Shown here one piece after another: positions 1-64,000 of a stretch of DNA of 64,000 nucleotides. Under the pieces are notes generated by a model that was not told the DNA's origin, did not search any database, and saw nothing but the letters and a program-made list of their open reading frames with translations. How positions within the stretch are numbered: the stretch's first letter is position 1; every line of letters starts with the position of its first letter. Location of the stretch: assembly GCA_046725285.1 (NCBI GenBank), contig JBKOYG010000047.1, forward strand, positions 1,024 through 65,023, given 5' to 3'. This DNA comes from Verrucomicrobiota bacterium (GTDB lineage Bacteria > Verrucomicrobiota > Verrucomicrobiia > Chthoniobacterales > UBA10450). The translations under genes and the position numbers were made by a program.

Positions 1-2623
1 GGTCCTGGTTGTACGGTTTGCGGCTGGCGTAATAGCGATCAATGCGGAGCCAGTGCATGATTCGGCCATGAGACACCTGTAGCTTGCCGACGACGGGGAC
101 GTTGTTTTCGGCCTGGCAGGCGATCACACACGCACTACATCCGGTGCACACATTCAAATCGATACTCATTCCCCACTGCTGCGGTGCGTCCAACGGTGGA
201 TGGGTGTAGATGCTCGGCGGCGGATGCGGCAGTTCCTCCTCTCCCGGAATTTTTTTCGCGAACTCATTATTTTCACGGTACCCATCCAACGTCGCTTCGC
301 GCACAAGACCGCGGCCCTCAATGCTGAACTGCTCCTGTGTAATTGAGAACGGATACGTGCGACCGACTTTCGTCACCCTTACGCTCTCGATCCCCTGCCC
401 TCCCGCGACGGCGAAGTGCGGATTTGCGGCCGTGAGCAGGAAGTAGCCATTAAAACCACTCTGCTCGGCAATCTTTGGCAATTCTTTCAACGCCCCCCCA
501 GCATATGGCAGCGAATCGAACTGTGGCATTTTTCGGGCATAGCCAAGTGAGACAGTAACGGAATTTTCGGCGTGGCCCGGCGATACGAGCGCCGCGATAA
601 CCAGCTCGCGTCTGACCGGCTGGCCGCCGGCGCTCTTTTCATTAATTGTGATCTGCAGCAGATCGCCGGTCAGCACGCCAAGTTTTTTAGCAAAAGCAGG
701 ACTCATTAGCGCAGCATTGTCCCACGTCAGCTTTGTAATTGGATCGGGCAATTCCTGCAGCCAGCCGTTGTTTGCATAGCGGCCATCGTCCATGGCGTAG
801 CTGCCCGTGAGCACTATCTCCGGTGATTCTGCTGTCGGCACCGACGACAGTGTCCAGGAGTTTCGCATCAGCATCGCGGCTGCACCCGCATTAAATGAAG
901 GCGATTGATCGTGGGGCTGGACGTGAGCTGCAAATCCATCGTGGAGAAAGCGTGACCAGGCGGTTTGAAAATCCCCGGGGGGATTTGTCGCGCGAAATGT
1001 TTCCTGGACCAACTCTGGCCCTTCTGTTTTCGCGAAACCGAGCACCCAGCTGAGTAATTCGCTTTCCGAGAGACCGCCGAAGATAGGCAAAATCATCGGT
1101 TGGATTGACAAGTAATCGCCATTAGCGGTGAGGGCGTCGCCCCACGATTCGAGGTAATGTGCAGCAGGAAGATGCCATTGGCTCAACGTTGATGTGACGT
1201 CCTCGTGATAACCAAGCCGCACAATTTCCGGTACGCGGTTTTGCAGCTCAGCCCAATCGAGCGGCAGGCTTTTTTGTTTGTCCTCCACCAGGCCGCGGGG
1301 TGCGTTGTAGACCGGATCGCCGCCGAGAATGAACAGGTGTTTGATCCGGCCGTCGTTAATGTCCCTGGCCAGCTGCGAAATGTCGATTGTTCGGGGATTG
1401 TGTTGAAGCTGGCGAACAACCAGCGTCTGGCCGAGATTCTTGAGCGCGGCGTTAATGGCGTACGCGAGCAATTGCACTGAGACCGGCTGGCTGGGACCGG
1501 CCAGCACCAAACTCGCTCCCGGTTTCGCCATCAGATCGTTTGCTAAGCCAGTGATCCATTGCTCGTCGAATGTGTCACCGCCGAATGCCGCCGAGCCTTG
1601 GACACTTCCCATCACCGATCCAAGAGCGGAATCATTTGTTCCTGCGAGAATTTTAGCTGCAAGCGCGTGCGTTACCGCGGCGACCTGGCTCGCAGGACAA
1701 CGTAGCCGATGGTCCGCCATCGCGCCTGTGAGCGTGAACCGATTTTCTATGACATAAAGCCGGTTCATGCTGTCTTTGGGCGCACTAACGCGGCGACGAG
1801 AGGTAAATGCGCGCACTGACGCGAGATCCCCCTGGCCGCAATCGAGAAAATCGCTGTCCAGTGCAACGATGATATCGGCGCGATCGAACTTGGGAATCGC
1901 TCGCGCCCCAGGTCCGAAAGCAGTCTGCGCCGCCACGCTTGTTCGTTGACTCAAGAAAGGCTCATAAACGCACCAGCGCATCTCCGGGAGTTTTTTTTCC
2001 AACTCTCCCCGCAAACGCTCGCGTGTGGGCGAATTCGTTTCCTCGACAAGAAACGCCAGCCCATCGCCGTGATCGGCCATAACCTTATTGTGAAGTTCTG
2101 TGATGTAGGCTTCGAAATGTGTGCGCTTACTCGTTTTCCCATTGCGGACAAATCGCTTCGAACGGGTCGGGTCGTAAAGGTCGAGAATCGACGCCTGAAT
2201 GAAAGTGTCGGTTGCCCCCGCGCTTGCTGGATGCAACGGATTGCCCTCCAGCTTAATCGGGCGGCCATCGACCGTCGTGGCGAGGAGCGGAATGGCTCCG
2301 GTGCGGCGCGGCATCGCGGTTGCGTAATACAGAAATTTTCCGGGAATCGTCCACTCAACGTTCCTTGTGAACGGAACGAGATGCAGCTCCGGCCTGCGAC
2401 AACTCGTTAGGCCAACCCCTGCCAGCGCCATGGATGCCCCCATTAATTTCAGGAAATCCCGGCGTGACCACTCGTTGCCTGTCAGCTCCGCGATACCTTG
2501 TGGAAATTCGCGCTCGAGCCATTGCCGGAATTCGGGCGAATCGCTGTATTCGCCCAGACTGCGCCAGTAACGCTTGCCCCCGCTACTGCGGGACTCCGGT
2601 GGATGGTGGAATACGCGTTTCAT
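1..2623 (-). CDS. actB: Alternative complex III subunit ActB (molybdopterin-like domain fused to a 4Fe-4S ferredoxin domain). The 3' end runs off the window.
   Basis: Absent from the ORF track because there is no stop inside the window. My reverse translation from the ATG at 2623 gives MKRVFHHPPESRSSGGKRYWRSLGEYSDSPEFRQWLEREFP..., a twin-arginine-like SRRDFLKLMGASMALAG, and CTGCSACVIACQAENN near the window edge. ATGA start/stop overlap with actA. Confidence 0.85.
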   Translation of the reverse strand, partial: MKRVFHHPPESRSSGGKRYWRSLGEYSDSPEFRQWLEREFPQGIAELTGNEWSRRDFLKLMGASMALAGVGLTSCRRPELHLVPFTRNVEWTIPGKFLYYATAMPRRTGAIPLLATTVDGRPIKLEGNPLHPASAGATDTFIQASILDLYDPTRSKRFVRNGKTSKRTHFEAYITELHNKVMADHGDGLAFLVEETNSPTRERLRGELEKKLPEMRWCVYEPFLSQRTSVAAQTAFGPGARAIPKFDRADIIVALDSDFLDCGQGDLASVRAFTSRRRVSAPKDSMNRLYVIENRFTLTGAMADHRLRCPASQVAAVTHALAAKILAGTNDSALGSVMGSVQGSAAFGGDTFDEQWITGLANDLMAKPGASLVLAGPSQPVSVQLLAYAINAALKNLGQTLVVRQLQHNPRTIDISQLARDINDGRIKHLFILGGDPVYNAPRGLVEDKQKSLPLDWAELQNRVPEIVRLGYHEDVTSTLSQWHLPAAHYLESWGDALTANGDYLSIQPMILPIFGGLSESELLSWVLGFAKTEGPELVQETFRATNPPGDFQTAWSRFLHDGFAAHVQPHDQSPSFNAGAAAMLMRNSWTLSSVPTAESPEIVLTGSYAMDDGRYANNGWLQELPDPITKLTWDNAALMSPAFAKKLGVLTGDLLQITINEKSAGGQPVRRELVIAALVSPGHAENSVTVSLGYARKMPQFDSLPYAGGALKELPKIAEQSGFNGYFLLTAANPHFAVAGGQGIESVRVTKVGRTYPFSITQEQFSIEGRGLVREATLDGYRENNEFAKKIPGEEELPHPPPSIYTHPPLDAPQQWGMSIDLNVCTGCSACVIACQAENNVPVVGKLQVSHGRIMHWLRIDRYYASRKPYNQD

Positions 2624-3345
2624 CGGTGGCACCCCTGACAATTTGTCGGCGGATTGACGTTCCAGTGCTCTTTCAATGTCTGGCCAATCTCTGCCTGGGT
2701 AAGTTTCTTCTTCTTCGAAAAATCCTCGCGCGCGTCGTGCGGCTGTCCGTACTTCGCGACAAATTCCGCCGGGTTCACATCGTCCGGTTTCCAATCGAGA
2801 TTGAAAACCTGATCTTCCGGCCGCAGAAAATTCTCCGGGTGCCGATGGCATTCGAGGCACCACGCCATGCTATGCGGTTGGGCCAAATACACCGTCGACA
2901 TATGATTAACGGGGCCGTGACAACTGAAACAACTAATGCCGCGGTTCACGTGCGCCGAGTGATTGTAGTAAACGTAATCGACGGTGCGATAGATCCACAC
3001 CCACTCCACCGGGTTACCTGTTTTCCAGCTCGCCCGCACCGGCTCCAGTTTCGGATTATCTTTTTGCACCTGCGTATGACAGTTCATGCAGGTCTGGGTA
3101 TTCGGCACATTGGACTGGGCCGCCATTTCTACAAAGCTGTGACAATAGCGGCAATCCATTCCCAGTTGCGTCACATGGATGTCGTGCGGAAACGGTACCG
3201 GCTGGATCGGTTCGTAGCCAATCTTTGTGTATTTGGGAGTCACGTAATACCAGGTCGCTGCGCTCAATCCGCAGACCGCAATGATGCCGCAGATTACCAG
3301 TTTGAGCGGTATCCAGTTGGTCCAGCGTGGAAAGAAGTTGGCCAT
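2620..3345 (-). CDS. actA: Alternative complex III subunit ActA, membrane-anchored pentaheme cytochrome c
   Basis: 241-aa ORF with an N-terminal TM helix and five CxxCH motifs (CRYCH, CMNCH, CFSCH, CLECH, CQGCH). Sits immediately upstream of actB. Confidence 0.85.
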   Translation of the reverse strand: MANFFPRWTNWIPLKLVICGIIAVCGLSAATWYYVTPKYTKIGYEPIQPVPFPHDIHVTQLGMDCRYCHSFVEMAAQSNVPNTQTCMNCHTQVQKDNPKLEPVRASWKTGNPVEWVWIYRTVDYVYYNHSAHVNRGISCFSCHGPVNHMSTVYLAQPHSMAWCLECHRHPENFLRPEDQVFNLDWKPDDVNPAEFVAKYGQPHDAREDFSKKKKLTQAEIGQTLKEHWNVNPPTNCQGCHR

Positions 3346-3636
3346 GGGATATCAGATTAATGCGGCCCGGCGGGATAAAACCAGCCACCAAAATGAATCA
3401 ATATTGAAATCGAAATGCGCTGCGTTCAGACGGTCCAAAAGGGTTAAGGTTTCTTGTTCGCCTGAGGGGAGGCCAAGATTCTATGAATCTGTCTGGCGGT
3501 AGCAAAATAAAATTCATTACCCAATCTCATGCTCACAAAGCGTTCGCCTTTTCCGATACAGAAAAGCAAACAATTGGCAAAAACTGATGACGTCAAAAGT
3601 TCGGCAGCGCGTCAAGTCTGGAAGCACGACATTTGA

Positions 3637-5354
3637 TTGTGCAGGGGAAGCTGTCAGCATCATTGCTGCAACATTCCGGTAGAACGTTCTGTGAACTCAG
3701 CACGAAAACGACGACTGGTTTTATTTGTGGCTGGATTTTTCATTGGGGTAATGGCGTGCGCGGAAGAGGCCGATGTTCTTTTCACGAACGGCAATATTTA
3801 CACGGTTAACGATCGCCAGCTGCACGCTGAAGCCGTGGCGGTAAAAGGCGCCAGGATCGTTTTCGTTGGCTCAGATGAACACGCAAAGAAATTTCATGCA
3901 GGGAAGATTGTCGATCTTCACGGTCGCACCGTCGTGCCGGGCTTCACTGACTCGCATTGCCACATCTTCGGCATCGGCGAGCGCGAAATGCGATTGAACC
4001 TCGAAGGGACAGATTCACTTAAAGATTTTCTGGTTAGGGTGAAGGAGCGTGTCGACAAAACGGGCCCCAGTAAATGGATCACTGGACGGGGTTGGATCGA
4101 AACGTTTTGGAAACCGCCGCAATTTCCAACGTGTCATGACCTCGACAAGATCGCGCCAAACAATCCTGTATTTCTCACACGCGCGGATGGCCACGCCTCA
4201 GTTGCTAATTCGGCCGCGCTAAAAATCGCCAAAATCGATAAGAACACGCCGAATCCGTTTGGCGGACAAATTCTAAAAACCAACGGCGAGCCAAACGGGA
4301 TGCTGGTCGATAACGCACGAGGAACATCCCCAAACCCACTGAAGGCGAGCGCGGAGAGGCGTTGCTGCGCGGAATCGACCGCGAGATTAAGCTCGGCTGG
4401 TGCGAAATCCAGAACGCTGGCAGTCACAAACAAGATATCGACATTGTCCGGAAAGCATTCGACGCCGGCAAAATCAAAATTCGATTCGTCAACGCCGTCT
4501 ACGGTCCCGGTTGGGATGCACAGAATTTTTTGCGCGACGGACCTACGATTAACGCGTTCGATCATCATTTCACCCAGCGCACGGTCAAAGTGATCTTCGA
4601 CGGTGCGCTCGGCTCCCGCGGCGCGGCGCTCTTGAAGCCGTACAGCGATGCGCCCGAAACGTCTGGTTTTCTCACGGAAAAACCCGAAGACCTGCAGCCA
4701 ATGTTTGCTGAAGCGCTGCGCCGCGGCATCCACATTGAAACGCACGCGATCGGCGATCGCGCTAACCGATTGATCCTCGACCTCTACGAGCAGGCGTTTA
4801 AAGCCGTGCTGCCTGAGGATCGAAAAATTCGTGAACCGCGCTGGCGGATCGAGCACGCGCAAATTGTCGATCCAGGCGATATCCCCCGGTTTGCGAAACT
4901 TGCTGTCATCCCTTCGATGCAGCCGTCACACGCAATCAGCGATCTGTTTTTTGCGCCGCATCGACTTGGAATGGATCGCCTCGTCGGCGCGTATGCGTGG
5001 CAAAGCTTCATCAAGAGCGGCTGCATCATCGCCGGCGGGTACGATGCGCCGGTCGAGCGAGGCGAACCAATGATCGAATTCTACGCCGCCGTCGCACGCA
5101 AAAGCATCAAGGGCGAATCAGGCGAAGGCTGGCATCCCGAGCAAGCTGTCTCGCGTGAAGACGCGCTCAAAATGTTTACGATCTGGCCAGCTTACGCCGT
5201 GTTCGAAGAAAAGGATAAGGGCTCAATTGAAGTCGGCACACTTGCCGATTTCACGGTCCTGTCTCAAGACATCATGAAAATTCCCGAGATGGAAATTCTT
5301 GAAACACAGAACGAAATGACAGTGATTGGCGGTGAGATTATTTACCCGCACTGA
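3637..5354 (+). pseudogene. YtcJ-like metal-dependent amidohydrolase, split by a 1-nt frameshift near 4318-4322
   Basis: ORF 3637-4593 carries the N-terminal half (VPGFTDSHCHIFGIG ... GMLVDNA). ORF 4362-5354 carries the C-terminal half (IETHAIGDRA, RIEHAQIV, GGYDAPVE). Frame 3 already reads NIPKPTEGERGEALLRGID from 4323, directly after DNA in frame 1. A likely signal peptide follows the GTG at 3691. Confidence 0.7.
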
Positions 5355-5374
5355 ACCGGAAAATCTTGGCTTTC

Positions 5375-6001
5375 ATGAACCACGAACACGCCCACCGGCT
5401 CTTGAGAGCGAGTCACCCGCGAATGGCTGAGTTGATTGCTCGCTCGCGTCGTTACAACATCACGCCGGCGGTTTCCATTCGACCATTCGACGCACTCGCC
5501 GAATCAATCGCCTACCAGCAGTTGAGCGGCAAAGCCGCGGCCACTATTTTTGGCCGGGTGCGAGCTCTCTATCCGAAGAAAAAATGGCTCGACCCTGAAC
5601 GACTTCTGGCAACGCCGGATGAAACACTTCGCGCGGCTGGTCTTTCACGCGCAAAAACCGCTGCGTTAAAGGATCTCGCGGCAAAGACAATCGACGGCAC
5701 CGTGCCATCCGGCCGCGCGCTCATCCGCATGAGCGACGACGAGATCATCGAACGTCTGACTGCGGTGCGCGGAATTGGCCGCTGGACCGTCGAGATGCTT
5801 CTCCTTTTCGATCTCGGCCGACCGGATGTCTGGCCCGTCGATGATTACGGTGTGCGCAAAGGTTTCGCGAAAACTTTCGGTCGAAAACTCCCCACTCCAA
5901 AACAGCTCATGAAGTTCGGGGAGAAATGGAGGCCATACCGCTCAGTGGCTGCCTGGTATTTCTGGCGAGCGCTGGACCAAAAAGAGAAGGTAGAAAGTTA
6001 A
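5375..6001 (+). CDS. DNA-3-methyladenine glycosylase II-like base-excision repair protein (HhH-GPD family)
   Basis: Motifs SIAYQQLSGKAAATIF, LRAAGLSRAKTAALKDLA, VRGIGRWTVEMLLLFDLGRPDVWPVDDYGVRKG. ATG at 5375 is preferred over the TTG at 5366. Confidence 0.75.
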   Translation: MNHEHAHRLLRASHPRMAELIARSRRYNITPAVSIRPFDALAESIAYQQLSGKAAATIFGRVRALYPKKKWLDPERLLATPDETLRAAGLSRAKTAALKDLAAKTIDGTVPSGRALIRMSDDEIIERLTAVRGIGRWTVEMLLLFDLGRPDVWPVDDYGVRKGFAKTFGRKLPTPKQLMKFGEKWRPYRSVAAWYFWRALDQKEKVES

Positions 6002-6099
6002 AAGAGTTAGAATGGATTCCCCTTCTAACGTTGTAACTTTGTAACTCTTTTACCATTTAACTTGCGGTCGACGCCGCGCCTCATTAGAAGGAGCGCATT

Positions 6100-6960
6100 A
6101 TGGCGATGATTCACGTTAACCGGGGCGCAACAAGTTTGGGGGCATTTTCCGAAGAAGAAGTTCGCGAAGGTCTGCGTACTGGCCGTTTCGCTCCCACGGA
6201 TATCGGGTGGCGCGAAGGAATGGCGAACTGGGAGCCCCTTTTGCAGTTCCCAGAGTTGGGCGCCGCTGCACCCGTCGCGCCGCCTGCGCACATTGGCCCA
6301 ACCGCAACGCCAGAAGCGGTCGCCCCGCGCAGCGGTTTGCCGTGGGATCATCGGCAAGAGCGCGGTTTTTTTAATGCGTTTATCGAGACCCTGGTGATGG
6401 TGCTTACGAAACCGAGCGAGGCTTTCACAGCCATGAAGCGCGAGGGCGGTCTGGGCGAACCGCTCATTTACGCACTCATCGGTGGATGTATTGGAGGGCT
6501 GGTCTCGTTTCTGTTCTCCATAGGCTTACAATCCGTCGGCCTCTTCGCTGATCGCCACGACACATTCGCTGCGATGGCTGGGATGGGCATCGGCTCCGCA
6601 GCATTTATTGTTCTGCTACCTCTGTTCGTTGTGATCGGCCTGTTCATCGGTAGCGCTATCGTGCACCTCTGTCTGATGATCGTTGGCGGCGCGAATCATT
6701 CCTTTGAAACCACTTTCCGCGTCCTCGCTTTTTCTCAAGGCTCCACCGGTCCTTTGCAGATGGTCCCAGTTTGTGGCGGACTGATTGCCGGGGTTTGGGC
6801 GCTCGTCTGCAACTGCATCGGGTTAGCGCGCGCCCATGAAACCGACACCGGCCGCGCTGTTCTTGCCGTCTTTCTGCCGCTGATTGTTTGCTGCGGCGGC
6901 GTACTGCTCATTGCGTTCATGTTCGGTGCAATGGGCGCTTGGAGCGGGTCACACCATTGA
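6100..6960 (+). CDS. Membrane protein with an N-terminal GYF_2 (DUF4339)-like domain and a C-terminal Yip1-like multi-TM domain
   Basis: N-terminus IHVNRGATSLGAFSEEEVREGLRTGRFAPTDIGWREGMANWEPL, then FFNAFIETLVMVLTKPSEAF followed by about 5 hydrophobic helices. Confidence 0.6.
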   Translation: MAMIHVNRGATSLGAFSEEEVREGLRTGRFAPTDIGWREGMANWEPLLQFPELGAAAPVAPPAHIGPTATPEAVAPRSGLPWDHRQERGFFNAFIETLVMVLTKPSEAFTAMKREGGLGEPLIYALIGGCIGGLVSFLFSIGLQSVGLFADRHDTFAAMAGMGIGSAAFIVLLPLFVVIGLFIGSAIVHLCLMIVGGANHSFETTFRVLAFSQGSTGPLQMVPVCGGLIAGVWALVCNCIGLARAHETDTGRAVLAVFLPLIVCCGGVLLIAFMFGAMGAWSGSHH

Positions 6961-6971
6961 CTTCCGTCAAA

Positions 6972-7394
6972 ATGCGACTGCGCGTCCAGTGCCTTGCTCC
7001 GGGTGAAATCGATCATGAGTTAATCTGGCTAAGCGTCTCGCTTCTATCGCTGGGCCTGGCGGCAGCCTGGCTAACAGTTGGTTTGCCATGGCCGCGCTGC
7101 GCGTTTCATGCGATCACTGGTCTGCCATGCGCCACGTGCGGCATGACGCGGTGTGGGATTCGATTCTTTCACGGTCATTTTCTCGCTGCATTGAAATGGA
7201 ATCCTCTCGTGTTCATGGCACTCTGCGGTCTGACAGCCTTTGACCTCTACGCCTTTGCGACGCTCGTAACGCGCGGGCCGCGTTTGCGGATCTGTTGTTA
7301 CAAGCAAACGGCGAAAACATTTGTGCGCGTCGCGGTCATCTCGGCGCTCACGCTAAACTGGATTTATCTGCTGATGCACTGGCGCAATTTTTAG
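6972..7394 (+). CDS. DUF2752-like small membrane protein
   Basis: Motif CAFHAITGLPCATCGMTRC followed by TM helices. The ATG at 6972 avoids overlap with the upstream gene. Confidence 0.55.
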   Translation: MRLRVQCLAPGEIDHELIWLSVSLLSLGLAAAWLTVGLPWPRCAFHAITGLPCATCGMTRCGIRFFHGHFLAALKWNPLVFMALCGLTAFDLYAFATLVTRGPRLRICCYKQTAKTFVRVAVISALTLNWIYLLMHWRNF

Positions 7395-7396
7395 AC

Positions 7397-7446
7397 GGTA
7401 GGGCGTTTCTCCGAAACGCCGGGCGTCTGACACAGACGCCCTGCAA
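7397..7446. repeat. REP-like palindromic element (GTAGGGCG...CGCCCTGCA) with two internal 7-bp hairpins
   Basis: Hairpins GGCGTTT-ctccg-AAACGCC and GGGCGTC-tgacaca-GACGCCC, directly after the stop of the DUF2752 gene. Confidence 0.6.
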
Positions 7447-7508
7447 TGCCAGGCAATCACAATTTTCTTCGTGCACTTCTTGTGCTTCGTGATTGAACTT
7501 CTGACGAC

Positions 7509-8462
7509 ATGAGAATCCTAGTCACAGGCGGGGCTGGTTTCATCGGCTCCCATCTCGTTGAACGCCTGCTTGCGGCGGGACACGCAGTCGTCATCCTCGA
7601 TGACTTCAACGATTTTTACGATCCACAAATCAAGCAGGCAAACATTAGCGGTTTCGCCAAAGATGTGGCCGTTCACCATGTCGATCTTCGAGATGGCGCG
7701 TCAGTCCGAAATTTGTTTCATCGCGAGAAGTTTGAAGTGATCGCGCATCTGGCCGCTCGTGCAGGCGTTCGGCCATCGATTCAGCACCCGCAGCTCTACT
7801 ACGACACCAATGTCACTGGCACATTGCATCTGCTCGAAGCCGCGCAAATGACCGGAGTTGAGAGATTCATCTTCGCCTCCAGTTCATCGGTTTACGGGGC
7901 CTCGAAGACGGTACCCTTTTCTGAGGATCAACATCTGACTCAGACACTCAGTCCGTACGCTGCGACAAAAATTGCAGGCGAATTTCTTTGCTCGACTTAC
8001 TCACACCTTTACCAACTCCGCGTCGTGGCACTCCGTTACTTCACTGCGTACGGACCGCGGCAACGGCCGGATCTGGCAATCCATCAATTCACCAGGCGCA
8101 TTCATGCTGGCCAGCCGATCGAGCAATTTGGCGACGGCACCACGCGGCGCGATTATACTTACATTGATGACGTAATTCAGGGAACGATCGCCGCATTTCA
8201 ATACGAAGGACTGCTCTTCGATATCTTTAATCTGGGTGAGAGCGAGACGATCCAACTCAAAGACTTGATCGTTGCGATCGAAAATGCGCTCGGGAAAAAA
8301 GCGAAAATCAATCAGCTGCCAGAGCAGCCCGGCGATATGCCCTTCACTTGCGCGGATATTTCGAAAGCGAGAAAACTTCTCGGCTACAAGCCAACCATCC
8401 GGCTGAACGAGGGATTGCCGCGTTTCGTAGCGTGGTTTTTGGAGTCTCAAAATCGAAAGTAG
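7509..8462 (+). CDS. NAD-dependent nucleotide-sugar epimerase/dehydratase (UDP-glucuronate 4-epimerase-like)
   Basis: Rossmann motif VTGGAGFIGSHL and catalytic YAATK (SPYAATKIAGE). Length 317 aa. Confidence 0.8.
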   Translation: MRILVTGGAGFIGSHLVERLLAAGHAVVILDDFNDFYDPQIKQANISGFAKDVAVHHVDLRDGASVRNLFHREKFEVIAHLAARAGVRPSIQHPQLYYDTNVTGTLHLLEAAQMTGVERFIFASSSSVYGASKTVPFSEDQHLTQTLSPYAATKIAGEFLCSTYSHLYQLRVVALRYFTAYGPRQRPDLAIHQFTRRIHAGQPIEQFGDGTTRRDYTYIDDVIQGTIAAFQYEGLLFDIFNLGESETIQLKDLIVAIENALGKKAKINQLPEQPGDMPFTCADISKARKLLGYKPTIRLNEGLPRFVAWFLESQNRK

Positions 8463-8521
8463 CCGAGCGCCGAAGCGTTTGGCTATTATCATTTTACCGC
8501 TAGCTATAGTAAGCTCCCTCG

Positions 8522-9529
8522 ATGACTTCGAGATTGCCATTCGAGCAGCGGGCTTGCTTCATCGCAGGGCAGGCGAAATCCGGCACGACACTTTTGGTGG
8601 CATTACTCGACAATCATCCCGAGTTACTCGTGTTGCCCGAAGAAACGGCCTATTTCCCCACAGTCCTCACCAAATATGCGCCACGCGGTCGCCGCGCGCA
8701 GTTCGATTATTTGACCAAACAATCGCTGTCGAATGTGCTCTTCGGCGGACCGTGCAAATGGGGCAAGCGAAATTATGCGACGTTCCCGCGCGAGAAATTT
8801 TTGGGGACATTCGAGCGCGCGGCATTCGATCCCGCCAATGCCCACGAAGATCTGCTCGTGGTAATGGTGGAAGCGTACGCGGCAGCGCTGGAACGTCCGC
8901 TCGACACTATTGGACGGTGGGTGGAAAAGACGCCGGCCAATCGCAATCACATTCCGGAGATTCTCAGGCGTTTTCCGCACGCGAAAATTCTGGTCACCAT
9001 GCGCGATCCGCGCGCCATTCTCGCGGCGCAAATCGCGCTGGAGAAAACAAGGCAAACAGGAAGGTTCTCGACCTATTACGTGATCGCCCATTGGTTGGTC
9101 GCTGCGAAGCTGGCGAGCCGTGTACGCAATGGTGAAATTCCAGGTCTTGTAGTGCCGTACGAGCGATTGGTCCACGAACCGGCCAGGACGATGGAAGAAG
9201 TTTGCGCCTACCTAGAGATCAGCTTCGATCGGGAAACAGTACTTACACCGACAAAAGTGGGCCGGTTTTGGAGCGGCAACTCAGCGGCGCGAATCAACTT
9301 TTCACAGATCAGTGCGGAGCCGGCGACGCGCTGGCAGCGGGAACTGTCAGAAGACGAAATCGGATGGGTGGAATGGCATTGCCGCAATCTGATGCCGGAA
9401 TTCGGCTACGCGCCAAAACTGAGCCGGCGCGAGCTGCGATCTTTTGTGCGGCCAATTCGCGGCGAACGCCCCCGAGAATACATAAAGTCGCGCGCTTATT
9501 CTCTGCGCGATGATTGGATTCGACGGTAA
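8522..9529 (+). CDS. Sulfotransferase family protein
   Basis: PAPS-binding loop GQAKSGTTLLVALLDNHPE and a later TMRDPRAILAAQ region typical of sulfotransferases. Confidence 0.65.
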   Translation: MTSRLPFEQRACFIAGQAKSGTTLLVALLDNHPELLVLPEETAYFPTVLTKYAPRGRRAQFDYLTKQSLSNVLFGGPCKWGKRNYATFPREKFLGTFERAAFDPANAHEDLLVVMVEAYAAALERPLDTIGRWVEKTPANRNHIPEILRRFPHAKILVTMRDPRAILAAQIALEKTRQTGRFSTYYVIAHWLVAAKLASRVRNGEIPGLVVPYERLVHEPARTMEEVCAYLEISFDRETVLTPTKVGRFWSGNSAARINFSQISAEPATRWQRELSEDEIGWVEWHCRNLMPEFGYAPKLSRRELRSFVRPIRGERPREYIKSRAYSLRDDWIRR

Positions 9530-9550
9530 GATCGATATTGGGAAGTGATT

Positions 9551-9607
9551 CTGGATGCTCGATCCTGGATGCTGAACCTCTTTTATCCAGCATCAAGCAT
9601 CCAGTAT
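9551..9607. repeat. Stuttered imperfect inverted repeat (CTGGATGCTCGATCCTGGATGCTG / CCAGCATCAAGCATCCAG)
   Basis: Seen by eye in the 440-nt ORF-poor leader upstream of the RRM gene. Confidence 0.5.
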
Positions 9608-9970
9608 CCGGCGTCTGGTCGCCACCCGGGAGACGCGCATTTTCGTAAGCGAACTTGCAATCGCACTGAAACAAGCCATAGTCCGGCGAGATACCGGGAA
9701 TGTTATTCGATATTCCGAGCCTCCGTTTTCTACGACGATTCAGATTTTTCGATGCCACGGCGCGAGCTTTAACGCGTTGGCTGTTTCGTTGGTTGAGTGC
9801 GTCGGCTCGCGGTTTGAGACAAGTGCAATCCCGGCTCAACGAGGCGGAGTTTCCAACGGCGTCGCGGAGGGTCTTGTTTGAATGGACTCCGGATGATTGG
9901 CGCGCTGCGGACGGTGCATCGTTTGATGCGCTCCGCCGATTCAACAATTGGACTAAACGTAAGGATCAAC

Positions 9971-10462
9971 ATGAACTCTTATTCAACTGGGAGACGCTCG
10001 CACCGTTCGCGCGGCGGCTCCCGACGCCGTGGCAACGGCCACTCACGTCGTCAGCGAGGAGAAGCGAAAACGCAAAAAAAGACATTCTGGCAGCGAATCG
10101 CCGCATTTTTTGGGAATGGCACAACAAAGGCGACAGCAGGCGCGCGCAATGGCGCGCAGCCTTCGCGACCAGCACGCAAACCTGAACGGATTGAAGTCAC
10201 TTCGCCACGTCTGTACGTTGGCAACTTGTCCTTCGACGCAACCGAGAGCGATCTTTTTGAGTTGTTCAACGGAGTCGGACACGTTCAAAATGCGGAGATC
10301 GTAAGTTATCGCCACAACCAACGCTCAAAAGGGTTTGCCTTTGTACAGATGCAAACCATTGAGGAGGCGAAACGCGCCGTGGAAGAATTGCACGATAAGG
10401 AATTCCTCGGCCGCAGGTTGGTGGTAAGCGGCGCCAAATCCGGCGAGCATCGCGCGCGCTGA
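9971..10462 (+). CDS. RNA-binding protein with one RRM domain and an Arg-rich N-terminal tail
   Basis: RNP-2 LYVGNL and RNP-1 KGFAFVQM. AAGGA lies 7 nt upstream of the ATG at 9971. The track ORF 9878-10462 shares this frame. Confidence 0.75.
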   Translation: MNSYSTGRRSHRSRGGSRRRGNGHSRRQRGEAKTQKKTFWQRIAAFFGNGTTKATAGARNGAQPSRPARKPERIEVTSPRLYVGNLSFDATESDLFELFNGVGHVQNAEIVSYRHNQRSKGFAFVQMQTIEEAKRAVEELHDKEFLGRRLVVSGAKSGEHRAR

Positions 10463-10481
10463 CAACCGGAATTATCTCATC

Positions 10482-10520
10482 GGGAGAGAACGCGCTTGGT
10501 GCGCGGCTCTCCCGGTATGT
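10482..10520 (+). terminator. Probable intrinsic terminator of the RRM gene
   Basis: GGGAGAGAACGCGC-ttggt-GCGCGGCTCTCCC hairpin followed by GGTATGTTTT. Confidence 0.55.
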
Positions 10521-10594
10521 TTTGGGTCATATGGGGCATATGCGTCACATAAGTCTCGTTTTGGCCCTCTACAAACTTGGACAACGCAGCGTCT

Positions 10595-11260
10595 CTACTT
10601 CTTAATCTCCAGATAGGTTCGCGAGAGCACGTGATTAGTACCGGGCTGAAGTTCTTCGATGCGCATTTGTTTTAAAAACCAGCGGCCTTCGATTTTCTGC
10701 GCGGAGACCACTTCGAAGCGCTTGGCCAGCTTAGCGTTCCAATCGTAGCCCTCCATTCGCATCAGCGCGCCGCTAGCCTTATCAACCCACAGCAGCACGT
10801 TGGAGTATTGCGATTCGCGCGAGGGCGCGCGCAGTTGCAATTTCCAGCAGTTGCGAGTGCGAACATTTTCCTCACCCAAGACGCGGGCGCTCGGCCAGTA
10901 GAGAAATTTGAACGCCAGGTCCTCGTAGCTCACACCGGTGCCACGAATTTTTTGGTTAAGCTTTGATGCCGCAACCTTTTCGGTTTCACCGCCGGTCACA
11001 AGATCAAGGCGCGAGCTGTTTTCTCCGAGACGCAACTGCAAAATCTCATCGGGATTTTCGAATGAATAGCGAATCAGCGGACCGTTTTGGACCAGGTGAA
11101 ACGGAAGCACCACGTCATTTTGACGAAGTTGTCCCTGAAGATCGATTTGCTGTCGCGACTCAATCATGCGTACCGAGTTGAGAATATCTTTGGCTGACGG
11201 TGGCAGGTCGGCGAAGATCGGCAGTGAAAACAGCAAGAAGAACGCGGCAATTTTTCGCAT
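10595..11260 (-). CDS. LolA-like outer-membrane lipoprotein-sorting family protein (secreted)
   Basis: Signal peptide MRKIAAFFLLFSLPIFA. The overall pattern (YEDLAFKFLYWP, CWKLQL, RWFLKQMRI) resembles the LolA_like / DUF4367 fold family. Confidence 0.55.
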   Translation of the reverse strand: MRKIAAFFLLFSLPIFADLPPSAKDILNSVRMIESRQQIDLQGQLRQNDVVLPFHLVQNGPLIRYSFENPDEILQLRLGENSSRLDLVTGGETEKVAASKLNQKIRGTGVSYEDLAFKFLYWPSARVLGEENVRTRNCWKLQLRAPSRESQYSNVLLWVDKASGALMRMEGYDWNAKLAKRFEVVSAQKIEGRWFLKQMRIEELQPGTNHVLSRTYLEIKK

Positions 11261-11331
11261 AACTGAGTTTTAAGTTTTAAGTGTTAAGCTTTAAGAACGT
11301 TCCCGAACATCTAATACTTAACCCTTAACAT

Positions 11332-12018
11332 TTGGATCAAACCCTCCTTCACCTTATCAATCAACAATGGACGAGTCCGGCATTCGACCTGTTCATGGCG
11401 GCGCTGAGCGATAGCGCGATTTGGGAACCGTTGTTTATCGCTATTGGAGTGAGCGCGCTCTTTCTTGGCGGATTCAGGGCGCGTGCGTTCGTCGTATGTC
11501 TGGTCTTGTCTCTGCTGATCACGAGTCAGGTCACAGGTTTCTTAAAATCGGCAGTGGATCGCCATCGGCCAAAACACGTGGAAAAGGTGCGGATGGTAAA
11601 GCTGCAAAGGACGCGTCCGGCCTTCCTGACTCTGTTTAGGAAGCCGACTATTCGGTTTTCCGATTCGTCCGATCGCAACCGGTCGGGACCAGCGTTTCCA
11701 TCCGGACACGTAACCACCAACAGTGTGATTGCTGTTTTCTGCATGCTGTTTTATCGACGCCGCGGTTGGCTTTACTGGTTCGTCGCCTTGGCCGTTGGTT
11801 ACTCCCGGATTTATCTGGGTGCACACTGGCCCAGTGACGTGATCGCGACGTTCTTTCTGGCAGGTGGTGAAGCACTGCTCCTGCTCGGCTTGTTCGAATT
11901 GATTTGGAGGAGCGCAGGCCGGAAATGGGCGCCGCAGCTTTTTGCGCGGTATCCAAGTTTGATCGCTGATCCCAACGTTCGGACGCGATCGCCAGGCCCG
12001 CCGCAGGACCCTATATGA
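11332..12018 (+). CDS. PAP2-family lipid phosphatase
   Basis: All three PAP2 motifs are present: KSAVDRHRP, PSGH, SRIYLGAHWPSDV. TTG start. 4-nt overlap with the next gene. Confidence 0.8.
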   Translation: MDQTLLHLINQQWTSPAFDLFMAALSDSAIWEPLFIAIGVSALFLGGFRARAFVVCLVLSLLITSQVTGFLKSAVDRHRPKHVEKVRMVKLQRTRPAFLTLFRKPTIRFSDSSDRNRSGPAFPSGHVTTNSVIAVFCMLFYRRRGWLYWFVALAVGYSRIYLGAHWPSDVIATFFLAGGEALLLLGLFELIWRSAGRKWAPQLFARYPSLIADPNVRTRSPGPPQDPI

Positions 12019-13592
12019 GCACAACCCGCGCGGTCTGGCTCTTCGTTATCGTCCTGACAGCAATTCGATTGTCGATGTTGACAACAACCGATCTCGAATT
12101 TGACGAGGCGCATTACTGGATGTGGTCGGAGCGGCTTGCCCCAGCCTATTTCAGCAAAGGACCGGTCATCGCGTTTGCCATTCGCGCAAGTACTGCGGTT
12201 TTTGGACCGAATGAATTCGGAGTGCGCTTTTTCAGTCCCTTGCTCGCGGCTGGAACGAGCCTGCTCCTGTTTTATTTTGCGCGCCGATTGTTCAACGCCA
12301 CGGCTGGTCTGTGGGCCGTCATCGTGTTAAACGTTACGCCCATTTTCAACATCGGCGCGTTCCTGATGACGGTTGATACGTTGTCGATTTTTTTCTGGCT
12401 GGCGGCAATGTTCGCCTTCTGGCTTGCGTTGGAAAAAAGTCCCCAGTTCTCCTGGCATTGGCTGTTGACCGGGCTGCTGATCGGGCTCGGGTTTCTCTCC
12501 AAATACACTAATGCGCTTGAGCTTGTTTCGATTGTGTTGGTGCTGGCCCTGGCGCCCCGGCTCAGGCGCGAATTCAAGCGTCCTGGATTTTATCTATTGC
12601 TTAGCATGTTCGCTGTTTGCACGGTTCCGCCAATCGTGTGGAATGCACAGCACGCATGGGTCACGCTTGCGCATCTGCGATCGCGCGGCGGCATCGAGCA
12701 CGGCTTTGGTTTTCACCCGGTCGAAGTTCTTGCATTTATTGGCGAACATTTTCTGGTTTATTCGCCGCTTCTATTTTTGGTGTTGGCATGGGGCGTTGTT
12801 GGAAGCTGGCGACGGGTGAATCGGCAATTTAAGGTTTTGTTCCTGATGTGGTTTGGGCTGCCCGTATTTCTCTTCTATTTGTTTGTTTCGTTCAACAAGG
12901 CTGCGGCGCCAAATTGGGATGGGCTCGCCTTCCTCAGTTTCGGATTGTTGGCAATTTATTATTGGTGGGAGCGTGTTGAGGCGAGTGCCCTCCTACGGCT
13001 CGGCGCGGCCATCGCGATACTGGTTGGGTTGATTATGAGTGCAGTGGCACTCGATACAGACTTGCTGCGCGTGGTTGGATACAAGCTGCAGCGAAGCGAC
13101 CCAAGCGACCGGATGCGCGGCTGGAAAAGCGCCACGAGCGCGTTGGAAACAATGCGCAACGATCTTGAAACGAAATCGGGGGAGAAACTTTTCCTTATTG
13201 CCGACGCGCGTGATCGTGCATCCGAAATTTCCTTCTACCTTCGCGAGAAAAGAACGGAAGGGCCGGGTCACCCGCCCGTTTATATCCCCGAGTCGCAGGA
13301 CATGGTGAATCAATTCTCGTTTTGGCCGCGCTATGATGAATTTGTTGAGCTAAAGCCCGGCGCGCCGCGGCCAGACAGCGAAGTTTATACTGAAGAGGCC
13401 GGGATCAATTTGTTCGTTGGGCGCAACGCCCTCTTCGTTCGAGACGGCGAAAAGCAACGCGTACCGCACAATATTAAAGCCGGCTTTCAATCGACGGAGC
13501 TGGTCGGCACGATTCAAGTGTGGCGCTACGGCAAGGTGCTGCGAACCTGGCAAGTGTTTCTCTGTCGAAATTACCGCACACTTCCACTATGA
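12015..13592 (+). CDS. ArnT/PMT-like glycosyltransferase (GT39/GT83-type, polytopic membrane protein)
   Basis: N-terminal DEAHYWMWSERLAPAYFSKGP motif, many TM helices, 525 aa. Confidence 0.75.
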   Translation: MSTTRAVWLFVIVLTAIRLSMLTTTDLEFDEAHYWMWSERLAPAYFSKGPVIAFAIRASTAVFGPNEFGVRFFSPLLAAGTSLLLFYFARRLFNATAGLWAVIVLNVTPIFNIGAFLMTVDTLSIFFWLAAMFAFWLALEKSPQFSWHWLLTGLLIGLGFLSKYTNALELVSIVLVLALAPRLRREFKRPGFYLLLSMFAVCTVPPIVWNAQHAWVTLAHLRSRGGIEHGFGFHPVEVLAFIGEHFLVYSPLLFLVLAWGVVGSWRRVNRQFKVLFLMWFGLPVFLFYLFVSFNKAAAPNWDGLAFLSFGLLAIYYWWERVEASALLRLGAAIAILVGLIMSAVALDTDLLRVVGYKLQRSDPSDRMRGWKSATSALETMRNDLETKSGEKLFLIADARDRASEISFYLREKRTEGPGHPPVYIPESQDMVNQFSFWPRYDEFVELKPGAPRPDSEVYTEEAGINLFVGRNALFVRDGEKQRVPHNIKAGFQSTELVGTIQVWRYGKVLRTWQVFLCRNYRTLPL

Positions 13593-14302
13593 ACGAGGTG
13601 AAAAGCTCGCCTGCATTATCTGTGGTCGTGCCGCTTTATAATGAGGAAGAGAACTTGCCGATTCTGCAGGAAGAGTTGCGCGTCACATTAGGCGGAATCG
13701 ATCACGAGATCATTTTTATCGATGACGGGTCGATCGATCGCACGGCGGAGCGGATCGAAACTGCGCCGAATATCCGCGTCATTCGTTTCGAGAAAAATTC
13801 CGGGCAAAGCGCTGCCATTTATGCCGGTGTCACAGCAGCGCGCGGCGCGACATTGGTTGTCATTGACGGTGATTTGCAGAATGATCCCGCCGATATTCCA
13901 AAACTGCTCGCTGAAATTACACACGGCGCCGATCTTGTCTGTGGTTATCGCGTCAAGCGCCGGGACACAGTGGTAAAGCGGTTGACGAGCCGGATTGCGA
14001 ACGCCGTGCGCAGCCGGTACACGAGAGACGGGGTACGCGACACCGGTTGCACCCTTAAAGCGATGCGGCGCGAGTGCGTGACCGCGCTGTTTCCATTCAA
14101 AGGCATGCACCGTTTCATTCCTGCGCTGGTCAAAGCCGCCGGCTATCGGCTCGTTGAAGTCCCAGTGAACCATCGTCCGCGTCGCTTCGGCCGAAGCAAA
14201 TACGGCCTCGGAAACCGCGCCCTGCGCGCGACCATAGACATGTTCGGTGTGCGCTGGCTGCTTTCGCGGCGACTGACTTACAAAATTCGCGAGAAGGTAT
14301 GA
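13589..14302 (+). CDS. GT2 polyprenyl-phosphate glycosyltransferase (ArnC/DPM1-like)
   Basis: LSVVVPLYNEEENLP, IDDGSIDRT, VIDGDLQNDP. ATGA overlap with the upstream ArnT-like gene. The track ORF starts earlier (13520) in the same frame. Confidence 0.8.
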   Translation: MNEVKSSPALSVVVPLYNEEENLPILQEELRVTLGGIDHEIIFIDDGSIDRTAERIETAPNIRVIRFEKNSGQSAAIYAGVTAARGATLVVIDGDLQNDPADIPKLLAEITHGADLVCGYRVKRRDTVVKRLTSRIANAVRSRYTRDGVRDTGCTLKAMRRECVTALFPFKGMHRFIPALVKAAGYRLVEVPVNHRPRRFGRSKYGLGNRALRATIDMFGVRWLLSRRLTYKIREKV

Positions 14303-14398
14303 CAGATGCGATCGATGCGACGCATGGCAGCGTGTTCAAATCGCGCTTGTCAACTTAGGCGCTCCCGCTAAGCTTGCCCTCCCGTACCGGGAATTCGC

Positions 14399-14857
14399 AT
14401 GTCGCTGGCCAATTTACTTTCTGACGAGCAAATCATCCCCGAGATGAAAGCAACCGAGCGCTGGGCCGCAATCGTTGAGCTGATCGATCTGCTGGTAGGT
14501 CTGGGTAAAATCAAAACGGAAGACCGCGACCCCATCCTCGCTTCACTGAAACAGCGCGAGGAAACAATGAGCACAGGCATCGGATTCGGAATCGCCATTC
14601 CACATTGCTCTTCCGACCGGCTCGAGGAAGTGGTGGCCGCGTTCGGAAGATCGACGACCGGCATCGAATTCGATGCGCTCGACAATGCGCCGGTCAAGTT
14701 CGTCGTGCTTTTTATCGTCCCGAAAAATCAATTTCAAACGCACCTGCGCACGTTGGCCTCGATCGCAAAATTTCTAAACGATCGTTCTGTGCGCGAGAGC
14801 CTGGCCAGCGCAAAATCGGCCGACGAAATTTTGTCGATCTTTCGCGACCGTTCGTAG
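14399..14857 (+). CDS. ptsN: PTS EIIA-Ntr-type nitrogen regulatory protein
   Basis: EIIA type-2 signature GIGFGIAIPHC with the active-site His. 152 aa. Confidence 0.75.
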   Translation: MSLANLLSDEQIIPEMKATERWAAIVELIDLLVGLGKIKTEDRDPILASLKQREETMSTGIGFGIAIPHCSSDRLEEVVAAFGRSTTGIEFDALDNAPVKFVVLFIVPKNQFQTHLRTLASIAKFLNDRSVRESLASAKSADEILSIFRDRS

Positions 14858-14956
14858 CTTGTAGTCGTTGACCTCCGGGCGACGCGGCGTGCAGATGCAA
14901 AAGCCCTCAGCGACGCGCCTCGCAGAGTGAGGCAGCTACAAATTGACCTCTTACCG

Positions 14957-16663
14957 ATGGAAACTTTTCAATCACTTCTCGCAAAGAAGCTTTCCGATGC
15001 CTTGGCCGCCGTCGGCTTGCCGGGCGCAGGCGAATTAACGCCAGCAACCGATCCGCGCTTCGGCGATTACCAGACGAATGCTGCTCTGGTGCTCGGAAAG
15101 CAGCGAGGCGAAAATCCGCGAGAAGTTGCGGAGAAAATCGTCAGGCACCTTCACGTGGGCGATCTTTGCGAACCGCCAGTGACCGCGGGCCCCGGTTTCA
15201 TCAATTTTACATTGCGTCCTCGCGTAGTAGCCGAAAAAACCGCCAGCATCCTAGGTGACGAAAGACTCGGCGTCGCGGAGACAGAATCGCCTCGGCGCAT
15301 CGTGATTGATTTCGGCTCGCCCAACGTGGCCAAGCCGATGCATGTCGGCCACATCCGCAGCACTGTCCTGGGTGATGCGTTGGCACGCGTCGCAATCTTT
15401 CTCGGGCACGAAGTGATCCGCGACAATCACATTGGCGACTGGGGGACTCAATTTGGCATGGTGATTTACGGGTGGAAAAATCTGCTGGATCAACGCGCGC
15501 TTCAGCAAAATCCGCTGGCAGAGATCGTCCGCATTTACAAGGAGACGAACGCGTTGGCAGCCATCGATCCGCAGGTTCGAGAAGCCTGTCGCCAGGAGCT
15601 GGTAAAACTACAAGCCGGCGACAAGGAAAACATCGACATCTGGAACGAATGCGTTGCGTTCTCCATGCAGGATTTCGAGCACGTATACGAATTGCTCGAT
15701 ATTCATTACGACATCCAGTGCGGCGAAAGTTTTTACAACGACCGGCTACCGGGCGTAGTCGAACGTTTGCTAAAATCCGGGATTGCTGAAATCAGCGAGG
15801 GCGCGGTTGTCGTCTTCTTTCGTGATATTCCGGAGCTGGCCGACAAGCCATGCATCATCCGTAAACGCGACGGCGGATTTAATTACGCCACCACCGATAT
15901 CGCCACGATCGATTATCGCCTCGACGATTTGAAAGCGGATGCTGTTTGGTACGTGGTGGGCGCCCCGCAGACCTTGCATTTCAAACAAATTTTCGAGATC
16001 GCACGGCGACAGGGATATAAAGCCGATCTTCGGCACATCACGTTTGGCAGTATTCTCGGGGAAGATCGCAAACTGATGAAAACCCGGTCGGGCGAAAACG
16101 TGCCGTTGCGCGAGCTACTCGAGGAAGCATGCAGGCGCGCACGCAAAATTATCGAAGAAAAAAATCCGGACCTGAGCGAGGCAGAGAAGATCGACGTCGC
16201 ACAGAAGATCGGGATTGGTGCAGTGAAATATGCCGATCTATCACAGTATCGGATGACTGATTACGTTTTTTCATGGGATAAGATGTTATCGTTGCAGGGA
16301 AATACTGCGCCTTATTTACAAAACGCATATGTGCGAATTCGCTCCATTTTTCGTAGAGCCGGCGAATCTGCGCCGAATATCGACAACTTGGTTCTCGGCA
16401 GTTCCCCTGAAATCAATCTCGCAAAACGCCTGTGTCAGCTCGCAGAAATCGTTCCCCAAGTATTGAACGACTTCCGTCCAAATATTCTGGCAAATTATCT
16501 GTTCGAAGTGGCGAATAGCTTCCACACATTTTACGAGGCTTGTCCGGTCTTGAAATCGGAGGAACCGGCGCGCAGTTCGCGACTGGCTTTGTGCGATCTT
16601 ACCGGGCAAGTGCTGTATCGCGGCCTCGACTTGTTAGGCATCAAGGTGCCGGAGAAAATGTAG
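14957..16663 (+). CDS. argS: Arginine--tRNA ligase
   Basis: PNVAKPMHVGHIRS (HIGH-type motif), DHIGDWGTQFGM, C-terminal anticodon-binding region. Start taken at METFQSLL. Confidence 0.9.
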   Translation: METFQSLLAKKLSDALAAVGLPGAGELTPATDPRFGDYQTNAALVLGKQRGENPREVAEKIVRHLHVGDLCEPPVTAGPGFINFTLRPRVVAEKTASILGDERLGVAETESPRRIVIDFGSPNVAKPMHVGHIRSTVLGDALARVAIFLGHEVIRDNHIGDWGTQFGMVIYGWKNLLDQRALQQNPLAEIVRIYKETNALAAIDPQVREACRQELVKLQAGDKENIDIWNECVAFSMQDFEHVYELLDIHYDIQCGESFYNDRLPGVVERLLKSGIAEISEGAVVVFFRDIPELADKPCIIRKRDGGFNYATTDIATIDYRLDDLKADAVWYVVGAPQTLHFKQIFEIARRQGYKADLRHITFGSILGEDRKLMKTRSGENVPLRELLEEACRRARKIIEEKNPDLSEAEKIDVAQKIGIGAVKYADLSQYRMTDYVFSWDKMLSLQGNTAPYLQNAYVRIRSIFRRAGESAPNIDNLVLGSSPEINLAKRLCQLAEIVPQVLNDFRPNILANYLFEVANSFHTFYEACPVLKSEEPARSSRLALCDLTGQVLYRGLDLLGIKVPEKM

Positions 16664-16671
16664 CGGCGTTT

Positions 16672-16770
16672 TGTCATTCCACGCGAAGTCGAAGAATCTC
16701 TCGAATCTCTGTTTGACCAAGCTATCGAAGGAGAAGATTGAGAGATGTTTCGACTTCGCTCGACATGACA
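16672..16770. repeat. MITE/REP-like long hairpin (TGTCATTCCACGCGAAGTCGAAGAATCTCTC ... GAGAGATGTTTCGACTTCGCTCGACATGACA)
   Basis: Two about 31-nt arms in inverted orientation. The right arm contains the probable treY start codon. A half copy lies at 43663-43691. Confidence 0.65.
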
Positions 16771-19605
16771 AGGATTCCAACCTGCACCTACCGATTGCAA
16801 TTCAATCGCTGGTTCACTTTTTCGCTAGCACGCGACATCGTCCCATACCTCGATGCGCTGGGAGTAAGCGACGTGTATGCATCGCCATATTTCCAGGCGA
16901 GCCCGGACAGTCTGCACGGCTATGACATCACCGACCACAGCAGGCTCAACGCAGCGATCGGCTCGCGCGAGGATTATGAGGCGTGGGTCGGGGAGCTCCA
17001 TGCACATGCGATGGGCCAGGTACTCGACTTTGTGCCCAACCACGTGGGGATCGCGGAACCGCTCAACGAGTGGTGGATGGACGTGCTCGAAAACGGGCCC
17101 AGCTCCAGGTATGCGCCTTTTTTTGATATCGACTGGCAGCCGCTGAAATCGGATCTCCACGACAAGGTTCTACTTCCGATCTTGAGCGATCAATACGGAC
17201 GCGCCCTCGAGCGTGGCGGGCTGCAGGTGCGCTTTGAAGAAGGAACGTTTTATCTGGTCTACGGCGAGCGGAGGCTGCCGATCGCTCCCGGGACGTACCG
17301 TTACGTTCTCGAAATCGCGTTGCGAAATCTCTCTGAACACAAGGAAGAGGACTTCTATGCGGAACTGCAAAGTATTCTGACGGCGCTCGAATATTTGCCA
17401 AAACGCACTGAGACCGATCCAAAACGCATTACGGAACGCATCCGTGAAAAGGAAATCATCAAACGGCGCCTCGAACGTCGCTGCGCAGAAGCGCCGCAAG
17501 TCCAACAGGCTATTGAAAAGGCGCTGGTTCAAATCAACGGGGAGCCCGGCGACCCGCGCAGCTTTGATGTGCTGGATGCACTGCTCAACGCGCAGTCTTA
17601 TCGGCTGGCGTTTTGGCGCGTCGCCGCAGAGGAAATTAATTACCGCCGCTTCTTTGATGTAAACGACCTGGCCGCAATTCGGGTCGAACTCCCCAAGGTC
17701 TTTGACGCCATTCACAAGTTTACTCTGGAGTTGGTGAGCAGTGGTGCAGTGACAGGTCTCCGGATCGATCATCCCGACGGTCTTTATCTGCCGCGCGAGT
17801 ATTTTGAAAAGCTCCAGCAGCGTTGCGCCAAAGCGCTCGCGATCCCTTTGCCGAAGGACGGCCGCGCCATTTACCTGTTGGCGGAAAAAATTCTCACTGG
17901 CGCCGAAACGCTGCATAAGGATTGGCACGTGCACGGAACCACGGGCTACGATTTTGCGAACCAAGTGGCGCAGTTGCTGGTCGATTCGTCGGCCGAAACG
18001 GTCATCACAAAAACGTTCCATCGTTTCATTGGTCACTCAGTCCCGTTTGGCCACCTGCTGTATGCAAAAAAACTGCAGGTCATGAAATTGTCACTGGCCA
18101 ACGACGTCGATGTGCTGGGCAACATGCTCGACCGACTTTCCGAGCAAAACCGGTGGTATCGTGATTTCACGCTCGAGGCGCTCTCGCGCACGGTGCGCGA
18201 GACCATCGCTTGTTTTCCGGTCTACCGAACGTACCTGGCGCCGGGGCAGCCGGTGACTGAGGAAGACAAACAAATTGTCGAGCGCGCCATCGCCGCGGCG
18301 AAGCGGCGCAATCCAGCAATGGAAGAATCAATTTTTAATTTTCTCCGCGACGTGTTGCTCTTGCGTTTTCCGCCAAACCTCGACGCCAAGGCCCGCGCCG
18401 AGCACACCCATTTCGTTCTGAAGTTTCAGCAAGCCACAGGACCGATCATGGCCAAGGGGCTCGAAGACACGGTATTTTACATTTACAACCGCCTCTCGGC
18501 CCTGAACGAAGTAGGCGGCGAGCCGCAACAGTTTGGATTGAGCGTTGAGGCATTTCACGAGCGGAATATTGATCGACAGCGCAATTGGCCAGCGACGTTG
18601 CTGCCCACTTCGACACATGACACTAAACGCAGCGAAGATGTGCGCGCTCGAATAGTGGCGATTTCCGAAATCCCAGAGCTTTGGCGGCGCTCGTTGCAAC
18701 GATGGCGCGTTTCTAATCGTCGCTGGAAGCGAACGATCAACGACGTCGAAGCGCCGGACGCCAATGAAGAATATCTGCTCTACCAAACTCTGTTAGGCAC
18801 GTGGCCAATTCAGACCGATGGCGAGCCGGAAACGACAGCAACCCCGGACTACATCGAACGAATTCAAATGTACATGGCCAAGGCCCTTCATGAGGCAAAA
18901 ATCAATACGAGCTGGATTCAGCCAAACGAAGAATGGGACGCAGCAATGCGCGATTTCGTCGCTAAAATTCTGGATTCATCGCCGCGAAATAAGTTTCTGC
19001 CAGTGTTCGTTCCAGTCGCGAAGGAGATTGCGCGACTCGGCGGCGTTAATTCTCTCACGCAAACGTTGCTGAAGCTTACTTCCCCGGGTGTGCCCGACAT
19101 CTACCAGGGAAACGAGATTTGGGATTACAGTCTGGTCGATCCCGACAATCGCCGCCCGGTCGATTACACGCGTCGTCGTGACATGCTGGAATCGCTTGCA
19201 ACAGCCAATCCACAGGACCTTGTGCGCAACTGGGCTGATGGCCGGATTAAGATGCTTCTAACACAGCGCGTCTTGCAATTTCGGCGCGAGCACATTGATC
19301 TTTTTCAGCAGGGAGAATATCTGCCGCTCAAGCTGAGCGGCACATTTATGGAATGCTGCATCAGCTTCGCTCGACGGCTGGCAGACCAATGGGTTGTTGT
19401 AATCACCCCGCGACTTTCTTCTCGCGTTGGTTTTCCCCCGATTGCTGAGAGCTGGAAAGACACGATAGTCGAATTCCCCGAAGCGCTTTCACTGGAGCAC
19501 GCGCACGACCTCTTTACCTGTCGTCCTGTTCCTGTGCAGGATCGACGAGTGAAACTTGCCGACGCATTGTTGATCTTGCCGTTCGCTGTGATCACGAATT
19601 TGTAG
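16765..19605 (+). CDS. treY: Malto-oligosyltrehalose synthase (GH13)
   Basis: N-terminus TYRLQFNRWFTF...LGVSDVYASPYFQA..SLHGYDITDH, plus GLRIDHPDGL and TSTHDTKRSEDVRAR. About 945 aa. Confidence 0.85.
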   Translation: MTRIPTCTYRLQFNRWFTFSLARDIVPYLDALGVSDVYASPYFQASPDSLHGYDITDHSRLNAAIGSREDYEAWVGELHAHAMGQVLDFVPNHVGIAEPLNEWWMDVLENGPSSRYAPFFDIDWQPLKSDLHDKVLLPILSDQYGRALERGGLQVRFEEGTFYLVYGERRLPIAPGTYRYVLEIALRNLSEHKEEDFYAELQSILTALEYLPKRTETDPKRITERIREKEIIKRRLERRCAEAPQVQQAIEKALVQINGEPGDPRSFDVLDALLNAQSYRLAFWRVAAEEINYRRFFDVNDLAAIRVELPKVFDAIHKFTLELVSSGAVTGLRIDHPDGLYLPREYFEKLQQRCAKALAIPLPKDGRAIYLLAEKILTGAETLHKDWHVHGTTGYDFANQVAQLLVDSSAETVITKTFHRFIGHSVPFGHLLYAKKLQVMKLSLANDVDVLGNMLDRLSEQNRWYRDFTLEALSRTVRETIACFPVYRTYLAPGQPVTEEDKQIVERAIAAAKRRNPAMEESIFNFLRDVLLLRFPPNLDAKARAEHTHFVLKFQQATGPIMAKGLEDTVFYIYNRLSALNEVGGEPQQFGLSVEAFHERNIDRQRNWPATLLPTSTHDTKRSEDVRARIVAISEIPELWRRSLQRWRVSNRRWKRTINDVEAPDANEEYLLYQTLLGTWPIQTDGEPETTATPDYIERIQMYMAKALHEAKINTSWIQPNEEWDAAMRDFVAKILDSSPRNKFLPVFVPVAKEIARLGGVNSLTQTLLKLTSPGVPDIYQGNEIWDYSLVDPDNRRPVDYTRRRDMLESLATANPQDLVRNWADGRIKMLLTQRVLQFRREHIDLFQQGEYLPLKLSGTFMECCISFARRLADQWVVVITPRLSSRVGFPPIAESWKDTIVEFPEALSLEHAHDLFTCRPVPVQDRRVKLADALLILPFAVITNL

Positions 19606-19682
19606 CCGCTTCGCTGTGCGAAGCGCGGCGCTGGCGTGAATATCCATCGTGCGAAGCGTCGCCCACAGGGCGACGGCTACAG
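19601..19682. repeat. REP-like element TGTAGCCG...CGGCTACA with two internal hairpins
   Basis: Hairpins CGCTTCG-ctgtg-CGAAGCG and GTCGCC-caca-GGCGAC. The TAG stop of treY (19603-19605) lies in the TGTAG terminus. Confidence 0.65.
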
Positions 19683-19683
19683 T

Positions 19684-20493
19684 TTACGCGCCCAGTTTTC
19701 CGAAAACATCGACCAGCCACCGCGCAAAGTTGCCGAGATTCGTCAGTAGATCTGAGCCGAAACCTGCAAAAGTAATTTGGGGAGACGCAAGAATGAGCAT
19801 CCCGCTTAGCAATAGCAAGTTTATCAAATAGATCACGACGAGCGAGAAGAACGTGCCTTGATCGCTTAGATCAGTCTGATTTTTCGTGATCATCCAACAC
19901 GTGAACGTGAAGTGGAACGCCCAGGTCACGCCGATCACGGCGTAAAGCCATCGGCCGTATGGCTGCATATTCACGAAAAGGCTAAGCGCGCCATAGATGG
20001 CGATTGCCAGAATGCTGTAGAGCGGAAAAAAATATGGCGCCAGCGCGATCCAAAAGTTGGCCTTGTCGGTAACTACATGGCCACCGTCACGGCCAACGCG
20101 AAATCGGCTCACGCGTCCACCCATCAACCAAACCCAGAGCGCGTGGGTCAATTCGTGTCCGAAGACATAAATGAGGATCGGACGCGGAAGACCGAAAAAC
20201 GCGATCAGCCACAGAATTGCGCCCAAGGAAAAAAACCAAAATTCTTCGGCCGCCCAAAAGCGTTGCGTCACGGTCGCGCGCGTGAAAGCGGTAAAAAATG
20301 TCTGACTGAGAATTGCGCAGATCGGCAAAAGGAAAATCGCAACAACGAATTTCACCCAGCGCGTCGGAACGGTGAGCGGATCCGACACTGGAACAAATGT
20401 TCGCGCACGAGCGACGTTGCGGACAACCCTCCGGCCGCGCTTGGAATTGCGCTTTCCGCGATTGTTTCTCGATCTTCTCTTTCTTGCAGCCAA
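19684..20493 (-). CDS. Polytopic membrane zinc metallopeptidase-like protein (M50B/DUF3267-like) with an Arg/Lys-rich N-terminus
   Basis: HExxH motif in FGHELTHALWVWLMGGRV, at least 5 TM helices, N-terminal MAARKRRSRNNRGKRNSKRGRR. Confidence 0.5.
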   Translation of the reverse strand: MAARKRRSRNNRGKRNSKRGRRVVRNVARARTFVPVSDPLTVPTRWVKFVVAIFLLPICAILSQTFFTAFTRATVTQRFWAAEEFWFFSLGAILWLIAFFGLPRPILIYVFGHELTHALWVWLMGGRVSRFRVGRDGGHVVTDKANFWIALAPYFFPLYSILAIAIYGALSLFVNMQPYGRWLYAVIGVTWAFHFTFTCWMITKNQTDLSDQGTFFSLVVIYLINLLLLSGMLILASPQITFAGFGSDLLTNLGNFARWLVDVFGKLGA

Positions 20494-20550
20494 AGTTGCC
20501 GGAGATTACGCAGAGTTAGCTAGCTAAAATCAAGACGGAACCGCGCGCAG

Positions 20551-20678
20551 GAGAAGCTCCAAATCCCAAGCTCCAACGTCCAGAGAAAGCCGAAACTTCA
20601 ATATTCAAGCGTCAAACACCCAATCTTTGGCTTTTTGAAGATTGGAGCTCCTTTGGAGCTTGGATGTTGGAGTTGGGG
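20551..20678. repeat. Stuttered imperfect inverted repeat (AAGCTCCAAATCCCAAGCTCCAAC ... TTGGAGCTCCTTTGGAGCTTGGATGTTGGAG)
   Basis: Lies just downstream of the EF-P-like gene stop (minus strand). Arms share the CCAAGCTCCAA / TTGGAGCTTGG core. Confidence 0.5.
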
Positions 20679-20683
20679 ACTTC

Positions 20684-21241
20684 TTAGGCGCGTCCCATGT
20701 AGGCGCCGGTGCGCGTGTCGATCTTAATAGTTTCGCCTTCTTTGATGAAGAGCGGGACGTTAATGGTCTTGCCGGTTTCCAGGGTTGCCGGCTTCGTTAC
20801 GTTGCTCGCCGCATCGCCGCGCACTCCCTCTGGCGATTCGACGACTTTCAAACCCACCGAGGCGGGCAACTCCACTTGCACCGGTTTGCCTTCTGCATAG
20901 AGGACCTGCACGGAAAGATTTTCCACCAGATAATCCTTGGCGTCGCCGATCAGATTTTCCTGCAATGTGATCGTATCGTACGTCTCTGAATCCATGAAAT
21001 GGTAGCCGTTGCGGTCTTTGTAAGAAAACTCGAGCTGCTTTCGCTCGATCTCGACCAGCTCCACCTTATCAGTTGAACCAAAACGAACATCGGCGCTTTT
21101 GCCGGTGTTGATGTAGCGGATGATCGCCTGGACGAAGGCGCGCAAATTTCCCGGCGTCCGATGATGGACTTCGAGAACAATGGCGGGATTACCATTGTAT
21201 TTTATGGCCATTCCTCTGCGAAGATCGTTTGCTGCGGGCAT
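20684..21241 (-). CDS. Elongation factor P family protein, closer to the YeiP/EfpL type
   Basis: 185 aa. N-terminus MPAANDLRRGMAIKYNG and C-terminus TRTGAYMGRA resemble E. coli YeiP (MPRANEIKKGMVLNYNG ... RRYMGRAD). The tip loop reads TPGNLRAF instead of KPGKGQAF. Confidence 0.75.
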   Translation of the reverse strand: MPAANDLRRGMAIKYNGNPAIVLEVHHRTPGNLRAFVQAIIRYINTGKSADVRFGSTDKVELVEIERKQLEFSYKDRNGYHFMDSETYDTITLQENLIGDAKDYLVENLSVQVLYAEGKPVQVELPASVGLKVVESPEGVRGDAASNVTKPATLETGKTINVPLFIKEGETIKIDTRTGAYMGRA

Positions 21242-21344
21242 GATTGAAGACGGGATTAGTTAAAAGGTTTTACAGCGTCACAACGTAACCGTCGCAACGT
21301 GAACGAGGGACGCGAATCTTACATGCGCTCTGTGATTTTGCAAT

Positions 21345-21394
21345 TGTAGGGCAGGCGCATCGCCCGCCAAGGCAACCGACGCGGTTGCCCTACA
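21345..21394. repeat. REP-like element TGTAGGGCA...TGCCCTACA
   Basis: Outer 9-bp inverted termini plus an inner GGCAACC-gacgc-GGTTGCC hairpin. The kdsD stop codon (CTA at 21390-21392, minus strand) lies in the terminus. Confidence 0.6.
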
Positions 21395-22361
21395 GCAGCT
21401 TCAAACGCGTGAGGTCTTGTGAATCAACAATACCAACCGGCACACTTTCATCATCAACCACGACCAAATCATCGATGCGATGGCGTTCGAGCAGATTAAG
21501 AACTTCAACGGCGAGCTTGTCTTTGTGCACCGTGACCGGGTTTAACGTCATCAGGTCCGCGACGAGCCGTTCGCCGATCTTCGGATCGATTTGAAAATGC
21601 CGAACGAAATCGCCATGCGTGAAAATCCCCAACAATTTTTGATTTTCGTCGGTTACAACGGCCGCGCCGGCGCGCACTCCGGTCATTGCCTTTAGCACAT
21701 CACGCACGGGCGTATCGGTAGAAACAATCGCCATGGCTTCGCGTGGCCGCATGATTTGGTGCACACGCATAAGCATGCTCCGGCCGATCATTCCGCCGGG
21801 ATGAAACTTCGCAAAATCTTCCTTGTTGAAACCGCGCGCCTCCAGCAACACCATGGCCAACGCATCACCCAACGCCAGCATCACTGTCGTGCTCGACGTC
21901 GGCGCCAGGTTCAAGGGGCAGGCTTCCTGTTCGATATTTACGTCGAGAAACAGGTGCGCGTTTTGTGCGAGCGTTGATTTCGGATCCCCGCACATGGCGA
22001 TAATCCTGACTTGGAAGCGAGCGATCGCCGGCAGAATCCGGACCATTTCTTCCGTCTCCCCGCTTGCGCTCAAAGCAAGCACAACGTCGCCATCGGCAAT
22101 TACGCCGAGGTCGCCGTGCAACGCGTTCGAGGAATCGAGCACCACCGCCGGTGACCCGGTGCTGGTGAGCGTGGCTGCAATCTTCGCGCCGATGTGCCCG
22201 GATTTTCCAACTCCCACGACGACGACTTTGCCCCGCGCATCGACCGTCTCCCTGATCAATTCAACGGCTCGGGAGAAATTTTCGCCCAGACGTTCCCGTA
22301 ATCGCTTTAACTCAAAAATTTCTATGTCCAGAACACGTCCGGCCTTTTCAAGGTAGTCCAT
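21390..22361 (-). CDS. kdsD: Arabinose-5-phosphate isomerase (SIS domain plus two CBS domains)
   Basis: VVVGVGKSGHIGAKIAATLTSTGSPA and two CBS repeats at the C-terminus. Start taken at MDYLEKAGRV (M31 of the track ORF). Confidence 0.8.
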   Translation of the reverse strand: MDYLEKAGRVLDIEIFELKRLRERLGENFSRAVELIRETVDARGKVVVVGVGKSGHIGAKIAATLTSTGSPAVVLDSSNALHGDLGVIADGDVVLALSASGETEEMVRILPAIARFQVRIIAMCGDPKSTLAQNAHLFLDVNIEQEACPLNLAPTSSTTVMLALGDALAMVLLEARGFNKEDFAKFHPGGMIGRSMLMRVHQIMRPREAMAIVSTDTPVRDVLKAMTGVRAGAAVVTDENQKLLGIFTHGDFVRHFQIDPKIGERLVADLMTLNPVTVHKDKLAVEVLNLLERHRIDDLVVVDDESVPVGIVDSQDLTRLKLL

Positions 22362-22429
22362 CGAAGTATATAATGTGGGCAGGCGTTGTGACGGGCAAGA
22401 ACTTGCACGGCGCGAACGAAAGGAAAAAT

Positions 22430-22729
22430 ATGAAAACATTAATGATCGCAATGCTGGCCGCGCTCGTTACAACCGCGTGGGCACAAGAATTCAGGGCACC
22501 AATTGGTCCGCAAAAACCGGTGCGAGCAATGCCCACACCGCCGCCGATTTCAGAACGCCCAGCCGTTGAGGGCGTGGTTCCGCGAGCGTTTAGCCCGGGG
22601 CGCAATCCATTTCAAATGCTCAATCCGTGGGCGCCGGCACGCTATGGTACCTGGGTAGACAGTACGTCGTTCGATCCCAACCATCCCGGAAAATGGAACG
22701 GGATTAAGCTGTTTGAAATTATTTTTTGA
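22430..22729 (+). CDS. Small secreted Pro-rich hypothetical protein
   Basis: Signal peptide MKTLMIAMLAALVTTAWA. No recognisable domain. Confidence 0.4.
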   Translation: MKTLMIAMLAALVTTAWAQEFRAPIGPQKPVRAMPTPPPISERPAVEGVVPRAFSPGRNPFQMLNPWAPARYGTWVDSTSFDPNHPGKWNGIKLFEIIF

Positions 22730-22756
22730 TTCCCAGTGGTCATGTCTCCTCGACGG

Positions 22757-23809
22757 CTAGGAAGCCGTCGCTCCTTGGAACTGAGCAAAAAAGTTTGCTA
22801 ATTGCGAACGCACCGCTTGAAACGAAAGCCGTTCTGCTGCTCGCTCCTCTGATTCGGTCACAATGGCGCCGCGTAAATCGGCGTTTTTCAACAAATCGAG
22901 CGCCATCGAAGCAATCTCGGTAATCGTCCGGCCCTCGCCGCAAGTTCTCGAAAATGCAATTCGTTCGATCGCGCCGTCGCCACCGACACAGGGGATCCGA
23001 CAGAGGAGAGCATCGCCCGCTACCTGGCCTGGCACATGGCTGCGATCTAACTGCAAGACGATCTTATGCCGCGCCACGTCCCGTAGATAATCCGGATAGG
23101 GTTTCCATTTCTCAATTACACGGAGCATTCCTTCCGGAAATTTCAGCTCGGAAAGCAAGCGTCGCGCCTTATATTCATCCAGATTAACGACGGTGACTGG
23201 TTCACCCGTCGCGCCACAAAGCTGACGCGCGACCAGTAGCGCCGCGAAATGATTGCGCGATGGCACGTCCCACTCGCGCGTGCCAACAAAGATTCCAGAT
23301 TGCTCGCCCGGGGACAGGCAGAAATTCCATCTCTGATCTTCAATAGGATAAGGCGTCGGAATGAATGCTACCCGCCTGAGGCGCGAGCGAGCGCTCTGAC
23401 AGATTTCCGCAGCTTCCGGAGTTGTAGCGATGCATCCATCCGCTTCTGCGACAATTCTCATGAAGCGCGATAATCTGGCACGGTCGCATAGCTGTTGTGC
23501 GATTTGGTGAAGTCCAGTCTCCTTTAACGAAACAACGACAGTGCGACCATGTTTCTTCAGGTCGGCCAATGCGCGCTCTGAAGCGCGAAAATCACCGCGC
23601 AAAAGCAGAAGAACCGGTGTGTTCTCCGCGATTGCGCGATGCGGATTATGATGAAAGGCTCCCTGCGTACAGGCAGCGAAGGCGTGGAAGTTGATTGGCG
23701 GGTGCGCGCCCTCGCCTGGCGCGGGCAGCGAGCGAAACTCCTGCTCCGCATCATGCCCCCTTGGATTGAGAACGGTAAGCCGAAAGCCGTCTACGTCGTG
23801 AGACGTCAT
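22757..23809 (-). CDS. Putative GT-B fold glycosyltransferase-like protein
   Basis: The C-terminal GQVAGDALLCRIPCVGGDGAIERIAF resembles the E(x7)E region of GT4 enzymes. Weak call. Confidence 0.4.
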   Translation of the reverse strand: MTSHDVDGFRLTVLNPRGHDAEQEFRSLPAPGEGAHPPINFHAFAACTQGAFHHNPHRAIAENTPVLLLLRGDFRASERALADLKKHGRTVVVSLKETGLHQIAQQLCDRARLSRFMRIVAEADGCIATTPEAAEICQSARSRLRRVAFIPTPYPIEDQRWNFCLSPGEQSGIFVGTREWDVPSRNHFAALLVARQLCGATGEPVTVVNLDEYKARRLLSELKFPEGMLRVIEKWKPYPDYLRDVARHKIVLQLDRSHVPGQVAGDALLCRIPCVGGDGAIERIAFSRTCGEGRTITEIASMALDLLKNADLRGAIVTESEERAAERLSFQAVRSQLANFFAQFQGATAS

Positions 23810-23812
23810 GGT

Positions 23813-26443
23813 CTATCGCCCGTCGTCGATCTTGCTTGGAGGCGGTATTGCCGATTTCAACAGCGTTTCATCCTCACCTTCCTGGTCCAGAGGTTTGACG
23901 GGTATTGCGCGCCGGATTTCGACCGGCTTCTTATCCTGCGGTTGGACCGGGATTGCTTTCCTGATCTCCGGAGCAGATTCCGCCGTTTGAGTACTGGATC
24001 CGGTTCCGCTGGCATTCGCCGTTTTCACTGCGCTGTCTCCCGTTACGCTGTCGGTCCTTTGATTTGCGACTGTTTCGGCTGCCGGCTGCGGCGCAGGCTC
24101 GGGTTTCAATGTTGGCTTAAGAGAATTGTAAGGATCCTTGTCGGCTAATAACGTGGGACTTTTTACGGCGATTGGCGTCACCTCACTCAGATCTACGGCC
24201 AATGCGGCGCGCGGCAGATCGCTCGAAGAGAAAAAGCGAGCAAGACGGGCGCGCGGTTCACCGTGGACATTGCAAGGCTCAGTTGGGACCTGCGACTGCG
24301 TGCCAATCTCCATGTAAGTGGTACGTAGCTGAACGGTATCGCCGTTCGCGGTCTTGACGGCGTCATAACATTTGTCGGTGGCAAGCAATCCGGATCTCGA
24401 ACAAATCTCCACTTGCTTGAGTCCGCCTGAGGCGGATGTGGGTTGCTTGATTTCTCGCGGTGGATAGTGGTCAGCCGCGGCATTCATGATGTCCACCCAG
24501 ACAGGCAGCGCCAGCTCGCTTCCAAATGCGCCGCGATAAATCTTTTGCGGCTTGTCGAAACCCGCCCAAACGGTGCAGGTGAAATTGGAATCATATCCGG
24601 CAAACAGCGCATCGGTAAAATCATAGGCGGTTCCGGTTTTACCGGCGGCGGGAATTTTCTTGAGACCAAATTGCGTGAAGGCAGCTTTTCCTGTCCCTGA
24701 TTCAAGCGCGTCAGAGAGGCAGGAGTGCACTTCGTACGCGGTTTCAGGTTTTGTAACGAGCTTGCGGATACTCTCCCGTTTCGCATCCCAAACCAAAGTT
24801 CCGTCCTTTTCTTCGATGCGCTCCAAAATATGCGACACGTTTGGTCGCCAGCCGCCGTTTGGGAACATCGTGTATGCGAGAGCGAGCTCGGCCAACGTGA
24901 CTTCGCTGCTCCCGAGAAACGTGGCCGGATAAGGACGAAGCGGGGAATGAATTCCCGCCGCAGCGCAAAGCTGCAACACTGCATCAACTCCCGCATCCAT
25001 CCCAACTCGGACGCTTGCGCCATTTTTTGATTTCGCCAGCGCTTGTCTGGCCGTCATCGCGCCTTCGTAACGATTCTCGGCGCTTTCAGGCCCCCATTCG
25101 CCCAGAATTCCGGTTGTGCCACCGATCATCACTGCGCGATTATCCAGTGGCGAATCCTCTACCAGTGAACCGGGATACATTCCTTTTTCGAAAGCCGCCG
25201 CGTAAACAAATGGCAACATCGCCGTCCCAGCGGGCCGGCGCGCTTGCAACGCGCGATCGTATTGGTTGTGCTCGAAATCGCGTCCACCGACCAGCACGAG
25301 AATATCGCCCATTGCATTGTCCAGTCCGATGACCGCGCCCTGCAAATACTCAGGTGGGGGCTGGTCAGATATTTTCCCGCTTGCTTTGGCCTTGCGAAAC
25401 GATGCTGCGTACTGGGCGTAAGTCTGGTGATTGTAATCGGGACGTTGTTCGATTCGTTCGAGATTCGTTCGCAGGGAATCTTCGGCAACCTTTTGCAGAT
25501 CGACATCGATTGTAGTGTGAATCCGATAGCCTTCGTTGATTGCCCGATCCCATCCGACGGCTGCGATAACCTGCTGACGAATGTAGTCGACTGCATACGT
25601 CTGTCCCTGCGCGTTTTGCCGGCTACCCACGACGATTTCCTGGGCTCGTGCATTGGCGAATTGTTCGCGGTTGATAAAGCGCAGCTCGCGCATCCGATCG
25701 AGCGCGTAGTCGCGCGCCTCCCGTGAAGTCGCGCGATCGGCCCACGGCGACAATCTGTTTGGGCTCTTGATCAGGCCCGCAAGCGTGGCGCATTCTGCCA
25801 GCGACATCTCACGGGCTGGCTTGCCAAAGTATCCCCGCGACGCTGCTTCCCCTCCGTACAGGCCACCGCCGAAATAGATCCGGTTCAGATATAACTCCAG
25901 GATTTTCTGCTTGCTGAAGTTGTCTTCAATCCGTTGTGCCAGGAAAATCTCCAGCAGCTTGCGTCGGAACGTTTTTTCCTTGAGCGAAAAACTGTTTCGC
26001 GCCAGTTGCTGCGTAATCGTGCTGGCGCCCTGGACCACGTGACCAGCGATCAAATTTCTCAGCGCTGCGCGGATAATTCCAAACAAATCGTAACCGTGAT
26101 GTTGGTAAAATTTTGCGTCTTCAACTGCGATGACCGCGTTAATGAGATCGGGAGGCAACTGGTCGTACGGCACGGTCTCGCGGTTCTCGACATAGATTTG
26201 GCCGAAAATCTTGCCGTTGCGATCGAGGATCACACTCGCCGATTCCATTTGTTCGAGCTTGTTTAGGTCGAACGCTTTGGCCTGCGCTTTGAGATCGGCG
26301 ACAAGACTGGAGATGTAGACTGCTAAGACGACGACAAGCACCGCAACGCAGGCAATTGGCACGTAAAACCACGGTCTCAAATACCAAGGCGGCCGAAAGC
26401 GATAGCCCGGTGGGGGCCTCAGATATGTGGCAGTCGGTCTCAA
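23813..26443 (-). CDS. mrcA: Class A penicillin-binding protein (transglycosylase + transpeptidase) with a low-complexity C-terminal tail
   Basis: GT51 motifs AVEDAKFYQHHG and GASTITQQLARN. Transpeptidase motifs KTGT and SxN region. The tail contains a near-repeat EIRKAIPVQP / EIRRAIPVKP. Confidence 0.85.
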   Translation of the reverse strand: MRPTATYLRPPPGYRFRPPWYLRPWFYVPIACVAVLVVVLAVYISSLVADLKAQAKAFDLNKLEQMESASVILDRNGKIFGQIYVENRETVPYDQLPPDLINAVIAVEDAKFYQHHGYDLFGIIRAALRNLIAGHVVQGASTITQQLARNSFSLKEKTFRRKLLEIFLAQRIEDNFSKQKILELYLNRIYFGGGLYGGEAASRGYFGKPAREMSLAECATLAGLIKSPNRLSPWADRATSREARDYALDRMRELRFINREQFANARAQEIVVGSRQNAQGQTYAVDYIRQQVIAAVGWDRAINEGYRIHTTIDVDLQKVAEDSLRTNLERIEQRPDYNHQTYAQYAASFRKAKASGKISDQPPPEYLQGAVIGLDNAMGDILVLVGGRDFEHNQYDRALQARRPAGTAMLPFVYAAAFEKGMYPGSLVEDSPLDNRAVMIGGTTGILGEWGPESAENRYEGAMTARQALAKSKNGASVRVGMDAGVDAVLQLCAAAGIHSPLRPYPATFLGSSEVTLAELALAYTMFPNGGWRPNVSHILERIEEKDGTLVWDAKRESIRKLVTKPETAYEVHSCLSDALESGTGKAAFTQFGLKKIPAAGKTGTAYDFTDALFAGYDSNFTCTVWAGFDKPQKIYRGAFGSELALPVWVDIMNAAADHYPPREIKQPTSASGGLKQVEICSRSGLLATDKCYDAVKTANGDTVQLRTTYMEIGTQSQVPTEPCNVHGEPRARLARFFSSSDLPRAALAVDLSEVTPIAVKSPTLLADKDPYNSLKPTLKPEPAPQPAAETVANQRTDSVTGDSAVKTANASGTGSSTQTAESAPEIRKAIPVQPQDKKPVEIRRAIPVKPLDQEGEDETLLKSAIPPPSKIDDGR

Positions 26444-26486
26444 GCTTTACGAAGGACTAGGTCGCCCAAGGTACGCGCCAAACGCC

Positions 26487-26627
26487 CAACGCTCAACCCG
26501 CCTGCGCCGAGGCTCCAGCGTGGCAAGCGATGAACGACTAATTGCCCGCCGGGCGTCATCGCAGTTGAATGTCGAGCGTGGACCGCTTGCCACACCGCGG
26601 CTTTCAGCGTAGGCGGGTTGAGCGTTG
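26487..26627. repeat. About 140-bp imperfect palindrome in the divergent PBP / methyltransferase intergenic region
   Basis: Outer arms CAACGCTCAACCCGCCTGCG / CGTAGGCGGGTTGAGCGTTG and inner arms CAGCGTGGCAAGCG / CGCTTGCCACACCG. Confidence 0.55.
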
Positions 26628-27728
26628 AGAACCCAAACGGGAGACCCCGCTCTGATTGAGCTTATCCGAACCGAGATTCGGAATCGCGGGCCACAACCAT
26701 TCGACTGGTTCATGGAGCAGGTGCTTTACCATCCTGAGCACGGATACTATTCCTCGGGCCGCTGCGCGATTGGCCGAAAAGGTGATTATTTCACTAACGT
26801 CAGCGTAGGCCCCCTCTTTGGGCAACTGATGGCGATGCAATTCTCTGAGATCTGGGCGCAACTCGGCAAGATCAAAAATTTTGTCATCGTTGAGCAGGGC
26901 GCACACAATGGCGAGTTCGCGCGCGACGTTCTGCAAGCTTTGCAAGAACACATGCCGGAATTCTTCGAAGCTTCACACTACCGAATAATCGAGCCGTTTC
27001 CGATTTTGCGAGAACGGCAATTGCAAATGCTGCAACCATTTCGAAATAAGATTGAATGGCACGATTCACTCGAGCCATTCACCGGTGTCCATTTTTCGAA
27101 CGAATTATTGGACGCAATGCCAGTACGGTTGATCAGCGGCGGCGTGGAAAAACTTGTCGACCTTCAAGCCGACAGGTTTGTGTTTATCGACCGTCTATCC
27201 TCAAGCGCGGCGTTTAATCAGGCTGCGCTGGATTGGGTGGACAGCATTGCGGCAAATTTGCAGCGAGGTTATGTGATCATCATTGATTACGGCCGCTCGC
27301 GCGATGAATTCCAGGGAAATGTTCAGGTTCGCGCTCGCCATCAACACCTCGACTCGGCCTTTGAGCAAATTGGCCAAGCGGACATCGCGATGCAAGTCGA
27401 TTGGACAAGCATTGCCCGTCGCGCGGAGGCAAATGGATTGCGCGTCGCAGGATTCACTGATCAACATCACTTCCTGACCGGAATCATTTCTGAATTTGGT
27501 AGGTGCGGTTCACCCGAACCGCCCGCTGGCAATTGGGGTCAATCGCCCCTAGCTGATTCACCCAAAACTAAACGCGCGCTGCAAACGTTGCTGCACCCCG
27601 AAATGCTCGGGCGCGCTTTTCAGGTACTCGCGCTCGCCAGGAACGTTGATTCCGACTCTCCGCCTTTGTCGGGTTTCAAATTCGCGCGCGAGGGCGCGCT
27701 CAGCGCTCGAAGTCTGAAATCAAATTAG
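26625..27728 (+). CDS. Class I SAM-dependent methyltransferase, MidA/NDUFAF7 (COG1565, DUF185) family
   Basis: PFDWFMEQVLYHPEHGYYS, GDYFTNVSVGPLFGQL, NELLDAMPV, IIIDYG. Confidence 0.7.
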   Translation: MRTQTGDPALIELIRTEIRNRGPQPFDWFMEQVLYHPEHGYYSSGRCAIGRKGDYFTNVSVGPLFGQLMAMQFSEIWAQLGKIKNFVIVEQGAHNGEFARDVLQALQEHMPEFFEASHYRIIEPFPILRERQLQMLQPFRNKIEWHDSLEPFTGVHFSNELLDAMPVRLISGGVEKLVDLQADRFVFIDRLSSSAAFNQAALDWVDSIAANLQRGYVIIIDYGRSRDEFQGNVQVRARHQHLDSAFEQIGQADIAMQVDWTSIARRAEANGLRVAGFTDQHHFLTGIISEFGRCGSPEPPAGNWGQSPLADSPKTKRALQTLLHPEMLGRAFQVLALARNVDSDSPPLSGFKFAREGALSARSLKSN

Positions 27729-27928
27729 TAAGCGGTTCAGGATGCATTCGGCCGATGTGAGCGCTGATTGCAGGCGTCGCAGCCCTCTTCCGTGCCCGAT
27801 TTATTTGCGAAGACGAAACTTTAGCTTTCATGGCCAAGCCCTTCTCGCACGCACGAATAATTGTCACATGATCGTAACTTGCCATTCAAAGCGACAGGCA
27901 AGTTGAATGACGTGTGAGCTCTGCTCGC

Positions 27929-28170
27929 TCATACGCCGTCAGTTCGGAGAATGATGAAACCCGTTTCAAAATCTCGACAAGCGAACCAATTCTCCCTCAG
28001 CGCTCGATGCGGGCGATATAAAGCGGCCCGAAAACGCTGGCAAAACTCCATGCCGTCAGCATCAACCCATAGATCGGTCCAACGTTTTTCGGTCCGAAAT
28101 ACATGTGATCGCAGTCGTGATGCTCCTTTCCATTTTGTTGCCAATCATTGTCCGACCGCCACGACGTGAA
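27929..28170 (-). pseudogene. Possible degenerate transposase (rve/DDE C-terminal) remnant, frameshifted
   Basis: Minus-strand frames give IGNKMERS (compare NGKxERF) and then, in another frame, FCQRFRAALYRPHRALRE (compare YNxxRPHxAL). Motif-level only. Confidence 0.3.
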
Positions 28171-28355
28171 CAAGCAATCTGAATTATCCGAACGCGTTTG
28201 TTTTTGCTGGCTTGGCTTACTACGCTATGACAACTTCAACCGACTGAAATTCGCTCCAGGCGCGAAACTGGATGGAGAATATGTTTGCGTTGCTTTCGAA
28301 ATGGCCGCTCGTTAGGCAAATCCGCGAACGCAAGGACGGCACCGGCCTTGAGTCG

Positions 28356-31300
28356 ATGTCGGACAAGACGCGAGCGCTGCGAGCGAGGACAGATAATGCT
28401 CAGGTCGCGCGCTCCATTTGTCCATATTGCGGTGTCGGCTGCGGGCAGCTGATTTATCACAAGGACGGGAAACTGATTTCCATCGAGGGCGATCCGGAAA
28501 GTCCCATTAGCCAGGGGAATCTTTGTCCGAAAGGCGCGGCTTCCTATCAGCTGCTAACACACAATCGCCGCGAAATAAGAATGAAATATCGCGCGGCGCG
28601 CGCGAGGGAATGGCAGGAGATGCCGCTCGACCGCGCAATGGACATGGTGGCGGATCGCGTTTGGGAATCGCGCAAGCGCACCTTCGTGCACAAGCGAAAT
28701 GGTGTGACGATCAATCACACGACGGCAATCTGTCATCTTGGCGGCGCCACTCTCGATATTGAAGAGAATTATCTAATTCGAAAACTGTTCACACTTGGCC
28801 TGGGAATGGTGTGTATATCCAACCAGGCGAGGATATGACATAGCAGCACGGTGCCCGGTCTGGGCACCTCCTTTGGCCGGGGCGGAGCTACGACTGCGCA
28901 ACAAGATCTCGCCAACGCCGATTGCATTTTAATCGAAGGCTCGTCGATGGCCGAAGCACACCCGGTTGGATTCCGCTGGGTCATGAAAGCGAAAGAGCGG
29001 GGCGCGACGATCATTCATGTGGATCCGCGGTTTTCGCGTACCAGCGCGCTGGCAGACATTTGTGTTCCGATCCGAGCGGGTAGCGACATCGCGTTTCTTG
29101 GCGGTCTGATCAGGCACATTATTGAGAACAACCTTTTCTTCCGCGACTACGTTGTTCATTACACAAACGCGTCCTGCATTCTGCGTGAGGATTTCCGGGA
29201 CACCGATGAGGGAGCGACTGGCCTGTTTTCCGGCTTCAATCCCGACAAGCGGACCTACGACAACAAAACGTGGCTCTACGAAGGAGCAGATCGCCTTAGC
29301 TTTCCAAAGCGCGATCTGACGCTGCAACATCCCCGTTGCGTGTTTCAGGCGTTGAAACGGCACTTCGCCCGTTACACGCCTGAGATGGTGCAGGAGATCT
29401 GCGGCATCGCACCGGCACTGTTTCACAAGGTAGCTGAGGTACTCGTTAAAGCGTCAGGGCCGGACAAAACCGCGGCGATTTGTTATGCGGTGGGATGGAC
29501 CCAGCAGTCGAAGGGGGTTCAGATCATTCGCAGCGCGTCGATTTTGCAACTTCTGCTCGGCAATATCGGTCGACCAGGCGGCGGAATCCTTGCCTTGCGC
29601 GGTCATGCGTCAATCCAAGGCTCAACTGACGTTCCAACGCTCTACGATATTTTACCGGGATACTTGCCGATGCCGCTCGGTGACGGCACTGAGGAAACAC
29701 TGCGCGATTATTTGGTCAAGAACACAAAGCCGACCGGTCTTTGGAACAACACTCCCGCTTATTTCATCAGCTTACTCAAGGCTTACTACGGGAAAAACGC
29801 GACCGCAGAAAACGACTTTGGCTACAAATGGGTCCCGAAGATCACCGGCAACCATTCCTTCTTCGAATACCTCTACGACATGGCCGATGGAAAAATGGAG
29901 GGCATGTTTGTCATGGGCCAGAATCCGGCTGTGGCCGCGCCAAACTCCCGCTTTCAGCGAAGGGCGCTCTCAAAGCTAAAATGGCTGGTCGTCCGCGACA
30001 TGGTGGAAATCGAAACGGCTTCATTTTGGGCCGATTCACCTGAAATCGAACGCGGGGAACTGAAATCCGACGAGATTGAAACCGAAGTCTTCTTTTTCCC
30101 ATCGGCTGGTCACGCAGAGAACGACGGCACGTTTACGAACACACAGCGGCTTTTGCAATGGCGTCAGCCCGCAGTACCGCCTCCTGGCGATTGTCGGTCC
30201 GACGAGTGGTTCATGCATCAATTGGCGATCCGGTTAATCGCCAAGGCAAAGGAATCGACCGACCCGATCGACGACCCCTTACGCAACCTTGATTGGTGGT
30301 ATCCACAAGATGAAACCGGCATGCCGCCTACCGAAGCAATTTTGGCCGAGATCAATGGGTGGCACACTGACCCAGCAGCGAAAAGTACCGGCCCGGCTGA
30401 GACTGATGGCGTCGTCTGCGGGCTTGATCGCAACGGCGTGCTGCATCACGGACCGCAGATCGACGGTTACCCGCAACTGAAGTCAGACGGTTCCACCGCC
30501 TGTGGTAGCTGGATTTACTCGGGTGTTTTCGGGCCGGACAAGGTCAATAAGGCGAACTCACGCCATTCGAAGGATTATCTTGGCCATGGCTGGGGCTTTT
30601 CCTGGCCGGGAGACCGCCGCATCATATATAATAGAGCGAGCGCGAGGCCGGACGGACGACCTTGGGACGAACGCAAAAAGCTCATTTGGTGGGACGCAAG
30701 CCAAGGGAAATGGCTTGGTGGCGATGAACCCGATTTCCCGCTGCAAAAAGCACCCAGCTACCAGCCCCAGGGTATTGAAACCGGGCTCGATGGCATTTCC
30801 GGTGACGCGCCGTTCATTCTGCACGAGGATGGACTTGGTTGGCTCCATGTGCCACGCGGTCTGCAAGACGGTCCCATGCCTACGCACTATGAACCACTCG
30901 AATCCCCAGTGCGTAACAAGCTTTACGGCCGCGACACGAACCCTGTGGCCAATTGGTTTACGGCCGATGAAAACCGCTTTGCGCCGCCCGGTGATCCGCG
31001 GTTCCCTTACGTTCTAACGTCCTACCGCCTTACGGAACATCATACCGCCGGTGGAATGTCGCGCTTTCTCCCGCATTTGGCCGAACTGCAACCTGAAATG
31101 TTCGCCGAAATGTCTCCTGAACTAGCCAACACGTTAGGTGTAACAAATGGCGATTATGTTTCGGTCATCAGCTTACGTGGCGCGATCGAGGCACGGGCCC
31201 TCGTCAGTCGCAGAATCCGACCCGTGCAGTTGGATGGCCATACAGTTCATCAAATCGCGTTGCCTTTTCACTTCGGGACAGCCGGTCCGGTGAAGGGCGG

Positions 31301-31550
31301 TGCTGCCAACGACTTATTCGCCATCTCCGGCGAACCGAACGTTACGATCATGGAAACCAAGGCGGCCTGTTGCAACGTTGTGCCCGGAAAGCTACCGCGC
31401 GGCCCTGCATTCGAGGAATGGATCAAAAATTACGTGCCGGAAGGCGGCCCACCAAATTTGCACCCCGAACAACCGCCGCCGGGTGCCGGCGCGTCTTCAG
31501 GTGCAGGTGCCGGCGGTCAGAGTCAACACGGCAAGATCGACGATCGATGA
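28356..31550 (+). CDS. fdnG: Formate dehydrogenase-N-type catalytic alpha subunit, selenocysteine-containing (UGA at 28836-28838 read through)
   Basis: Track ORFs 28272-28838 and 28851-31550 share one frame and are joined by ISNQARI-U-HSSTVPGLGTSFGRGGATT, which matches E. coli FdnG DNQARVUHGPTVASLAPTFGRGAMTN. N-terminal CPYCGVGCG cluster. Close collinearity with FdnG throughout. Start uncertain (28272 or 28356). Confidence 0.9.
28836..28868 (+). promoter_or_regulatory. Selenocysteine UGA plus bacterial SECIS-type hairpin
   Basis: UGA, an 11-nt spacer, then GGUGCCC-GGUCU-GGGCACC (28850-28868). The GGUCU apical loop resembles that of the E. coli fdhF SECIS. Confidence 0.8.
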
Positions 31551-31653
31551 ACGATCGAAATCGAGTGATGGAGTTTTGGAGTGCGGGAGTAATCCCGAAG
31601 ACACCGCCTGATTCCACTACTCCATTGCTGCATTGCTTCATTACCCCGGGGTT

Positions 31654-32523
31654 ATGATCGGTGAAGGAACTCAGAGCACGAACCAGCGGCTCCACATGTA
31701 CGTTCAGGAGCACGTTGAGGTTGGCTTTTTCACTGACCCAACCGTTTGCATCGGATGCAAAGCTTGCGAAGTCGCATGCAAAGAATGGAACGAAGTGCCT
31801 GACGACGGCTTCACCTGGTCGGGAAATTCTTACGACAACACCGGCCATCTCGGTGCTTCCACATGGCGGCATGTCTTGTTTCTCGAACAGGACCGACAAA
31901 AAGGAAATCAGGTCGTCGGCTCCCACTCGTTAGGCAACGGTGATGGAGACGATCCGTTTCGCTGGGTTTTTCTTTCCGATGTTTGCAAGCATTGCGAGGA
32001 AGCGGGCTGCCTAGAAGCGTGTCCAACCGGCTCAATCGTGCGAACGGAGGTCGGTTCTGTGTTGGTCCAGAACGACGTTTGCAATGGCTGCGGATACTGC
32101 GTTGTCTCCTGCCCGTTCGGCGTCATCGATCGCCGCCCGGAACCGCTGCTTAACGCTGGCGGCGCTTTCAAGTGCACGTTTTGCTACGACCGGCAGAAAA
32201 GTGGACTCGTGCCCGCCTGCGCGAAGGTTTGTCCAACCGAATCGATTGTTTTCGGGCGGCTCGATGATTTGCGCGCGCGAGCATCGCAACGCGTGCAGCA
32301 GCTCAAACAGAACGGATATGACGATGCGCAACTCTACGATCCTCTGAACACTTCAGTTCGCGGAATTCACGCATTCTTTCTGATTCTAGGCGAACCGGAG
32401 GCATACGGGCTTCCGCCAAAACCACAGGTGCCGACAATTTATTTGAAATCCGCATGGACAGCGGCAATCGCGACCGCGATCGGCGCATTCATCGCGATAT
32501 CGTGCGCGTTCGCTTTTCTATGA
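31654..32523 (+). CDS. fdnH: Formate dehydrogenase beta subunit (four 4Fe-4S clusters, C-terminal TM anchor)
   Basis: CIGCKACEVACKEWN, CKHCEEAGCLEACP, CNGCGYCVVSCP, CTFCYDR...CAKVCP. C-terminal AAIATAIGAFIAISCAFAFL. Confidence 0.85.
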   Translation: MIGEGTQSTNQRLHMYVQEHVEVGFFTDPTVCIGCKACEVACKEWNEVPDDGFTWSGNSYDNTGHLGASTWRHVLFLEQDRQKGNQVVGSHSLGNGDGDDPFRWVFLSDVCKHCEEAGCLEACPTGSIVRTEVGSVLVQNDVCNGCGYCVVSCPFGVIDRRPEPLLNAGGAFKCTFCYDRQKSGLVPACAKVCPTESIVFGRLDDLRARASQRVQQLKQNGYDDAQLYDPLNTSVRGIHAFFLILGEPEAYGLPPKPQVPTIYLKSAWTAAIATAIGAFIAISCAFAFL

Positions 32524-32542
32524 GCCAAACAATTCAAGAGGT

Positions 32543-32620
32543 TGTAGCCGGGGGCGTTGGCCCCGGCCGCACCGGACATTTGCACTCTGACAGCCGCCGC
32601 GGTCAGCGCCCGCGGCTACA
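32543..32620. repeat. REP-like element TGTAGCCG...CGGCTACA
   Basis: Hairpins CCGGGGC-gttg-GCCCCGG and GCCGCGG-tcagcgc-CCGCGGC. The 3' 25 nt are identical to the copy at 35690-35714. Confidence 0.7.
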
Positions 32621-32625
32621 CGCGT

Positions 32626-33648
32626 ATGCCTAACGAACAGCGCCTCGAACAACTGCGCGAGCAAGCGTGGGACAAAGGAGTCGTTTCCGGTCGCGGCATA
32701 GATGTCACTGGAGGACCCATCCCGCGCAAGCTCGCCACGGCGAGTCCGTCCGGCGGCGAACCGGGTTACTACGGCGAACCAGTCGTCAAACCGCCCGTGT
32801 GGACCTGGGAAATTCCGCTCTATCTTTTCGCCGGCGGGTTTTCCGGGATGGCGGCGGTTATCGCGTTCGGCGGACTGATTTTTCACGGGAGCGACCTTAC
32901 GCGCACAGCAATGTGGCTCGCAGTGATCGGTGCGATTCTGTCGCCAGTGCTGCTCATTTTGGATCTCGGACGCCCGCGCTTGTTTCTAAACATGCTGCGC
33001 GTTTTTAAGTACCAATCGCCGATGTCGGTCGGCGCGTGGATCCTGTTTGTTTTTGGCGGCTGCGCCATTCCCGGTTTAATCGCGCTCGAGCTTCACGCGC
33101 AGCGAATTTTCACCGGCGGTTTCGACCACTTTCTTCAAGTCATCGCGTTTCTGCTGATTCTGGGCTCGGCCTTTTGGGGAATGTTCCTTTCTACTTACAC
33201 AGGCGTTTTAGTCGGCGCGACGGCGATCCCCGCGTGGTTTTTGCATCGCACGCTTCTGCCGATTCATTTCGGCGTTGCAGGTTTGGGATCCGCCGCGGCG
33301 TTGCTTGAATTGCTTGGCCATCGAATCGCACCGCTTGCGGCGCTTGGATTTCTCGCCTCGAGCATCCAGACCGTGCTTTGGATTTGGCTCCGGATCGATA
33401 AACACGGCGCAGCCGATCGTGCGCTGCACGAAAAGGGCTCCGGCTGGCTCATTCGCTGCGGTGAAATCCTGATCGGGCCGCTTTCTCTGATTTTACGCCT
33501 GACAAATTTGGTTCCGCTCGCCGGAGTTTCATTTTTGGTCGGTGCATTAATTAGCCGCTTCGGCTGGATTTGGGCGGGAAAAGTCTGCGCGCGCGATCCT
33601 GAAGCGGTGTTCGCCTCGCAGCGCTCAGGCCTTAGCCGCGAGCGCTGA
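32626..33648 (+). CDS. NrfD/PsrC-family integral membrane quinone-interacting subunit
   Basis: VWTWEIPLYLFAGGFSGMAA and about 8 TM helices. Start moved to MPNEQRLEQL because the track N-terminus runs through a REP element. Confidence 0.7.
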   Translation: MPNEQRLEQLREQAWDKGVVSGRGIDVTGGPIPRKLATASPSGGEPGYYGEPVVKPPVWTWEIPLYLFAGGFSGMAAVIAFGGLIFHGSDLTRTAMWLAVIGAILSPVLLILDLGRPRLFLNMLRVFKYQSPMSVGAWILFVFGGCAIPGLIALELHAQRIFTGGFDHFLQVIAFLLILGSAFWGMFLSTYTGVLVGATAIPAWFLHRTLLPIHFGVAGLGSAAALLELLGHRIAPLAALGFLASSIQTVLWIWLRIDKHGAADRALHEKGSGWLIRCGEILIGPLSLILRLTNLVPLAGVSFLVGALISRFGWIWAGKVCARDPEAVFASQRSGLSRER

Positions 33649-33712
33649 CCGCGGTCGTGCGCGTGGATACATTTCAGCTTGCCGAGATCGGCGCGCCGGC
33701 TACAGCGCCGTG

Positions 33713-34519
33713 CTACTGGAGGATCACGCGCTCGATGTGCGAATAAATGTTGAATGAAGGCGGACGCAAAAATCCGACCAACGTTTGATTGCTTTGTCGC
33801 GCAAAATCGACAGCCAGCGTCGAAGGGGCTGAAACCGCCGCGACGATGGGAACACCAGCAGCCAGCGCCTTTTGGACGATTTCAAATGAGGCGCGGCCGC
33901 TGACAAGAAGAACATGCCGATTCAGCGGAAGCAATTTATCGAGGAACGCGCGGCCGATCGCTTTGTCCACGGCGTTGTGGCGTCCGATATCCTCGCGAAC
34001 AATTTTCAATTCACCACTCGAATCAAAAATTCCTGCGGCGTGAATTCCGCCGGTGCGCGCGAAATCGCTCTGTGCCTTTTGCAATTTCTCCGGAAGCGAT
34101 AGCAACGTTCCGATATCGATTCGAACATTGCCCGACTCGATCGCAGAAAAATTTTGCCGAATCGCATCGATACTCGTTTTGCCACAAAGTCCGCAGCTAC
34201 TGGAAATCGTCCCAAAGCGTTGCGTCGAGTTCAGCTTCAATTTCACACTGCCGGCGAGATCAACGATGACTCTGTTGTCACCATCTCCCGAAATTTTCGC
34301 GATCGCGCTTCGATCGCGCACGATTGCTTCGGAAACGAGAAAACCAGCGGCGAGTTCGTCGTCGTGACCGGGAGTGCGCATCGTCGTGGCCAAAGGTTTA
34401 TCGCCAATTCGGATTTCCAGCGGCTCTTCGATCGTCAGATCGTCCCGCAAATATTCGAGCGAGCCGTCTTGTTTTCGCCGGATGATTCTTCCCGGACCGA
34501 TGCTCGAGGCTTCTTTCAT
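33713..34519 (-). CDS. fdhD: Formate dehydrogenase accessory sulfurtransferase FdhD
   Basis: MRTPGHDDELAAGFL, SSCGLCGK, GGIHAAG, GRHNAVDKAIG. Start at M36 of the track ORF gives 268 aa and removes the overlap with the divergent MOSC gene. Confidence 0.8.
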   Translation of the reverse strand: MKEASSIGPGRIIRRKQDGSLEYLRDDLTIEEPLEIRIGDKPLATTMRTPGHDDELAAGFLVSEAIVRDRSAIAKISGDGDNRVIVDLAGSVKLKLNSTQRFGTISSSCGLCGKTSIDAIRQNFSAIESGNVRIDIGTLLSLPEKLQKAQSDFARTGGIHAAGIFDSSGELKIVREDIGRHNAVDKAIGRAFLDKLLPLNRHVLLVSGRASFEIVQKALAAGVPIVAAVSAPSTLAVDFARQSNQTLVGFLRPPSFNIYSHIERVILQ

Positions 34520-34537
34520 CAGTGAGGATTTCAGATA

Positions 34538-35077
34538 TTGTTGCAGCCGGTGGAAATCTGTCACTTGTACATTTCGCCAGGGCACAATTTCGTCGGCCAT
34601 CACGGTCTCGAGCCGGACACGCATCCCATGATTGAAGTGCCCGGGATCGAATGTGTCGCGGGCCGTGGGATTCGCGGCGATCGTTACTTCAATTTTAAGG
34701 ACGACTACAAAGGCCAGATCACATTTTTTTCGCTGGATGTTTTCGATGAGCTTTGCGCCGCACTCGGCTTACACGATTGCTCGCCCGCTGCGGCGCGGCG
34801 CAATGTGATCACACGCGGCGTTGATCTGAACGAGCTCATCGGGAAAGAATTTGAGGTTCAAGGCGTTCATTTTTATGGAACGCAGGAGTCCGCCCCTTGC
34901 TACTGGATGGATCGTGCATTCGCGCCAGGCGCGAAGGATTTCCTGAAAGGGCGCGGCGGTCTTCGCGCGAAAATTCTTTGTGATGGCGAGCTGCGCTCGA
35001 TCGCGCTCGTTCCGGCAGGGTCGGCGCGCTGCGCCGACGGGACGCTGCAGCGCGCCGTCTCTACCATTTCCAGATGA
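34538..35077 (+). CDS. MOSC domain protein (Moco-sulfurase C-terminal-like)
   Basis: ICHLYISPGHNF...VAGRGIRGDRY...ITFFSLDVFDEL...RRNVITRGVDLN...C-YWMDRA. ATGA overlap with mobA. Confidence 0.65.
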   Translation: MLQPVEICHLYISPGHNFVGHHGLEPDTHPMIEVPGIECVAGRGIRGDRYFNFKDDYKGQITFFSLDVFDELCAALGLHDCSPAAARRNVITRGVDLNELIGKEFEVQGVHFYGTQESAPCYWMDRAFAPGAKDFLKGRGGLRAKILCDGELRSIALVPAGSARCADGTLQRAVSTISR

Positions 35078-35643
35078 ACATCAGCGCGGTATTGCTCGTC
35101 GGCGGCGAATCGCGCCGGATGGGCAAAGACAAAGCGACGCTTCTGGTTCGCGGAAAAGCGCTCTGGCAAATTCAACTCGAGCTGTTGCGGAAATTGGCGC
35201 CGAAAGAAATCTTCGTTTCCGCACGCACCGATCCCGTCTGGCGCCCTGCCGATGTGCAATTTGTCTCGGACGATCCTCCATCACGCGGACCGCTGAGCGG
35301 TCTGGCTGCATCGCTGGCACAGATGCGAACTAACCATCTGCTCGCGCTTGCGATCGACATGCCATTCATCACCGAAAAATACCTGAGGTTTCTCTGCAGT
35401 CAGATAAAGCCGGGCTGTGGCGTCATTGCAAAAATCGACGACCACTTCGAACCGTTGGCGGCGATTTATCCACAAGAAACGCTCGCGAATGTTCAGAGCG
35501 CACTTTCTGGAACGGATTTTTCGTTTCAAACAGTCACAGGCTGCCTTGCCGCAACGGGAAAACTTCGGGTGGTACCCGTTACGCCGCAGGAAAAAGAACT
35601 ATTCCGAAATCTGAATGAGTTGGTTGACTTCGCGGCGCTGTAG
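35074..35643 (+). CDS. mobA: Molybdenum cofactor guanylyltransferase
   Basis: N-terminus AVLLVGGESRRMGKDKATL, GPLSGLAASL, DMPFI. Confidence 0.8.
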   Translation: MNISAVLLVGGESRRMGKDKATLLVRGKALWQIQLELLRKLAPKEIFVSARTDPVWRPADVQFVSDDPPSRGPLSGLAASLAQMRTNHLLALAIDMPFITEKYLRFLCSQIKPGCGVIAKIDDHFEPLAAIYPQETLANVQSALSGTDFSFQTVTGCLAATGKLRVVPVTPQEKELFRNLNELVDFAAL

Positions 35644-35714
35644 CCGAGGGCGTTGACCTCGGCCCCACGGGATCTGTCATGCAGTAACTGCCGCGGTCAG
35701 CGCCCGCGGCTACA
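35639..35714. repeat. REP-like element TGTAGCCG...CGGCTACA
   Basis: Hairpins CCGAGG-gcgttga-CCTCGG and GCCGCGG-tcagcgc-CCGCGGC. The mobA TAG stop (35641-35643) lies in the TGTAG terminus. Confidence 0.7.
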
Positions 35715-35797
35715 GCTGAAGTTTACGCGCGAATGAAAGCTGCTCTTGCAAGTTAGCTACGATTGCTCGATTATATCCGCTTCAATTTTGGATTGAG

Positions 35798-36610
35798 ATG
35801 AGCTTGTCAATCTTGCGGGCTGCGGCTTTGTTTTTTTCTATTCCGGCGTGCGCCTTCTCTGCCAGCAACGTAGTGAATCTTTCCCATTACGACATGATGC
35901 GGCCGGATTTCACTGCGATGAAACGTGAAGGCATTATCGGAGTGATTCATGAAGCCACTTATCCGCGGCTTGAGCGCGATGCGAAATATCTCGACCGTCA
36001 AATGGGAGCGCTCCAAGCCGGCCTGCTGTGGGGCGCGTATCATTATGCCGATGGGACTGATCCTGTCCGACAGGCCGACCATTTTCTCAGCGTTGTATCC
36101 AGTGCCTGGTCGCAAGCCGGTTCGGTGGCGCGAGCTCCGGGCGTTCTGCTGGTGCTCGATTTCGAAAAGAATGGACATTATCCCGGTGGCACGATGCGGC
36201 CTGACCAGGCCGTTTCTTTTGTCGAGCGAATCCGTCAACGCACCGGCGTATATCCAGGAATTTATTCCGGCGAATACCATCTGCAGCAGGTGTTGAACAG
36301 TCCCAGGGTCAGTAACGCGCAGAGAAATGTGCTCACGAATTGTTGGTTATGGATCGCAAATTATCACAAAGAGCCGCGAGCCACCGCGCCATGGAATTTT
36401 TGGTCTCTTTGGCAATACTGTGGTGACGGCAAATGCGGTCTGCCGCGTTCATCTTACCCCATAAGTGTTGCCAATATAAAAAAGGCGGAACGCAATATTT
36501 TCCGCGGGAATCAATCGGACCTGCAAGAGTTCTGGCAAAGACGCGCCTGGCAACCGAATGGTGGAAAGCCTCGCCGGGGAAGCGAGCGTACCCTCACAGC
36601 CGAATTGTAA
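35798..36610 (+). CDS. GH25-type lysozyme/muramidase-like secreted protein
   Basis: Signal peptide, then VNLSHYD...GVIHEATYP, WGAYHYA, VLDFE, IYSG, LWIANY, WSLWQY. This is the GH25 strand pattern. Confidence 0.6.
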   Translation: MSLSILRAAALFFSIPACAFSASNVVNLSHYDMMRPDFTAMKREGIIGVIHEATYPRLERDAKYLDRQMGALQAGLLWGAYHYADGTDPVRQADHFLSVVSSAWSQAGSVARAPGVLLVLDFEKNGHYPGGTMRPDQAVSFVERIRQRTGVYPGIYSGEYHLQQVLNSPRVSNAQRNVLTNCWLWIANYHKEPRATAPWNFWSLWQYCGDGKCGLPRSSYPISVANIKKAERNIFRGNQSDLQEFWQRRAWQPNGGKPRRGSERTLTAEL

Positions 36611-36617
36611 AGGCGTC

Positions 36618-37763
36618 TCAAGGCGCTGCGGTTTTCGATGCGTCCGTGGACTCCTGCGACGCAGTCGCTACTTCTTTTTGGATGCCGCGTTGTGTTGTGA
36701 GGTAAACCGCAAAACTGCCGAGCCAATGTCCACCTTCGTAATGCGCGCCCGTGACCGCGGCGAGTCCCGCGCGCCGATGTGCGTCTGCGGCAGCCTGGAG
36801 CGCCGCTCTGCGCCGATCATCGTGCGGTAGCGCCGACAGAATTCCTTCCAGCATCCAGGCGCGGCTCAGATTTAGCCCATCGAGATGGGCAAGCTTGGGA
36901 TCGCTCGGATCGGGCGAGACAACCGGTTTCAACCAATCGCCGTTTCCCGTCATCGGAATCTGCGGCATGAAATCACCAAGCCATTTCGCGAATTCCGTTT
37001 GCGGCAAGACGCGACGCATCACGTCTGCTTCGCCCAGGCAGGGAGAAAGAAAATCTTCGCCCGAGGGTTCGTAATTGAGCGGACAATCCTTGTCAGCGAG
37101 GAAGAACTTTTTCGCTGAATCCGCAACCAGCGTGGCAAAAGAATCATTTTTGGTCGACCGCGCATAATCAAGCATCAGGCCGAGTCCGAACGCTGTTTGA
37201 TCATGCTCGCCGATGCGCACAGGATTCGAAAGTTTCGGCAGCCACGTCTTCAATCGCTCGATTGCTGCCTGTTCAAGTGGACGCAGGTTCGCTGACATCT
37301 CTCGCGCCTGGTCGTCGTCCCACTCGCGCAACTCGGCGCATAATTGAAGCAGCCACGCCAATCCATACGGGCGTTCGAAACTCATCCGGCCTTCTCCGCG
37401 AAGATAGGCAGCGTCCTGTTTCAAATTCTCCGCAGTAAGACTTTTGCGCAGCGCATCGCGCGCTGCTCGGGCAAACGATGCATTCGGAAAAGTGCGCAGC
37501 AGTCTAACAAGCAACCAATGTCCGTGCACTGATGAATGCCAGTCGTAACATCCGTAAAATGTCGGCGTGAGTTTGCGCGGCGGCGCCACGTCCGCATCGC
37601 TGTTCAGCACATGACTGATTTTGTTTGGGTATTCTTTGGCCACGCACGCCAGCGCCAATTTTGCGAACCGTTCTGCTGCCTTTTCGTCGAAGATCGGGGC
37701 CGTGTTGGCTGCCGCCGCTGCGACAGACGGCATCAGCAGCAAGATTGCGAAACAACATTTCAT
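36618..37763 (-). CDS. DUF2891-family secreted protein
   Basis: YPNKISHVLNSDADV..P..LTPTFYGCYDWHSSVHGHWLLVRL. Start at MKCCFAILLL (signal peptide). Confidence 0.6.
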   Translation of the reverse strand: MKCCFAILLLMPSVAAAAANTAPIFDEKAAERFAKLALACVAKEYPNKISHVLNSDADVAPPRKLTPTFYGCYDWHSSVHGHWLLVRLLRTFPNASFARAARDALRKSLTAENLKQDAAYLRGEGRMSFERPYGLAWLLQLCAELREWDDDQAREMSANLRPLEQAAIERLKTWLPKLSNPVRIGEHDQTAFGLGLMLDYARSTKNDSFATLVADSAKKFFLADKDCPLNYEPSGEDFLSPCLGEADVMRRVLPQTEFAKWLGDFMPQIPMTGNGDWLKPVVSPDPSDPKLAHLDGLNLSRAWMLEGILSALPHDDRRRAALQAAADAHRRAGLAAVTGAHYEGGHWLGSFAVYLTTQRGIQKEVATASQESTDASKTAAP

Positions 37764-37823
37764 GCCTGTGCGCGACCGTAATCGCTGTTGCCTCCCAGCG
37801 CGAGCACGCGGAAAATCCGAACC

Positions 37824-40061
37824 ATGCATGTTCGTTTCTGTTCGGTGGTAAAATCGATATCTCCTGAGGCAGCGCTCGGCGTAATTCTGGTAATCACGCA
37901 CATCGCAGCTATCTCTGTCATGGCTCAAACGTCACCCGTGCAAAATCCTGATATGGCAGATAACCCATTGCTCACTGAAAGCTCGCTGCCGTATCACATC
38001 CCGCCGTTCGATAAGATCAAGGATCAACACTTCGCGCCCGCAATCGAGGAGGGCATGCGCCAGCAACTCAAGGAAGTTGAAGCGGTGGCGAGTAATTCTG
38101 AAAAGCCAACCTTCGACAACACCATTGTCGCGCTGGAACGCACCGGCCGTTTGCTCGATCGCGCCGAGCGCACCTTTTCGAACCTTAACGCCTGCAACAC
38201 CAATCCTGAGATGCAGAAAATCGAAAAGGAAATGGCGCCAAAGCTCGCCGCTCATCGCGACGCAATTCATCTCAACAGCAAATTGTTCGCGCGGATCCAG
38301 GAGCTTTACGACAATCGCGACAGTCTCGGACTCGATCCCGAATCGGCTTATCTAATCGAGCGCTATTATAAGGATTTCGTCAGGGCCGGCGCGAAACTCT
38401 CCGATGCGGACAAGGAAAAGCTCAAGAAAATCAATGCCGAGCTCGCAACGTTGCAGACCCAATTTGAACAAAATGTTTTGAAGGAAAAGAACGCATCCTC
38501 GGTGGTCGTCGATCGCAAGGAAGATCTGCGCGGTCTTTCCGATAACCAGATGGCAAGCGTTACCGCGGCAGCGAAAGCGGAGCACAAGGAAGGGAAATTC
38601 GTCATTCAAATGCAGAACACGACCGGACAGCCGCTGCTTGGGTCGTTACAAAACCGGGAGTTGCGTGAGCGCATCATGGAAACCTCTCTCGCGCGCGATA
38701 GCCGCGGTGGCGAGTTCGACACGCGCAACATCGTGATGCGAACGGCGCAGTTGCGAGCGGAAAAAGCGAAGCTGCTTGGCTATGCGAATTGGGCCGCATA
38801 TCAGCTGGAAGACCAGACTGCCCACGATGTTCCTACCGTGAATAAGCTCCTGAGCGACCTCGCGCCGCCTGCCGTCGCAAACGCAAAACGCGAGGCGGCT
38901 GACATGCAGAAGATTGTCGACCAGGAAAAAGGCGGTTTCCAGATCGCGTCATGGGATTGGCCTTCTTATTCGGAGAAAGTTCGCAGGGCGCGTTACGCTT
39001 TCGACGAATCGGAGCTGCGCCCGTACTACGAGCTGAATCACGTTATTCTCGACGGCGTATTCTTCGCCGCCGGAAAACTCTACGGTCTCACCTTCAAGGA
39101 GCGTCACGACATTCCCGTTTATCAGCCGGACGTGCGCGTATTCGAAGTTTACGATCGCGACGGTAAACCGCTGGCGTTGTTTCTCGGTGACTATTACGCG
39201 CGCCCATCGAAACGCGGCGGCGCGTGGATGAACGCGTACGTGCAGCAAAGCGATCTGTTCGGGACAAAACCGGTCGTTGCCAATCATCTCAATATTCCAA
39301 AGCCGCCACCGGGCGAACCGACGTTGCTGACACACGATGAAGTGCGCACTGCTTTCCATGAGTTCGGCCACGCGCTGCACGGGATGTTTTCGAACGTAAA
39401 ATATCCGCGCTTCAGTGGAACAAGCGTGCCGCGTGACTTCGTAGAGTACCCGTCGCAGGTGAACGAAATGTGGGCGACATGGCCCGAAGTGCTCAAGAAT
39501 TATGCGAAACATTACAAGACCGGTGAACCAATCCCGCAGGCGTTGCTCGACAAGGTGATCGCTGCGGAAAAATTCAATCAGGGCTACAAAACAACCGAAT
39601 ATCTGTCGGCGTCACTTCTCGATCAGGCGTGGCATCAACTCAATCCATCTGATGTTCCGAAAGACGCAGTAGCCTTTGAAGCGGAAGCGTTGCGCAAGGC
39701 CGGGGTCGATTTTCCACCGGTGCCGCCTCGTTACCGCAGCTTTTATTTTTCACACGCGTTCGCTGGCGGTTACTCGGCCGGTTATTACTCCTATATCTGG
39801 AGCGAAGTACTCGACGCCGACACGGTCGAGTGGTTCAAAGAACACGGCGGATTGAAACGCGAAAACGGTGACCGCTTTCGTGCCATGTTGCTGTCGCGCG
39901 GCGGATCGGCTGACGCCCTCGGGCTGTTTAAGAATTTTGTGGGACGCGATCCTTATGTCGAGCCGTTGTTAAAGCGGCGTGGGCTCGATCGCCCGCCGGG
40001 CGAGGATGGAGCAAGCCGGCGCGCAAAAAGCGATGGACTACCGCAGGGCGGCGTCCGCTAG
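37824..40061 (+). CDS. dcp: M3-family peptidyl-dipeptidase (Dcp-like), probably exported
   Basis: Zinc motif HEFGHALHG and collinearity with E. coli Dcp from LPYHIPPFDKIKDQHF onward. Hydrophobic N-terminal leader. Confidence 0.8.
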   Translation: MHVRFCSVVKSISPEAALGVILVITHIAAISVMAQTSPVQNPDMADNPLLTESSLPYHIPPFDKIKDQHFAPAIEEGMRQQLKEVEAVASNSEKPTFDNTIVALERTGRLLDRAERTFSNLNACNTNPEMQKIEKEMAPKLAAHRDAIHLNSKLFARIQELYDNRDSLGLDPESAYLIERYYKDFVRAGAKLSDADKEKLKKINAELATLQTQFEQNVLKEKNASSVVVDRKEDLRGLSDNQMASVTAAAKAEHKEGKFVIQMQNTTGQPLLGSLQNRELRERIMETSLARDSRGGEFDTRNIVMRTAQLRAEKAKLLGYANWAAYQLEDQTAHDVPTVNKLLSDLAPPAVANAKREAADMQKIVDQEKGGFQIASWDWPSYSEKVRRARYAFDESELRPYYELNHVILDGVFFAAGKLYGLTFKERHDIPVYQPDVRVFEVYDRDGKPLALFLGDYYARPSKRGGAWMNAYVQQSDLFGTKPVVANHLNIPKPPPGEPTLLTHDEVRTAFHEFGHALHGMFSNVKYPRFSGTSVPRDFVEYPSQVNEMWATWPEVLKNYAKHYKTGEPIPQALLDKVIAAEKFNQGYKTTEYLSASLLDQAWHQLNPSDVPKDAVAFEAEALRKAGVDFPPVPPRYRSFYFSHAFAGGYSAGYYSYIWSEVLDADTVEWFKEHGGLKRENGDRFRAMLLSRGGSADALGLFKNFVGRDPYVEPLLKRRGLDRPPGEDGASRRAKSDGLPQGGVR

Positions 40062-40262
40062 CGCACCAATATGAAACGCAGTCTCGTCCTCATAGCCTTC
40101 AGGAGCCCCAAGCAGTGCGCCCAGCAGCACGAATAAAGCGAAAACGCTGACAAGGGCATTAAACAGGATGCCAAAGCGCATTATCAGATCGTACTCAACG
40201 CGGGCAACGCTCACCCAAACCATGATCAGAAAAACAAAGGCGATCACGAATTTCGCTTTCAT
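40038..40262 (-). CDS. Small two-TM hypothetical membrane protein
   Basis: MKAKFVIAFVFLIMVWVSV... plus a second helix. Converges on and overlaps the dcp 3' end by 24 nt. Weak. Confidence 0.35.
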   Translation of the reverse strand: MKAKFVIAFVFLIMVWVSVARVEYDLIMRFGILFNALVSVFALFVLLGALLGAPEGYEDETAFHIGALADAALR

Positions 40263-40626
40263 AGTTTTCTGATGCCCAAGCGGTTGTAACGTTCTGACAA
40301 ATAACATTCGGGAGTGATTCCAAAGCTGGTTGTATGCTGCTAAACTTTCCGAGTGCATGACGCAAGTTCGGGTCGTGTGCGCGCAAGTGAGCTCGCACTT
40401 TACCGGTGATTCCACCGTCGCCAATCAGGAAAATGCGTCTGGGCGGAAATCTCAACGGGCAAAGTCCGTGAAGGGGTGTAGAGGCGGCCGTGCTTGCGAC
40501 GCCGTAGCTGCCGCGAAGGCGGGTCAGCCGCATGGCCTTGATTCCCTTGCGCACGGGGACACGCGCCACTACACCACCTCAATTGCCGGTGGAATGCTGC
40601 TCCAATTCTGTTAGTTTTATAATCCC

Positions 40627-42597
40627 GTGAATGAAACTCCTGTTGTGACCCAAGGCGATGGCGCTACCGGCGCCACTCCTACTTCCAGCCCCACTCCGGC
40701 TTCTAGTGCCAGTTCGGCTTCGGAACGCGCCGACCTGCGCCCTGAAAAAATTCAAGACGCTGTAATTCGTCTCGCCGGAAATTCGCAGGACGGAATTCAA
40801 ACCGCCGGCGCCTTTCTTGCCCGACTCGCGGGGCGCAGCGAACACGACGTCATGACCTACATGACCATTCCGGCCACGATCTCCGGCGGCCCCTCAATTT
40901 TCCAGGTGCGCATCGGTTCTGGCGAAGTGTTGTCAGCAGGCGACGAAGCCGATTTCCTGGTTGCGTTTTATCAACACAGTTATCAAGACCACATCCATTT
41001 CCTGCGTGACGGCGGCGTTTTGCTTTACGATTCCGATAACGTCGAACCGAACCTAGACGACAAACGTTTCGTCTATGTCGGCGTCCCGATCACGGGTCTG
41101 ACCGTCGAGGCGCTCGGCGGCACCGCGAAGGACAAGGGCAAAAACATTTTTGTCCTCGGATTGATCTCGAAAATCTTCAACCTCGACGCCGACAAACTGA
41201 AAAGACTGATTAGCGAAAAATTCGCAGGCAAAAACGAGAGCGTGGTGAACACGGCATTGATGGCTTTTCAGGCCGGCTACGCGTATCCCGTCGGCAATAT
41301 CCTGACAAAGCATTATCGATTCGAGCACATCCCGAGAGCGAGCGGCCGCGCCCAGATCTGCATGGACGGCAACCAAGCGCTCGCGTACGGACTCATTGCC
41401 GCGGGCGTTCGCTACGGCGCCGGTTACCCGATCACGCCGTGGTCGTCCGTGATGGAAGTTTTACGGCGTGAGCTGCCGAAGTATGGAGGCATCTTTGTCC
41501 AAGCCGAGGACGAGCTGGCATCGGTATCGATCGCCATCGGATGTTCGTATTCAGGATATCTTGCGGTGACCGGTAGCGCTGGTCCGGGCATTTCGCTCAA
41601 GGCCGAAGCGATTGGCTGGGCGTCGATGGCCGAGATCCCGCTGATCATTTGCAACATTCAACGCGGAGGCCCAAGCACGGGCCTGCCTACCAACGTCGAG
41701 CAAAGCGATTTGCATCAGGCAATCTTTGGCAGTCACGGCGATAGCCCGCGCGTGGTGCTCGCGCCATCGACTGTGGAAGATTGTTTTTACATCGCGCTCG
41801 AAGCAGCACGCATCGCCCGCAAATACAGCACGCCCGTATTCATTTTGAGCGACACCTCCCTGGCCACGCGCATTGAGGCGTTCGATGAACCCGATCTGCC
41901 GAAGCTGATGCAAAATCCAAAGCCCGATCTGACGCCGCGACAGACACACAAGCCGTATCCCATCGATCAAATCACGCAGCACGTCCCGCCGGGCACGCGC
42001 ATTCTCGATGGAAAATACCCGCTTCTCGCCGGACTCGAGCACGACGAGATGGGACACCCGACCGGCAGTCCGAAGTTGCACATGGCCATGACCGCAAAGC
42101 GTCGCAACAAATTGCGCAAACTCGCCGAAGAAATTCCGGTGCCGGAAGTCTATGGCGATCCAGAGGGCGGCACCTTGCTCGTCGGCTGGGGTTCAACTTA
42201 CGGGCCCATTCACGACGCGGTGGCGCGTGCGCGCGAACACGGCGAAAAAGTCGGCGCGCTGCACTTGCGACATCTCCATCCGTTGCCAAACGGACTCGAG
42301 AAAATTTTCGAAAAGTTCAAGCGCATCGTCACGGTTGAAATGAACGACCAGGGACTCTATGGCTATGGCCAGCTGGCCACGATTTTGCGAGCGCGCTACT
42401 GCGAACCGAAAATCACCAGCTTCACCAAGACCGACGGGCTCACCTTCCGGGTGAAAGAAATTTTGGACGGCGTGTTCCATGGCCACTCGTTCGCTGCGCG
42501 ACATATTCCGCGTGACGGCGCACCGATCGTTCACGAAGACACCGGCGCGGAAAACGTGAAATCATTGAGAGAAATCGTGCCACAGGGAGTGGGATGA
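40627..42597 (+). CDS. korA: 2-oxoglutarate/2-oxoacid:ferredoxin oxidoreductase alpha subunit
   Basis: GNSQDGIQTAG, GYPITPWS, typical KorA length, followed by a TPP-binding beta subunit. GTG start. Confidence 0.8.
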   Translation: MNETPVVTQGDGATGATPTSSPTPASSASSASERADLRPEKIQDAVIRLAGNSQDGIQTAGAFLARLAGRSEHDVMTYMTIPATISGGPSIFQVRIGSGEVLSAGDEADFLVAFYQHSYQDHIHFLRDGGVLLYDSDNVEPNLDDKRFVYVGVPITGLTVEALGGTAKDKGKNIFVLGLISKIFNLDADKLKRLISEKFAGKNESVVNTALMAFQAGYAYPVGNILTKHYRFEHIPRASGRAQICMDGNQALAYGLIAAGVRYGAGYPITPWSSVMEVLRRELPKYGGIFVQAEDELASVSIAIGCSYSGYLAVTGSAGPGISLKAEAIGWASMAEIPLIICNIQRGGPSTGLPTNVEQSDLHQAIFGSHGDSPRVVLAPSTVEDCFYIALEAARIARKYSTPVFILSDTSLATRIEAFDEPDLPKLMQNPKPDLTPRQTHKPYPIDQITQHVPPGTRILDGKYPLLAGLEHDEMGHPTGSPKLHMAMTAKRRNKLRKLAEEIPVPEVYGDPEGGTLLVGWGSTYGPIHDAVARAREHGEKVGALHLRHLHPLPNGLEKIFEKFKRIVTVEMNDQGLYGYGQLATILRARYCEPKITSFTKTDGLTFRVKEILDGVFHGHSFAARHIPRDGAPIVHEDTGAENVKSLREIVPQGVG

Positions 42598-42666
42598 TGA
42601 ACTGCAGAATGCTGATTTCGGATTGCGGATTTTCGATTTAACGAGTTAACGATTTAACGAACCCCA

Positions 42667-43647
42667 ATGAGTGAAGAAACAACAGGCAACGGCGACGGCA
42701 CCACAACTGTAGCGGCAGGCGTGTCGCCGATCGCGGAACCGCCACGCGAAAAACTAACCAAAAAAGCCATCACCGCGGATCACCCGACGTGGTGTCCCGG
42801 CTGCGGAGATTTTGCGGTCCTCGCCGCGTTCTACAAAGTCCTGGAGAAACGTAATCTCGAGCACGAAAAGATCGTGACTCTCGCAGGCATCGGTTGTTCG
42901 TCGCGCTTTCCTTATTTCGTTAACGGCCACGGCGCGCACTTCATCCACGGCCGCGCCGTGCCGCTCGCGTCCGGCATCAGCCTCGCCCGGCCCGATCTCC
43001 ATGTGTTTCTGTTCGGCGGCGACGGCGACGGTTTCTCCATCGGCGGCAACCATCTCGATCACGGAGCGCGCAAGAACATCAACATGACTTATTTCATCAT
43101 GGACAACTTCGTTTATGGACTGACGAAGAAGCAGACCTCGCCCACGTCGCCGATCGGATTCAAGAGCAAGACCGACCCCACGGGCGCAATCGATCAGCCG
43201 GTCAATCCGATGAAAAAATTGATCGCTGGCGGGGCGACCTTCATCGCGCGCACCCACGCTGCGAATGTCAATCACATGATCCAGATGATCGAGCGCGCGT
43301 TCGATCATCAGGGCTTCAGCGTCATCGAGTGCTTGAGCGAATGCGTGGAATTTTTCCCGGACGTATTCGATCCAGCCAACCCGCGCAAAGGCGGAAGCTT
43401 CGAAGTGATCCAGGAAAAGAAATGGGACGGCACACCAGAAGACGAGTTACGACATGACGTGACGGATGAGTTGGCCGCGTACAAGTTGGCGTCGCTCCCG
43501 TTCCCAGGCGTCTTCGGCGTGTTCTACGAAACCGATCGCCCTACCAAAAACGCGCTGGAGAAAAAGTGGATCGAAACCACACGCGAAAAGACCAGCGAAG
43601 CAAGCGATCTCGAGATTCTGCAAAAAACGTTCGACAGAATGAAGTGA
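42667..43647 (+). CDS. korB: 2-oxoacid:ferredoxin oxidoreductase beta subunit (TPP-binding)
   Basis: WCPGCGDF, GIGCSSR, GGDGDGFSIGGNH, MDNFVYGLTKKQ. Confidence 0.85.
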   Translation: MSEETTGNGDGTTTVAAGVSPIAEPPREKLTKKAITADHPTWCPGCGDFAVLAAFYKVLEKRNLEHEKIVTLAGIGCSSRFPYFVNGHGAHFIHGRAVPLASGISLARPDLHVFLFGGDGDGFSIGGNHLDHGARKNINMTYFIMDNFVYGLTKKQTSPTSPIGFKSKTDPTGAIDQPVNPMKKLIAGGATFIARTHAANVNHMIQMIERAFDHQGFSVIECLSECVEFFPDVFDPANPRKGGSFEVIQEKKWDGTPEDELRHDVTDELAAYKLASLPFPGVFGVFYETDRPTKNALEKKWIETTREKTSEASDLEILQKTFDRMK

Positions 43648-43667
43648 CAATGCCTGTGGCATTGTCA
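43645..43667 (+). terminator. Perfect 10-bp hairpin at the korB stop codon
   Basis: TGACAATGCC-tgt-GGCATTGTCA. No U-tract follows, so terminator function is uncertain. It runs into a half copy of the 16672-type element (43663-43691). Confidence 0.4.
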
Positions 43668-43774
43668 TCCTGAGCGTAGTCGAAGGATCTCATGGACAGC
43701 GCGGCGTCTCTCGCTCCCGCTTCTTAATTCTTTTTCGCTACTTTCTTGATCCAGCTCTGGTTAACCATTAAGAC

Positions 43775-44872
43775 ATGAAAATTATGAAACTGCGTTCCTT
43801 TGTTTTTGCCGCATTACTATTTGTTAGCTTACCGTTGGCGTCCTCGCACGCCCAGGTAGGCATATCGGTCAATTTCGCTCCGCCGGTTCTGCCAGTATAT
43901 GAGCAACCGCCCTGCCCGGTTGCAGGTTATATCTGGACTCCGGGTTACTGGGCGTGGGGTGACTGGGATTATTACTGGGTGCCGGGCGTCTGGGTCCCTC
44001 CGCCATCAGTGGGTCTGCTTTGGACACCGCCGTGGTGGGGCTGGAACAATGGCGTTTACGTCTTTAACCAGGGCTACTGGGGACCGACTGTCGGTTTTTA
44101 TGGAGGCATTAATTACGGTTATGGCTACACCGGAAACGGCTACTGGGGCGGACGATGGAGTGGAAACACGTTCCAGTACAACACCGCTGTGACGCGCGTG
44201 AATACGAACGTTGTCCATAATACCTATGTCAATAAGTCGGTGACCAATCAGCTGAACGCTAACCGCGCCAGCTTTAACGGTCTTAATGGAGTAAACGCGC
44301 AGGAGACGGCGGCACAAAAAGCCGCTGCGGCGAACGCTAAAAAAGTGCCGCTAACCTCACAGCAGCTTGCGCGTCAGGAAGCGGCGAGCAAGGATCAAAA
44401 TCTCCGCGCCTCAGTCAACAAGGGCAAACCGAATGCCGACGCCATCAAGTCATTCAACAAGGATGAAGGCACGGGCCAAGGCAAGGGCGCGCAGGGACTC
44501 GAAGCTGGAGCAGGAAAAGGTGGAAACAAACCGGGGAACATAACTGAACATAATCTTCAGGGAGCAGGAGCAGGTAATAAGGCGGGAGCAAACGGGAACA
44601 AGCTCAAGACCGGAAATCAAGGGAACATGCGAAAGGTTGGAGGAAACCAAGCCAAAATGCACTCTGGCAAGATGGCTGGACCCGGAGGTGGTGCTGCTCA
44701 CGGGCCATATCGGATGTCTCAAAGATCGGGCCAACCCAAAATGGCTGCGCATGGTCCCCAAATGGGAGGGAAGCATCCGCAAATGGGAGGAGGAAATCGC
44801 GGCCCTGCGACCGGACAACAGCAAGGCAAGAAAAAGTCAGGCAAACCCGAACAGCAGCACGGCAACCGTTAG
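43775..44872 (+). CDS. Secreted WXXGXW/YxWGxW-repeat protein with a Gly/Lys/Asn/Gln-rich tail
   Basis: Signal peptide MKIMKLRSFVFAALLFVSLPLASSHA, then GYIWTPGYWAWGDWDYYWVPGVWVPPP...WTPPWWGWNNGVYVF. Confidence 0.6.
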   Translation: MKIMKLRSFVFAALLFVSLPLASSHAQVGISVNFAPPVLPVYEQPPCPVAGYIWTPGYWAWGDWDYYWVPGVWVPPPSVGLLWTPPWWGWNNGVYVFNQGYWGPTVGFYGGINYGYGYTGNGYWGGRWSGNTFQYNTAVTRVNTNVVHNTYVNKSVTNQLNANRASFNGLNGVNAQETAAQKAAAANAKKVPLTSQQLARQEAASKDQNLRASVNKGKPNADAIKSFNKDEGTGQGKGAQGLEAGAGKGGNKPGNITEHNLQGAGAGNKAGANGNKLKTGNQGNMRKVGGNQAKMHSGKMAGPGGGAAHGPYRMSQRSGQPKMAAHGPQMGGKHPQMGGGNRGPATGQQQGKKKSGKPEQQHGNR

Positions 44873-44882
44873 AGGCGCCTTT

Positions 44883-45701
44883 TTAGACCGCGACCGTAAC
44901 GCGCAGGAAGGTTGCAGGAATCGAGGTCGCAGGCTGACTCTTGTTTTGCCTGTTGAACAACTCTTCCAATTCTTTCTGTAGCTCAGTCGCTCGACCTTTT
45001 TTTTCCGCGGCTTCGAACGCATTCATGGTCGGCCCATAATATTTCCTGAATTCGTCCACGAACGCCGAGGGCGTGCCCGGGAAGTTGAAAGTGAACGTGT
45101 CCCGCGCGAACGAGATTTTCTCCGCCGGAACTCCTGCCGCGCCAAAACGCTCAATTACATTGCTCTCAATGCCCCATGTCATTGGGCTAACGAAACCTTC
45201 CGGCGGTGGCGGCGTGTAGTTTGAACTGATCTTCAAAATCTGCGCCACGAGTGTCGGATCATTGGGAATCCAGTTGCCCATCACGATACGACCTCCCCGT
45301 CGCGTCACGCGCACCATCTCTTTTGCGACCTCGAACGGCTTGGGCGCAAACATCGCGCCGAAGACACTGACGACCAGATCAAAGGTCTTGTCCGGCAACT
45401 GCTCCAGATTGGATGCATCTCCTTCTTGAAACTTTAAGTTGTTCAGGCCTTGTTTCGTAGCCCGTTTGTTCCCAGCCTCGACCAGGTTTCGTGCAATATC
45501 GACGCCCAGCACGTCTGCGCCGAGTTTCGCCTCGGGCAACGCCGTGGTGCCATCGCCGCAGCAGAGATCCAGCACCTTGAGTCCTTTCGTGATTCCGAGT
45601 CGCTGCACAAGCGCCTCCCCGCTTTCACGCATGGTCTCGGCAATACGCGTGAAATCGCCTTTTTCCCAGAGTGCTTTGTTTGGATTCGCAGGAGCATTCA
45701 T
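44883..45701 (-). CDS. Class I SAM-dependent methyltransferase
   Basis: Motif I VLDLCCGDGT, then DLVVSVFGAMF and GGRIVMGNW. Confidence 0.75.
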   Translation of the reverse strand: MNAPANPNKALWEKGDFTRIAETMRESGEALVQRLGITKGLKVLDLCCGDGTTALPEAKLGADVLGVDIARNLVEAGNKRATKQGLNNLKFQEGDASNLEQLPDKTFDLVVSVFGAMFAPKPFEVAKEMVRVTRRGGRIVMGNWIPNDPTLVAQILKISSNYTPPPPEGFVSPMTWGIESNVIERFGAAGVPAEKISFARDTFTFNFPGTPSAFVDEFRKYYGPTMNAFEAAEKKGRATELQKELEELFNRQNKSQPATSIPATFLRVTVAV

Positions 45702-45810
45702 AATGTGAGCTTATAGGTTGGCTTGTGTGGTCGCCGTTAATTTGAAGCCGTGACAAAACATGACAATCGAGCCAGCCGCAAGCGATCCGATCATACTTCT
45801 GTAGCAATTC

Positions 45811-45834
45811 TGTAGCGGCGGTCTATGACCGCCG
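45811..45834. repeat. Short REP hairpin TGTAGCGGCGGTCTATGACCGCCG
   Basis: GGCGGTC-tatg-GACCGCC. A near-identical copy lies at 56264-56287 (one loop difference). Confidence 0.65.
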
Positions 45835-45919
45835 AAACCTTGGCGAAGGCGAATGTCACCGAAATGACTCTCGCGTTTCGTTCGCGAAAGAGTTTAGTAC
45901 AGTTTCTTGTTCTCCTGCC

Positions 45920-47326
45920 ATGAAAGAGGAACCGCTCGATACCCATTCAAAGGCGCTCCGGATCAATCTTGATCCGCGCTGGTACGGCACCTTTGCCGAG
46001 ATCGGCGCGGGACAGGAAGTGGTGCGCTGGTTTTTCCGGGTTGGCGGCGCCGCGGGGACGGTCGCGAAGAGCATGTCGGCTTACGACATGAAAGTGAGCG
46101 ACGCCATCTACGGCCGCGCTGACCGCTACGTTTCGCGCGGCCGGCTCCAGGCGATGCTCGATCACGAATTTGAGCTCAACATGGAGCGACTGGGGCAGGA
46201 GCGCGGCTATACCACTTCATTTTTCGCCTTCGCCGATACGGTAATGGCGCGGAGCTATCGCGGCACACCCGAGTGCCACGGCTGGATGGGAATCAAGTTT
46301 CAGAGCCGCGTCAACGATCAGCCCAGCCAGATCGTGATGCACGTGCGCATGCTGGACGAGGAAGCATCGGCGCAACAAGAGGCGCTCGGCATTGTGGGCG
46401 TGAACCTGTGCTACGGCGCGTTTTTCCTAAGTCATGTACCGGAGGAACTCATCGAATCGCTGCTCGATAATCTCACCACGCGTCGCATCGAGATTGACAT
46501 GCTCGAGTTCAGCGGAATCGAATTTCGCAACGTGGACAACCGCATCATGGCGCTCAAGCTCGTGCAGCTGGGGCTAAGCCGTGCCGCCATGTTCGGCCCG
46601 AACCGTGACGTGCTGCAGCCGTCCGACGTGATGCACAACAAGGCCGTCCTGGTCGAGCGCGGCAGTTTTCGTCCGGTCACGAACGTCAGTATCGACATGT
46701 TGGAGGCCGCCCTGGCGAAGTTTAAACAAGACCCTGCCGTAGTGGACAAGCCTGTCGTCTCGTTCATGGAACTGACCATGCGCAATCTGCTGGCAGGCGG
46801 CAAAGAGGTTGACCTTCGCGATTTCCTTGCGCGCGCAGAGACCCTGGCCGCGTGCGGCATGACTGTGATGATCTCGGATTACTTTCGATACTACAGACTC
46901 GCCGGCTATCTCTCTTGGCGGACGCGCGAACGCATCGGCATCGTCATGGGTGTGCCGAGCATTTATGAGTTATTCGACGAAAAATATTACACCGAACTAC
47001 CCGGCGGAATTCTTGAGAGCTTCGGCCGCCTCTTTAAAAACGACTTAAAAGTTTACGTGTATCCGCTGCAGCGAAGTCCCGCCGACGAGATACAAACCAT
47101 TCACACCGTGCAGGTGAAACCTGAGCTGCAACCGCTCTACGGTTATCTGGTCGGTCGCGGCAGTTTCGTGCAGCTCGATAACTACAATCCCAAATATCTG
47201 CCGATCTTTTCACGGGACGTGCTCAAGCGCATCGCCGCCGGCGACGAAAGCTGGGACAAGATGGTGCCGCCGCAAGTTGCCGAGATCATCCGCCGTCGCG
47301 GCTTCTTCGGCTACCAGAAACGGTAA
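45920..47326 (+). CDS. Conserved hypothetical protein (468 aa) of unknown function
   Basis: Long clean ORF. The N-terminal RINLDPRWYGTFAEIGAGQEVVRWFFRVGGAAGTVAKSMSAYDM looks familiar as a conserved uncharacterised family, but I cannot name it. Confidence 0.6.
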   Translation: MKEEPLDTHSKALRINLDPRWYGTFAEIGAGQEVVRWFFRVGGAAGTVAKSMSAYDMKVSDAIYGRADRYVSRGRLQAMLDHEFELNMERLGQERGYTTSFFAFADTVMARSYRGTPECHGWMGIKFQSRVNDQPSQIVMHVRMLDEEASAQQEALGIVGVNLCYGAFFLSHVPEELIESLLDNLTTRRIEIDMLEFSGIEFRNVDNRIMALKLVQLGLSRAAMFGPNRDVLQPSDVMHNKAVLVERGSFRPVTNVSIDMLEAALAKFKQDPAVVDKPVVSFMELTMRNLLAGGKEVDLRDFLARAETLAACGMTVMISDYFRYYRLAGYLSWRTRERIGIVMGVPSIYELFDEKYYTELPGGILESFGRLFKNDLKVYVYPLQRSPADEIQTIHTVQVKPELQPLYGYLVGRGSFVQLDNYNPKYLPIFSRDVLKRIAAGDESWDKMVPPQVAEIIRRRGFFGYQKR

Positions 47327-47336
47327 AGGTAAACCG

Positions 47337-48275
47337 GTGAAACTAGCCGCTGTGGTGCTGCTATCGCTGGTGATGGCGTTACCGGCCATTCCCCAGGCCC
47401 CGGTTATACCAAAACGTCTGACGAACGTAATCGATTCTTATCCGCAGTTATCTAAAGACGGGAAGCTGCTTGTTTTTCAATCTAACCGTTCCGGCACGAT
47501 GCAGATTTATATAAGTAAGGCCGATGGAACCGATATTCGCCAACTTACACATCTTGATTTTCCCGCCCACGGCCCGTGCTGGTCGCGCGATATGAAACAA
47601 ATTGTTTTCGCCGGTGAACCTTCCGGTCACTCGGAAATCTTCGTTATGAATGCAGACGGCAGCGGTATTCTGCAACTAACCCACACGGGCGGCGATGATT
47701 CGCACCCGCACTGGTCGATCGACGGTTCGCGCATCATGTTCAACTCTTCGCGAACTACGCCAGACGCTAAGGCCGATTGGTCGAAGCAATGGCATGAACT
47801 TTTCAGCATGAAACCGGACGGGAGCGACGTGCAGCAGCACACGCATTTTCACACCGTGTGTACGTTTGGATCGTTCTCCCCCGATATGAAACGCATCGTT
47901 TATCGAAAGGTGATCGATGGACCGGCCTTTCAGTGGGACCTCGCAACCATCGGCCGCAACTCCGAAGTGTTTGTGGCAAATGCCGACGGATCGAATGAAG
48001 TTAATTTGTCGAAGAGCGCGGCCTTTGACGGGTGGCCCGCATGGTCACCCGACGGCAAACTGATTGCATTTAGTTCTAATCGCGCCGGTCCTGCGAATAT
48101 CGGCCAAATTTTTGTGGTCAATCCAGACGGCTCGGGGTTGCGCCAATTAACCAACGGGCCGGGCGGATTTGCCCAACCATCATGGTCATGGGACGGACGG
48201 CAGGTCCTTGCCTACCAGAATTGGGAGACCGCTCAGTATGAGTACGGAAACATTGCCGTAATCGAGCTCCACTGA
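47337..48275 (+). CDS. TolB-like periplasmic beta-propeller protein (PD40/WD40-like repeats)
   Basis: Repeated SxDGKxIxFxSNRSG...IYxxNxDGSxxxQLT units. GTG start at 47337 followed by a signal peptide. Confidence 0.7.
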   Translation: MKLAAVVLLSLVMALPAIPQAPVIPKRLTNVIDSYPQLSKDGKLLVFQSNRSGTMQIYISKADGTDIRQLTHLDFPAHGPCWSRDMKQIVFAGEPSGHSEIFVMNADGSGILQLTHTGGDDSHPHWSIDGSRIMFNSSRTTPDAKADWSKQWHELFSMKPDGSDVQQHTHFHTVCTFGSFSPDMKRIVYRKVIDGPAFQWDLATIGRNSEVFVANADGSNEVNLSKSAAFDGWPAWSPDGKLIAFSSNRAGPANIGQIFVVNPDGSGLRQLTNGPGGFAQPSWSWDGRQVLAYQNWETAQYEYGNIAVIELH

Positions 48276-48313
48276 AACCAGTCACGATCTTTCCGGATCT
48301 AACAAAAGACGCC

Positions 48314-48336
48314 AGCTTCGAAGTGATCCAGGAAAA
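48314..48336 (+). other. 23-nt exact copy of an internal korB segment (43396-43418)
   Basis: AGCTTCGAAGTGATCCAGGAAAA is identical at both sites. Weaker gapped similarity extends about 30 nt upstream. Confidence 0.8.
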
Positions 48337-48392
48337 AAACACGCCCCTCAACCAGGAAAGATTTTCCGGGTTTTCTTCCTAATTCTTCCTTC

Positions 48393-49763
48393 TTACTTCT
48401 GACTTTCTACCGCCGCTTCCAGTTCGGCGCGCATCGCCGACAAACTGACCTCGGACGGCATGATACCCGTGTCGGAGTAGGTGATGTTCACGCTCTGCCC
48501 GTTTTCTTTTGAGAATAAGAGTGTGCCGGCCATGCGTTCGAGTGACGCGACGTCTTCTTTCCAACCCGCTTCGCGAAACTGTGTCCGCAAAGCTTCGACA
48601 GCCGCTTTAGCTTTCCCCTTGCCGACAGTGAACTTGATCTCGTCCTTCGTCTGCTTCACGTCTTTGGCGTCCGCAGGCAGGGTGACGGCGACTTTCGGCA
48701 CCTTGTTTCGTTCGGCCAACTCGGCTGCTTCCTTTGCTGCTTTCGCTTCGGCGGCAGCGCGCAGCTTGGGCGCCTCCTCTTTTATTCTGCGATCGAGCTC
48801 GGCGATTTCCGCCGCGCTTTGAAAACGAACCGATACGCCAAGCTTGCCGCCATAAACGCTGGGCATCGAAAGCGTGATCATATCCTTCGCGGGATTGCGA
48901 AAGATCATGGTCGGCTTCTCATCGACATCGACCAACTTATCTAGGGTGGATTTCCAGCCCGCGCTGGCCAGACTCTTTCGATAGAAATCAACGATCGCAT
49001 CCTGGTTTGCCGTGGTTGCGAAAGTTAATTCCGGCGGCTCATCAACGTAACGCAAATCCGCGACGTCCTGCGGCGCGGGAATATCAGCCGAAATTAGCTG
49101 GTTCGTATACTGGATCGCGGTCTTCCCGCCTTGCGCCGGCGCGGACGAGACAGTCGCCGTAACAAGGATTGCGTTTTGTTTGAACATCGCGGAATCGCCG
49201 GCGTTGCCGTACGGCACCCAGCTTTGCGCGACGAAAAGATTGCGACAGGCGTCTGCGGTCGCGGGCGCGCCGGCCTCGGTGGTATACATTGCGGTGGAGT
49301 CGCCTTGATAGACGGGCTTTGCTCCCGGGGGAACGGGGAGTTTGCCGGGTTTCACGTTGCCCTGATTCAGCAACCTGACATACAAGCTGCCGTCGCCATG
49401 TGGAGTGACCGAGACAAAAACCACAAACCCGTTACGCGAGAACATCGCGCTGGCGTATTGGTCGGTGACGGAGCTGTTCGGCAATTCTTTCCAACCTTGG
49501 GCGACGAGCGCCTTCCGGTTAAATTCGAACGCCGTCTTCACATCGCCGGTTGCGAGATAAGAAAGGTTGGCGACGTGACGCGACTCCAGCGGCTTCGCAC
49601 CGTCCATGAGTGGGAACGTTGATAGATCCAGGATCTGAGCCGCCTGTTCGACTGTGGCTGGCGTTTTGATCGCGTCGGCAGACGTCGTGTCTTCCACTGC
49701 CCGGTTTTTCGCTCCACATCCGAACAGACAAGCAAATGCGCACGCCACGAAGGCGTTTTTCAT
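48393..49763 (-). CDS. Hypothetical lipoprotein
   Basis: Lipobox in MKNAFVACAFACLFGCG. About 456 aa. No recognisable catalytic motifs. Confidence 0.55.
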   Translation of the reverse strand: MKNAFVACAFACLFGCGAKNRAVEDTTSADAIKTPATVEQAAQILDLSTFPLMDGAKPLESRHVANLSYLATGDVKTAFEFNRKALVAQGWKELPNSSVTDQYASAMFSRNGFVVFVSVTPHGDGSLYVRLLNQGNVKPGKLPVPPGAKPVYQGDSTAMYTTEAGAPATADACRNLFVAQSWVPYGNAGDSAMFKQNAILVTATVSSAPAQGGKTAIQYTNQLISADIPAPQDVADLRYVDEPPELTFATTANQDAIVDFYRKSLASAGWKSTLDKLVDVDEKPTMIFRNPAKDMITLSMPSVYGGKLGVSVRFQSAAEIAELDRRIKEEAPKLRAAAEAKAAKEAAELAERNKVPKVAVTLPADAKDVKQTKDEIKFTVGKGKAKAAVEALRTQFREAGWKEDVASLERMAGTLLFSKENGQSVNITYSDTGIMPSEVSLSAMRAELEAAVESQK

Positions 49764-49865
49764 CACGGTGCGAGGGGAGACATAAACTACTTTGTCCATA
49801 GGCCGCGATAATATTGAAAATGAGCGGCAGACTTCGAGCGCGATCTTCGCGACGACCGGCAAAGC

Positions 49866-50294
49866 TCAATCCAATGGATGCCGCCACTTCAGGCCGGGGA
49901 ATCGCGCAAACCCACGATCGAGCGTTAACCATTCGCAACCAAGCTCGATCGCCAGCGCGGCGTGGAAAGCGTCCGGCACAAGATTGCCTCGCGCGTCGCT
50001 TCGCCGACAGAGATCCACGAAAATTTTCCAGTGTCCAGCTCCAGGCCCCAGAAGATGCACCTCTTCACGCGAACGAAAGTCTTCCAAAAAATCGAGCGCC
50101 TGATTCAGTGGCGTCGGTTTCTTGAAAGTCTTCGGATGCGTGATCACGCGCAGGCAGCCACTCAAGGCGAGTTCCGATACGGCGACTCCAGCGGGAGCGC
50201 GCAGGGCTGCTTCCAGCCACGACTTGATTTCACGGTGTTGATCGGCGTCCTCGCGATGCGCGCTGACCAGAATATTGACGTCCAGGAGAATCAT
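49866..50294 (-). CDS. vapC: PIN-domain toxin, VapC family
   Basis: MILLDVNILV... (first acidic residue) and ...DAFHAALAIELGCEWLTLDRGF. 4-nt overlap with the upstream antitoxin gene. Confidence 0.75.
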   Translation of the reverse strand: MILLDVNILVSAHREDADQHREIKSWLEAALRAPAGVAVSELALSGCLRVITHPKTFKKPTPLNQALDFLEDFRSREEVHLLGPGAGHWKIFVDLCRRSDARGNLVPDAFHAALAIELGCEWLTLDRGFARFPGLKWRHPLD

Positions 50295-50533
50295 CGCGAT
50301 TCCATCGCGTCCAGGAGCGCCGCGGAGGAGTTGAGATCGATCCCCGGTTGAACTCCCGTGCCCTTGAATGTCTTCAACGGACGGTGCGAGCTGGACCGGG
50401 TCGTCTTTTGTCCTCTAGCAAATGCCGCACGGAGCGCGTCCTCGATTACTTCCCGGAGCGAACTCCGGCGTTCGTGAGCAATTTTCTTCGCCTTTTGCAA
50501 AAGCGAATCCTCGATCGAGATTGTCGTCCTCAT
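50291..50533 (-). CDS. vapB: Antitoxin of the VapBC-type module
   Basis: 80 aa. MRTTISIEDSLLQKAKKIA... is typical of small DNA-binding antitoxins. Translationally coupled to vapC. Confidence 0.65.
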   Translation of the reverse strand: MRTTISIEDSLLQKAKKIAHERRSSLREVIEDALRAAFARGQKTTRSSSHRPLKTFKGTGVQPGIDLNSSAALLDAMESR

Positions 50534-50627
50534 GCATCAAAGCATATCGAGACTGCATCATGATGTCAAAGTACCTGCTTCAGTTCCATTTCTCAACCAT
50601 CACTCTCAACTATCAGCTTCCCCCCAA

Positions 50628-50667
50628 GAGATCATCCGCCGCCGCGGTTTCTTCGGATACAAAAACG
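50628..50667 (+). other. Relic copy (R2) of the last ~14 codons of the gene ending at 47326
   Basis: GAGATCATCCGCCGCCGCGGTTTCTTCGGATACAAAAACG versus 47282-47322 GAGATCATCCGCCGTCGCGGCTTCTTCGGCTACCAGAAACG. About 36 of 41 positions match. It encodes EIIRRRGFFGY. Confidence 0.75.
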
Positions 50668-50691
50668 TTTTGGGGGCCGAGCATCGCTCGC

Positions 50692-50715
50692 TGTAGTGGC
50701 GGCTGTGTCGGCCGC
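50692..50715. repeat. Short REP-like hairpin TGTAGTGGCGGCTGTGTCGGCCGC
   Basis: GCGGC-tgtgtcg-GCCGC, with the TGTAG terminus. Sits directly after relic R2. Confidence 0.45.
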
Positions 50716-50730
50716 GGATCAAATCTTCAT

Positions 50731-50976
50731 TTACATCACTTCTTCACCGGTAGGAACCTGCCCCGTTCGCAGGAACGTCTTAATCAGCGAGCCCTCTCCG
50801 CAGACAATCATCTCGGGAAATCGTTTGAACCATCGACCCTCCGGCACTTCCGGATCTTTAGCGAGCCAATATGTGAGCAGCCCCAGTTGCGAAGTCGAAA
50901 TTTCGCGCTGTCGAACTCGCCTGATGAGGTGCGCCATCAGCGGCTCGGGGATGCATTCGCGTCGAATGCGAGGCAT
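50731..50976 (-). CDS. Hypothetical protein, second gene of an uncharacterised two-gene (TA-like) module
   Basis: 81 aa, 3 nt downstream of the 50980-51192 gene. No domain recognised. Confidence 0.45.
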   Translation of the reverse strand: MPRIRRECIPEPLMAHLIRRVRQREISTSQLGLLTYWLAKDPEVPEGRWFKRFPEMIVCGEGSLIKTFLRTGQVPTGEEVM

Positions 50977-50979
50977 CGC

Positions 50980-51192
50980 TCAACGGCCGTAAAAGCCCGC
51001 AAGAATCTTTTTTTCCAGTCGGTCTGCCTCTTCAGGGTCTTTGGTCGCCACCATCTGATCTGCTAATGCCACGAGTTCGTCTGGCGTTAGCTGGCGCTTC
51101 GCCGTTTGCGAACGAAGCAATGCGGTCAGCACCTCGGCTTTTTCTTTCGAAGGGAGCCGCTCGATTTCTTCGATGATCTGAGTCGCGGTCAC
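50980..51192 (-). CDS. Putative addiction-module-component-like small protein
   Basis: MTATQIIEEIERLPSKEKAEVLTALL resembles the N-terminus of 'putative addiction module component' antitoxin-type proteins. Confidence 0.45.
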   Translation of the reverse strand: MTATQIIEEIERLPSKEKAEVLTALLRSQTAKRQLTPDELVALADQMVATKDPEEADRLEKKILAGFYGR

Positions 51193-51345
51193 ACCGAGAT
51201 TGTAACGCGCCAGTTCGACCCAAGCAAAAGGCGGATTATACGCACTAGATCCAATCGGCGGAGCCCGATCCTTTTACTTCGTCTCTCTTAAATCTTACTT
51301 TCCGTGCGCCTCCGCTCCCGCCAGGAAAAGGCTGATCATCTCTTT

Positions 51346-52854
51346 TCAACTCGAAGCCGCACATAGCCCTCTGAGTTGCCGAACCGCGGCAGGAATCTGA
51401 TTCGCACGCGTGTTGCCGAAGCCGAGCACGAAGCCCCGACGCGGCGATTTACCAACATACGAAGCGGACAGTGGTGATAACCACAATGATTCTTTAGCAG
51501 CACGGGCGGCGAGCTGTTGATCGTTGCGGAGTTGCGGAAGCAACAGGGCGACGTGCAGGCCGGCTTCGTCGCCGATGATCTCGGCGCCTTCGCCGAATGC
51601 GCGCGCGAGCTCGGCAGCGAGAACTTCGCGGCGTTCGGCGTAAATCGGACGCATCCGCCGAATATGACGAGCAAAATGACCTTCGCGGATGAATTCGAGC
51701 ATGACCGCTTGCGGGATATGCGACGGACAGAGATCCATCGATTGGCGCATGGCGGCGAAGCTTTCCACCAGAGCAGATGGAATAACAATGTAACCGAGCC
51801 GCAAAGCTGGGAACATAACTTTGCTGAAACTGCCGATGTAAATGACGCGATCGTGCTGATCCATTCCCTGCAACGACGCGATCGGTTTGCTGTTGTATCG
51901 ATACTCGCTGTCGTAATCGTCCTCAACAATCCACGCGGCGGCGCGCTGCGCCCATTCCAACAATTGCAGGCGTCGCGTCGCGCTCATCGTCACGCCTAAT
52001 GGATATTGGTGCGACGGCGCGACGAACGCGGCGCGCGCTTTGCGGTTGAGCCTGATCCCGGCGGCGACGTTCAGACCTTCGGCATCGACGGGCACTGGCA
52101 CAGAGCGACAACCAGCCGCGCGCAAAACATGATGCACAAGCCAGTAACCCGGTTCCTCGACCCAAACGGCAGCGCCAGGATCGACAATTACCCGGGTCGT
52201 CAGGTCAAGCGCCTGTTGTGAGCCGCTCACGATCATGATCTGATCAGCTTCGCAGCGCACACCGCGCGCGGTACGGAGATATACCGCGATGGTTTCGCGC
52301 AGGTCCGGTAATCCCATGGGATCGCCGTACTGCAATCCTTTCACTTGTACGCGACGCGAGTAACGCGCGATGAGCTTCGACCAGATGTCCATCGGAAAGG
52401 AATGAAGATCCGGTTGGCCGATTTGGAACGGGCCGAGATTTCCCGCCCAGACCGGGCGCTCGTACCGAGGCATCGCTGCAGCGCGCGAAGAAATTCTGCG
52501 CGACGTATGGTCGATCCTGATCGCCGCTGCGCCTAACGAGTGGTGCTGCGCCGGCAGCGAAGTTGCAATGAATGTGCCGGCGCCGACACGACTCTCAAAA
52601 TATCCTTCCGCGAGAAGCTGCGCATAAGCATTCAGCACCGGCAGACGCGACACACGCAGCTCGCGCGCAAGCCGACGGCTCGAGGGCACCAGTTCCCCCG
52701 CGCGCAACTCGCGCTGAATGATGCGGTGACGGAAGGAATCGTAGATCTGCTGATGGAGCGGTTTTCGTGCGCGGCGATCGACGCTGATTAGCGCCACGAC
52801 ACCCCGTAATTCGGTTTTCAAAGTGGTCATGTCGAAATCACCAAGAGTGGTCAT
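51346..52854 (-). CDS. MocR/PdxR-type regulator (GntR wHTH fused to a fold-type I aminotransferase-like domain)
   Basis: N-terminus PLHQQIYDSFRHRIIQRELRAGELVPSSRRLARELRVSRLPV and a C-terminal PLP-domain pattern (SFSKVMFPALRLGY). Confidence 0.8.
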   Translation of the reverse strand: MTTLGDFDMTTLKTELRGVVALISVDRRARKPLHQQIYDSFRHRIIQRELRAGELVPSSRRLARELRVSRLPVLNAYAQLLAEGYFESRVGAGTFIATSLPAQHHSLGAAAIRIDHTSRRISSRAAAMPRYERPVWAGNLGPFQIGQPDLHSFPMDIWSKLIARYSRRVQVKGLQYGDPMGLPDLRETIAVYLRTARGVRCEADQIMIVSGSQQALDLTTRVIVDPGAAVWVEEPGYWLVHHVLRAAGCRSVPVPVDAEGLNVAAGIRLNRKARAAFVAPSHQYPLGVTMSATRRLQLLEWAQRAAAWIVEDDYDSEYRYNSKPIASLQGMDQHDRVIYIGSFSKVMFPALRLGYIVIPSALVESFAAMRQSMDLCPSHIPQAVMLEFIREGHFARHIRRMRPIYAERREVLAAELARAFGEGAEIIGDEAGLHVALLLPQLRNDQQLAARAAKESLWLSPLSASYVGKSPRRGFVLGFGNTRANQIPAAVRQLRGLCAASS

Positions 52855-52887
52855 TTACTATGACCACTTTCGCAACGACAAAGCAAG

Positions 52888-53964
52888 ATGATCAAAACAG
52901 TATGGCAGTTTTCGGCAGTGGCGGCGGCGGTGTTGGCAAGCATCGCGACAGGAACAGCAACAATGGCAGCGGAGCCGTTACCAGCTCCGGCGTCGGTCCA
53001 CGACGGCCAGCACGACTTCGATTTCGTGATCGGCACCTGGAAGTCGCACGTGCGTCGCTTGCAGAAGCCACTGACAGGATCAACATCCTGGATTGAAGGC
53101 GATGCCACGGTGTCGGTTCGAAAGATCTGGAACGGCCGCGGTAATCTGGAAGAGATTGAGCTCACAACGCCCGCGGGCCATCTGGAGGGACTGACGCTGC
53201 GCTTGTACGATCCACAAGCGCGCCAATGGAGACTCTACTGGGCAAATGCGGCTCAGGGCGTGCTGACCTCGCCCGTGTCGATCGGCGAGTTCAGAGACGG
53301 TCGCGGCGAGTTTTACGATCAGGAAACATTCGACGGCAAAATTATTCTGGTCAGGCACAGGTTTTCGGAAATCACGCCGAATTCGTATCACTTTGAACAA
53401 GCTTTTTCGGCGGACCGCGGCCAGACCTGGGAAGCGAATTGGATCGCGGACGTAACGCGCACGAGCGACGAGCCGATTGCCCCGTCACTCAGCGCGGAAG
53501 ATCGCAACCGCGATTTCGATTTCAACATCGGCCACTGGGACGTGGAGTTGAAACGTCTCACAAATCCGTTGAACGGTAACTCGAGGTGGACCGACTGGAA
53601 AGGCACGGGCGAGGTCGCGCCCGTATGGAACGGACGCGGAAGCGTCGCTCAGTTCGAGCTCGACGGGCCGACTGGTCATCTCCAGGGCGTCGGACTGCGT
53701 CTTTACAATCATGAAGCGAAACAATGGACAATCAGCTGGGCAAACAGTCGCAACGGCGCGATGGGCGTGCCCATCGTGGGCGAGTTCAAGGGCGGTCGCG
53801 GCGATTTCATCGACGCGGAGGAATTCAATGGCCGGCAGATTTTCGTGCGCAACAACTTCTCGAAGATCACCGCGGACTCCTGCTACTTCGAGCAGGCGTT
53901 CTCAGGCGATAACGGCCGGACCTGGGAAGCGAACTGGTTGATGACGTTCAAACGACGCAAATGA
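52888..53964 (+). CDS. Secreted protein made of two tandem ~165-aa DUF1579-like domains
   Basis: Each half has HDFDF.IG.W...L..PL.G...W....G...V..VWNGRG...E......GH..G..LRLY......W...WAN...G....P.VGEF..GRG.F.D.E.F.G...VR..FS.IT..S..FEQAFS.D.G.TWEANW. Confidence 0.6.
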   Translation: MIKTVWQFSAVAAAVLASIATGTATMAAEPLPAPASVHDGQHDFDFVIGTWKSHVRRLQKPLTGSTSWIEGDATVSVRKIWNGRGNLEEIELTTPAGHLEGLTLRLYDPQARQWRLYWANAAQGVLTSPVSIGEFRDGRGEFYDQETFDGKIILVRHRFSEITPNSYHFEQAFSADRGQTWEANWIADVTRTSDEPIAPSLSAEDRNRDFDFNIGHWDVELKRLTNPLNGNSRWTDWKGTGEVAPVWNGRGSVAQFELDGPTGHLQGVGLRLYNHEAKQWTISWANSRNGAMGVPIVGEFKGGRGDFIDAEEFNGRQIFVRNNFSKITADSCYFEQAFSGDNGRTWEANWLMTFKRRK

Positions 53965-54494
53965 TCCGTGGATTTTTGGGTTTGTTGCTGATCGTGAGCG
54001 CAGTCGGCGCGCTCGCGCAGGAAAACTCGAGTGGGCAACATGATTTCGATTGGGAATTTGGAACCTGGCACACACACCTGTGGAGACTGAAGCAGCCGTT
54101 GAGCGGGTCTAACGAATGGTTGGAGTACGACGGCACGACGGTCGTGCGAAAAATCTGGGACGGCCGCGCCAATTTGGTGGAACTGGAGGTCAACGGACCC
54201 GCTCACATCGAGGCGCTCAATCTGCGCCTGTATAATCCGGAGACGCACAAGTGGAGTTTGAATTTTGCGAGCAGCAAAACGGGCACGCTCGGCACGCCGA
54301 CGGTTGGCGAATTCAGTAACGGCCGGGGCGAATTTTACGATCAGGAGGATTTCAACGGACGCCCGGTCCTGGTGCGCTTCATTATCTCGGACATCAAACC
54401 AGAATCCTGCAAGTTCGAGCAATTTTTCTCGACTGACGGCGGCAAGACCTGGGAGGTAAATTGGATTGCGATCGACACGCGAGTGAACGAATAA
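53961..54494 (+). CDS. Single-domain paralogue of the 52888 protein (DUF1579-like)
   Basis: Same motif string (GQHDFDWEFGTWHTHL...WDGRANLVELEV...FEQFFSTDGGKTWEVNW). ATGA overlap with the upstream gene. Confidence 0.6.
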   Translation: MIRGFLGLLLIVSAVGALAQENSSGQHDFDWEFGTWHTHLWRLKQPLSGSNEWLEYDGTTVVRKIWDGRANLVELEVNGPAHIEALNLRLYNPETHKWSLNFASSKTGTLGTPTVGEFSNGRGEFYDQEDFNGRPVLVRFIISDIKPESCKFEQFFSTDGGKTWEVNWIAIDTRVNE

Positions 54495-54740
54495 CAAAAC
54501 GCCATCGAGGAGCATTTCTATTTCCTAGCTCATCCTTATTACTTCGTAATTCTTCCTTGGTCGTACATCCGATCCGCACTTGAAGTGAATCCCTTCCTGG
54601 CGATTTCGGCTCTGACAGAACGCATTGTCGAAAACATCATCGCCTCGCTGGCTCGTTGACCAGACAAGTCCGATAAACTCTATATCTTGTGTCGAAACTA
54701 CTTGCGCTGCCATACATCTTGCGCAAATCTGTCAAACCAG

Positions 54741-55037
54741 ATGGACCGGCCTATTGACCTTACCGGCCGTAAGTTTGGAAAATGGATAGTTCTGCCTCGC
54801 GACGGGTTTGAGTCGATCCATCGGGATTGCAAGTGGTTGGTTCAGTGCGAGTGCGGAAGGCTTAGGCTCGTCCCCGGAGAGGACCTCTTAAATGGGCGGT
54901 CTTCATCTTGTGGCTGCGCATCGCGTCGCAAAAACAGTGATGACCGGAAGACCTCAGTGCGCGGTGAAGCGCTGCGAACGCGATTGCAGCGTGTTATGAA
55001 CGAGCTTCGACCCGAGGGAGCAGGACCAGAAATCTGA
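54741..55037 (+). CDS. Small Cys-rich hypothetical protein
   Basis: MDRPIDLTGRKFGKWIVL...WLVQCECGRLRLVPGEDLLNGRSSSCGC. This LTGxxFGxL...CxCxCG...SCGC pattern is seen in phage/mobile-element-associated small proteins. Confidence 0.45.
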   Translation: MDRPIDLTGRKFGKWIVLPRDGFESIHRDCKWLVQCECGRLRLVPGEDLLNGRSSSCGCASRRKNSDDRKTSVRGEALRTRLQRVMNELRPEGAGPEI

Positions 55038-55183
55038 GGGTGCGCGGGAACCTGATTTGTTTGATGAGGATACACAATCGGATCGGCGGATGATTGTCTA
55101 ATCACATTAAATCCTACAATAGCCCTGACACGCGAATTCTTGGCAATGCCTCTGCGCGGGGGTGGGTTGCATGGTCGGCAACC

Positions 55184-55936
55184 ATGATCCGCAACACAAA
55201 CGGAAGCACCTCGAGGCTGGGCTGGAAATTCGCTCTCGACGTCACGTGCATTTTGCTTGCGCTGCCAGTTTGGTTGCCGGTGATGATCTTGCTCATGCTG
55301 ATAACACGATTCGCTTCGCCTGGTCCGATCTTCTATCGGCAGGAGCGGGTTGGTCTTGGAGGAAGGCCTTTCTTTATCTGGAAGTTCAGAACGATGCAGG
55401 AAAGTGCTGAGACACAAACTCACGAACATTACTTCCACGAATTGATGAGGGTCGATCGTCCAATGACGAAGCTGGATGCTTATGGCGATCCACGCCTCGC
55501 CCCTTTTGGCCGATTTCTGCGTGCGAGCGGCCTGGATGAGTTGCCGCAAATCTTCAACGTGCTTTGCGGCGAGATGAGTCTGGTTGGTCCGCGGCCCTGC
55601 ACACCAAATGAATTTGCTCATTACGAGCCGTGGCAACGGCAACGTGTAAATGGTCTGCCGGGGCTTACCGGACAATGGCAGGTAAACGGCAAGAATAAAA
55701 CGACGTTCAACGAGATGATCATGATGGATCTCTTCTACCTCGAGAACATGTCGATCTTACTCGATCTAAAAATTATGCTTAAGACCGGCGCCGTTATCGC
55801 CGGGCAACTCTTGGAATTTCAGCAGGCGACACGACGCTGTCGTTCCGGCGCAAACCATACACAGCTCGAAGCTGTAGTGACCAGCATCGTAGGCACTGCG
55901 ACCCAAACCGGATTCGAAACCGCATCGCCCGACTAA
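55184..55936 (+). CDS. Bacterial sugar transferase (polyprenyl-phosphate hexose-1-phosphate transferase, WbaP/EpsL-like)
   Basis: FALDVTCILLALPVWLPVMILLMLITRFASPGPIFYRQERVGLGGRPFFIWKFRTM, DELPQIFNVLCGEMSLVGPRP. Confidence 0.8.
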   Translation: MIRNTNGSTSRLGWKFALDVTCILLALPVWLPVMILLMLITRFASPGPIFYRQERVGLGGRPFFIWKFRTMQESAETQTHEHYFHELMRVDRPMTKLDAYGDPRLAPFGRFLRASGLDELPQIFNVLCGEMSLVGPRPCTPNEFAHYEPWQRQRVNGLPGLTGQWQVNGKNKTTFNEMIMMDLFYLENMSILLDLKIMLKTGAVIAGQLLEFQQATRRCRSGANHTQLEAVVTSIVGTATQTGFETASPD

Positions 55937-55962
55937 CGCAATGGAATCGTCCGGGTGCGATT

Positions 55963-56250
55963 CTACTTCGGCGGAACCGTTATCCAGCCGCCGACACCAA
56001 GCGCAGTCAGCACGATTTCCACTGCCAGCGAACAAAGGATGAGTCCCATTACACGGACAAGGACGGACGCGCCCTGCCGACCGATCACCCGCAGAATCGC
56101 ATCCGAAAAAAGCAGCAGGAGATAGGTCAGGAAGAGCACCACCAGAAGGACAACGCCAGTTTCGATCCGCTCCGGCACCGTATAAACATCGTTATCAGTT
56201 AAGACAATCACGGCCATCATCGCGCCCGGCCCGGCGATGACGGCCCGGCC
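55963..56250 (-). pseudogene. marC: marC (MarC/UPF0056 family) 3' fragment
   Basis: Reads ...AVIAGPGAMMAVIVLTDN...SVLVRVMGLILCSLAVEIVLTALG. There is no N-terminal half upstream, where a REP hairpin and hicBA follow instead. Confidence 0.7.
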
Positions 56251-56263
56251 CGAACATCTGTGC

Positions 56264-56287
56264 TGTAGCGGCGGTCTCTGACCGCCG
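56264..56287. repeat. Short REP hairpin TGTAGCGGCGGTCTCTGACCGCCG
   Basis: Near-identical to 45811-45834. Located exactly at the upstream break of the marC 3' fragment. Confidence 0.65.
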
Positions 56288-56324
56288 AAATGTCCGGCGA
56301 TCAGTCGCCATGCAGAGAATCTTC

Positions 56325-56562
56325 TCAGCCGAAGAGCCGCTGAATCAATTCGTCGCGACTAATTTCAAAATGCGCGGCCGCGTCGCCAAGAATTCCGGCC
56401 AGCGTTCCCACTTTAAGTGGATCTGGGAATCGTGACATGATGCTGCCCGCGCTCAGTGGTCGTCAGCCGCAGATGGCTGCCGGTTTGCCGCGTGACTTCG
56501 TAGCCCAAGCGCCCCAGCCGTTTGGCAAGATCCGCTCCCGAAATGTCTCTCGGCAATTTCAT
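56325..56562 (-). pseudogene. hicA: hicA toxin gene, frameshifted
   Basis: My translation from the ATG at 56562 gives MKLPRDISGADLAKRLGRLGYEVTRQTGSHLRLTTTERGQHHVTIPRST*. The +1 frame continues PDPLKVGTLAGILGDAAAHFEISRDELIQRLFG* (stop at 56325). The shift lies near 56415-56425. Confidence 0.7.
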
Positions 56563-56592
56563 CTTACCAACGAGAGCGGTGTCAACTGGCAC

Positions 56593-56799
56593 TCAGCCCG
56601 CAAGCACTTCGTCGCGGACAAAATGCAAACGAATCACCTTCGGGGCGTTTCCCTCATCGAAATGGCAATTCACAGCATCGCGAACCTGTTGCCGAAGCGT
56701 GTCCAAAGTGTCCGCCTCGGTAAAGATCGACTCACCCAAGGCTCGCGCCGTAAAGCCGCCTTCCGCCGCATCCTCGATCAAGAAAATAATTTCGTTCAT
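56593..56799 (-). CDS. hicB: HicB-like antitoxin (HicB_lk_antitox type)
   Basis: MNEIIFLIEDAAEGGFTARALGESIFTEADTLDTLRQQVRDAVNCHFDEGNAPKVIRLHFVRDEVL. Confidence 0.75.
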   Translation of the reverse strand: MNEIIFLIEDAAEGGFTARALGESIFTEADTLDTLRQQVRDAVNCHFDEGNAPKVIRLHFVRDEVLAG

Positions 56800-56898
56800 G
56801 CGTTGCGGGCCAAAAGCGTGTTTCAATTACGCCGAGAGTCTCTGCGATTCGGAGTTCATTGGCAAGAATTGTCGCAGTCCGTTGATTACCGCGTCGAG

Positions 56899-56981
56899 AA
56901 TCGAGCTGAGGGGGTCAGCGAGATAGAAGGTAAAGTCGCGAGGGTAGCGACGAGCGAGCTGGGCAGCGAACGAGTTTCAAT
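56899..56981 (+). repeat. Structured repeat, single A-type unit (locus 1)
   Basis: AATCGAGC-[GCTGA ggggg TCAGC]-GAGATAGAAGGTAAA-[GTCGC gagggta GCGAC]-GAGCGAGCTGGGCAGCGAACGAGTTTCAAT. Abuts the truncated marC 5' fragment. Confidence 0.8.
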
Positions 56982-57173
56982 GACCTGGCCAGCGGTCATG
57001 GCGGCCACGAGGATGATGGCGGCGTAAATCACAGCACGCAGCGCCGTCAGATGCCGCTCTGACCGGGTAAGCGCAGCGGTCAGCCCGGCAAACAACGCTA
57101 CGTTGCCAATTGGATCAATCGTCTTCCAAAGCGTCGCAAAATCCTTGCTGATTTTAATTAACAGAGGCGACAT
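56982..57173 (-). pseudogene. marC: marC 5' fragment a (codons 1-64), truncated by the repeat
   Basis: MSPLLIKISKDFATLWKTIDPIGNVALFAGLTAALTRSERHLTALRAVIYAAIILVAAMTAGQVI, after which the track ORF continues into repeat-derived sequence. Confidence 0.7.
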
Positions 57174-57367
57174 GGGTAAATGTGCGCTGTCGTTTTAAAC
57201 AAACCGCAGATCAAAGGCGAGACAAAGCTATGCGCGGCCGTTCGCGGATGGAACGCGTGAAATGATTTCTTTGGATTCAACGCTTTAACGATTCAATTCG
57301 CCGCTGGACGAATTCGCCGTGGCGGACGCGTTAACGATTCACCGAATCAAACTACGACAGTGGTGCG

Positions 57368-57616
57368 AATCGAGCTGAGGGGTTCAGCGACATAGAACAC
57401 GTCGCGATCGGGTATCGCGCGGGTAGACGGCAGCGCAGCTAGGTAGCTGGCGCAAGCACGGGGCCGTGCGAGTGATCAACGTAAAAGTGACGAGGGTAGG
57501 AGCGAGTGAGCGTGGGCAGCAAACGAGTTTCAATGGAGCGAGTGGGATGAGCGACATAGAAGGCAAAGCTGCGAGGGTAGCAGCGAGTAAGCGTGGGCAG
57601 CGAGCGAGTTTCAAAT
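57368..57616 (+). repeat. Structured repeat array (locus 2): B unit, C block, degenerate A, full A
   Basis: The B unit has GCTGA-ggggt-TCAGC (57374-57388). The C block 57415-57485 is about 90% identical to 61024-61096. The last A unit has GCTGC-gagggta-GCAGC (57568-57584). It ends in GAGTTTCAAAT, fused to codon 12 of a second marC 5' end. Confidence 0.8.
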
Positions 57617-57819
57617 CTTTGCTAATCTTGATCAAAAGCGGAGACATATGCCGGAGCGTGCGTTTTATCCTGATACGAACGAAGGATCAAGCACGAGCAA
57701 AGTTGGCGGTGTGAAATGGGCCATTGCTGACCTCAAAGAGATTATCGAGTTTCTCGCGGAAGATATGACCGACGAACGGCTTGTCTCTACCTGCGCGACA
57801 CCGCTACAATTTGGTTTCG

Positions 57820-58074
57820 ATGGGCAGAGCCGAGAAACTCGCCGCGAAGATTCTCAGTGGAAAATCAGACAAAAATTTTGCCTTCAACGATCTTTGTTAC
57901 ATTCTTGAGCGCGCTGGGTTCCAGCTGCGTCCCGGAAGAGGAAGTCATCGGATTTATTACAAAGAGGGAGTCATCGAAATCGTCAACATTCAACCTCGCG
58001 ACGGAAAAGCGAAACCGTATCAAGTAAAACAGGTGCGCGAACTGCTTTTAAAGTATAAGATCGACATCGAATGA
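57820..58074 (+). CDS. hicA: HicA-family toxin (YcfA-like)
   Basis: MGRAEKLAAKILSGKSDKNFAFNDLCYILERAGFQLRPGRGSHRIYYKEGVIEIVNIQP. 4-nt overlap with the downstream hicB. Confidence 0.7.
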   Translation: MGRAEKLAAKILSGKSDKNFAFNDLCYILERAGFQLRPGRGSHRIYYKEGVIEIVNIQPRDGKAKPYQVKQVRELLLKYKIDIE

Positions 58075-58283
58075 CGACGCGTTACGAACTGATCATTTAT
58101 TGGAGCAAAGAGGACGACAGTTTTGTCGTCGAAGTCCCGGAGCTACCCGGCTGCATGGCCGACGGCAAAACTTACGCCGAAGCCGTGAAGAACGCCGAGC
58201 AAATTATCGACGAATGGATCGAAACCGCGCGTAAACTTGGGCGCCCGATTCCCGAGCCGCGCGGCAAGCTCGCCTACGCCTGA
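58071..58283 (+). CDS. hicB: HicB-family antitoxin (short form)
   Basis: YELIIYWSKEDDSFVVEVPELPGCMADGKTYAEAVKNAEQIIDEWIETARKLGRPIPEP. Confidence 0.75.
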   Translation: MTTRYELIIYWSKEDDSFVVEVPELPGCMADGKTYAEAVKNAEQIIDEWIETARKLGRPIPEPRGKLAYA

Positions 58284-58349
58284 GATCTGCGTTTCATCGC
58301 CGATCACTTATCACTTCTTTCCGACCAACGCTTCAACGACCCGCTCGCG

Positions 58350-58433
58350 AATGGAGCCGAGGGGACACGAGCGACATAGATGGGCAAACCCGCCTAAGGC
58401 AGGTCGAAATGCGCGGGAGCGCATGAGTCAAAG
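58350..58433 (+). repeat. Degenerate unit of the structured repeat (locus 3)
   Basis: AATGGAGCCGAGGGGACACGAGCGACATAGATGGGCAAA... ends in GAGTCAAAG. It retains the 5' half and an ATGCGC-ggga-GCGCAT hairpin. Confidence 0.55.
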
Positions 58434-58604
58434 CTTTCGGAGTCAACCCTCAACAATCAACTCTCAACCATCAACTGCTTTAATGAAGAGAGACATGTGT
58501 CAGAAATGTCGCTCTAGATTTATACGAACGGTCAATCAATCGCGAGGCAGGGTTCGCCTAATTCCTACTTCTTAATTGGTATTTTTTACTTCTGACTTTC
58601 TTCT

Positions 58605-58637
58605 GGCCGCGGTTTCTTCGGATACAGGAAACGTTAA
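58605..58637 (+). other. Relic copy (R3) of the 3' end, including the stop, of the gene ending at 47326
   Basis: GGCCGCGGTTTCTTCGGATACAGGAAACGTTAA encodes GRGFFGYRKR*, versus RGFFGYQKR* at 47300-47326. It shares 20 exact nt with R2 (50642-50661). Confidence 0.7.
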
Positions 58638-58876
58638 AACGCAGATCAGCAAGTTCGCCCTGCTGGATTAAGCCTTCCTCGTTTTCGTCGAATGAAGCCA
58701 TAGACCATGCAAGGTTTGGGATCACCAACTCGACCATTAGCAAAGTGACGATCGGGCCAAATTCGGTCGAAATGGTGCGAAACCCCTCATGCCAATGAGA
58801 GTTTAATACGTGAATTACGGGGATTAACTGGGATGCACGGAGGGCCTGTCTAACCTTGATAGAAGGGGAATCGCAA

Positions 58877-60253
58877 ATGCGCGCTCTCGGCGCGACAGCC
58901 TGTACAGCGCACCCCAAGGTCTTAAAAAATATTGCAGAGCAGCTCGAGGAGCACAACGTCCTCTCCACTCAAGAGCTGCAAATTGCGCGGCGCATGGGGA
59001 TCGTCGCGACTACCCCCGTCGGGCGAGCCGGCTTTAATGACGGACTTCTTTTTCCGTACGAGCTCTTGAGCGGTGGACTTGGTTCGGCCTCGACTATTCC
59101 AGAAGCGGCGCTCGCTCCAGTCGAGCCGAAGAGACCGGAAAAACGAAAGGTGCACGCCATTGCACTGCTGGTCGATTTTTCTGACAACCGGGGAATGCAG
59201 CGGACGACGGATTTTCAGAACCTCCTCTTTGGCAAAGGGAACCCGAATTCCATGGCGAATTTTTACCGACAACTTTCCTACGGCGCGTTGGAGCTGACCG
59301 GGGAAGTAATCGGCTACGTGCGCGCGCCTCAGCCTTACAGCTATTACACAGCAGCCGAAAGCGGCACTGGAACCACTTATCCGCAAAACACGCCTGGGCT
59401 GCTCCATGACGCGCTGACGATTTTTTGTCGGAATGATAACCTGGCGCGTTTTGACACGGACAATGACGGGTTTGTAGATGCGATTTTTCTGATCCATGCT
59501 GGCAGAGGTGCGGAGGCGGAACCAAATCCCACGAAGCGAAAAAACATGATCTGGTCGCATAAGTGGACCCTTCCGCAGCCGTTCGTAAATCAGGGAGTCA
59601 AAGTATTTGCCTACTCCACCGAACCGGAAGACGGGCGCGTCGGTGTTTTTTCGCACGAATTCGGTCACCTACTTGGATTGCCCGACCTCTACGACACGAC
59701 GTTTCGATCTCATGGAATCGGTGATTGGTGCCTGATGGCAGGCGGGTCTTGGGGAGGCGAAGGAAATCGTCCCGCGCGAATGTCGTGTTGGTGTCTCTCG
59801 AAACTCGGTTGGATCAAGCCGACGGTGGTTACCAGAAAAGAATCGATTCAACTCAACACGCTGGAAGAAAAAAAGACCGAGTGCTATCGACTTTGGACAA
59901 AAGGAGCAACCGGGCCAGAATATTTCCTTCTCGAGAATCGCCAGGCCAAAGGGCTCGACGCCGCGCTTGCCGGTTCAGGCCTTGCCGTCTGGCATATCGA
60001 CGAGCGGCAATCAAACAATGACAGTCCGCTCGCCTATCTCGTGGCACTCTTACAGGCGGATGGAAACAAGGATCTGGAACTACTCAAGAATTCAGGCGAC
60101 GGCGGGGATCTTTTCCCTGGCGATAAATGTGTCGCGGCGGTTGACGACAATACTACGCCATCAACACGAGCAAATACGGGGGCTCCTTCAGGCGTAGCGC
60201 TTACCAATATCGCAATGAGTGGAGGTATCATGACCTTACAGGCAGAGGTCTAG
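58877..60253 (+). CDS. M6-family (immune inhibitor A-like) zinc metalloprotease domain protein
   Basis: HEFGHLLGLPDLYD zinc motif, preceded by ALLVDFSD, FYRQLSYG and FLIHAGRGAE. No obvious signal peptide. Confidence 0.7.
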   Translation: MRALGATACTAHPKVLKNIAEQLEEHNVLSTQELQIARRMGIVATTPVGRAGFNDGLLFPYELLSGGLGSASTIPEAALAPVEPKRPEKRKVHAIALLVDFSDNRGMQRTTDFQNLLFGKGNPNSMANFYRQLSYGALELTGEVIGYVRAPQPYSYYTAAESGTGTTYPQNTPGLLHDALTIFCRNDNLARFDTDNDGFVDAIFLIHAGRGAEAEPNPTKRKNMIWSHKWTLPQPFVNQGVKVFAYSTEPEDGRVGVFSHEFGHLLGLPDLYDTTFRSHGIGDWCLMAGGSWGGEGNRPARMSCWCLSKLGWIKPTVVTRKESIQLNTLEEKKTECYRLWTKGATGPEYFLLENRQAKGLDAALAGSGLAVWHIDERQSNNDSPLAYLVALLQADGNKDLELLKNSGDGGDLFPGDKCVAAVDDNTTPSTRANTGAPSGVALTNIAMSGGIMTLQAEV

Positions 60254-60260
60254 CTCCCAA

Positions 60261-60551
60261 TCAAGCCTGATCGGACAGGGGATCGAGTTGTTCGAGAACC
60301 GTACGCTCGCCGAACGGACCAGCCAGTAATCGCGCTTGCACACGAACGCGATCGCCTATCGTCACATCTGGCGCTTGGGCCGCAAATAGAATTAGGGACT
60401 GCCCCTCTGCGGGCTGGATAAAGTCGTCACTTCGGCCACGCGAGAGATTACGATACACTTCGATTTCGATCTCGTGTCCTTGACCCTCGCTTGCTGGCAC
60501 GATCGCTCGAACAGTGCCTTCAACCACCGTCTTATTTGGCTTCGCCAGCAT
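60261..60551 (-). CDS. Small hypothetical protein convergent with the M6 protease gene
   Basis: Clean ORF (the track gives 60261-60635; the ATG at 60551 gives 96 aa). No domain recognised. Confidence 0.35.
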   Translation of the reverse strand: MLAKPNKTVVEGTVRAIVPASEGQGHEIEIEVYRNLSRGRSDDFIQPAEGQSLILFAAQAPDVTIGDRVRVQARLLAGPFGERTVLEQLDPLSDQA

Positions 60552-60761
60552 ATTCAAAGCTAATCGCCCGCCCCTATGAACGTGACCGCGATACGCAAGC
60601 GATAAAAATTGCCGCTCACGGGCCGAGAATGACAAAGATCACATAAAGAGCGAGCTTTTATTCGCACGTCAACCCGGTTTGGTGGCAGCGCTCACCAGTA
60701 TCCCTTTCCCCTTACTTTCTACGGAAACAGCCAGGCGAAGTTTCGAAACCTCAATTTTTTT

Positions 60762-60818
60762 CAGAAAACGACCGGCCACTTTGAGCGAGTGCATGTGAAT
60801 GCCGATCGCGTCGAGAAT
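60762..60818 (-). pseudogene. marC: marC internal fragment
   Basis: The minus strand reads ILDAIGIHMHSLKVAGRFL. This matches the MarC region that follows GQ(L/V)(V/I) (E. coli ...[23 protein letters not shown]), i.e. the expected continuation of fragment a. It starts exactly at the end of repeat locus 4. Confidence 0.55.
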
Positions 60819-61110
60819 GGAGCAACTGGGGGGAGCGACATAGAAGGTAAAGTCGCGAGGGTAGCGACGAGCGAGCTGGGCAGCGAGCGAGTTTCAATGG
60901 AGCTGACGGGTTCAGCGACATAGAACACGTCACGATCAAGGGAATGGAGCTTTGGGGAAAGCGACATAGAAGGCAAAGCCGCAATGGGTAGCGGCGAGTG
61001 AAGTGGGAAGCGAACGAGTTTCAATCGCGCGGGTAGACTGCAACGCTGCTAGGGTAGCTGGCGCGAGCACGGGGTCGTGCGAGTGATCAACGTAAAGGAG
61101 CGAGTGCAGA
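60816..61110 (+). repeat. Structured repeat array (locus 4): A, B, A', C block
   Basis: A has GTCGC-gagggta-GCGAC (60852-60868). B has GCTGA-cgggt-TCAGC (60902-60916). A' has GCTTT-gggg-AAAGC (60949-60962) and GCCGC-aatgggta-GCGGC (60978-60995). C block at 61024-61096. Lies 56 nt from the stop of the nuclease-ATPase gene. Confidence 0.8.
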
Positions 61111-61165
61111 CGTGGACTACTTTGTGCTCACGGTGTAGCTGCACATACTTAGCGCATTCGTAGAC

Positions 61166-63609
61166 TTATACCCGCCGGCTTCTGGCGACGTTAGCTGCTG
61201 CACTTTGTTCAACCTTATCACATTCAGACAAACCCCTTGTGATTACGTTTTGGCACATCTGTTTCCCCTCTGCATCTGAGAGGTCATTGACACAAGTTCG
61301 TAAGTAATTCAGGAAGGCTCGAGTCCTAGCCAGTCTCTCGTCCAGAAGGGTCGTCTCAACAATTTTCGGCCGGACCGACGCATCCGTGATTGGCGTGTCG
61401 ATGCACATTGCATCCAAGTATTGAAACTCGGTGACCAAATTGTTGATATGGTAAGATCCGCGGGTAGTGATTCGAAGCGTGGACACCTTCATCTCGTCCT
61501 GAGTTACCGCAGAACTTGTTTCTAACGAGCCGTTTTCGACCAGAGTAGTTAGGTGCCTCTGGATTGTAGCAACGTCAAAGTAAAAAGACTCGAGATAAGA
61601 AGCGACAGCCATGTATGTGACCCAGTTGCCGGTCTCATGCTGATCGTGGAATCGGCTGAGATATTCAAGCATCAAAAGTCGAATGAAATGCTCCTTTGGG
61701 TCGGCATGGTAGATGTCGAAAAGATTAACAAAGATCGAAAACTTAGGGTCATACTGATCGTAGTCACCGTACAAAAGTGTTTTTACGGCTTCGAAGCTCG
61801 GCAGAAAATACGTGCCTGACTCTTTTATTTTGCCGAGTATTTTGCCCGTATCCAGATGGCCGCTTGTTAAAACGCGTTTCGTCAAATCGAGTAGCGTGCG
61901 GACGTTCCCGTTCGATATCGCCGCTAACATGTGGATAGCACTTGTATCTTTGCGAGCTGAAAATTCACAGCATGCGAAAATCTTAGCTACACTCGGAAGT
62001 CGAAAAGAAATATCCTTGTTCTTCATGGCGTCCTGAAGGACAGGCGTGTCGATTTCGCCAAGCGCAAGCTTTTGCGCAAACTTAAACCTTCGCTTAAGGA
62101 CAAGTGGCAGATCGGGAGAACCAATCGTGAACGTCTTCGGTGCAATTGAATCGAGAACGCCGCTGCGGAAAGACAGATAAAATGTTGTCGGCCTTAAACA
62201 AATGAACACCACGCACTCCCAATCGCGTGCAATCGCGGACGCCTTGAGAAAGGCTGCTTCTTGAATCGCGGGGTCGCGGCGATCTAAATTATCGAAAAAA
62301 CAGCAATCGAGCGTCCACGTCCGCGCTTCAGGTGTCGAATAACTGCTTGGTAATAGCTGTGACGATCCTTTAAGTGTTCCTGAATAAATGCCTTCTCCTC
62401 CTGTTTCGTTGCAGTGAGGTCGTCGCCATGAAGCTTGTACCTGGAACTACGATGAAATCGCTCAATTTGCGAATGAAGTGCGCCACGGACGATTGAGTCT
62501 TCGAGAATATCGATGTTGTGACGGTCGAGCAATTGAGCCTCAAGCTGGGCATATATAAAATCATTTACCTCCGCTGCGCTGTCGGGACGATCGAGGAAGT
62601 TTGCTTCGAGCTGTATGTAGCTCGACAGCGTGTCGCTTGCACCGACTAACCGGAGGTAATTCAAAAATGTCGTCTTACCTTGACCAACATCCCCTAGCAA
62701 GATAAAGGGCTTTTCGTTATCGTAGCCGATGATCGTGTTCGTTACCTGCCCTGTGTCGGCGCTCATCACATTTCTGGTCACAAGTTGGTCTGCCGCCGAG
62801 CGACGGCGTAACATATCCTTAGCGAATGCAATCAGGTGCTCGTTCGCTTGTGGAGACACATAGCATTTTTCCAAAAACAGAAGAGTATTCTCGGTCCGCG
62901 ACAGGATATCCCAGACTGTTTGTAGAATGTAAGAGAGTTCATTTATGAATCGGTTGCGCTCAGAAGTGATGGGATACCCGGGAATGCTCAAGCTGAGCTT
63001 TGCTGGTGCCGGCTTCTTTCGGCTCTCCATCAGCAGTGGATAAATCTCATTTGCTGCTACCGCAGTTTTGCTGAAGCACATCCAGTAACGACGGAAGTTG
63101 TCGCGAATCCTTGACAATGAGTCGAAGACGATGACCTCGCGTTCCTCGATGTTTTGTGATTGGACATATGTCAAAGCGATAATCCATTGATGTCCGTTTG
63201 AGATCGCTATGTACCGCGCTCCTAGTGACGCGGCGTAACCAAGCGCTTGCCGAAGTGCGGCACCTGATTCGGGTGTTTCTTTCTCAAGAAGGGCGAACGC
63301 GACTGGTTCTGGATCGAACACTATCTCCTGCACAACGAAGGAGATGTCCGCGCGCTTCGCTTCAACAACTAATGCAATGCTATTTGCAACGGAAAAGACG
63401 TAATCAGCGTATCCCACCGCTCGGCAATAGTGCTCTGCATCGACGTCAGTTTTTTCCCAATCCAACACGTCGAACAGCAAGACGTCCAATACTTTCAGTC
63501 GCGTGTCTGCTTCGTTAGCGCGATTCGACACTGCTGTTAGTTCGTCAAAACGATTCTGTAACTCTGCGAACGCAGCTTCGGGCGTCCAAGGAATAGTCCG
63601 AACAAGCAT
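61166..63609 (-). pseudogene. PD-(D/E)xK (HsdR-N/Mrr-like) nuclease domain + ORC/Cdc6-like AAA+ ATPase + winged-helix protein, interrupted by a frameshift in an A6/T6 run
   Basis: Nuclease motifs NEADTRLKVLDVLL...YADYVF...ALVVEAKR...YIAISNGHQW. Walker A LLGDVGQGKTTF. With one extra T at 62295-62300 the reading continues SIAVFFDNLDRRDPAIQEAAFLKASAIARDWECVVFICLRPTTF, which gives a Walker B and joins track ORFs 62284-63714 and 61166-62212. Sensor-2-like NGNVRTLLDL. Confidence 0.7.
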
Positions 63610-63783
63610 GGCTGCAATCGTACAGCCCAAGGGGCTCAACGAAAGTTTTTTCCTTCTCGTAAGTGTAACAGCATTTTCAGCTAAGAACCGCTGGAATCTG
63701 CACCGCTGTCGCAACCTCAGTGAAATTGCGTGTCGCAGCCGCCTTCATTCGGAACTGCCGGTGTTCGGGTGCAATCGACATAA

Positions 63784-64000
63784 TCATGGAACAAATCGAT
63801 CAAACACTTCCTGCTTGTGCCACGCGAGAGCATCTGGATGGGGCCAATAGTGTTCGTCCGCAGGCAGTACGATCTTTCTCCGGTCGATTTCTAGTGCCGG
63901 GAATTTTGATACGCTAGCGTTTGCAATCTTTGGATTCACTATGACTTCGTACTGGTCCGAAATAGTGAATATCCCGCGGTCAAATGCCCAATGAGCTGAC
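63784..64000 (-). CDS. HNH endonuclease (HNH_2-like) C-terminal part. The 5' end lies beyond the window.
   Basis: My reverse translation from the window edge gives SAHWAFDRGIFTISDQYEVIVNPKIANASVSKFPALEIDRRKIVLPADEHYWPHPDALAWHKQEVFDRFVP* (stop at 63784-63786). The HxAFDRG...I pattern is typical of HNH_2. Confidence 0.6.
   Translation of the reverse strand, partial: SAHWAFDRGIFTISDQYEVIVNPKIANASVSKFPALEIDRRKIVLPADEHYWPHPDALAWHKQEVFDRFVP

Follow-up and report, generated by a model that had tools for sequence, protein, structure and literature searches.

Remnants of a marC gene among copies of an apparently undescribed mobile repeat in an uncultured soil bacterium of the Candidatus Udaeobacter group

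In the uncultured soil bacterium of the Candidatus Udaeobacter group considered here, the membrane-protein gene marC persists as four remnants only. They lie in a stretch of 64,000 nucleotides (in the following the window), scattered between toxin-antitoxin and peptidase modules and copies of a 79-nt repeat, designated E. It is probable, at roughly 60%, that this state arose as incoming DNA successively displaced the 5' end of marC, in combination with insertions of E and recombination between E copies.

The marC pieces, their junctions and the modules between them

A tblastn comparison with an intact homologue of 209 amino acids (P0001) recovered four pieces of marC in the window with 93–100% identity (aa 1-65, 1-11, 65-80 and 119-208) and placed them to the nucleotide, as an earlier note on this DNA had claimed for at least four pieces. 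For residues 81-118 the same comparison gave no match anywhere in the window. The pieces and the modules between them are:

55963-56238, minus strand: marC 3' fragment, codons 119-208 and stop (tblastn aa 119-208 at 56238-55969, 93% identity)
56325-56826, minus strand: hicB-hicA toxin-antitoxin module (Pfam HicA_toxin), filling the place of marC codons 69-118
56890-56901, minus strand: marC remnant of 12 nt, codons 65-68, ATTCTCGACGCG on the minus strand, identical to 60807-60818
56979-57173, minus strand: marC 5' fragment a, a-type allele, codons 1-65 (tblastn aa 1-65 at 57173-56979, 94% identity)
57615-57715, minus strand: marC 5' fragment b with b-type upstream region, codons 1-11 at 57647-57615 (tblastn aa 1-11, 100% identity)
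57781-58283, plus strand: second toxin-antitoxin module, hicA-hicB (Pfam HicA_toxin, HicB_lk_antitox)
58707-60771, no strand assigned: cargo module ORF124-M6, with an M6 metallopeptidase at 58877-60253 (plus) and a 124-aa ORF at 60261-60635 (minus)
60772-60818, minus strand: orphan marC piece, codons 65-80 (tblastn aa 65-80 at 60818-60771, 100% identity)

The Pfam MarC profile matches the 3' fragment (profile positions 120-199, E-value 7e-14) and fragment a (E-value 3e-11). The 3' fragment lacks a start codon and promoter of its own, and a marC origin of the adjoining stretch 56239-56250 is doubtful. Fragments a and b both encode MSPLLIKISKD with 8 synonymous differences between them, and their upstream regions, which extend to ~57370 for a and cover 57648-57715 for b, are homologous over ~65–70 nt; DNA and alignment agree here with what had been described before.

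The assertion that each piece is broken exactly at the repeat applies to three of the six fragment ends, which adjoin E: fragments a and b at their 3' ends and the internal (orphan) piece at its 5' end. The remaining three are illegitimate junctions away from E. They are the points where the internal piece stops on its 3' side, where the 12-mer terminates (56890) and where the 3' fragment begins on its 5' side. The orphan piece, which has an E copy on its 5' side, passes on its 3' side into the ORF124-M6 cargo module, and this codon-80 junction falls in the middle of a sequence that runs unbroken in two relatives (L131 and L086). The marC part of this piece ends at codon 80 (60772), and the last three residues given for it in the earlier note, RFL, belong to the neighbouring module. 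The remnant at 56890-56901 passes into the hicBA module. The same 12-mer (CGCGTCGAGAAT on the plus strand; repeat family D6) stands before a repeat copy at 56890-56901 and again at 60807-60818, as noticed earlier. Finally, the 5' break of the 3' fragment lies ~25 nt from a different repeat, a 28-nt GTAG-type REP hairpin at 56263-56290.

The modules recur at the marC loci of relatives. The first hicBA module, in which hicA appears frameshifted, is found with ~85% identity upstream of intact marC in L136, L138, L145, L146 and L190, and in L086 it precedes marC fragments on their upstream side. The ORF124-M6 module (Pfam Peptidase_M6, E-value 3e-30) has a counterpart in L131 (89.5% identity over 2,070 nt) that lies upstream of an intact marC. 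The HicB protein of the second hicA-hicB module recurs on other contigs.

In a region full of 80-nt repeats, mis-joins during assembly might imitate a shattered gene, and the contig of one relative (L023) does end inside a marC duplication. The stretch 55983-59672 is, however, colinear with an independent short-read MAG contig from a strain that is 0.5% divergent (L125, DASTZG010000544.1; 99.49% in one ungapped alignment of 3,690 columns), and it is therefore not misassembled. Assembly support is limited to this stretch, and 59.7-61.2 kb is covered by no independent assembly. Moreover, the E copies are divergent enough to be told apart and the same kinds of junctions recur in dozens of unrelated assemblies, making an artefact highly improbable as the explanation of the locus.

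The repeat E and its copies

E is a noncoding repeat of 79 nt with three hairpins and without terminal inverted repeats. It encodes nothing and is therefore a non-autonomous small mobile element. The hairpins are backed by covariation: the proportion of paired cells is 82.8%, which none of 500 shuffles (70.4%) attains, and 15–41% in slid controls. The flanks of 175 unique sites have the form S-A-A | E | A-A-W, i.e., AA on both sides and a target S-AA|W on the element strand. The ATT/ATTT noted at both repeat junctions in marC fits this general target. E is carried by more than 120 stretches in MAGs of Udaeobacter/Chthoniobacterales, its copies are also nested and tandem in relatives, and empty as well as filled sites are seen in marC. 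A comparison with Rfam gave no match and no published description was found; E is apparently an undescribed mobile repeat and represents a new repeat family. No transposase able to move E was found. The repeats of the marC region in the window are:

56263-56290, no strand assigned: GTAG-tagged REP hairpin, CTGTAG-CGGCGGTC-TCT-GACCGCCG-AAA (repeat family D18)
56901-56978, plus strand: E1, at marC codon 65 (nhmmer match to the E profile, E-value 7e-17)
57370-57531, plus strand: E_long1, E variant with an internal insert of ~88 nt (split nhmmer matches, profile positions 3-46 and 32-79)
57534-57612, plus strand: E2, abutting fragment b at codon 11/12 (nhmmer, E-value 4e-20)
58352-58432, plus strand: fam3, an E-related repeat (pattern match at 58370)
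60818-60895, plus strand: E3, adjoining the orphan marC piece (nhmmer, E-value 1.5e-18)
60898-61117, plus strand: E_long2, with degenerate 3' end, interrupted by nested E4
60945-61022, plus strand: E4, nested in E_long2 (nhmmer match)

E1 has AA on both sides (56899-56900 and 56979-56980). Its site at codon 65 is empty in all intact marC genes and simply filled in L177, where E lies within an otherwise undecayed full-length marC, suggesting at least one recent insertion at this position. The codon 11/12 junction seen with E2 also occurs in L086, L114, L128/129, L149, L153, L164, L170 and L175. E1 and E3 are 88.5% identical, with the same hairpins 2 and 3 and a first hairpin differing in 8 of 21 nt; E copies at the marC locus are mosaics in which hairpin modules are combined between copies. 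Homologues of E_long1 occur in many loci, and the nesting of E4 in E_long2 is repeated in L037, L046, L082, L116, L118, L119 and L120. The fam3 repeat has the first hairpin and the AGCGACATAGA box of E but a different 3' half, and in other genomes it often hosts a nested E (L007, L010, L043, L045, L078, L081, L084, L088 and L113).

E resembles non-autonomous derivatives of single-strand transposons of IS200/IS605 type (palindrome-associated transposable elements) and MITEs in being small, multi-copy and non-coding, in its precise ends, in the occurrence of empty and filled sites and of nested and head-to-tail insertions, and in hairpins near both ends without terminal inverted repeats, although classical MITEs do have such terminal repeats. 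As in the IS200/IS605-type derivatives, the short fixed target at the left end (S-AA) resembles the right end of E (C-AA), and the flanking AA is either a true 2-nt duplication or part of E. Unlike for these derivatives, neither a parent element nor an HUH transposase was identified for E, and E has three hairpins with G-rich loops, of which the first varies and can be exchanged as a module. Pneumococcal BOX elements and enterobacterial REP/BIME clusters are modular structured repeats that are short, hairpin-forming, mostly intergenic, sometimes tandem and mosaic. E appears to share these properties, but it probably lacks sequence similarity to them and differs in the layout of its modules, and its insertion junctions within a gene are clean. 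The 28-nt hairpin at 56263-56290, which has a second, 96% identical copy at 45810-45837, resembles with its GTAG tag, 8-bp stem and 3-nt loop the GTAG-tagged REP class reported from Verrucomicrobia (PMC3733652), a likeness that is limited to this hairpin and excludes the 79-nt E.

The earlier note had also considered that marC pieces travel with the element, in which case E copies elsewhere should be accompanied by marC fragments. The 12-nt marC remnant beside E at two places in the window would be in line with this, but the two 12-mers are less than 4 kb apart and both belong to the marC locus, and of the ~175 distinct E sites, which come from more than 200 loci, only those at marC loci have flanks derived from marC. 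Such a transduction is largely refuted and has very little left to recommend it.

Stacked starts and recurrent E sites in relatives

Beyond what had been noted for the window, stacked marC 5' ends are frequent in relatives. At least two marC starts are present at 18 of 90 marC loci, where they share one orientation and form a stack ahead of an intact main copy. The ends of the stacked fragments vary (aa 11, 19/20, 24, 30, 34, 49, 64 and 65), many of them at points without any repeat, and the starts stacked within one locus are different alleles. The start and upstream region of fragment b are 89–91% identical to the working marC of L205, L186, L139, L135 and L133, and an a-type start and upstream region, equally close, form the main allele in L130, L134, L143, L152 and L173. 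The two fragments belong to separate allelic lineages, and in other genomes each of these supplies the working copy.

The suggestion that recombination between repeat copies reshuffled the locus gains support from the mosaic E copies and from hybrid junctions in L128, L164, L170 and L175, in which one E copy has the codon 11/12 junction on one side and the junction 5 nt before the ATG on the other, as expected after a deletion between direct copies of E. The tandem duplication in L023 is accounted for by an 8-nt microhomology, TCGACGCG.

In many lineages E occupies the same three positions in the marC 5' region: one lies 5 nt ahead of the ATG, the other two are codon 11/12 and codon 65. The orientation of E there is always the same, the copies mostly have a single first-hairpin type, and many lineages have a relic of 11 codons plus E in common. 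Such regularity would be expected if E or its enzyme recognised the marC 5' region and inserted many times independently at these positions, the fragments being by-products of the repeated insertions and of subsequent recombination between E copies. As site-specific targeting could also explain it, the regularity weighs against the displacement reading, and so does the pair E1/E3, which shares flank and hairpins 2 and 3 but not hairpin 1 and would need an extra conversion event. Homing is further favoured by the L177 insertion, by a genome-wide correlation of first-hairpin type with flank type (mutual information 0.31, null maximum 0.17) and by a ~12-fold higher density of E within 320 nt upstream of marC, compared with the rest of these loci. 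However, this background is mostly coding DNA, and orthologous copies and composite repeats inflate mutual information and site counts. Moreover, the target logo is merely S-AA-W and the surroundings of the three sites share nothing more, E at codon 65 (80–82% identity) is about as diverged as the flanking marC (73–86%), as expected of inherited copies, and E is absent from many fragment ends. Recurrence and density partly agree with the earlier view of marC as a preferred target, but the recurrence would be explained no less well if a small number of old insertions had been passed on by descent and recombination, and repeated homing is regarded as unlikely.

Alternatively, the marC 5' end might serve as an attachment site for integrase-mediated islands carrying a replacement 5' end, as for tRNA-targeting islands, with tandem accretion stacking the fragments. 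Stacked 5' ends with their own upstream regions, cargo including defence-type and toxin-antitoxin genes between them and a codon 19/20 junction common to L114 and L131 are compatible with this. Against it, Pfam detected neither integrases nor recombinases nor transposases in ORFs of at least 150 aa at 44.9-54.5 kb or in the pair of large ORFs at 61.2-63.7 kb, and the genes called around marC in L001-L003 include none either. Furthermore, fragment lengths of 11 to 65 codons are unlike a fixed attachment core and some 'islands' measure just 0–150 nt (L131, L128), so that this explanation appears improbable. Small modules such as toxin-antitoxin pairs between structured repeats beside a fixed gene also recall integron cassette arrays, from which the locus differs by the absence of an integrase among the genes just named, by repeat ends that mismatch attC core sites and by mixed module orientations with own upstream regions.

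A possible history of the locus

In the favoured reading of successive displacement, three processes would act together. E would insert at S-AA|W, with AA remaining on either side. DNA from other lineages would bring cargo (toxin-antitoxin pairs, a peptidase and others) along with a promoter region and a marC start of its own, with one end recombining in the conserved marC body and the other joining illegitimately, and the previous marC 5' end would thereby be displaced upstream and persist there as a truncated relic. Direct copies of E would recombine with each other, and the intervening DNA would be deleted or re-joined. Read in the marC sense, relic 1 would consist of E and codons 65-80, cut at codon 80 by the illegitimate join to the ORF124-M6 module, with its first 65 codons lost through recombination with an upstream E array. 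Relic 2 would be the b-type start of 11 codons plus E, and relic 3 a-type codons 1-65, E and codons 65-68, joined illegitimately to the hicBA module. The last marC copy may have been cut down to codons 119-208 by a final deletion beside the REP hairpin. Several orders of events fit the data.

The one-sided mechanism is proposed by analogy with relic arrays formed by sequential displacement, such as Rhs C-terminal displacement and the T6SS effector-immunity arrays of Vibrio cholerae, for which homology-facilitated illegitimate recombination was proposed (PMC5361080). There, as at marC, a conserved gene is the homologous anchor beside a variable region, the incoming module shoves the old gene end aside, and orphan fragments of the same orientation and of different allelic origins end at illegitimate junctions. 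At the marC locus, in contrast, it is the 5' end with its promoter that is displaced and not a 3' toxin end, marC encodes an ordinary membrane protein with relics retained without evident benefit, a small mobile repeat adds breakpoints, and the last copy is dead in this strain.

As a summary, the marC remnants represent ordinary gene decay, accompanied by a new repeat family and a recurrent hotspot. The region upstream of marC is variable, rich in repeats and unstable in many genomes of Candidatus Udaeobacter and the Chthoniobacterales.

Pieces, breaks and assembly of the window marC

The shattered marC of the window is a known kind of event, a pseudogene with relics that stem from a small mobile repeat (E, 79 nt) and from recombination. 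The region 55.5–61.5 kb was read, its ORFs were listed, and a composite of the putative marC pieces was used as protein-search query. More than 1,600 MarC-family proteins matched this query; the top ones were about 75–79% identical over the composite, had about 209 aa and came from soil metagenomes and Chthoniobacterales. With an intact 209-aa MarC homologue (P0001) in hand, the breakpoints were mapped by aligning six intact homologues with the window pieces and by tblastn of P0001 against the window, resulting in the following pieces:

57173–56979, minus strand: fragment a, the longer marC 5' end, residues 1–65 (tblastn P0001, 94%)
57647–57615, minus strand: fragment b, the second marC 5' end, residues 1–11 (tblastn P0001, 100%)
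60818–60771, minus strand: orphan piece, residues 65–80 (tblastn P0001, 100%)
56238–55969, minus strand: 3' fragment, residues 119–208 (tblastn P0001, 93%)

Residues 81–118 gave no tblastn match anywhere in the 64-kb window. Pfam MarC (PF01914) matched the two larger pieces separately, at profile positions 4–59 and 120–199, and a functional marC, i.e., one uninterrupted ORF of about 200–210 aa covering the whole PF01914 profile, was not found in the window. The 11 residues of fragment b are also the first 11 of fragment a, their codons showing 8 synonymous differences; upstream, the two fragments are homologous over about 65–70 nt, and a 12-nt marC remnant from codons 65–68 (the 12-mer) lies beside the repeat in two copies. 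According to Pfam, two HicA/HicB toxin-antitoxin pairs and an M6 metallopeptidase are situated between the marC pieces, with a sugar transferase downstream. Exact-protein look-ups with the fragment-a ORF and the M6 peptidase gave no match. The hicA of the module inside marC (56325–56592) is apparently split by a frameshift, with 59 aa in one frame and the conserved C-terminal part in another; it is likewise not called on L125, an independent contig.

The earlier note had placed every break exactly at the repeat. The pieces themselves are confirmed by tblastn and Pfam, but three of the six ends lack E.

Ends of the marC pieces in the window and their position relative to E
3' end of fragment a (codon 65): at E
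3' end of fragment b (codon 11/12): at E
5' end of orphan piece (codon 65): at E
3' end of orphan piece (codon 80): not at E
End of the 12-mer (56890): not at E
5' end of 3' fragment: not at E

At codon 80, marC runs with an overlap of about 1 nt into the interior of a sequence that the related loci L131 and L086 carry uninterrupted, and the 12-mer abuts the region upstream of hicB with an overlap of about 2 nt. The 3' fragment starts about 25 nt from a 28-nt hairpin repeat that is unlike E and fits the GTAG-tagged REP class. This hairpin, CTGTAG-CGGCGGTC-T(C/A)T-GACCGCCG-AAA, occurs in two copies, one at the 3'-fragment break (56263–56290) and one directly after a methyltransferase gene (45810–45837), and in other genomes many E copies are flanked by similar CTGTAG hairpins.

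A misassembly as source of the shattered marC is excluded for 55.98–59.67 kb. The window HicB protein is also encoded on L125 (DASTZG010000544.1), a 3.8-kb contig of an unrelated short-read MAG, which aligns with window 55983–59672 at 99.49% in a single ungapped alignment, so that the order of 3' fragment, hicBA, 12-mer, repeat, fragment a, two repeats, fragment b, hicAB and peptidase is present in a second, slightly different strain. This independent support covers 55983–59672 and not 59.7–61.2 kb; the module of peptidase and 124-aa ORF (ORF124) is colinear with L131 and L086 up to 60772–60774. Below window 55983, L125 (1–102, against window 55881–55982) loses similarity about 20 nt upstream of the marC stop, showing that the DNA downstream of marC also differs between the two strains.

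A 79-nt repeat with three hairpins

Within the window the repeat is confined to 56.9–61.1 kb. A scan with one genome per species found E in at least 120 stretches, and among the matches listed nearly all belong to Ca. Udaeobacter, Chthoniobacterales or "Spartobacteria" soil MAGs. Viral contigs, searched separately, gave only 2 matches. A profile was built from the scan copies, and ends and target were read at 175 unique sites, yielding a 79-nt consensus (TGGAGC...GAGTTTC). Terminal inverted repeats were not found in E, the ends TGGAGC and GAGTTTC not being reverse complements. The left flank reads G/C-A-A (77%/18%, 99% and 99%) and the right flank A-A-(A or T). At marC codon 65, intact genes carry GAG-AA-TGAC, and AA is present on both sides where E fills the site; from this comparison, E either duplicates 2 nt or ends in CAA and inserts after S-AA. 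A longer target duplication of 6–9 nt, suggested by look-alike flanks, was rejected, as the empty marC site allows a duplication of only 2–3 nt; the similarity of the two flanks is due to short tandem motifs in the targets.

E occurs in head-to-tail arrays, and copies are also found nested in a long variant and in "fam3", both of them related repeats. In the window, one variant of E (57398–57483) has about 88 nt inserted in its interior and, in other genomes, repeatedly carries a nested E at one fixed position; a "fam3" copy (58352–58432) has only the first third of E in common with it and repeatedly hosts nested E as well. A further intergenic motif, D1, is 34 nt long and pyrimidine-rich (purine-rich GAAGTAAGAAGG... 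on the other strand) and lies at 48375, 51270, 54521, 54542, 58554 and 58568; similar motifs elsewhere are found just upstream of start codons and form a favoured context of one E subfamily.

E folds into three hairpins with G-rich loops, a structure that is supported by 40 diverse copies. As RNAalifold alone recovered only part of it, the hand-drawn structure was tested against shuffle and slid controls. Paired cells amounted to 82.8% compared to 70.4% in shuffles, with 0 of 500 shuffles reaching the observed value, double-change cells to 79 compared to 30, and the slid controls gave 15–41% pairing. Hairpin 1 (positions 5–19) and hairpin 3 (positions 57–75) are backed by covariation. Rfam gave no match, neither for the complete window at gathering thresholds nor for 56.2–61.3 kb at E ≤ 1.

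Compared to known element classes, E resembles a classical MITE in being short (79 nt), multi-copy (175 unique sites) and non-coding, with AA on both sides and with empty and filled sites, but it does not have the terminal inverted repeats of MITEs. With non-autonomous elements derived from IS200/IS605 it shares hairpins near both ends and the absence of inverted repeats; IS200/IS605 insertion occurs 3' of a fixed short sequence and does not duplicate the target, whereas the S-AA on the left of E and the AA on its right may be read either as such a target with an element ending in C-AA or, equally well, as a 2-nt AA duplication. REP/REPIN sequences, which are mobilised by RAYT, consist of a single palindrome of 20–40 nt with a GTAG tag, whereas E has 79 nt, three hairpins and no GTAG tag; it is the separate 28-nt element at 56263–56290 that agrees with the REP definition. 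An autonomous parent, which would show as an ORF between a left and a right E end, was not found among the fetched loci. A CRISPR-like reading of ATTGAAAC was discarded, since the copies are cleanly inserted and lack periodic spacers. The repeat family appears to be undescribed; a description of E was not found in the literature searched.

The marC locus in relatives and the question of targeting

For comparison, 80 marC loci from soil metagenomes were fetched and, together with the loci of the genome scan, annotated for marC pieces and E copies. The synteny with the downstream sugar transferase is native in several lineages, and other genomes have hicBA and ORF124-M6 modules upstream of an intact marC. 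Of 90 loci, 18 contain at least two marC starts, always upstream of the main copy and in the same orientation. Most of these stacked starts have their own upstream region, and a few are truncated there, e.g., the second fragment of L114. The relics end after 11, 19/20, 24, 30, 34, 49, 64 or 65 codons, many of them without a repeat.

The same three marC positions are occupied by E across lineages. Simple insertions were found 5 nt before the ATG in L020 and L204, at codon 11/12 in L114, and at codon 65 in L177, where the gene is otherwise complete. The codon-11/12 left junction is also present in L086, L128/129, L149, L153, L164, L170, L175 and the window; codon 65 is filled too in the window, L023 and L077 and is E-free in nearly all intact marC genes. 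In L177 (6001–6714) the E insert has exactly 81 nt, so that the reading frame is kept; it contains one in-frame TGA, and both halves are otherwise undecayed. A tolerated in-frame insertion found no support, as the lengths vary (78–79 nt + 2) and this insert contains a stop.

L128, L164, L170 and L175 each carry a hybrid, one E whose left junction is that of codon 11/12 and whose right junction is that of the insertion 5 nt before the ATG. Such hybrids are expected if the DNA between two direct E copies is deleted from an L114-like stack. The E copies at the marC locus are mosaics of hairpin modules, and together with the hybrid junctions this bears out the proposal that recombination between repeat copies reshuffled the locus. 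That E transduces marC pieces, or that these travel with it, is contradicted by the flanks at about 175 distinct E sites, among which those derived from marC are present at marC loci only.

The b-type start of the window with its upstream region is 89–91% identical to the working marC start of L205, L186, L139, L135 and L133, and for the a-type the working starts of L130, L134, L143, L152 and L173 are just as close. Starts of a-, b- and c-type co-occur in one locus, and each of the three serves other genomes as working allele. As each matches working starts elsewhere, fragments a and b are two alleles that were brought together and not an old in-place duplication. L023 carries a near-identical tandem duplication with its junction after the same 12-mer as in the window, which is explained by an 8-nt microhomology, TCGACGCG, present in codons 66–68 and in the natural upstream region.

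It is possible that E homes into the marC 5' region, i.e., that marC is a preferred target, as the earlier note had offered as one alternative. The same sites and orientation recur, the L177 insertion looks recent, and the first-hairpin type correlates with the flank type, the mutual information exceeding the shuffle null with orthologous and composite copies only partly removed. Homing is opposed by the minimal target logo, by the inflation of the statistics through orthologous copies, and by a divergence of E at codon 65 that is similar to that of its flanks. Among about 175 E sites (L002–L207), GCGAAT-type first hairpins lie in purine-rich GAAGTAAGAA contexts, GCTGAT-type ones near AATCTG motifs and GCTGAG-type ones at marC. 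Hairpin 1 as base-pairing guide was dismissed, as neither complementarity nor identity with the flanks was seen.

In L128 (4699–4830), L164 (5348–5480) and L170 (401–530) an 11-codon marC start is fused to E, 5 nt before an intact marC. The fusion may constitute an upstream ORF, about 45 codons in length, whose end falls just within marC. As several lineages have conserved this layout, a role as leader is conceivable, with an upstream ORF and a structured RNA that may control the intact marC. Taken further, E would be a new class of structured mobile element with hairpin 1 as exchangeable targeting module and the marC 5' end as homing site, or the "11-codon start + E" a co-opted leader; we regard this bolder proposal as improbable.

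Probable displacement of marC 5' ends and its meaning

Integrase-driven islands using the marC 5' end as attachment site are unlikely. A recombinase was not found among the ORFs of at least 150 aa at 44.9–54.5 kb, the two large ORFs at 61.2–63.7 kb and the genes around marC in L001–L003, and neither these window ORFs nor the ORFs of the locus have a Pfam integrase match. Moreover, there is no fixed repeat length, the fragments varying from 11 to 65 codons. An integron cassette array was rejected as well: none of these window ORFs matches a Pfam integrase, and the E ends, read from the consensus, do not fit the attC cores RYYYAAC / GTTRRRY.

The marC relics most likely arose by displacement, as in the relic arrays of Rhs and T6SS effector-immunity loci, for which homology-facilitated illegitimate recombination was proposed (PMC5361080). 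The marC locus shares with these arrays a conserved anchor gene with same-orientation orphan fragments of the displaced end (at least two starts in 18 of 90 loci), relics of different allelic origin (a-, b- and c-types) and illegitimate, non-anchored junctions (codon 80, 1 nt; 12-mer/hicB, about 2 nt), whereas the displaced end at marC is the 5' end. The pattern thus comprises a conserved gene next to a variable region, orphan ends of mixed alleles, illegitimate outer junctions and a cargo order that differs between genomes. E adds insertional breaks, and direct E copies promote deletions. Both the window strain and L125 have a terminal marC copy that lost its promoter and first 118 codons. 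We infer the sequence in which these events occurred and the part that transformation played. The interpretation in the earlier note was partly right and overlooked the main context, a hotspot that recurs in relatives and has stacked marC starts.

Two large adjacent minus-strand ORFs (61166–63714; 348 and 476 aa) gave no Pfam or PADLOC match; they border the variable region on its outer side, a place taken by defence-type genes in relatives, and the 476-aa ORF contains a P-loop-like GDVGQGKT motif. At 52888–54494 (D4, D12) three units of about 500 nt follow one another and have stretches of 67–78% identity in common, suggesting tandem paralogues; one of the units has a weak DUF1579 match.

For annotation, the locus is best given as one pseudogene with relics and not as several short MarC proteins; for the biology of marC itself this is ordinary gene loss. 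E, which is common in the host group, disrupts genes, inserts into its own copies and provides portable homology for deletions; it should be masked or modelled in assembly and binning of Udaeobacter genomes. Ca. Udaeobacter is among the most abundant soil bacteria, to our knowledge there is no cultured representative, and its genome dynamics can be read from sequence only. Upstream of marC, lineages swap modules of toxin-antitoxin, defence-type and other genes, and the stacked marC starts act as a fossil record of successive DNA acquisitions; the hotspot is a useful record of DNA exchange in this important group.

Follow-up and report, generated by a model that had tools for sequence, protein, structure and literature searches.

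What are the short, related repeats that lie between small gene blocks in a 64-kb stretch of Verrucomicrobiota DNA (the window), and are they capable of movement? A preliminary description of this DNA saw in them either a cassette array or a nest of non-autonomous mobile elements, and we examined their architecture, their distribution and the sites that they occupy.

Units of the window

The window was searched for direct repeats and, with filters off, scanned with a covariance model based on 137 units. All of the repeats lie on the + strand at 56899-61110, in agreement with the single orientation first reported, and comprise four full A units, one 3' half of an A unit, two B units (5' modules), one D-type unit and two C blocks. 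The rest of the 64 kb contained no covariance-model match better than E = 0.5. A 19-nt core occurs four times, against 0.01 occurrences expected by chance. The units are as follows.

56899-56981, + strand: A unit A1 (100.3 bits with the covariance model; repeat families D1 and D4)
57368-57413, + strand: B1, the 5' module (hairpin H1 and GACATAGAA) of a long-form element (22 bits)
57414-57485, + strand: C1, the internal ~72-nt block of the long form, with its own G-loop hairpins
57486-57534 (start ~57484), + strand: A', the 3' half (H2, H3, GAGTTTCAAT) with which the long form ends (repeat family D5)
57532-57615, + strand: A unit A2, head-to-tail with the long form (103.1 bits)
58350-58432, + strand: D-type unit (28.2 bits, E = 1.3e-5)
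60816-60898, + strand: A unit A3 (102 bits)
60896-60941, + strand: B2, the 5' module of a second long-form element (16 bits)
60943-61025, + strand: A unit A4, flanked by B2 and C2 and nested in their long form (89 bits)
61024-61110, + strand: C2 block and truncated remainder of the long form (repeat families D8 and D9)

B and C had been taken for separate units joined in different orders. The duplication of C holds, C1 and C2 (61024-61096) being 90-95% identical in the direct-repeat search (families D8/D9), and the block is kept at the loci L054, L038, L052 and L043. Their separateness does not hold: B, C and A' form a single long-form element, that is, an A unit with an internal insert of ~85 nt, and B2 to C2 is another long form with A4 nested inside it. 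The covariance-model match over the A' half spans 57451-57531 (43.6 bits, model positions 2-81). The nesting of A4 emerges from a filled/empty comparison with 57368-57474 of the window and with L054; this nesting recurs at L038, L052, L043, L099 and L108, and long forms lacking a nested unit at L054, L011, L023, L084, L086 and L025. The D-type unit has its 5' module in common with A, differs in the middle and ends in GAGTCAAAG. It is empty in the window; it contains a nested A unit at L051, L084, L096 and L007.

Anatomy and distribution of the family

An A unit runs from AATGGAGC to GAGTTTC, and its G-rich strand folds into three hairpins, H1 (nt 2-30), a central H2 and H3 near the 3' end, each with a loop of the GGGA/GGGTA type as its cap and with tandem G·A pairs that stiffen it. 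A near-invariant single strand, ACATAGAAGGYAAAG, links the hairpins. The loci were found by an exact 19-mer, so that the apparent conservation of the core is inflated. The fold is conserved on one strand only. In the three-hairpin fold 84.9% of the cells are paired, compared with 73.7% in shuffles (none of 500 reached 84.9%) and 16-44% in slid controls, and the stems contain 265 double-change cells where 99 were expected. At G4:C28, for example, 18 units have C:G, with three exceptions. Where H1 and H2 depart from Watson-Crick pairing, they mostly do so with tandem G·A pairs, and in the stems G·T cells are more frequent than A·C cells (109 vs 67); the G·A replacements and this excess indicate that the unit can be folded on the + strand only. 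Folding with RNA parameters gave -20.2 kcal/mol for the + strand (z = -1.4) and -11.8 kcal/mol for the - strand (z = -0.4), and folding of the unit with DNA parameters was weak (z = -0.26). The tetranucleotide GTAG is present in the GGGTAGC of H2 and again in the C block.

The units extend far beyond the window. More than 120 stretches of public genomes contain the 19-nt core, chance occurrences of the 19-mer in unrelated taxa having no model match, and nhmmer recovered 206 units within about 0.96 Mb. Full A units are present in 60 assemblies, nearly all of them soil metagenome-assembled genomes of Chthoniobacterales / Ca. Udaeobacter. Rfam returned no match to the units, at the gathering score or at E<=1, and the literature that we searched contained no described element with this consensus, as had been supposed from the start. 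Copies within a genome are 80% identical and those of different species 78%; just 19 of 110 units have their nearest relative in their own genome. This diversity is not what a recent burst from a single master copy would leave, and it may point to long-standing constraint.

Units at other loci lie in both orientations, and the 148 neighbouring genes that were scanned are ordinary housekeeping genes. Relative to the flanking genes, 111 units are in the same and 83 in the opposite orientation, a mild excess obtained with crude gene calling. An orientation bias is expected of a transposon that uses the lagging-strand template. None was seen with respect to local GC skew, a weak proxy taken in 8-kb blocks (78 vs 78), or to the coding strand (79 vs 79).

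Insertion sites and the disrupted marC gene

Comparison of related sites yielded at least 12 clean filled/empty pairs in which the gap is 80-82 nt, mostly 80, with AA(W) on both sides. Thus, the inserted DNA is the unit itself. The pairs include paralogous empty sites within one genome, cover nesting in D units and in long forms, and comprise three separate insertion points that fall, in different species, within the 100 bp upstream of a single helicase gene. At L017, a unit lies 3 nt upstream of the marC ATG, a site that is empty in the window. Left end, right end, target and tandem joint all read N^AAW, and the insertion sites read G^AA(A/T); in the flank profile, G occupies position -1 in 83% of the copies and AA follows in 95-98%. 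The apparent target duplication amounts to 2-3 nt at most and there are no usable terminal inverted repeats, the unit ends matching at 6 of 9 positions. Units join head-to-tail with a tandem period of 79-81 nt and nest in one another, giving rise to arrays and mosaics. The precise presence or absence of 80-82 nt, the nesting and the tandem self-insertion bear out the early suggestion of a nest of non-autonomous mobile elements.

One unit of the window sits in the marC gene, whose pieces are interspersed with other small genes.

55963-56238, - strand: marC 3' remnant, about codons 120-204
56413-56826, - strand: hicA (Pfam HicA_toxin) and a putative hicB partner with no Pfam match
56979-57173, - strand: marC 5' fragment, codons 1-65, running into A1 (Pfam MarC, E = 1.8e-11)
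57612-57647, - strand: second marC start, 12 codons, adjoining the 3' end of A2 (tblastn match MSPLLIKISKDL)
57781-58283, + strand: hicA-hicB pair (Pfam HicA_toxin and HicB_lk_antitox), between A2 and the D unit
60771-60818, - strand: marC middle fragment, codons 65-80 (tblastn match ILDAIGIHMHSLKVAG, 94% identity)

A1 sits between codons 65 and 66, with the antisense junctions CGCGTCGAG/AAT ... TTTCAAT/GACCTGGCC, and the same junction is shared with L021, L094 and L097. The 5' fragment is 83% identical to the intact marC of L017 by tblastn, and the middle fragment, which forms the 5' flank of A3, is 96-98% identical in DNA to L017, L021 and L094. Since the middle of marC is missing, the gene is a pseudogene in the window. 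The second start comes from a diverged allele. It differs from the first in 8 of 11 codons, all synonymously, and its closest counterparts are L021 and L102, at their marC start and the region upstream of it. The hicA block lies between A1 and the marC 3' remnant and is 83% identical to positions 1-478 of the related contig L102, where it is differently ordered; the hicA-hicB pair is missing from that contig. Further copies of the unit, together with unit-to-unit or microhomology recombination and DNA from the second marC allele, have probably broken marC into pieces and reordered the hicAB, M6-peptidase and other blocks around it. The hicAB genes and the pieces of marC are passengers in a hot spot of rearrangement rather than the cassettes of a dedicated system.

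Proposed mode of movement and alternative readings

We consider it probable that the units form a previously undescribed superfamily of small non-autonomous mobile elements (~80 nt, with long forms of ~165-250 nt) of soil Verrucomicrobiota (Chthoniobacterales / Ca. Udaeobacter), moved in trans in single-stranded form. An enzyme whose gene lies elsewhere in the genome would recognise the unit as a single-stranded nucleic acid and move it in that state. That this enzyme is an HUH-type single-strand DNA transposase acting in the manner of IS200/IS605 is a tentative proposal. The 3' end of each copy (C^AAT) would recreate the target, which would explain tandem growth. None of the units is linked to a transposase, integrase or reverse transcriptase. 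The search for a recombinase turned up just three Y1/RAYT-like genes in the 0.96 Mb around the units, and none is flanked by these units: those of L077 and L047 have another repeat on their flanks, and that of L098 has no unit of this family beside it.

Of the REPIN/PATE-like origin through a Y1 enzyme put forward earlier, a PATE-like mechanism, with single-stranded DNA and a Y1/HUH enzyme, is our best guess. PATEs derived from IS200/IS605 likewise carry one-strand hairpins near both ends, lack terminal inverted repeats, show no or an ambiguous 2-3-nt target duplication, use a very short conserved target motif that their right end resembles, and have a size compatible only with a single-stranded intermediate. 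In our case, however, the search did not uncover a tnpA/tnpB-bearing element that shares the ends of the unit, the target N^AAW falls short of the usual 4-5 nt, the unit has a third hairpin in its centre as well as a long linker that does not vary, and no replication-strand bias was detectable with the proxy used. MITEs (Correia/NEMIS, RUP, ERIC) are also non-autonomous, about 100 nt long, mainly intergenic, polymorphic in presence and able to alter neighbouring genes; they differ in that their terminal inverted repeats are clear and their duplication is fixed, often as TA, where our units have poorly matching ends and AA(W). The BOX elements of Streptococcus pneumoniae (boxA-boxB(n)-boxC) share the modular plan of a common 5' module, swapped middles and a 3' module, as well as variable module copy number, predicted stable folding and the lack of a known transposase. 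BOX belongs to a different phylum and is unrelated in sequence, and for the units precise single-unit insertions with defined junctions are documented.

A structured RNA, either a functional small or cis-acting module (e.g. a decoy for a protein or an RNA that displays three GGGA loops) or a bacterial SINE-like retroelement propagated through cDNA, is unlikely to be what the unit primarily is. At the RNA level, the tandem structured small RNAs suggested earlier retain some probability. The covarying one-strand hairpins of the unit contain features typical of RNA, namely tandem G·A pairs and GNRA-like GGGA loops, together with G·U pairs; the fold with RNA parameters, unlike that with DNA parameters, is clearly better than those of shuffles and of the opposite strand, the 60 assemblies show strong conservation of the single-stranded linker, and diversity within a genome equals that between genomes. 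Yet the 80 nt contain no promoter or terminator of their own and the flanks vary, Rfam is silent, and copies lie within a coding gene and within one another. The orientation relative to flanking genes shows no clear preference beyond the mild excess of 111 vs 83, which disfavours a cis-regulatory RNA. As to a retroelement, a non-exhaustive search saw no reverse transcriptase near the units, and the precise fixed-length insertions, with neither poly-A nor variable target duplications, are unlike known target-primed retroposition.

It is improbable that the units are REP sequences (REPINs or BIMEs) kept and moved by a RAYT (Y1) transposase. Like REPs, they are abundant, short, structured extragenic repeats with covarying, strand-specific hairpins and a GTAG motif (in H2 and the C block), they occur in mosaic clusters with other motifs, and RAYT-like genes exist in these genomes. 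Against this, those genes are few and accompany other repeats, as noted above, and the units measure about 80 nt with three hairpins, whereas a REP is a single palindrome of 20-40 nt with an unpaired tag. The arrays here are head-to-tail; REPs form head-to-head or tail-to-tail dimers, head-to-tail pairs being negligible (PMC3733652). On architecture, this half of the earlier proposal falls.

Still more doubtful is the reading of the units as recombination sites that belong to a cassette system of the integron or pdif kind, by which hicAB and other small blocks would be shuffled. The window units are co-oriented and lie between small gene blocks, toxin-antitoxin pairs included, L102 contains the same blocks reordered and minus one hicAB pair, and the folding is strand-specific, with structure more conserved than stem sequence, as in integron attC sites. 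The unit nevertheless moves alone into at least 12 sites, singly and in housekeeping contexts, its orientation is mixed at other loci, and the window cassettes lie on both strands. The units have no R/L boxes and no GTTRRRY/RYYYAAC core, and no integrase (IntI) was present among the 30 window ORFs scanned. The suggestion of a cassette array did not survive these observations.

Remnants of a repetitive coding gene (27-residue repeats), or in-frame inserts like the Rickettsia palindromic elements, can practically be dismissed: 101 of 137 units have an open frame 0 on the + strand, the unit length as delimited here is a multiple of 3 in 53% of cases and third-position variability of frame 0 is slightly higher (0.69 vs 0.47-0.50 bits), but the inserted length is mostly 80 nt and the tandem period 79-81 nt, intergenic units occur in both orientations, and paired-column covariation accounts for the variation. 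The stops noted earlier on the plus strand thus do not close all frames, and the openness of frame 0 is expected from the G/A-rich composition. The long minus-strand ORFs were rightly regarded as by-products of the repetition, the unit being 81-86 nt long and its inserted length not a multiple of 3.

The repeat family and its three-hairpin fold

The sequence of 56500-61500, together with a repeat search, showed structured repeats at the places where the preliminary description had put them, all on the + strand. Their 19-nt core, AGCGASATAGAAGGYAAAG, occurs four times in the window, against 0.01 copies expected by chance. A covariance model with 137 units as input was run over the whole window with filters off. 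It recovered four full A units (the ~80-nt form; 89-103 bits), one A 3' half (A', 44 bits), both copies of the 5' module B and a D-type unit, a relative with another middle (28 bits, E = 1e-5); the rest of the 64 kb held no match better than E = 0.5. The B, C and A' units (C being an internal block of ~72 nt) were present as had been described, but they are not separate: B, C and A' make up a single long form, and a second long form encloses an A unit. The repeat search showed the C blocks to be 90-95% identical to each other.

Repeat units in the window
56899-56981, + strand, A unit (A1)
57368-57534, + strand, long form (B + C + A')
57532-57615, + strand, A unit (A2)
58350-58432, + strand, D-type unit
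60816-60898, + strand, A unit (A3)
60896-61110, + strand, second long form, with A4 nested inside
60943-61025, + strand, A unit (A4)

Such units are not found only here, as the preliminary description had allowed they might be. The family is widespread: the core pattern occurs in at least 120 stretches of a collection of species-representative genomes, and nearly all of the matches listed come from soil MAGs with the label Verrucomicrobiae, Spartobacteria, Chthoniobacterales or Ca. Udaeobacter. In 120 8-kb loci of other public genomes, fetched by means of the core and numbered with the prefix L, and in the window, nhmmer identified 206 units; full A units came from 60 assemblies. Core 19-mers in Pluralibacter, Flavisolibacter, Treponema and one viral contig were set aside as chance occurrences, having no covariance-model match. 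Some contigs that carry genuine units were placed in bins of Acidobacteriota, Limnocylindria or Pyrinomonadaceae (L013 and L065, also L019, L020, L089 and L111). The first two are probably binning errors, since their flanks are orthologous to the Verrucomicrobiae contig L063, and the repeat could act as a contamination marker.

Rfam matched nothing in the 64 kb at gathering score, nor anything in 56700-61300 at E<=1; a tRNA/tmRNA scan found none, and phage and plasmid collections held no match to the units. As the preliminary description had supposed, we found no description of an element with this consensus in Rfam, the searchable literature, or the phage or plasmid collections; as far as we could find, the unit is an undescribed family among the small non-autonomous bacterial repeats. 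Ca. Udaeobacter and its relatives are uncultured and among the most abundant soil bacteria, and we know of no repeat family described from this group before. The element lends itself readily to strain typing and, in soil metagenomes, to flagging contig breaks or wrong binning.

Units are 80% identical within a genome and 78% identical between assemblies, and only 19 of 110 have their nearest relative in the same assembly. The subfamilies are therefore old and common to several species. This divergence does not fit a recent burst from one master copy; it hints at sequence constraint, with the reservation that the loci were found via an exact core 19-mer.

Alignment of 137 distinct units gave the A-unit consensus AATGGAGC-nn-ATGGGAT-nn-AGCGACATAGAAGGTAAAG-CCGCG-AGGGTA-GCGGC-GAGCGAG-nnn-GGGA-nGC-GAGCGAGTTTCAA. 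The unit is 80-84 nt long with three separate hairpins, H1 to H3 from 5' to 3' on the + strand; H1 spans nt 2-30, H3 ends ~10 nt from the 3' end of the unit, and both covary. In the three-hairpin structure 84.9% of cells are paired, compared with 73.7% in column shuffles, and none of 500 shuffles was as high; both sides had changed in 265 cells, against 99 expected. When, as a control, the 3' partners were slid by 1-3 columns, just 16-44% of cells paired. A switch from G4:C28 to C4:G28 is seen in 18 units with only three exceptions, the H2 stem has at least eight Watson-Crick variants, and C64:G82 alternates with T:A. The apparently unpaired alternatives are mostly tandem G·A pairs: columns 10/23 of H1 are GA in 63 units and 11/22 are AG in 55, columns 44/58 of H2 are GA in 22 and 45/57 are AG in 23, and further near-invariant tandem pairs occupy columns 5/27 with 6/26 and 65/81 with 66/80. 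G·T cells number 109, as against 67 A·C cells. Tandem G·A and G·T pairs allow folding of the + strand alone, so that the structure is under selection on one strand. Using RNA parameters, folding energies were -20.2 kcal/mol for the + strand (z = -1.4) and -11.8 for the - strand (z = -0.4); using DNA parameters, folding was weak for both strands. The hairpin loops are G-rich (TGGGA, GAGGGTA and GGGA/GGGC), and we take the GGGA loop to match the GNRA pattern.

Frame 0 of the + strand is open in 101 of the 137 A units (NGAxGMSDIEGKxxRVxASExGQRASF), so that ORF callers run genes on through units and can produce spurious N-terminal extensions or repeat proteins; for the same reason the element inflates ORF calls. 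We considered the unit as coding sequence and rejected this.

ORFs that run through units
L031, 1666-3150
L113, 3437-5350
Window, 56437-57027, + strand

Mobility of the unit, its junctions and nesting

The two flanks of each unit were joined, matched against the collected sequence and then aligned. At least 12 clean pairs of filled and empty sites were obtained, with a gap of 80-82 nt. In addition, a unit lies 3 nt upstream of the marC ATG in L017, where the window is empty.

Filled sites and their empty partners or hosts
L006, L033, L050, L097: three distinct insertion points in the ~100 bp of DNA upstream of one helicase gene
L105: empty partners are its own paralogue and L030
L052: empty partner is its own paralogue
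L063, L065: empty partner is L013
L098, L037: empty partner is L088
L064: empty partner is L044
L051, L096, L007: A unit nested in a D-type unit
L043, L108: A unit nested in a long form

In every pair the site is G^AA(A/T) when empty and G^AAT-GGAGC...GAGTTTC^AA(A/T) when filled, where ^ marks the junction. Of 131 non-tandem left flanks, 83% have a G just before the unit; of the right flanks, 95-98% have AA directly after the core. Head-to-tail arrays with a period of 79-81 nt are present in L005, L060, L080, L117 and the window, and the joint between tandem units is GAGTTTC^AATGGAGC. Every junction, the tandem joint included, is thus of the form N^AAW. Its AA may belong to the element or be a duplication of 2-3 nt; the third base of AA(T/A) is unequal between the sides in several pairs (e.g. 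L105 and L098). We favour an element of 80 nt, AATGGAGC...GAGTTTC, inserted between G and AA, because H1 pairs A2 with T30 and T3 with A29. The unit moves alone, with N^AAW junctions, also targets and nests in its own kind, and carries a fold on one strand only.

Units of the wider superfamily have a common 5' module (H1 plus GACAT) and differ in their middles and 3' ends. The A type ends in GAGTTTCAA, the D type has the middle ATAGATGGGC... and the 3' end GAGTCAA, and a further type reads ATGGCCGG ... GAGATACAA; in the long form, GGY of the A core is replaced by ~85 nt that include the C block. An A unit nested in a long form, as at 60896-61110, is also found in L038, L052, L043, L099 and L108, and empty long forms occur in L054, L011, L023, L084, L086 and L025. 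Some A units carry, in their invariant core, an inserted element of ~30 nt between GCGAC and ATAGAA (CCGCCTACGCC...GGCGCGGCAGG; L005 671-788 and L023 4154-4260), one more layer of nesting.

Many units sit in arrays of 7-10-nt repeats (CACAGAT / ATCTGTG, GAATTCGTG, GAAGTAAG, TCAAC), as in L074 (~4100-4300), L037 (1250-1400), L020, L042 and the window (58440-58480). These arrays are a separate repeat class of long, imperfect, intergenic palindromes, and their GTG^AA and ATG^AA steps are preferred unit targets; the empty paralogue of such a target in L037 reads GTGTGAATTCGTGAAATTCGTGTCTGC.

Known repeat systems and candidate mechanisms

The unit behaves as bacterial interspersed repeats of the REP, PATE, BOX and MITE types do. 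PATEs, miniature elements of the IS200/IS605 type, lack terminal inverted repeats and carry subterminal hairpins on one strand; they insert on the 3' side of a conserved tetra- or pentanucleotide and duplicate no target, and an autonomous relative with the same ends carries tnpA (Y1) and/or tnpB. Elements of the IS200/IS605 type also show an orientation bias relative to the direction of replication. The unit resembles them in its subterminal hairpins H1 and H3 on one strand and in having no terminal inverted repeats. It inserts as 80-82 nt at G^AA(W); PATE membership, however, needs a cognate IS, and none was found in the 120 loci.

Neither the window nor the 120 loci yielded an autonomous element bounded by unit ends or carrying tnpA/tnpB, and the 30 window ORFs scanned included no integrase or transposase. 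Orphan modules, 5' or 3', were considered as the ends of such an element but traced to unit truncation, long forms or rearrangement (e.g. L035). A search for Y1 genes by tblastn with IS200, IS608 and E. coli RAYT queries, followed by phmmer with the matches, yielded only three Y1/RAYT-like genes in 0.96 Mb around units. In REP/REPIN systems the RAYT gene is flanked by cognate repeats. Two of the RAYT-like Y1 genes (L077 2439-3070 and L047 4029-4682) each lie between direct copies of their own repeat (e.g. TTGTAGCCGCCTCGCCCTGTCGAGGCG), a different, REP-like family in the same genome group; the third has no unit alongside.

The neighbouring genes were of the ordinary housekeeping kind. In one of four bundles of them, with 148 genes, Pfam found 105 families, of which those with two or more members included no mobile-element family, and when 778 neighbour proteins were clustered the recurrent ones were all orthologous housekeeping proteins, headed by a helicase at 16 loci. 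The remaining window genes are likewise housekeeping (arginyl-tRNA synthetase, a PBP1-type transglycosylase/transpeptidase, 2-oxoacid:ferredoxin oxidoreductase and others). Units have the same orientation as the flanking gene in 111 cases and the opposite in 83, a mild excess under crude gene calling and no clear preference. Orientation was split 78:78 relative to local GC skew and 79:79 relative to the coding strand, an 8-kb block being a weak proxy for the replichore.

We infer that the unit would be moved as single-stranded nucleic acid by an enzyme acting in trans. The leading candidate, put forward tentatively, is an HUH-type, IS200/IS605-like reaction, because an 80-nt element cannot circularise as duplex DNA, its ends are not inverted, one-strand hairpins lie near both ends and the cleavage motif is tiny; the right junction of the unit would recreate this motif. 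Against an HUH reaction stand the lack of a linked HUH gene in 0.96 Mb, the lack of strand bias (by a weak proxy) and the RNA-like structural vocabulary. A role at the RNA level or an RNA intermediate, to which that vocabulary points, is in our view unlikely. More doubtful still is a fuller reading, in which the unit either is first of all a three-hairpin RNA, having GNRA-like loops as well as tandem G·A pairs, whose DNA copies arise at N^AAW sites, or is moved by a recombinase class new to miniature elements, and in which a host-level function in either case keeps the sequence constant across at least 60 species. If the RNA-first reading were true, the unit would be the first SINE-like retro-mobile small RNA of bacteria.

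A REP is a single imperfect palindrome of 20-40 nt that bears an unpaired tag, GTAG (or CGTC), at one of its ends, and REP dimers are mostly inverted (head-to-head or tail-to-tail), head-to-tail ones being rare (PMC3733652). The unit differs in being 80-84 nt long with three hairpins and in forming head-to-tail arrays, and its GTAG is not a terminal tag, being confined to the H2 loop and stem within GGGTAGC. Membership in the REP/REPIN-RAYT class was thus rejected on size, hairpin number and array orientation. Classical DDE-type MITEs have terminal inverted repeats of ~10 bp or more and a target site duplication of fixed length; this class was dismissed, as the unit has no terminal inverted repeats (in the consensus, AATGGAGCT matches the reverse complement of the 3' end, ATTGAAACT, at 6 of 9 positions). 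In an integron, intI is linked, and attC sites, single imperfect hairpins with R''-L''/L'-R' boxes (RYYYAAC ... GTTRRRY), occur only between cassettes and never move alone. The integron-like cassette array that had been proposed was abandoned: attC boxes are absent from both strands of the unit consensus, the unit has three hairpins and is by itself the insert at at least 12 sites, its neighbours are housekeeping genes and the 30 window ORFs include no integrase.

With its one-strand fold of G·A pairs and G-rich loops, its N^AAW junctions and no linked transposase, the element offers a clean case for finding a mobilising enzyme, and it could help to decide between single-stranded DNA and RNA as the form in which small bacterial repeats move.

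The marC locus

The element disrupts genes, and in the window it has broken marC. The gene is intact, with 210 residues, in L017 and L094 and near-complete in L021 and L097.

marC remnants in the window
57173..56979, - strand, codons 1-65, running into A1
60818..60771, - strand, codons 65-80, adjoining A3, 3.6 kb away
56238..55963, - strand, 3' remnant, the only survivor of the 3' part of the gene
57173, 57647 and 58496, - strand, three copies of the marC start and upstream region

The second start (57647, 12 codons) differs from the first in 8 of 11 codons, all synonymously as read by eye, and resembles the allele of L021/L102; the locus has thus taken up DNA from a second, diverged allele. 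The third start (58496, MSLFIKAVDG*) is decayed. The junction of the unit 3' end with antisense GQVI is identical in the window, L021, L094 and L097, and the 5' junction varies. Long marC duplications surround a unit in both L097 (2130-2950, marC[1-65]-unit-marC[34-210]) and L021 (1-970, marC[..65]-unit-marC[66-69]-upstream-marC[1-210]), the latter having a 5' fragment and a unit before an intact marC. On the short contig L102, hicBA, the end of the M6 peptidase, the small ORF, units and marC starts stand in another order than in the window, and the hicAB pair of window 57781-58283 is missing. We read these arrangements as a single old insertion at marC codon 65 with subsequent repeated unit-associated duplication and recombination; candidate processes are unit-to-unit homologous recombination, microhomology at GAGCGA and enzymatic action.

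The hicAB and hicBA pairs have Pfam matches, and they and the M6 peptidase are passengers. Two adjacent ORFs of 348 and 476 aa (61166-63714, - strand) adjoin the unit array and have no Pfam or PADLOC match. By eye, a P-loop (GDVGQGKT) can be made out in the 476-aa ORF, and its N-terminal motif EADTR...VEAK resembles those of restriction-endonuclease N-domains; judged from sequence, the two may be an undescribed defence-type pair.

Follow-up and report, generated by a model that had tools for sequence, protein, structure and literature searches.

IS200/IS605 elements and their PATEs carry subterminal stem-loops on one strand, make no target-site duplication, and include gene-less copies that are moved in trans (PMC10055086). 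REPs are palindromes tagged with GTAG that have G·T pairs in their stems and are occasionally inserted into ORFs, and the GT pairing in their stems has been taken as a sign of transcription (PMC3733652). Here, we analysed a window of 64,000 nucleotides (the whole stretch of DNA under study, from contig JBKOYG010000047.1 of a Verrucomicrobiota bacterium), in which an earlier note had described a repeat with two hairpins on the basis of compensatory base changes. We found that the repeat unit is a gene-less, non-coding, mobile DNA element of ~83 nt (individual units are 82-86 nt) that also occurs in longer nested and mosaic forms, that its hosts are soil Verrucomicrobia (Udaeobacter-like), and that it is specific to Verrucomicrobia of the Udaeobacter/Chthoniobacterales type. 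The strand that folds (+) and the mobile nature of the unit, with its defined ends and insertion sites, go beyond the earlier note. In soil, Candidatus Udaeobacter and related bacteria are among the most abundant; they are uncultured, and their genomes are thought to be streamlined.

Results

Since the window alone holds four to six copies, which is too few for judging covariation, a larger set was collected: 67 distinct full-length copies from ~39 species-level assemblies, four of them from the window and the others from MAGs of the Verrucomicrobia lineage. In an nhmmer survey of the copies, most were solitary, and the tandem clusters were head-to-tail in all cases. Each unit has three hairpins, all on one strand (the G-rich + strand). 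H1 (AUG-(GA)-GCnnn-UGGGA-nnnGC-(GA)-CAU) lies at the left end. H2 follows in the middle and has a constant GAGGGUA loop, and H3 (GC-(GA)-GCn-GGGM-nGC-(GA)-GC, then GAGTTTCAA) is close to the right end. Both hairpins of the earlier note were present, and its count of two has to be raised by H3; H1 in addition has an outward extension, in which the pair G4:C27 is flipped to C4:G27 in six copies. The unit begins with AATGGAGC and finishes with GAGTTTCAA, and these ends are asymmetric, with no inverted repeat between them. The linker GCGACAUAGAAGGUAAAG is invariant, with 20 nt of purine-rich linker unchanged across ~39 species. GTAG lies inside the loop sequence of H2, 4 nt 5′ of H3, and in module C a paralogous hairpin likewise has GTAG 4 nt on its 5′ side; the conserved GGGTAG shares bases with the loop and 3′ arm of H2 and is separated from the stem of H3.

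The compensatory changes claimed earlier held up in the larger set. In the alignment of 67 copies (A1, made with MAFFT; H1, H2 and the third stem), 82.3% of the cells were paired compared to 69.8 ± 0.7% in shuffled alignments, and the covariation score was 0.336 compared to 0.156; none of 500 shuffles reached either value, and sliding the pairing partners gave at most 0.109, below the real structure in every such control. With the extended structure of 18 pairs, the corresponding values were 84.9% vs 73.6% and 0.316 vs 0.141 (0/500). H2 alone was 92.7% paired, with double changes at all five of its pairs, and at least six different complementary stem versions were found for each hairpin. The variants that seem unpaired are forms in which tandem G·A/A·G mismatches replace two Watson-Crick pairs (29 and 26 copies for H1, 10 for H2 and 57-60 for H3), and tandem G·A was found only on the + strand. 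In addition, G·T exceeds A·C by 9:3 in H1 and 20:3 in H2 (29:6 in sum), which shows that the folded strand is the G-rich + strand.

Folding of single sequences as RNA, which the earlier note had proposed as a check, also favored the + strand over the - strand, but the gain over shuffled sequences was modest (z from -0.65 to -3.4 for the + strand). The support for the fold is therefore comparative and not thermodynamic. The variable columns are the inner columns of the stems, the variation shows no 3-base periodicity (permutation p = 0.35), and the unit lengths of 82-86 nt do not differ by multiples of three. Taken together with the excess of G·T over A·C and the tandem G·A, these results support the earlier proposal that selection probably acts on a folded nucleic acid rather than on a peptide. 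No Rfam 15 covariance model matched anywhere in the window, and a search of 56850-57650 with E up to 5 returned only noise.

In the window, all hairpin coordinates given previously agreed with the sequence. The first short-form unit, U1 (56899..56981, + strand; 80 bits with nhmmer and read from the sequence), belongs to the AATCGAG.../...GAGATAG subfamily and consists of an extended H1 (56900-56924, with GCTGA/TCAGC at 56905-56919), H2 (GTCGC/GCGAC, 56935-56951), H3 (56954-56971) and the right end GAGTTTCAAT. A long form of ~167 nt follows at 57368..57534 (+ strand), with the left end and H1 of the unit at 57368-57397 (GCTGA/TCAGC at 57374-57388) and H2, H3 and the right end at 57483-57534, H2 being a tandem-G·A variant. 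Nested in it at ATAG|AA|GG lies a second small element, module C (57398-57480), which folds into three further hairpins with GGG loops and has two GGGTAG motifs; the same type of long form is also found in L012, L092 and L097. U2 (57532..57615, + strand) is in tandem with this long form and has the AAT junction in common with it, and its H2 is GCTGC/GCAGC (57568-57584). The earlier note had taken 57535-57560 and 60821-60840 as units without hairpin 1; the first, in U2, does have H1, closed by a G·T pair and with tandem G·A/A·G, and the second is a degenerate copy.

A D-type relative at 58350..58431 (+ strand) has the left end and H1 of the unit (GAGCCGAGGGGACACGAGCGACATAGA), a different middle and the end GAGTCAAA. 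Its middle contains the hairpin ATGCGC-GGGA-GCGCAT, which elsewhere has other inner stem bases (ATGGGC/GCCCAT in L039, fully paired, and ATGGGC/GCACAT in L102, with one mismatch), and the D-type element is interrupted by a unit in five other genomes. U3 (60816..60898, + strand) has the degenerate H1 and an H2 of GTCGC/GCGAC at 60852-60868. It is in tandem with a second long form (60896..61110, + strand), which is 3′-truncated and broken by a nested unit, as read by comparison with the uninterrupted 57368-57534 and with L012: the left end and H1 occupy 60896-60925 (GCTGA/TCAGC at 60902-60916), and module C is divided into a 5′ part (60926-60942) and a 3′ part (61026-61096). The nested unit, U4 (60943..61025, + strand), interrupts module C in its first hairpin (GGG|AAT|CGCG), with an H1 of GCTTT/AAAGC (60949-60962) and an H2 of GCCGC/GCGGC (60978-60995). 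Across these copies the H2 loop is GAGGGTA, with AATGGGTA in one copy. L092 and L097 have this same nested composite of long form and unit.

MarC pieces were mapped by tblastn with the intact MarC of L056. Residues 1-65 of a MarC paralog (56979..57173, - strand; Pfam MarC, 1.8e-11) end exactly at the right end of U1, and the insertion point of U1 is codon 65, based on the empty site in the intact MarC of L060/L056. Further pieces lie at 60771-60818 (aa 65-80) and 55984-56238 (aa 120-204). The left flank of U3 is MarC codons 80-65 (antisense), and U3 thus represents the second half of the site at which MarC was interrupted. These are the pieces of a MarC gene that the unit disrupted and that was later rearranged. 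The right end of U2 adjoins another 5′ fragment of MarC at its codons 12-1; this piece (57612-57647, aa 1-12) comes from a second MarC copy. Immediately upstream of the MarC start codon is an empty insertion site (GACATGGGTAAATGTG, 57170..57182, + strand), and the orthologous site in L056 holds a unit. HicAB pairs and small ORFs lie between the repeat clusters of the window. Among the window ORFs of 87-196 aa, several run through repeats.

The unit is mobile, as shown by nested insertions and by four independent pairs of filled and empty sites (L020 vs L020/L080; L117; L056 vs the window; and the MarC of L060/window vs intact MarC). The empty sites are exact and scarless. Insertion is precise at G|AA|W (G in 79% and W in 89% of the target logo), the left end is always AAY, and only AA(T) is found on both sides, being single in the empty sites. 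AA(T) at both junctions fits a duplication of 2-3 bp, a crossover or an element-borne end alike; the four pairs showed no duplication beyond AA(T), and the unit has no terminal inverted repeats. The unit is unlike a classical DDE-type MITE, given the lack of these repeats and of a fixed-length duplication beyond AA(T) in the four pairs. Inside modules C and D, nested insertions are at GAAW; other members of its own superfamily are frequent targets of the unit, and genes are occasional ones, as with MarC here. Its orientation relative to flanking genes is random, with roughly equal numbers. Using 8-kb pieces, which are a weak proxy for replication orientation, we found no bias (37:42 by GC-skew sign and 38:41 by gene strand), and neighbouring clusters had the same or the opposite orientation in a ratio of 16:7 (p = 0.09, by the same weak proxy).

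The genes beside the copies are unrelated housekeeping and accessory genes with no recurrent transposase, and no linked gene belongs to the unit. No transposase with matching ends, whether Y1, TnpB or another, was found in ~460 kb around the copies. RAYT genes are present in the lineage, and the only ones seen near copies, in L104 and L121, are flanked by a different, classical REPIN (GTAGGTGGATCGAGC...CGATCCACC), at which the covariance model of the unit (R1) gave no match. Pairing between guide and cleavage site of the IS608 type was not evident by eye.

Discussion

We tentatively read the unit as a gene-less element like REPs/BIMEs or the PATEs of IS200/IS605, in which the hairpins are single-strand recognition structures, and give this slightly less than an even chance. 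By analogy with REP/REPIN elements and IS200/IS605 PATEs, which HUH Y1 transposases mobilise, a trans-acting enzyme would recognise the hairpins together with the invariant linker GCGACAUAGAAGGUAAAG on the top strand in single-stranded form. Recognition of a single strand by an enzyme would also account for hairpins that stay folded across dozens of species. Against this reading stand the lack of a transposase with matching ends in the ~460 kb around the copies, the different REPIN beside the RAYT genes of L104 and L121, and the absence, by eye, of guide/cleavage-site pairing of the IS608 type. In addition, a lagging-strand-dependent ssDNA transposon should show an orientation bias, which was not found with the weak proxy of 8-kb windows, and an RNA would be just as likely to have G·U pairs, GNRA-like GGGA loops and tandem G·A.

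The same features, which are classic for RNA, would suit a unit that works as RNA, transcribed with its neighbours or from its own promoter, displaying GGG(A) loops and having a protein-binding, stabilising or regulatory role, with mobility as a mere means of spread. The better folding of the + strand as RNA, the invariance of the 20-nt linker over ~39 species and the interpretation of GT pairs within REP stems as evidence of transcription (PMC3733652) are consistent with this. However, the copies lie in both orientations relative to flanking genes about equally, their neighbour genes are unrelated, they are nested in each other and in coding sequence, the unit contains no conserved promoter-like or terminator-like feature, and even at E up to 5 no Rfam family matched, so that we consider such a role unlikely.

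A double-stranded MITE with a 2-bp crossover or stagger at AA, mobilised by a serine transposase of IS607 type or by a DDE enzyme that makes very short duplications, would have AA (often AAT) on both flanks and once in empty sites, little target specificity outside G|AA|W and no replication-strand bias, all of which were found; the structure on one strand would then be incidental or serve an element-encoded RNA. But the ends are asymmetric, with neither terminal inverted repeats nor subterminal binding motifs repeated on both strands, such an enzyme was not seen near any copy, and duplex recognition leaves the compensatory changes with G·T excess and tandem G·A unexplained. We regard this as rather improbable. 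There is only a small chance that the unit is moved by some enzyme or mechanism so far not connected with ends of this kind, which would make it a new class of mobile element dependent on single strands or RNA, or else that the three hairpins, with their GGG loops and tandem G·A, form a functional RNA (a protein sponge or a guide-like RNA, for instance) that was spread through Udaeobacter by transposition.

The HicAB toxin-antitoxin pairs and small ORFs between the repeat clusters recall an integron-like cassette array with the units as attC-like recombination sites, which also fold single-stranded, but this is very improbable: the R″/R′ cores (RYYYAAC...GTTRRRY) are absent, three separate small hairpins stand in place of one long imperfect hairpin, single copies occur beside housekeeping genes in many genomes and are inserted within coding sequence and other copies, and there is no integrase among the neighbour ORFs scanned. 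A degenerate CRISPR-like array or crRNA-like gene on the minus strand, suggested by the by-eye likeness of GTCGCTGAnCCCnTCAGCTCCATTGAAAC (minus strand) to a type I-C repeat with an 11-nt handle and by the repeat/'spacer' period of ~81 nt in tandem units, is effectively refuted, since the 'spacers' are the conserved H2-H3 part, ATTGAAAC is formed only at tandem junctions, the wobble pairs and G·A mismatches place the structure on the other strand, no cas genes are found in ten repeat-adjacent ORFs of the window and 150 copy-adjacent ORFs elsewhere, and the copies are mostly solitary.

In this lineage, a structured repeat that is conserved and inserts actively serves as a marker of genome plasticity. 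The MarC paralog of the window was inactivated by it, and the toxin-antitoxin island in which it lies is rearranged. Assembly breaks and false ORF predictions probably arise from such repeats, which also offer a way to the enzyme that moves them. The systematic swaps between Watson-Crick dinucleotides and tandem G·A are a neat natural case in which non-canonical substitutions preserve structure. In practical terms the gain is modest, unless the unit turns out to be moved by a new mechanism.

Compared with known systems, the unit resembles IS200/IS605 PATEs in being small and gene-less, with asymmetric ends and imperfect stems; subterminal stem-loops are found at both ends (H1 at the left and H3 at the right) on the top strand only, and insertion is precise, beside a short motif and with no duplication beyond AA(T). 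Its right end finishes in TCAA ~6-10 nt past the last hairpin, and the right end of IS608 likewise has TCAA ~6-10 nt after its last hairpin. It differs in its target of only ~3-4 nt (GAAW) with AA at both junctions, in a left hairpin 1-3 nt rather than ~15-20 nt from the boundary, in having three hairpins rather than two with no orientation bias detected, and in that no TnpA/TnpB with unit-like ends was found in the ~460 kb around copies. With REP/BIME/REPIN elements it shares the interspersed, mostly intergenic distribution of structured repeats, BIME-like mosaics and clusters, a GTAG conserved 5′ of a hairpin, stems with G·T pairs and occasional insertion into ORFs. In contrast to these, it is a fixed array of three hairpins with defined ends rather than a palindrome of 20-40 nt with GTAG (or CGTC) at one end, or an inverted doublet, its GTAG lies in the H2 loop, 4 nt from H3, instead of abutting the stem, and it does not flank the RAYT genes of L104 and L121. 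Pneumococcal BOX, Neisseria Correia and enterobacterial ERIC repeats are, like the unit, modular, non-coding and multi-copy, with predicted folds and insertion polymorphism among strains. Correia and ERIC differ from it by their terminal inverted repeats and TA-type duplications, and BOX is built from A/B/C modules; to our knowledge, no covariation-supported, strand-specific fold has been reported for BOX. The unit has no sequence similarity to these three and matches no Rfam family. By this comparison, the family is new, the type of selfish DNA repeat to which it belongs is familiar, and no new type of system is involved.

Folded structure of the repeat unit

The earlier note had described two hairpins in the repeat unit, H1 and H2 (loop GAGGGTA), and had claimed compensatory changes in both; within the ~83-nt non-coding unit, H1 lies at the left end and H2 in the middle. 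When the sequence of 56500-61500 was read, all of these stems and loops were found exactly where they had been placed. We then aligned 67 distinct full-length copies with MAFFT (alignment A1), in which a third hairpin near the right end (H3) is present beyond those two. In the two stems plus H3, standard pairs account for 82.3% compared to 69.8 ± 0.7 in shuffles, and the covariation score is 0.336 compared to 0.156 in shuffles, with 0 of 500 shuffles reaching either value, so the claimed compensatory changes are borne out. When the partners were slid by 1-3 columns, the covariation score was at most 0.109. RNAalifold and single-sequence folds indicated an outward extension of H1 (AUG...CAU, across a GA/GA internal loop) and an extension of H3 (GC...GC, across another GA/GA), and the 18-pair structure is 84.9% paired compared to 73.6 in shuffles, with a covariation of 0.316 compared to 0.141 (0/500).

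The stems occur in many complementary versions: GCTGA/TCAGC, GCTTT/AAAGC, GCGCG/CGCGC and GGAAA/TTTCC in H1; GCTGC/GCAGC, GTCGC/GCGAC, GCCGC/GCGGC, GCTGT/ACAGC, GCCAC/GTGGC, GTTGC/GCAAC, ATCGC/GCGAT and wobble forms in H2; and GCT/AGC, GTT/AAC, GCC/GGC, GAC/GTC, GCG/CGC and GGC/GCC in H3. At pair 4-27, 59 copies have G:C and 6 have C:G. The common variants that seem unpaired are all 5'-GA-3'/3'-AG-5' in place of two adjacent Watson-Crick pairs (GCGAA...TGAGC in H1, GYGAC...GGAGC in H2), and the same tandem G·A motif is constant in the extensions of H1 and H3. G·T or T·G exceeds A·C or C·A, with ratios of 9:3 for H1 and 20:3 for H2, and this excess, together with the tandem G·A, places the fold on the G-rich + strand. 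Folding of single copies gave modest thermodynamic z-scores, as RNA or DNA alike; the structural evidence is comparative.

Copies and their distribution

In the 64-kb window, copies are found only at 56.9-57.6 kb, 58.35-58.43 kb and 60.8-61.1 kb, all on the + strand. A search of species-representative genomes with the pattern GAGC-N8-11-AGCGACATAGAA gave 120 loci (handles beginning with L), many of which are chance matches, and a profile built from four window units found 96-106 unit matches in the window and 57 of the 120 loci. The loci with matches belong to about 39 assemblies. With one exception, labelled Limnocylindria, the label is Verrucomicrobiae, Spartobacteria, Chthoniobacterales or Candidatus Udaeobacter. 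The loci concerned, L058 and L059 (DATLPS01, label Candidatus Limnocylindria), hold three good copies in a MAG labelled Chloroflexota, which are either mis-binned Verrucomicrobia contigs or the result of horizontal transfer. Around the MarC gene, the window is 82-92% identical to two unit-bearing MAGs, which places it in this lineage. No copy was found in the viral contigs searched.

Insertion sites and nesting

Comparing flanks between loci revealed filled and empty sites. The empty site ...ATCGGG AAT AACCAACC... in L020 and L080 has a filled counterpart in a paralogous copy in L020, ...ATCGGG[AATGGAGC...GAGTTTC]AATAACCAACC..., and L117 has this host sequence with a unit at a different AAA. 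The window holds the empty site GACATGGGTAAATGTG, and a unit is found at the corresponding position in L056. The MarC site GTCGAG AAT/AAC GACCTG is empty in the intact genes of L060 and L056 and is occupied by a unit, exactly at this site, in the window and in the second L060 copy. Units are also nested in two related small elements, in module D at GGTCG|AAA|TGGG (five genomes) and in module C at GGG|AAT|CGCG (three genomes, including window 60943-61025), while module C is itself nested within a unit at ATAG|AA|GG, giving the 167-nt long form at 57368-57534. The flank logo reads G (79%) | AA | A/T (89%), the left end of the unit is AAY in every case, and neither terminal inverted repeats nor a longer duplication were found at the unit ends.

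A long target-site duplication, as the 7-9-nt flanking repeats (CACAGAT, ATCTGTG, ATTGGTG, GAAGTAAG) might imply, is absent from the filled/empty pairs; next to the insertions, these motifs occur in pre-existing tandem repeats. Many insertions lie within short tandem repeats with a period of 7-10 nt, of the CACAGAT/ATCTGTG type in L002, L052, L072, L078 and L093 and GAAGTAAG-like in L059, L085, L087 and L096, which we read as pre-existing GAA-rich target regions rather than duplications. A conserved ~100-nt sequence, TGTTGCAACGCGCGCACTGCCTCCTGTTGCCACAGATCGGGAATAACCAACCCCGCCCC..., recurs within and between genomes (L020 2640-2760; L080 3830-3950 and 1420-1480; L117 20-230) and has units inserted in it at two distinct AAW sites. 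In addition, a ~32-34-nt hairpin insert, CCGCCTACGCCAACGCGCTACGGCGCGGCAGG, lies within the unit and separates GAGCGAC from CATAGAAGG (L018 671-788 and 2680-2772; L083 4391-4503), and a module, TCCGAGCCGGACTGGCA..., replaces H2 in L050, L083, L100 and L119, so the mosaic has further members. In L092, from a long-read MAG, a long G-rich run (GGGGGGGGAGGAGGAAGGGGGGGATGGGGGGGG) within the H3 region at about 400-480 (minus strand) may be an assembly artefact.

The interrupted MarC gene and its neighbours

In the window, a MarC paralog is interrupted by a unit at codon 65. The gene lies on the minus strand in at least four scattered, out-of-order pieces, comprising aa 1-65 (56979-57173), aa 65-80 (60771-60818), aa 120-204 (55984-56238) and a second start of 12 codons (57612-57647), which points to rearrangements later than the insertion of the element. 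In L060, the disrupted copy adjoins a nearly intact paralog. Between the MarC pieces are an M6 peptidase gene, unannotated ORFs and, among repeat clusters and MarC fragments, two HicA/HicB-type toxin-antitoxin pairs at 56413-56826 (minus strand) and 57781-58283 (plus strand). The HicA scores of the two pairs are 3.1e-07 and 3.8e-09, and that of the HicB-like protein is 2.3e-10. The first HicA has a 77-aa partner that matched nothing in Pfam. The ORFs 56437-57027, 56886-57173, 57384-57647 and 60761-61024 extend across repeats or fragments and do not represent genes. Three minus-strand ORFs adjoining the repeat island, of 124 aa (60261-60635), 348 aa (61166-62212) and 476 aa (62284-63714), have no Pfam or PADLOC match.

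Genomic context and search for a linked enzyme

The genes adjoining copies are unrelated (e.g. NADH dehydrogenase, PFK, ThiC, LpxK and Dxr), and all four arrangements of copy and adjoining gene are found. Tandem clusters are head-to-tail in every case. In 69 cases the left end and the right end are 80-99 nt apart, and no gene-sized spacing, as expected of an autonomous copy, was found save two unrelated pairings in L062. Taken together with the filled, empty and nested sites, this indicates that the unit is a non-autonomous mobile element. No recurrent protein family was found near copies, PADLOC gave no match on the neighbouring ORFs, and replication-strand bias was not detected with weak proxies.

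Only one REP-associated tyrosine transposase (RAYT) turned up in a motif screen, at L104 4055-4549 (NCBIfam REP_Tyr_transpos, 3.7e-20); an 84% ortholog is encoded in one of the MAGs that carry units. As the cognate enzyme of the unit this RAYT was rejected, since both genes are flanked by a different, classical REPIN, GTAGGTGGATCGAGCGCTCCG ... CGGAGCGGCCGATCCACC (gene and REPIN at L104 4013-4700 and L121 2430-3060), without a match to the unit covariance model (R1). RAYT and its REPIN are a second repeat system in the lineage, unrelated to the unit. Hundreds of RAYT relatives, 63-84% identical, occur in soil metagenomes; a metagenome scan for RAYT relatives gave no match.

Proposed mechanism and other readings

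We prefer a reading in which the folded top strand of the unit would be recognised by a trans-acting HUH-type enzyme. It is favoured by the features in common with IS200/IS605 elements and their gene-less derivatives (PATEs) and, more loosely, with GTAG REPs. Against it count the lack of any HUH-type gene with ends matching the unit around copies, the different REPIN of the only RAYT, and the absence of a replication-strand bias visible with the weak proxies. Two alternatives are live, namely that the unit is moved by a recombinase with an AA crossover, or that it acts through an RNA role.

A peptide-coding repeat is ruled out because variation is concentrated at stem columns and lacks a period of three bases (p = 0.35), and because the units range from 82 to 86 nt in length; these features uphold the earlier preference for a folded nucleic acid over a peptide. 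The open frames of the minus strand are due to its C/T-rich composition. A type I-C-like CRISPR repeat on the minus strand is likewise ruled out, since it is the + strand that folds, conservation extends to the 'spacers', and the ORFs scanned include no cas gene. Read on the minus strand, the tandem junction (window 60895-60925 and others) is GTCGCTGAACCCGTCAGCTCCATTGAAAC, with a striking likeness to a type I-C CRISPR repeat plus an 11-nt handle; we judged this a coincidence, which might mislead CRISPR finders. An integron attC site is ruled out on anatomy and distribution.

Comparison with known systems

The unit shares described features of IS200/IS605 elements and PATEs (PMC10055086), and GTAG-tagged REPs are a looser match (PMC3733652). 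The likenesses are asymmetric ends, hairpins that matter on one strand, imperfect yet conserved stems, and single-stranded linkers that do not vary. Two further features are less clear-cut: the GTAG conserved ahead of H3 overlaps the H2 loop and 3' arm and does not abut the stem, and insertion at the very short motif has exact empty sites but AA(T) on both sides, which may be a 2-3 bp duplication or crossover or else part of the element's end. The unit does not qualify as a classical MITE, an integron attC site or a CRISPR, does not flank a RAYT gene as a REP does, and fits the definition of a PATE only in part. It would work like a REP/PATE-type element and is no more than a candidate member of either family. 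Rfam holds no family matching the repeat, a full-text literature search for the unit core motif gave no match, and no prior description was found in these or in the repeat surveys consulted, where GTAG REPs in Opitutus are the sole mention for this phylum.
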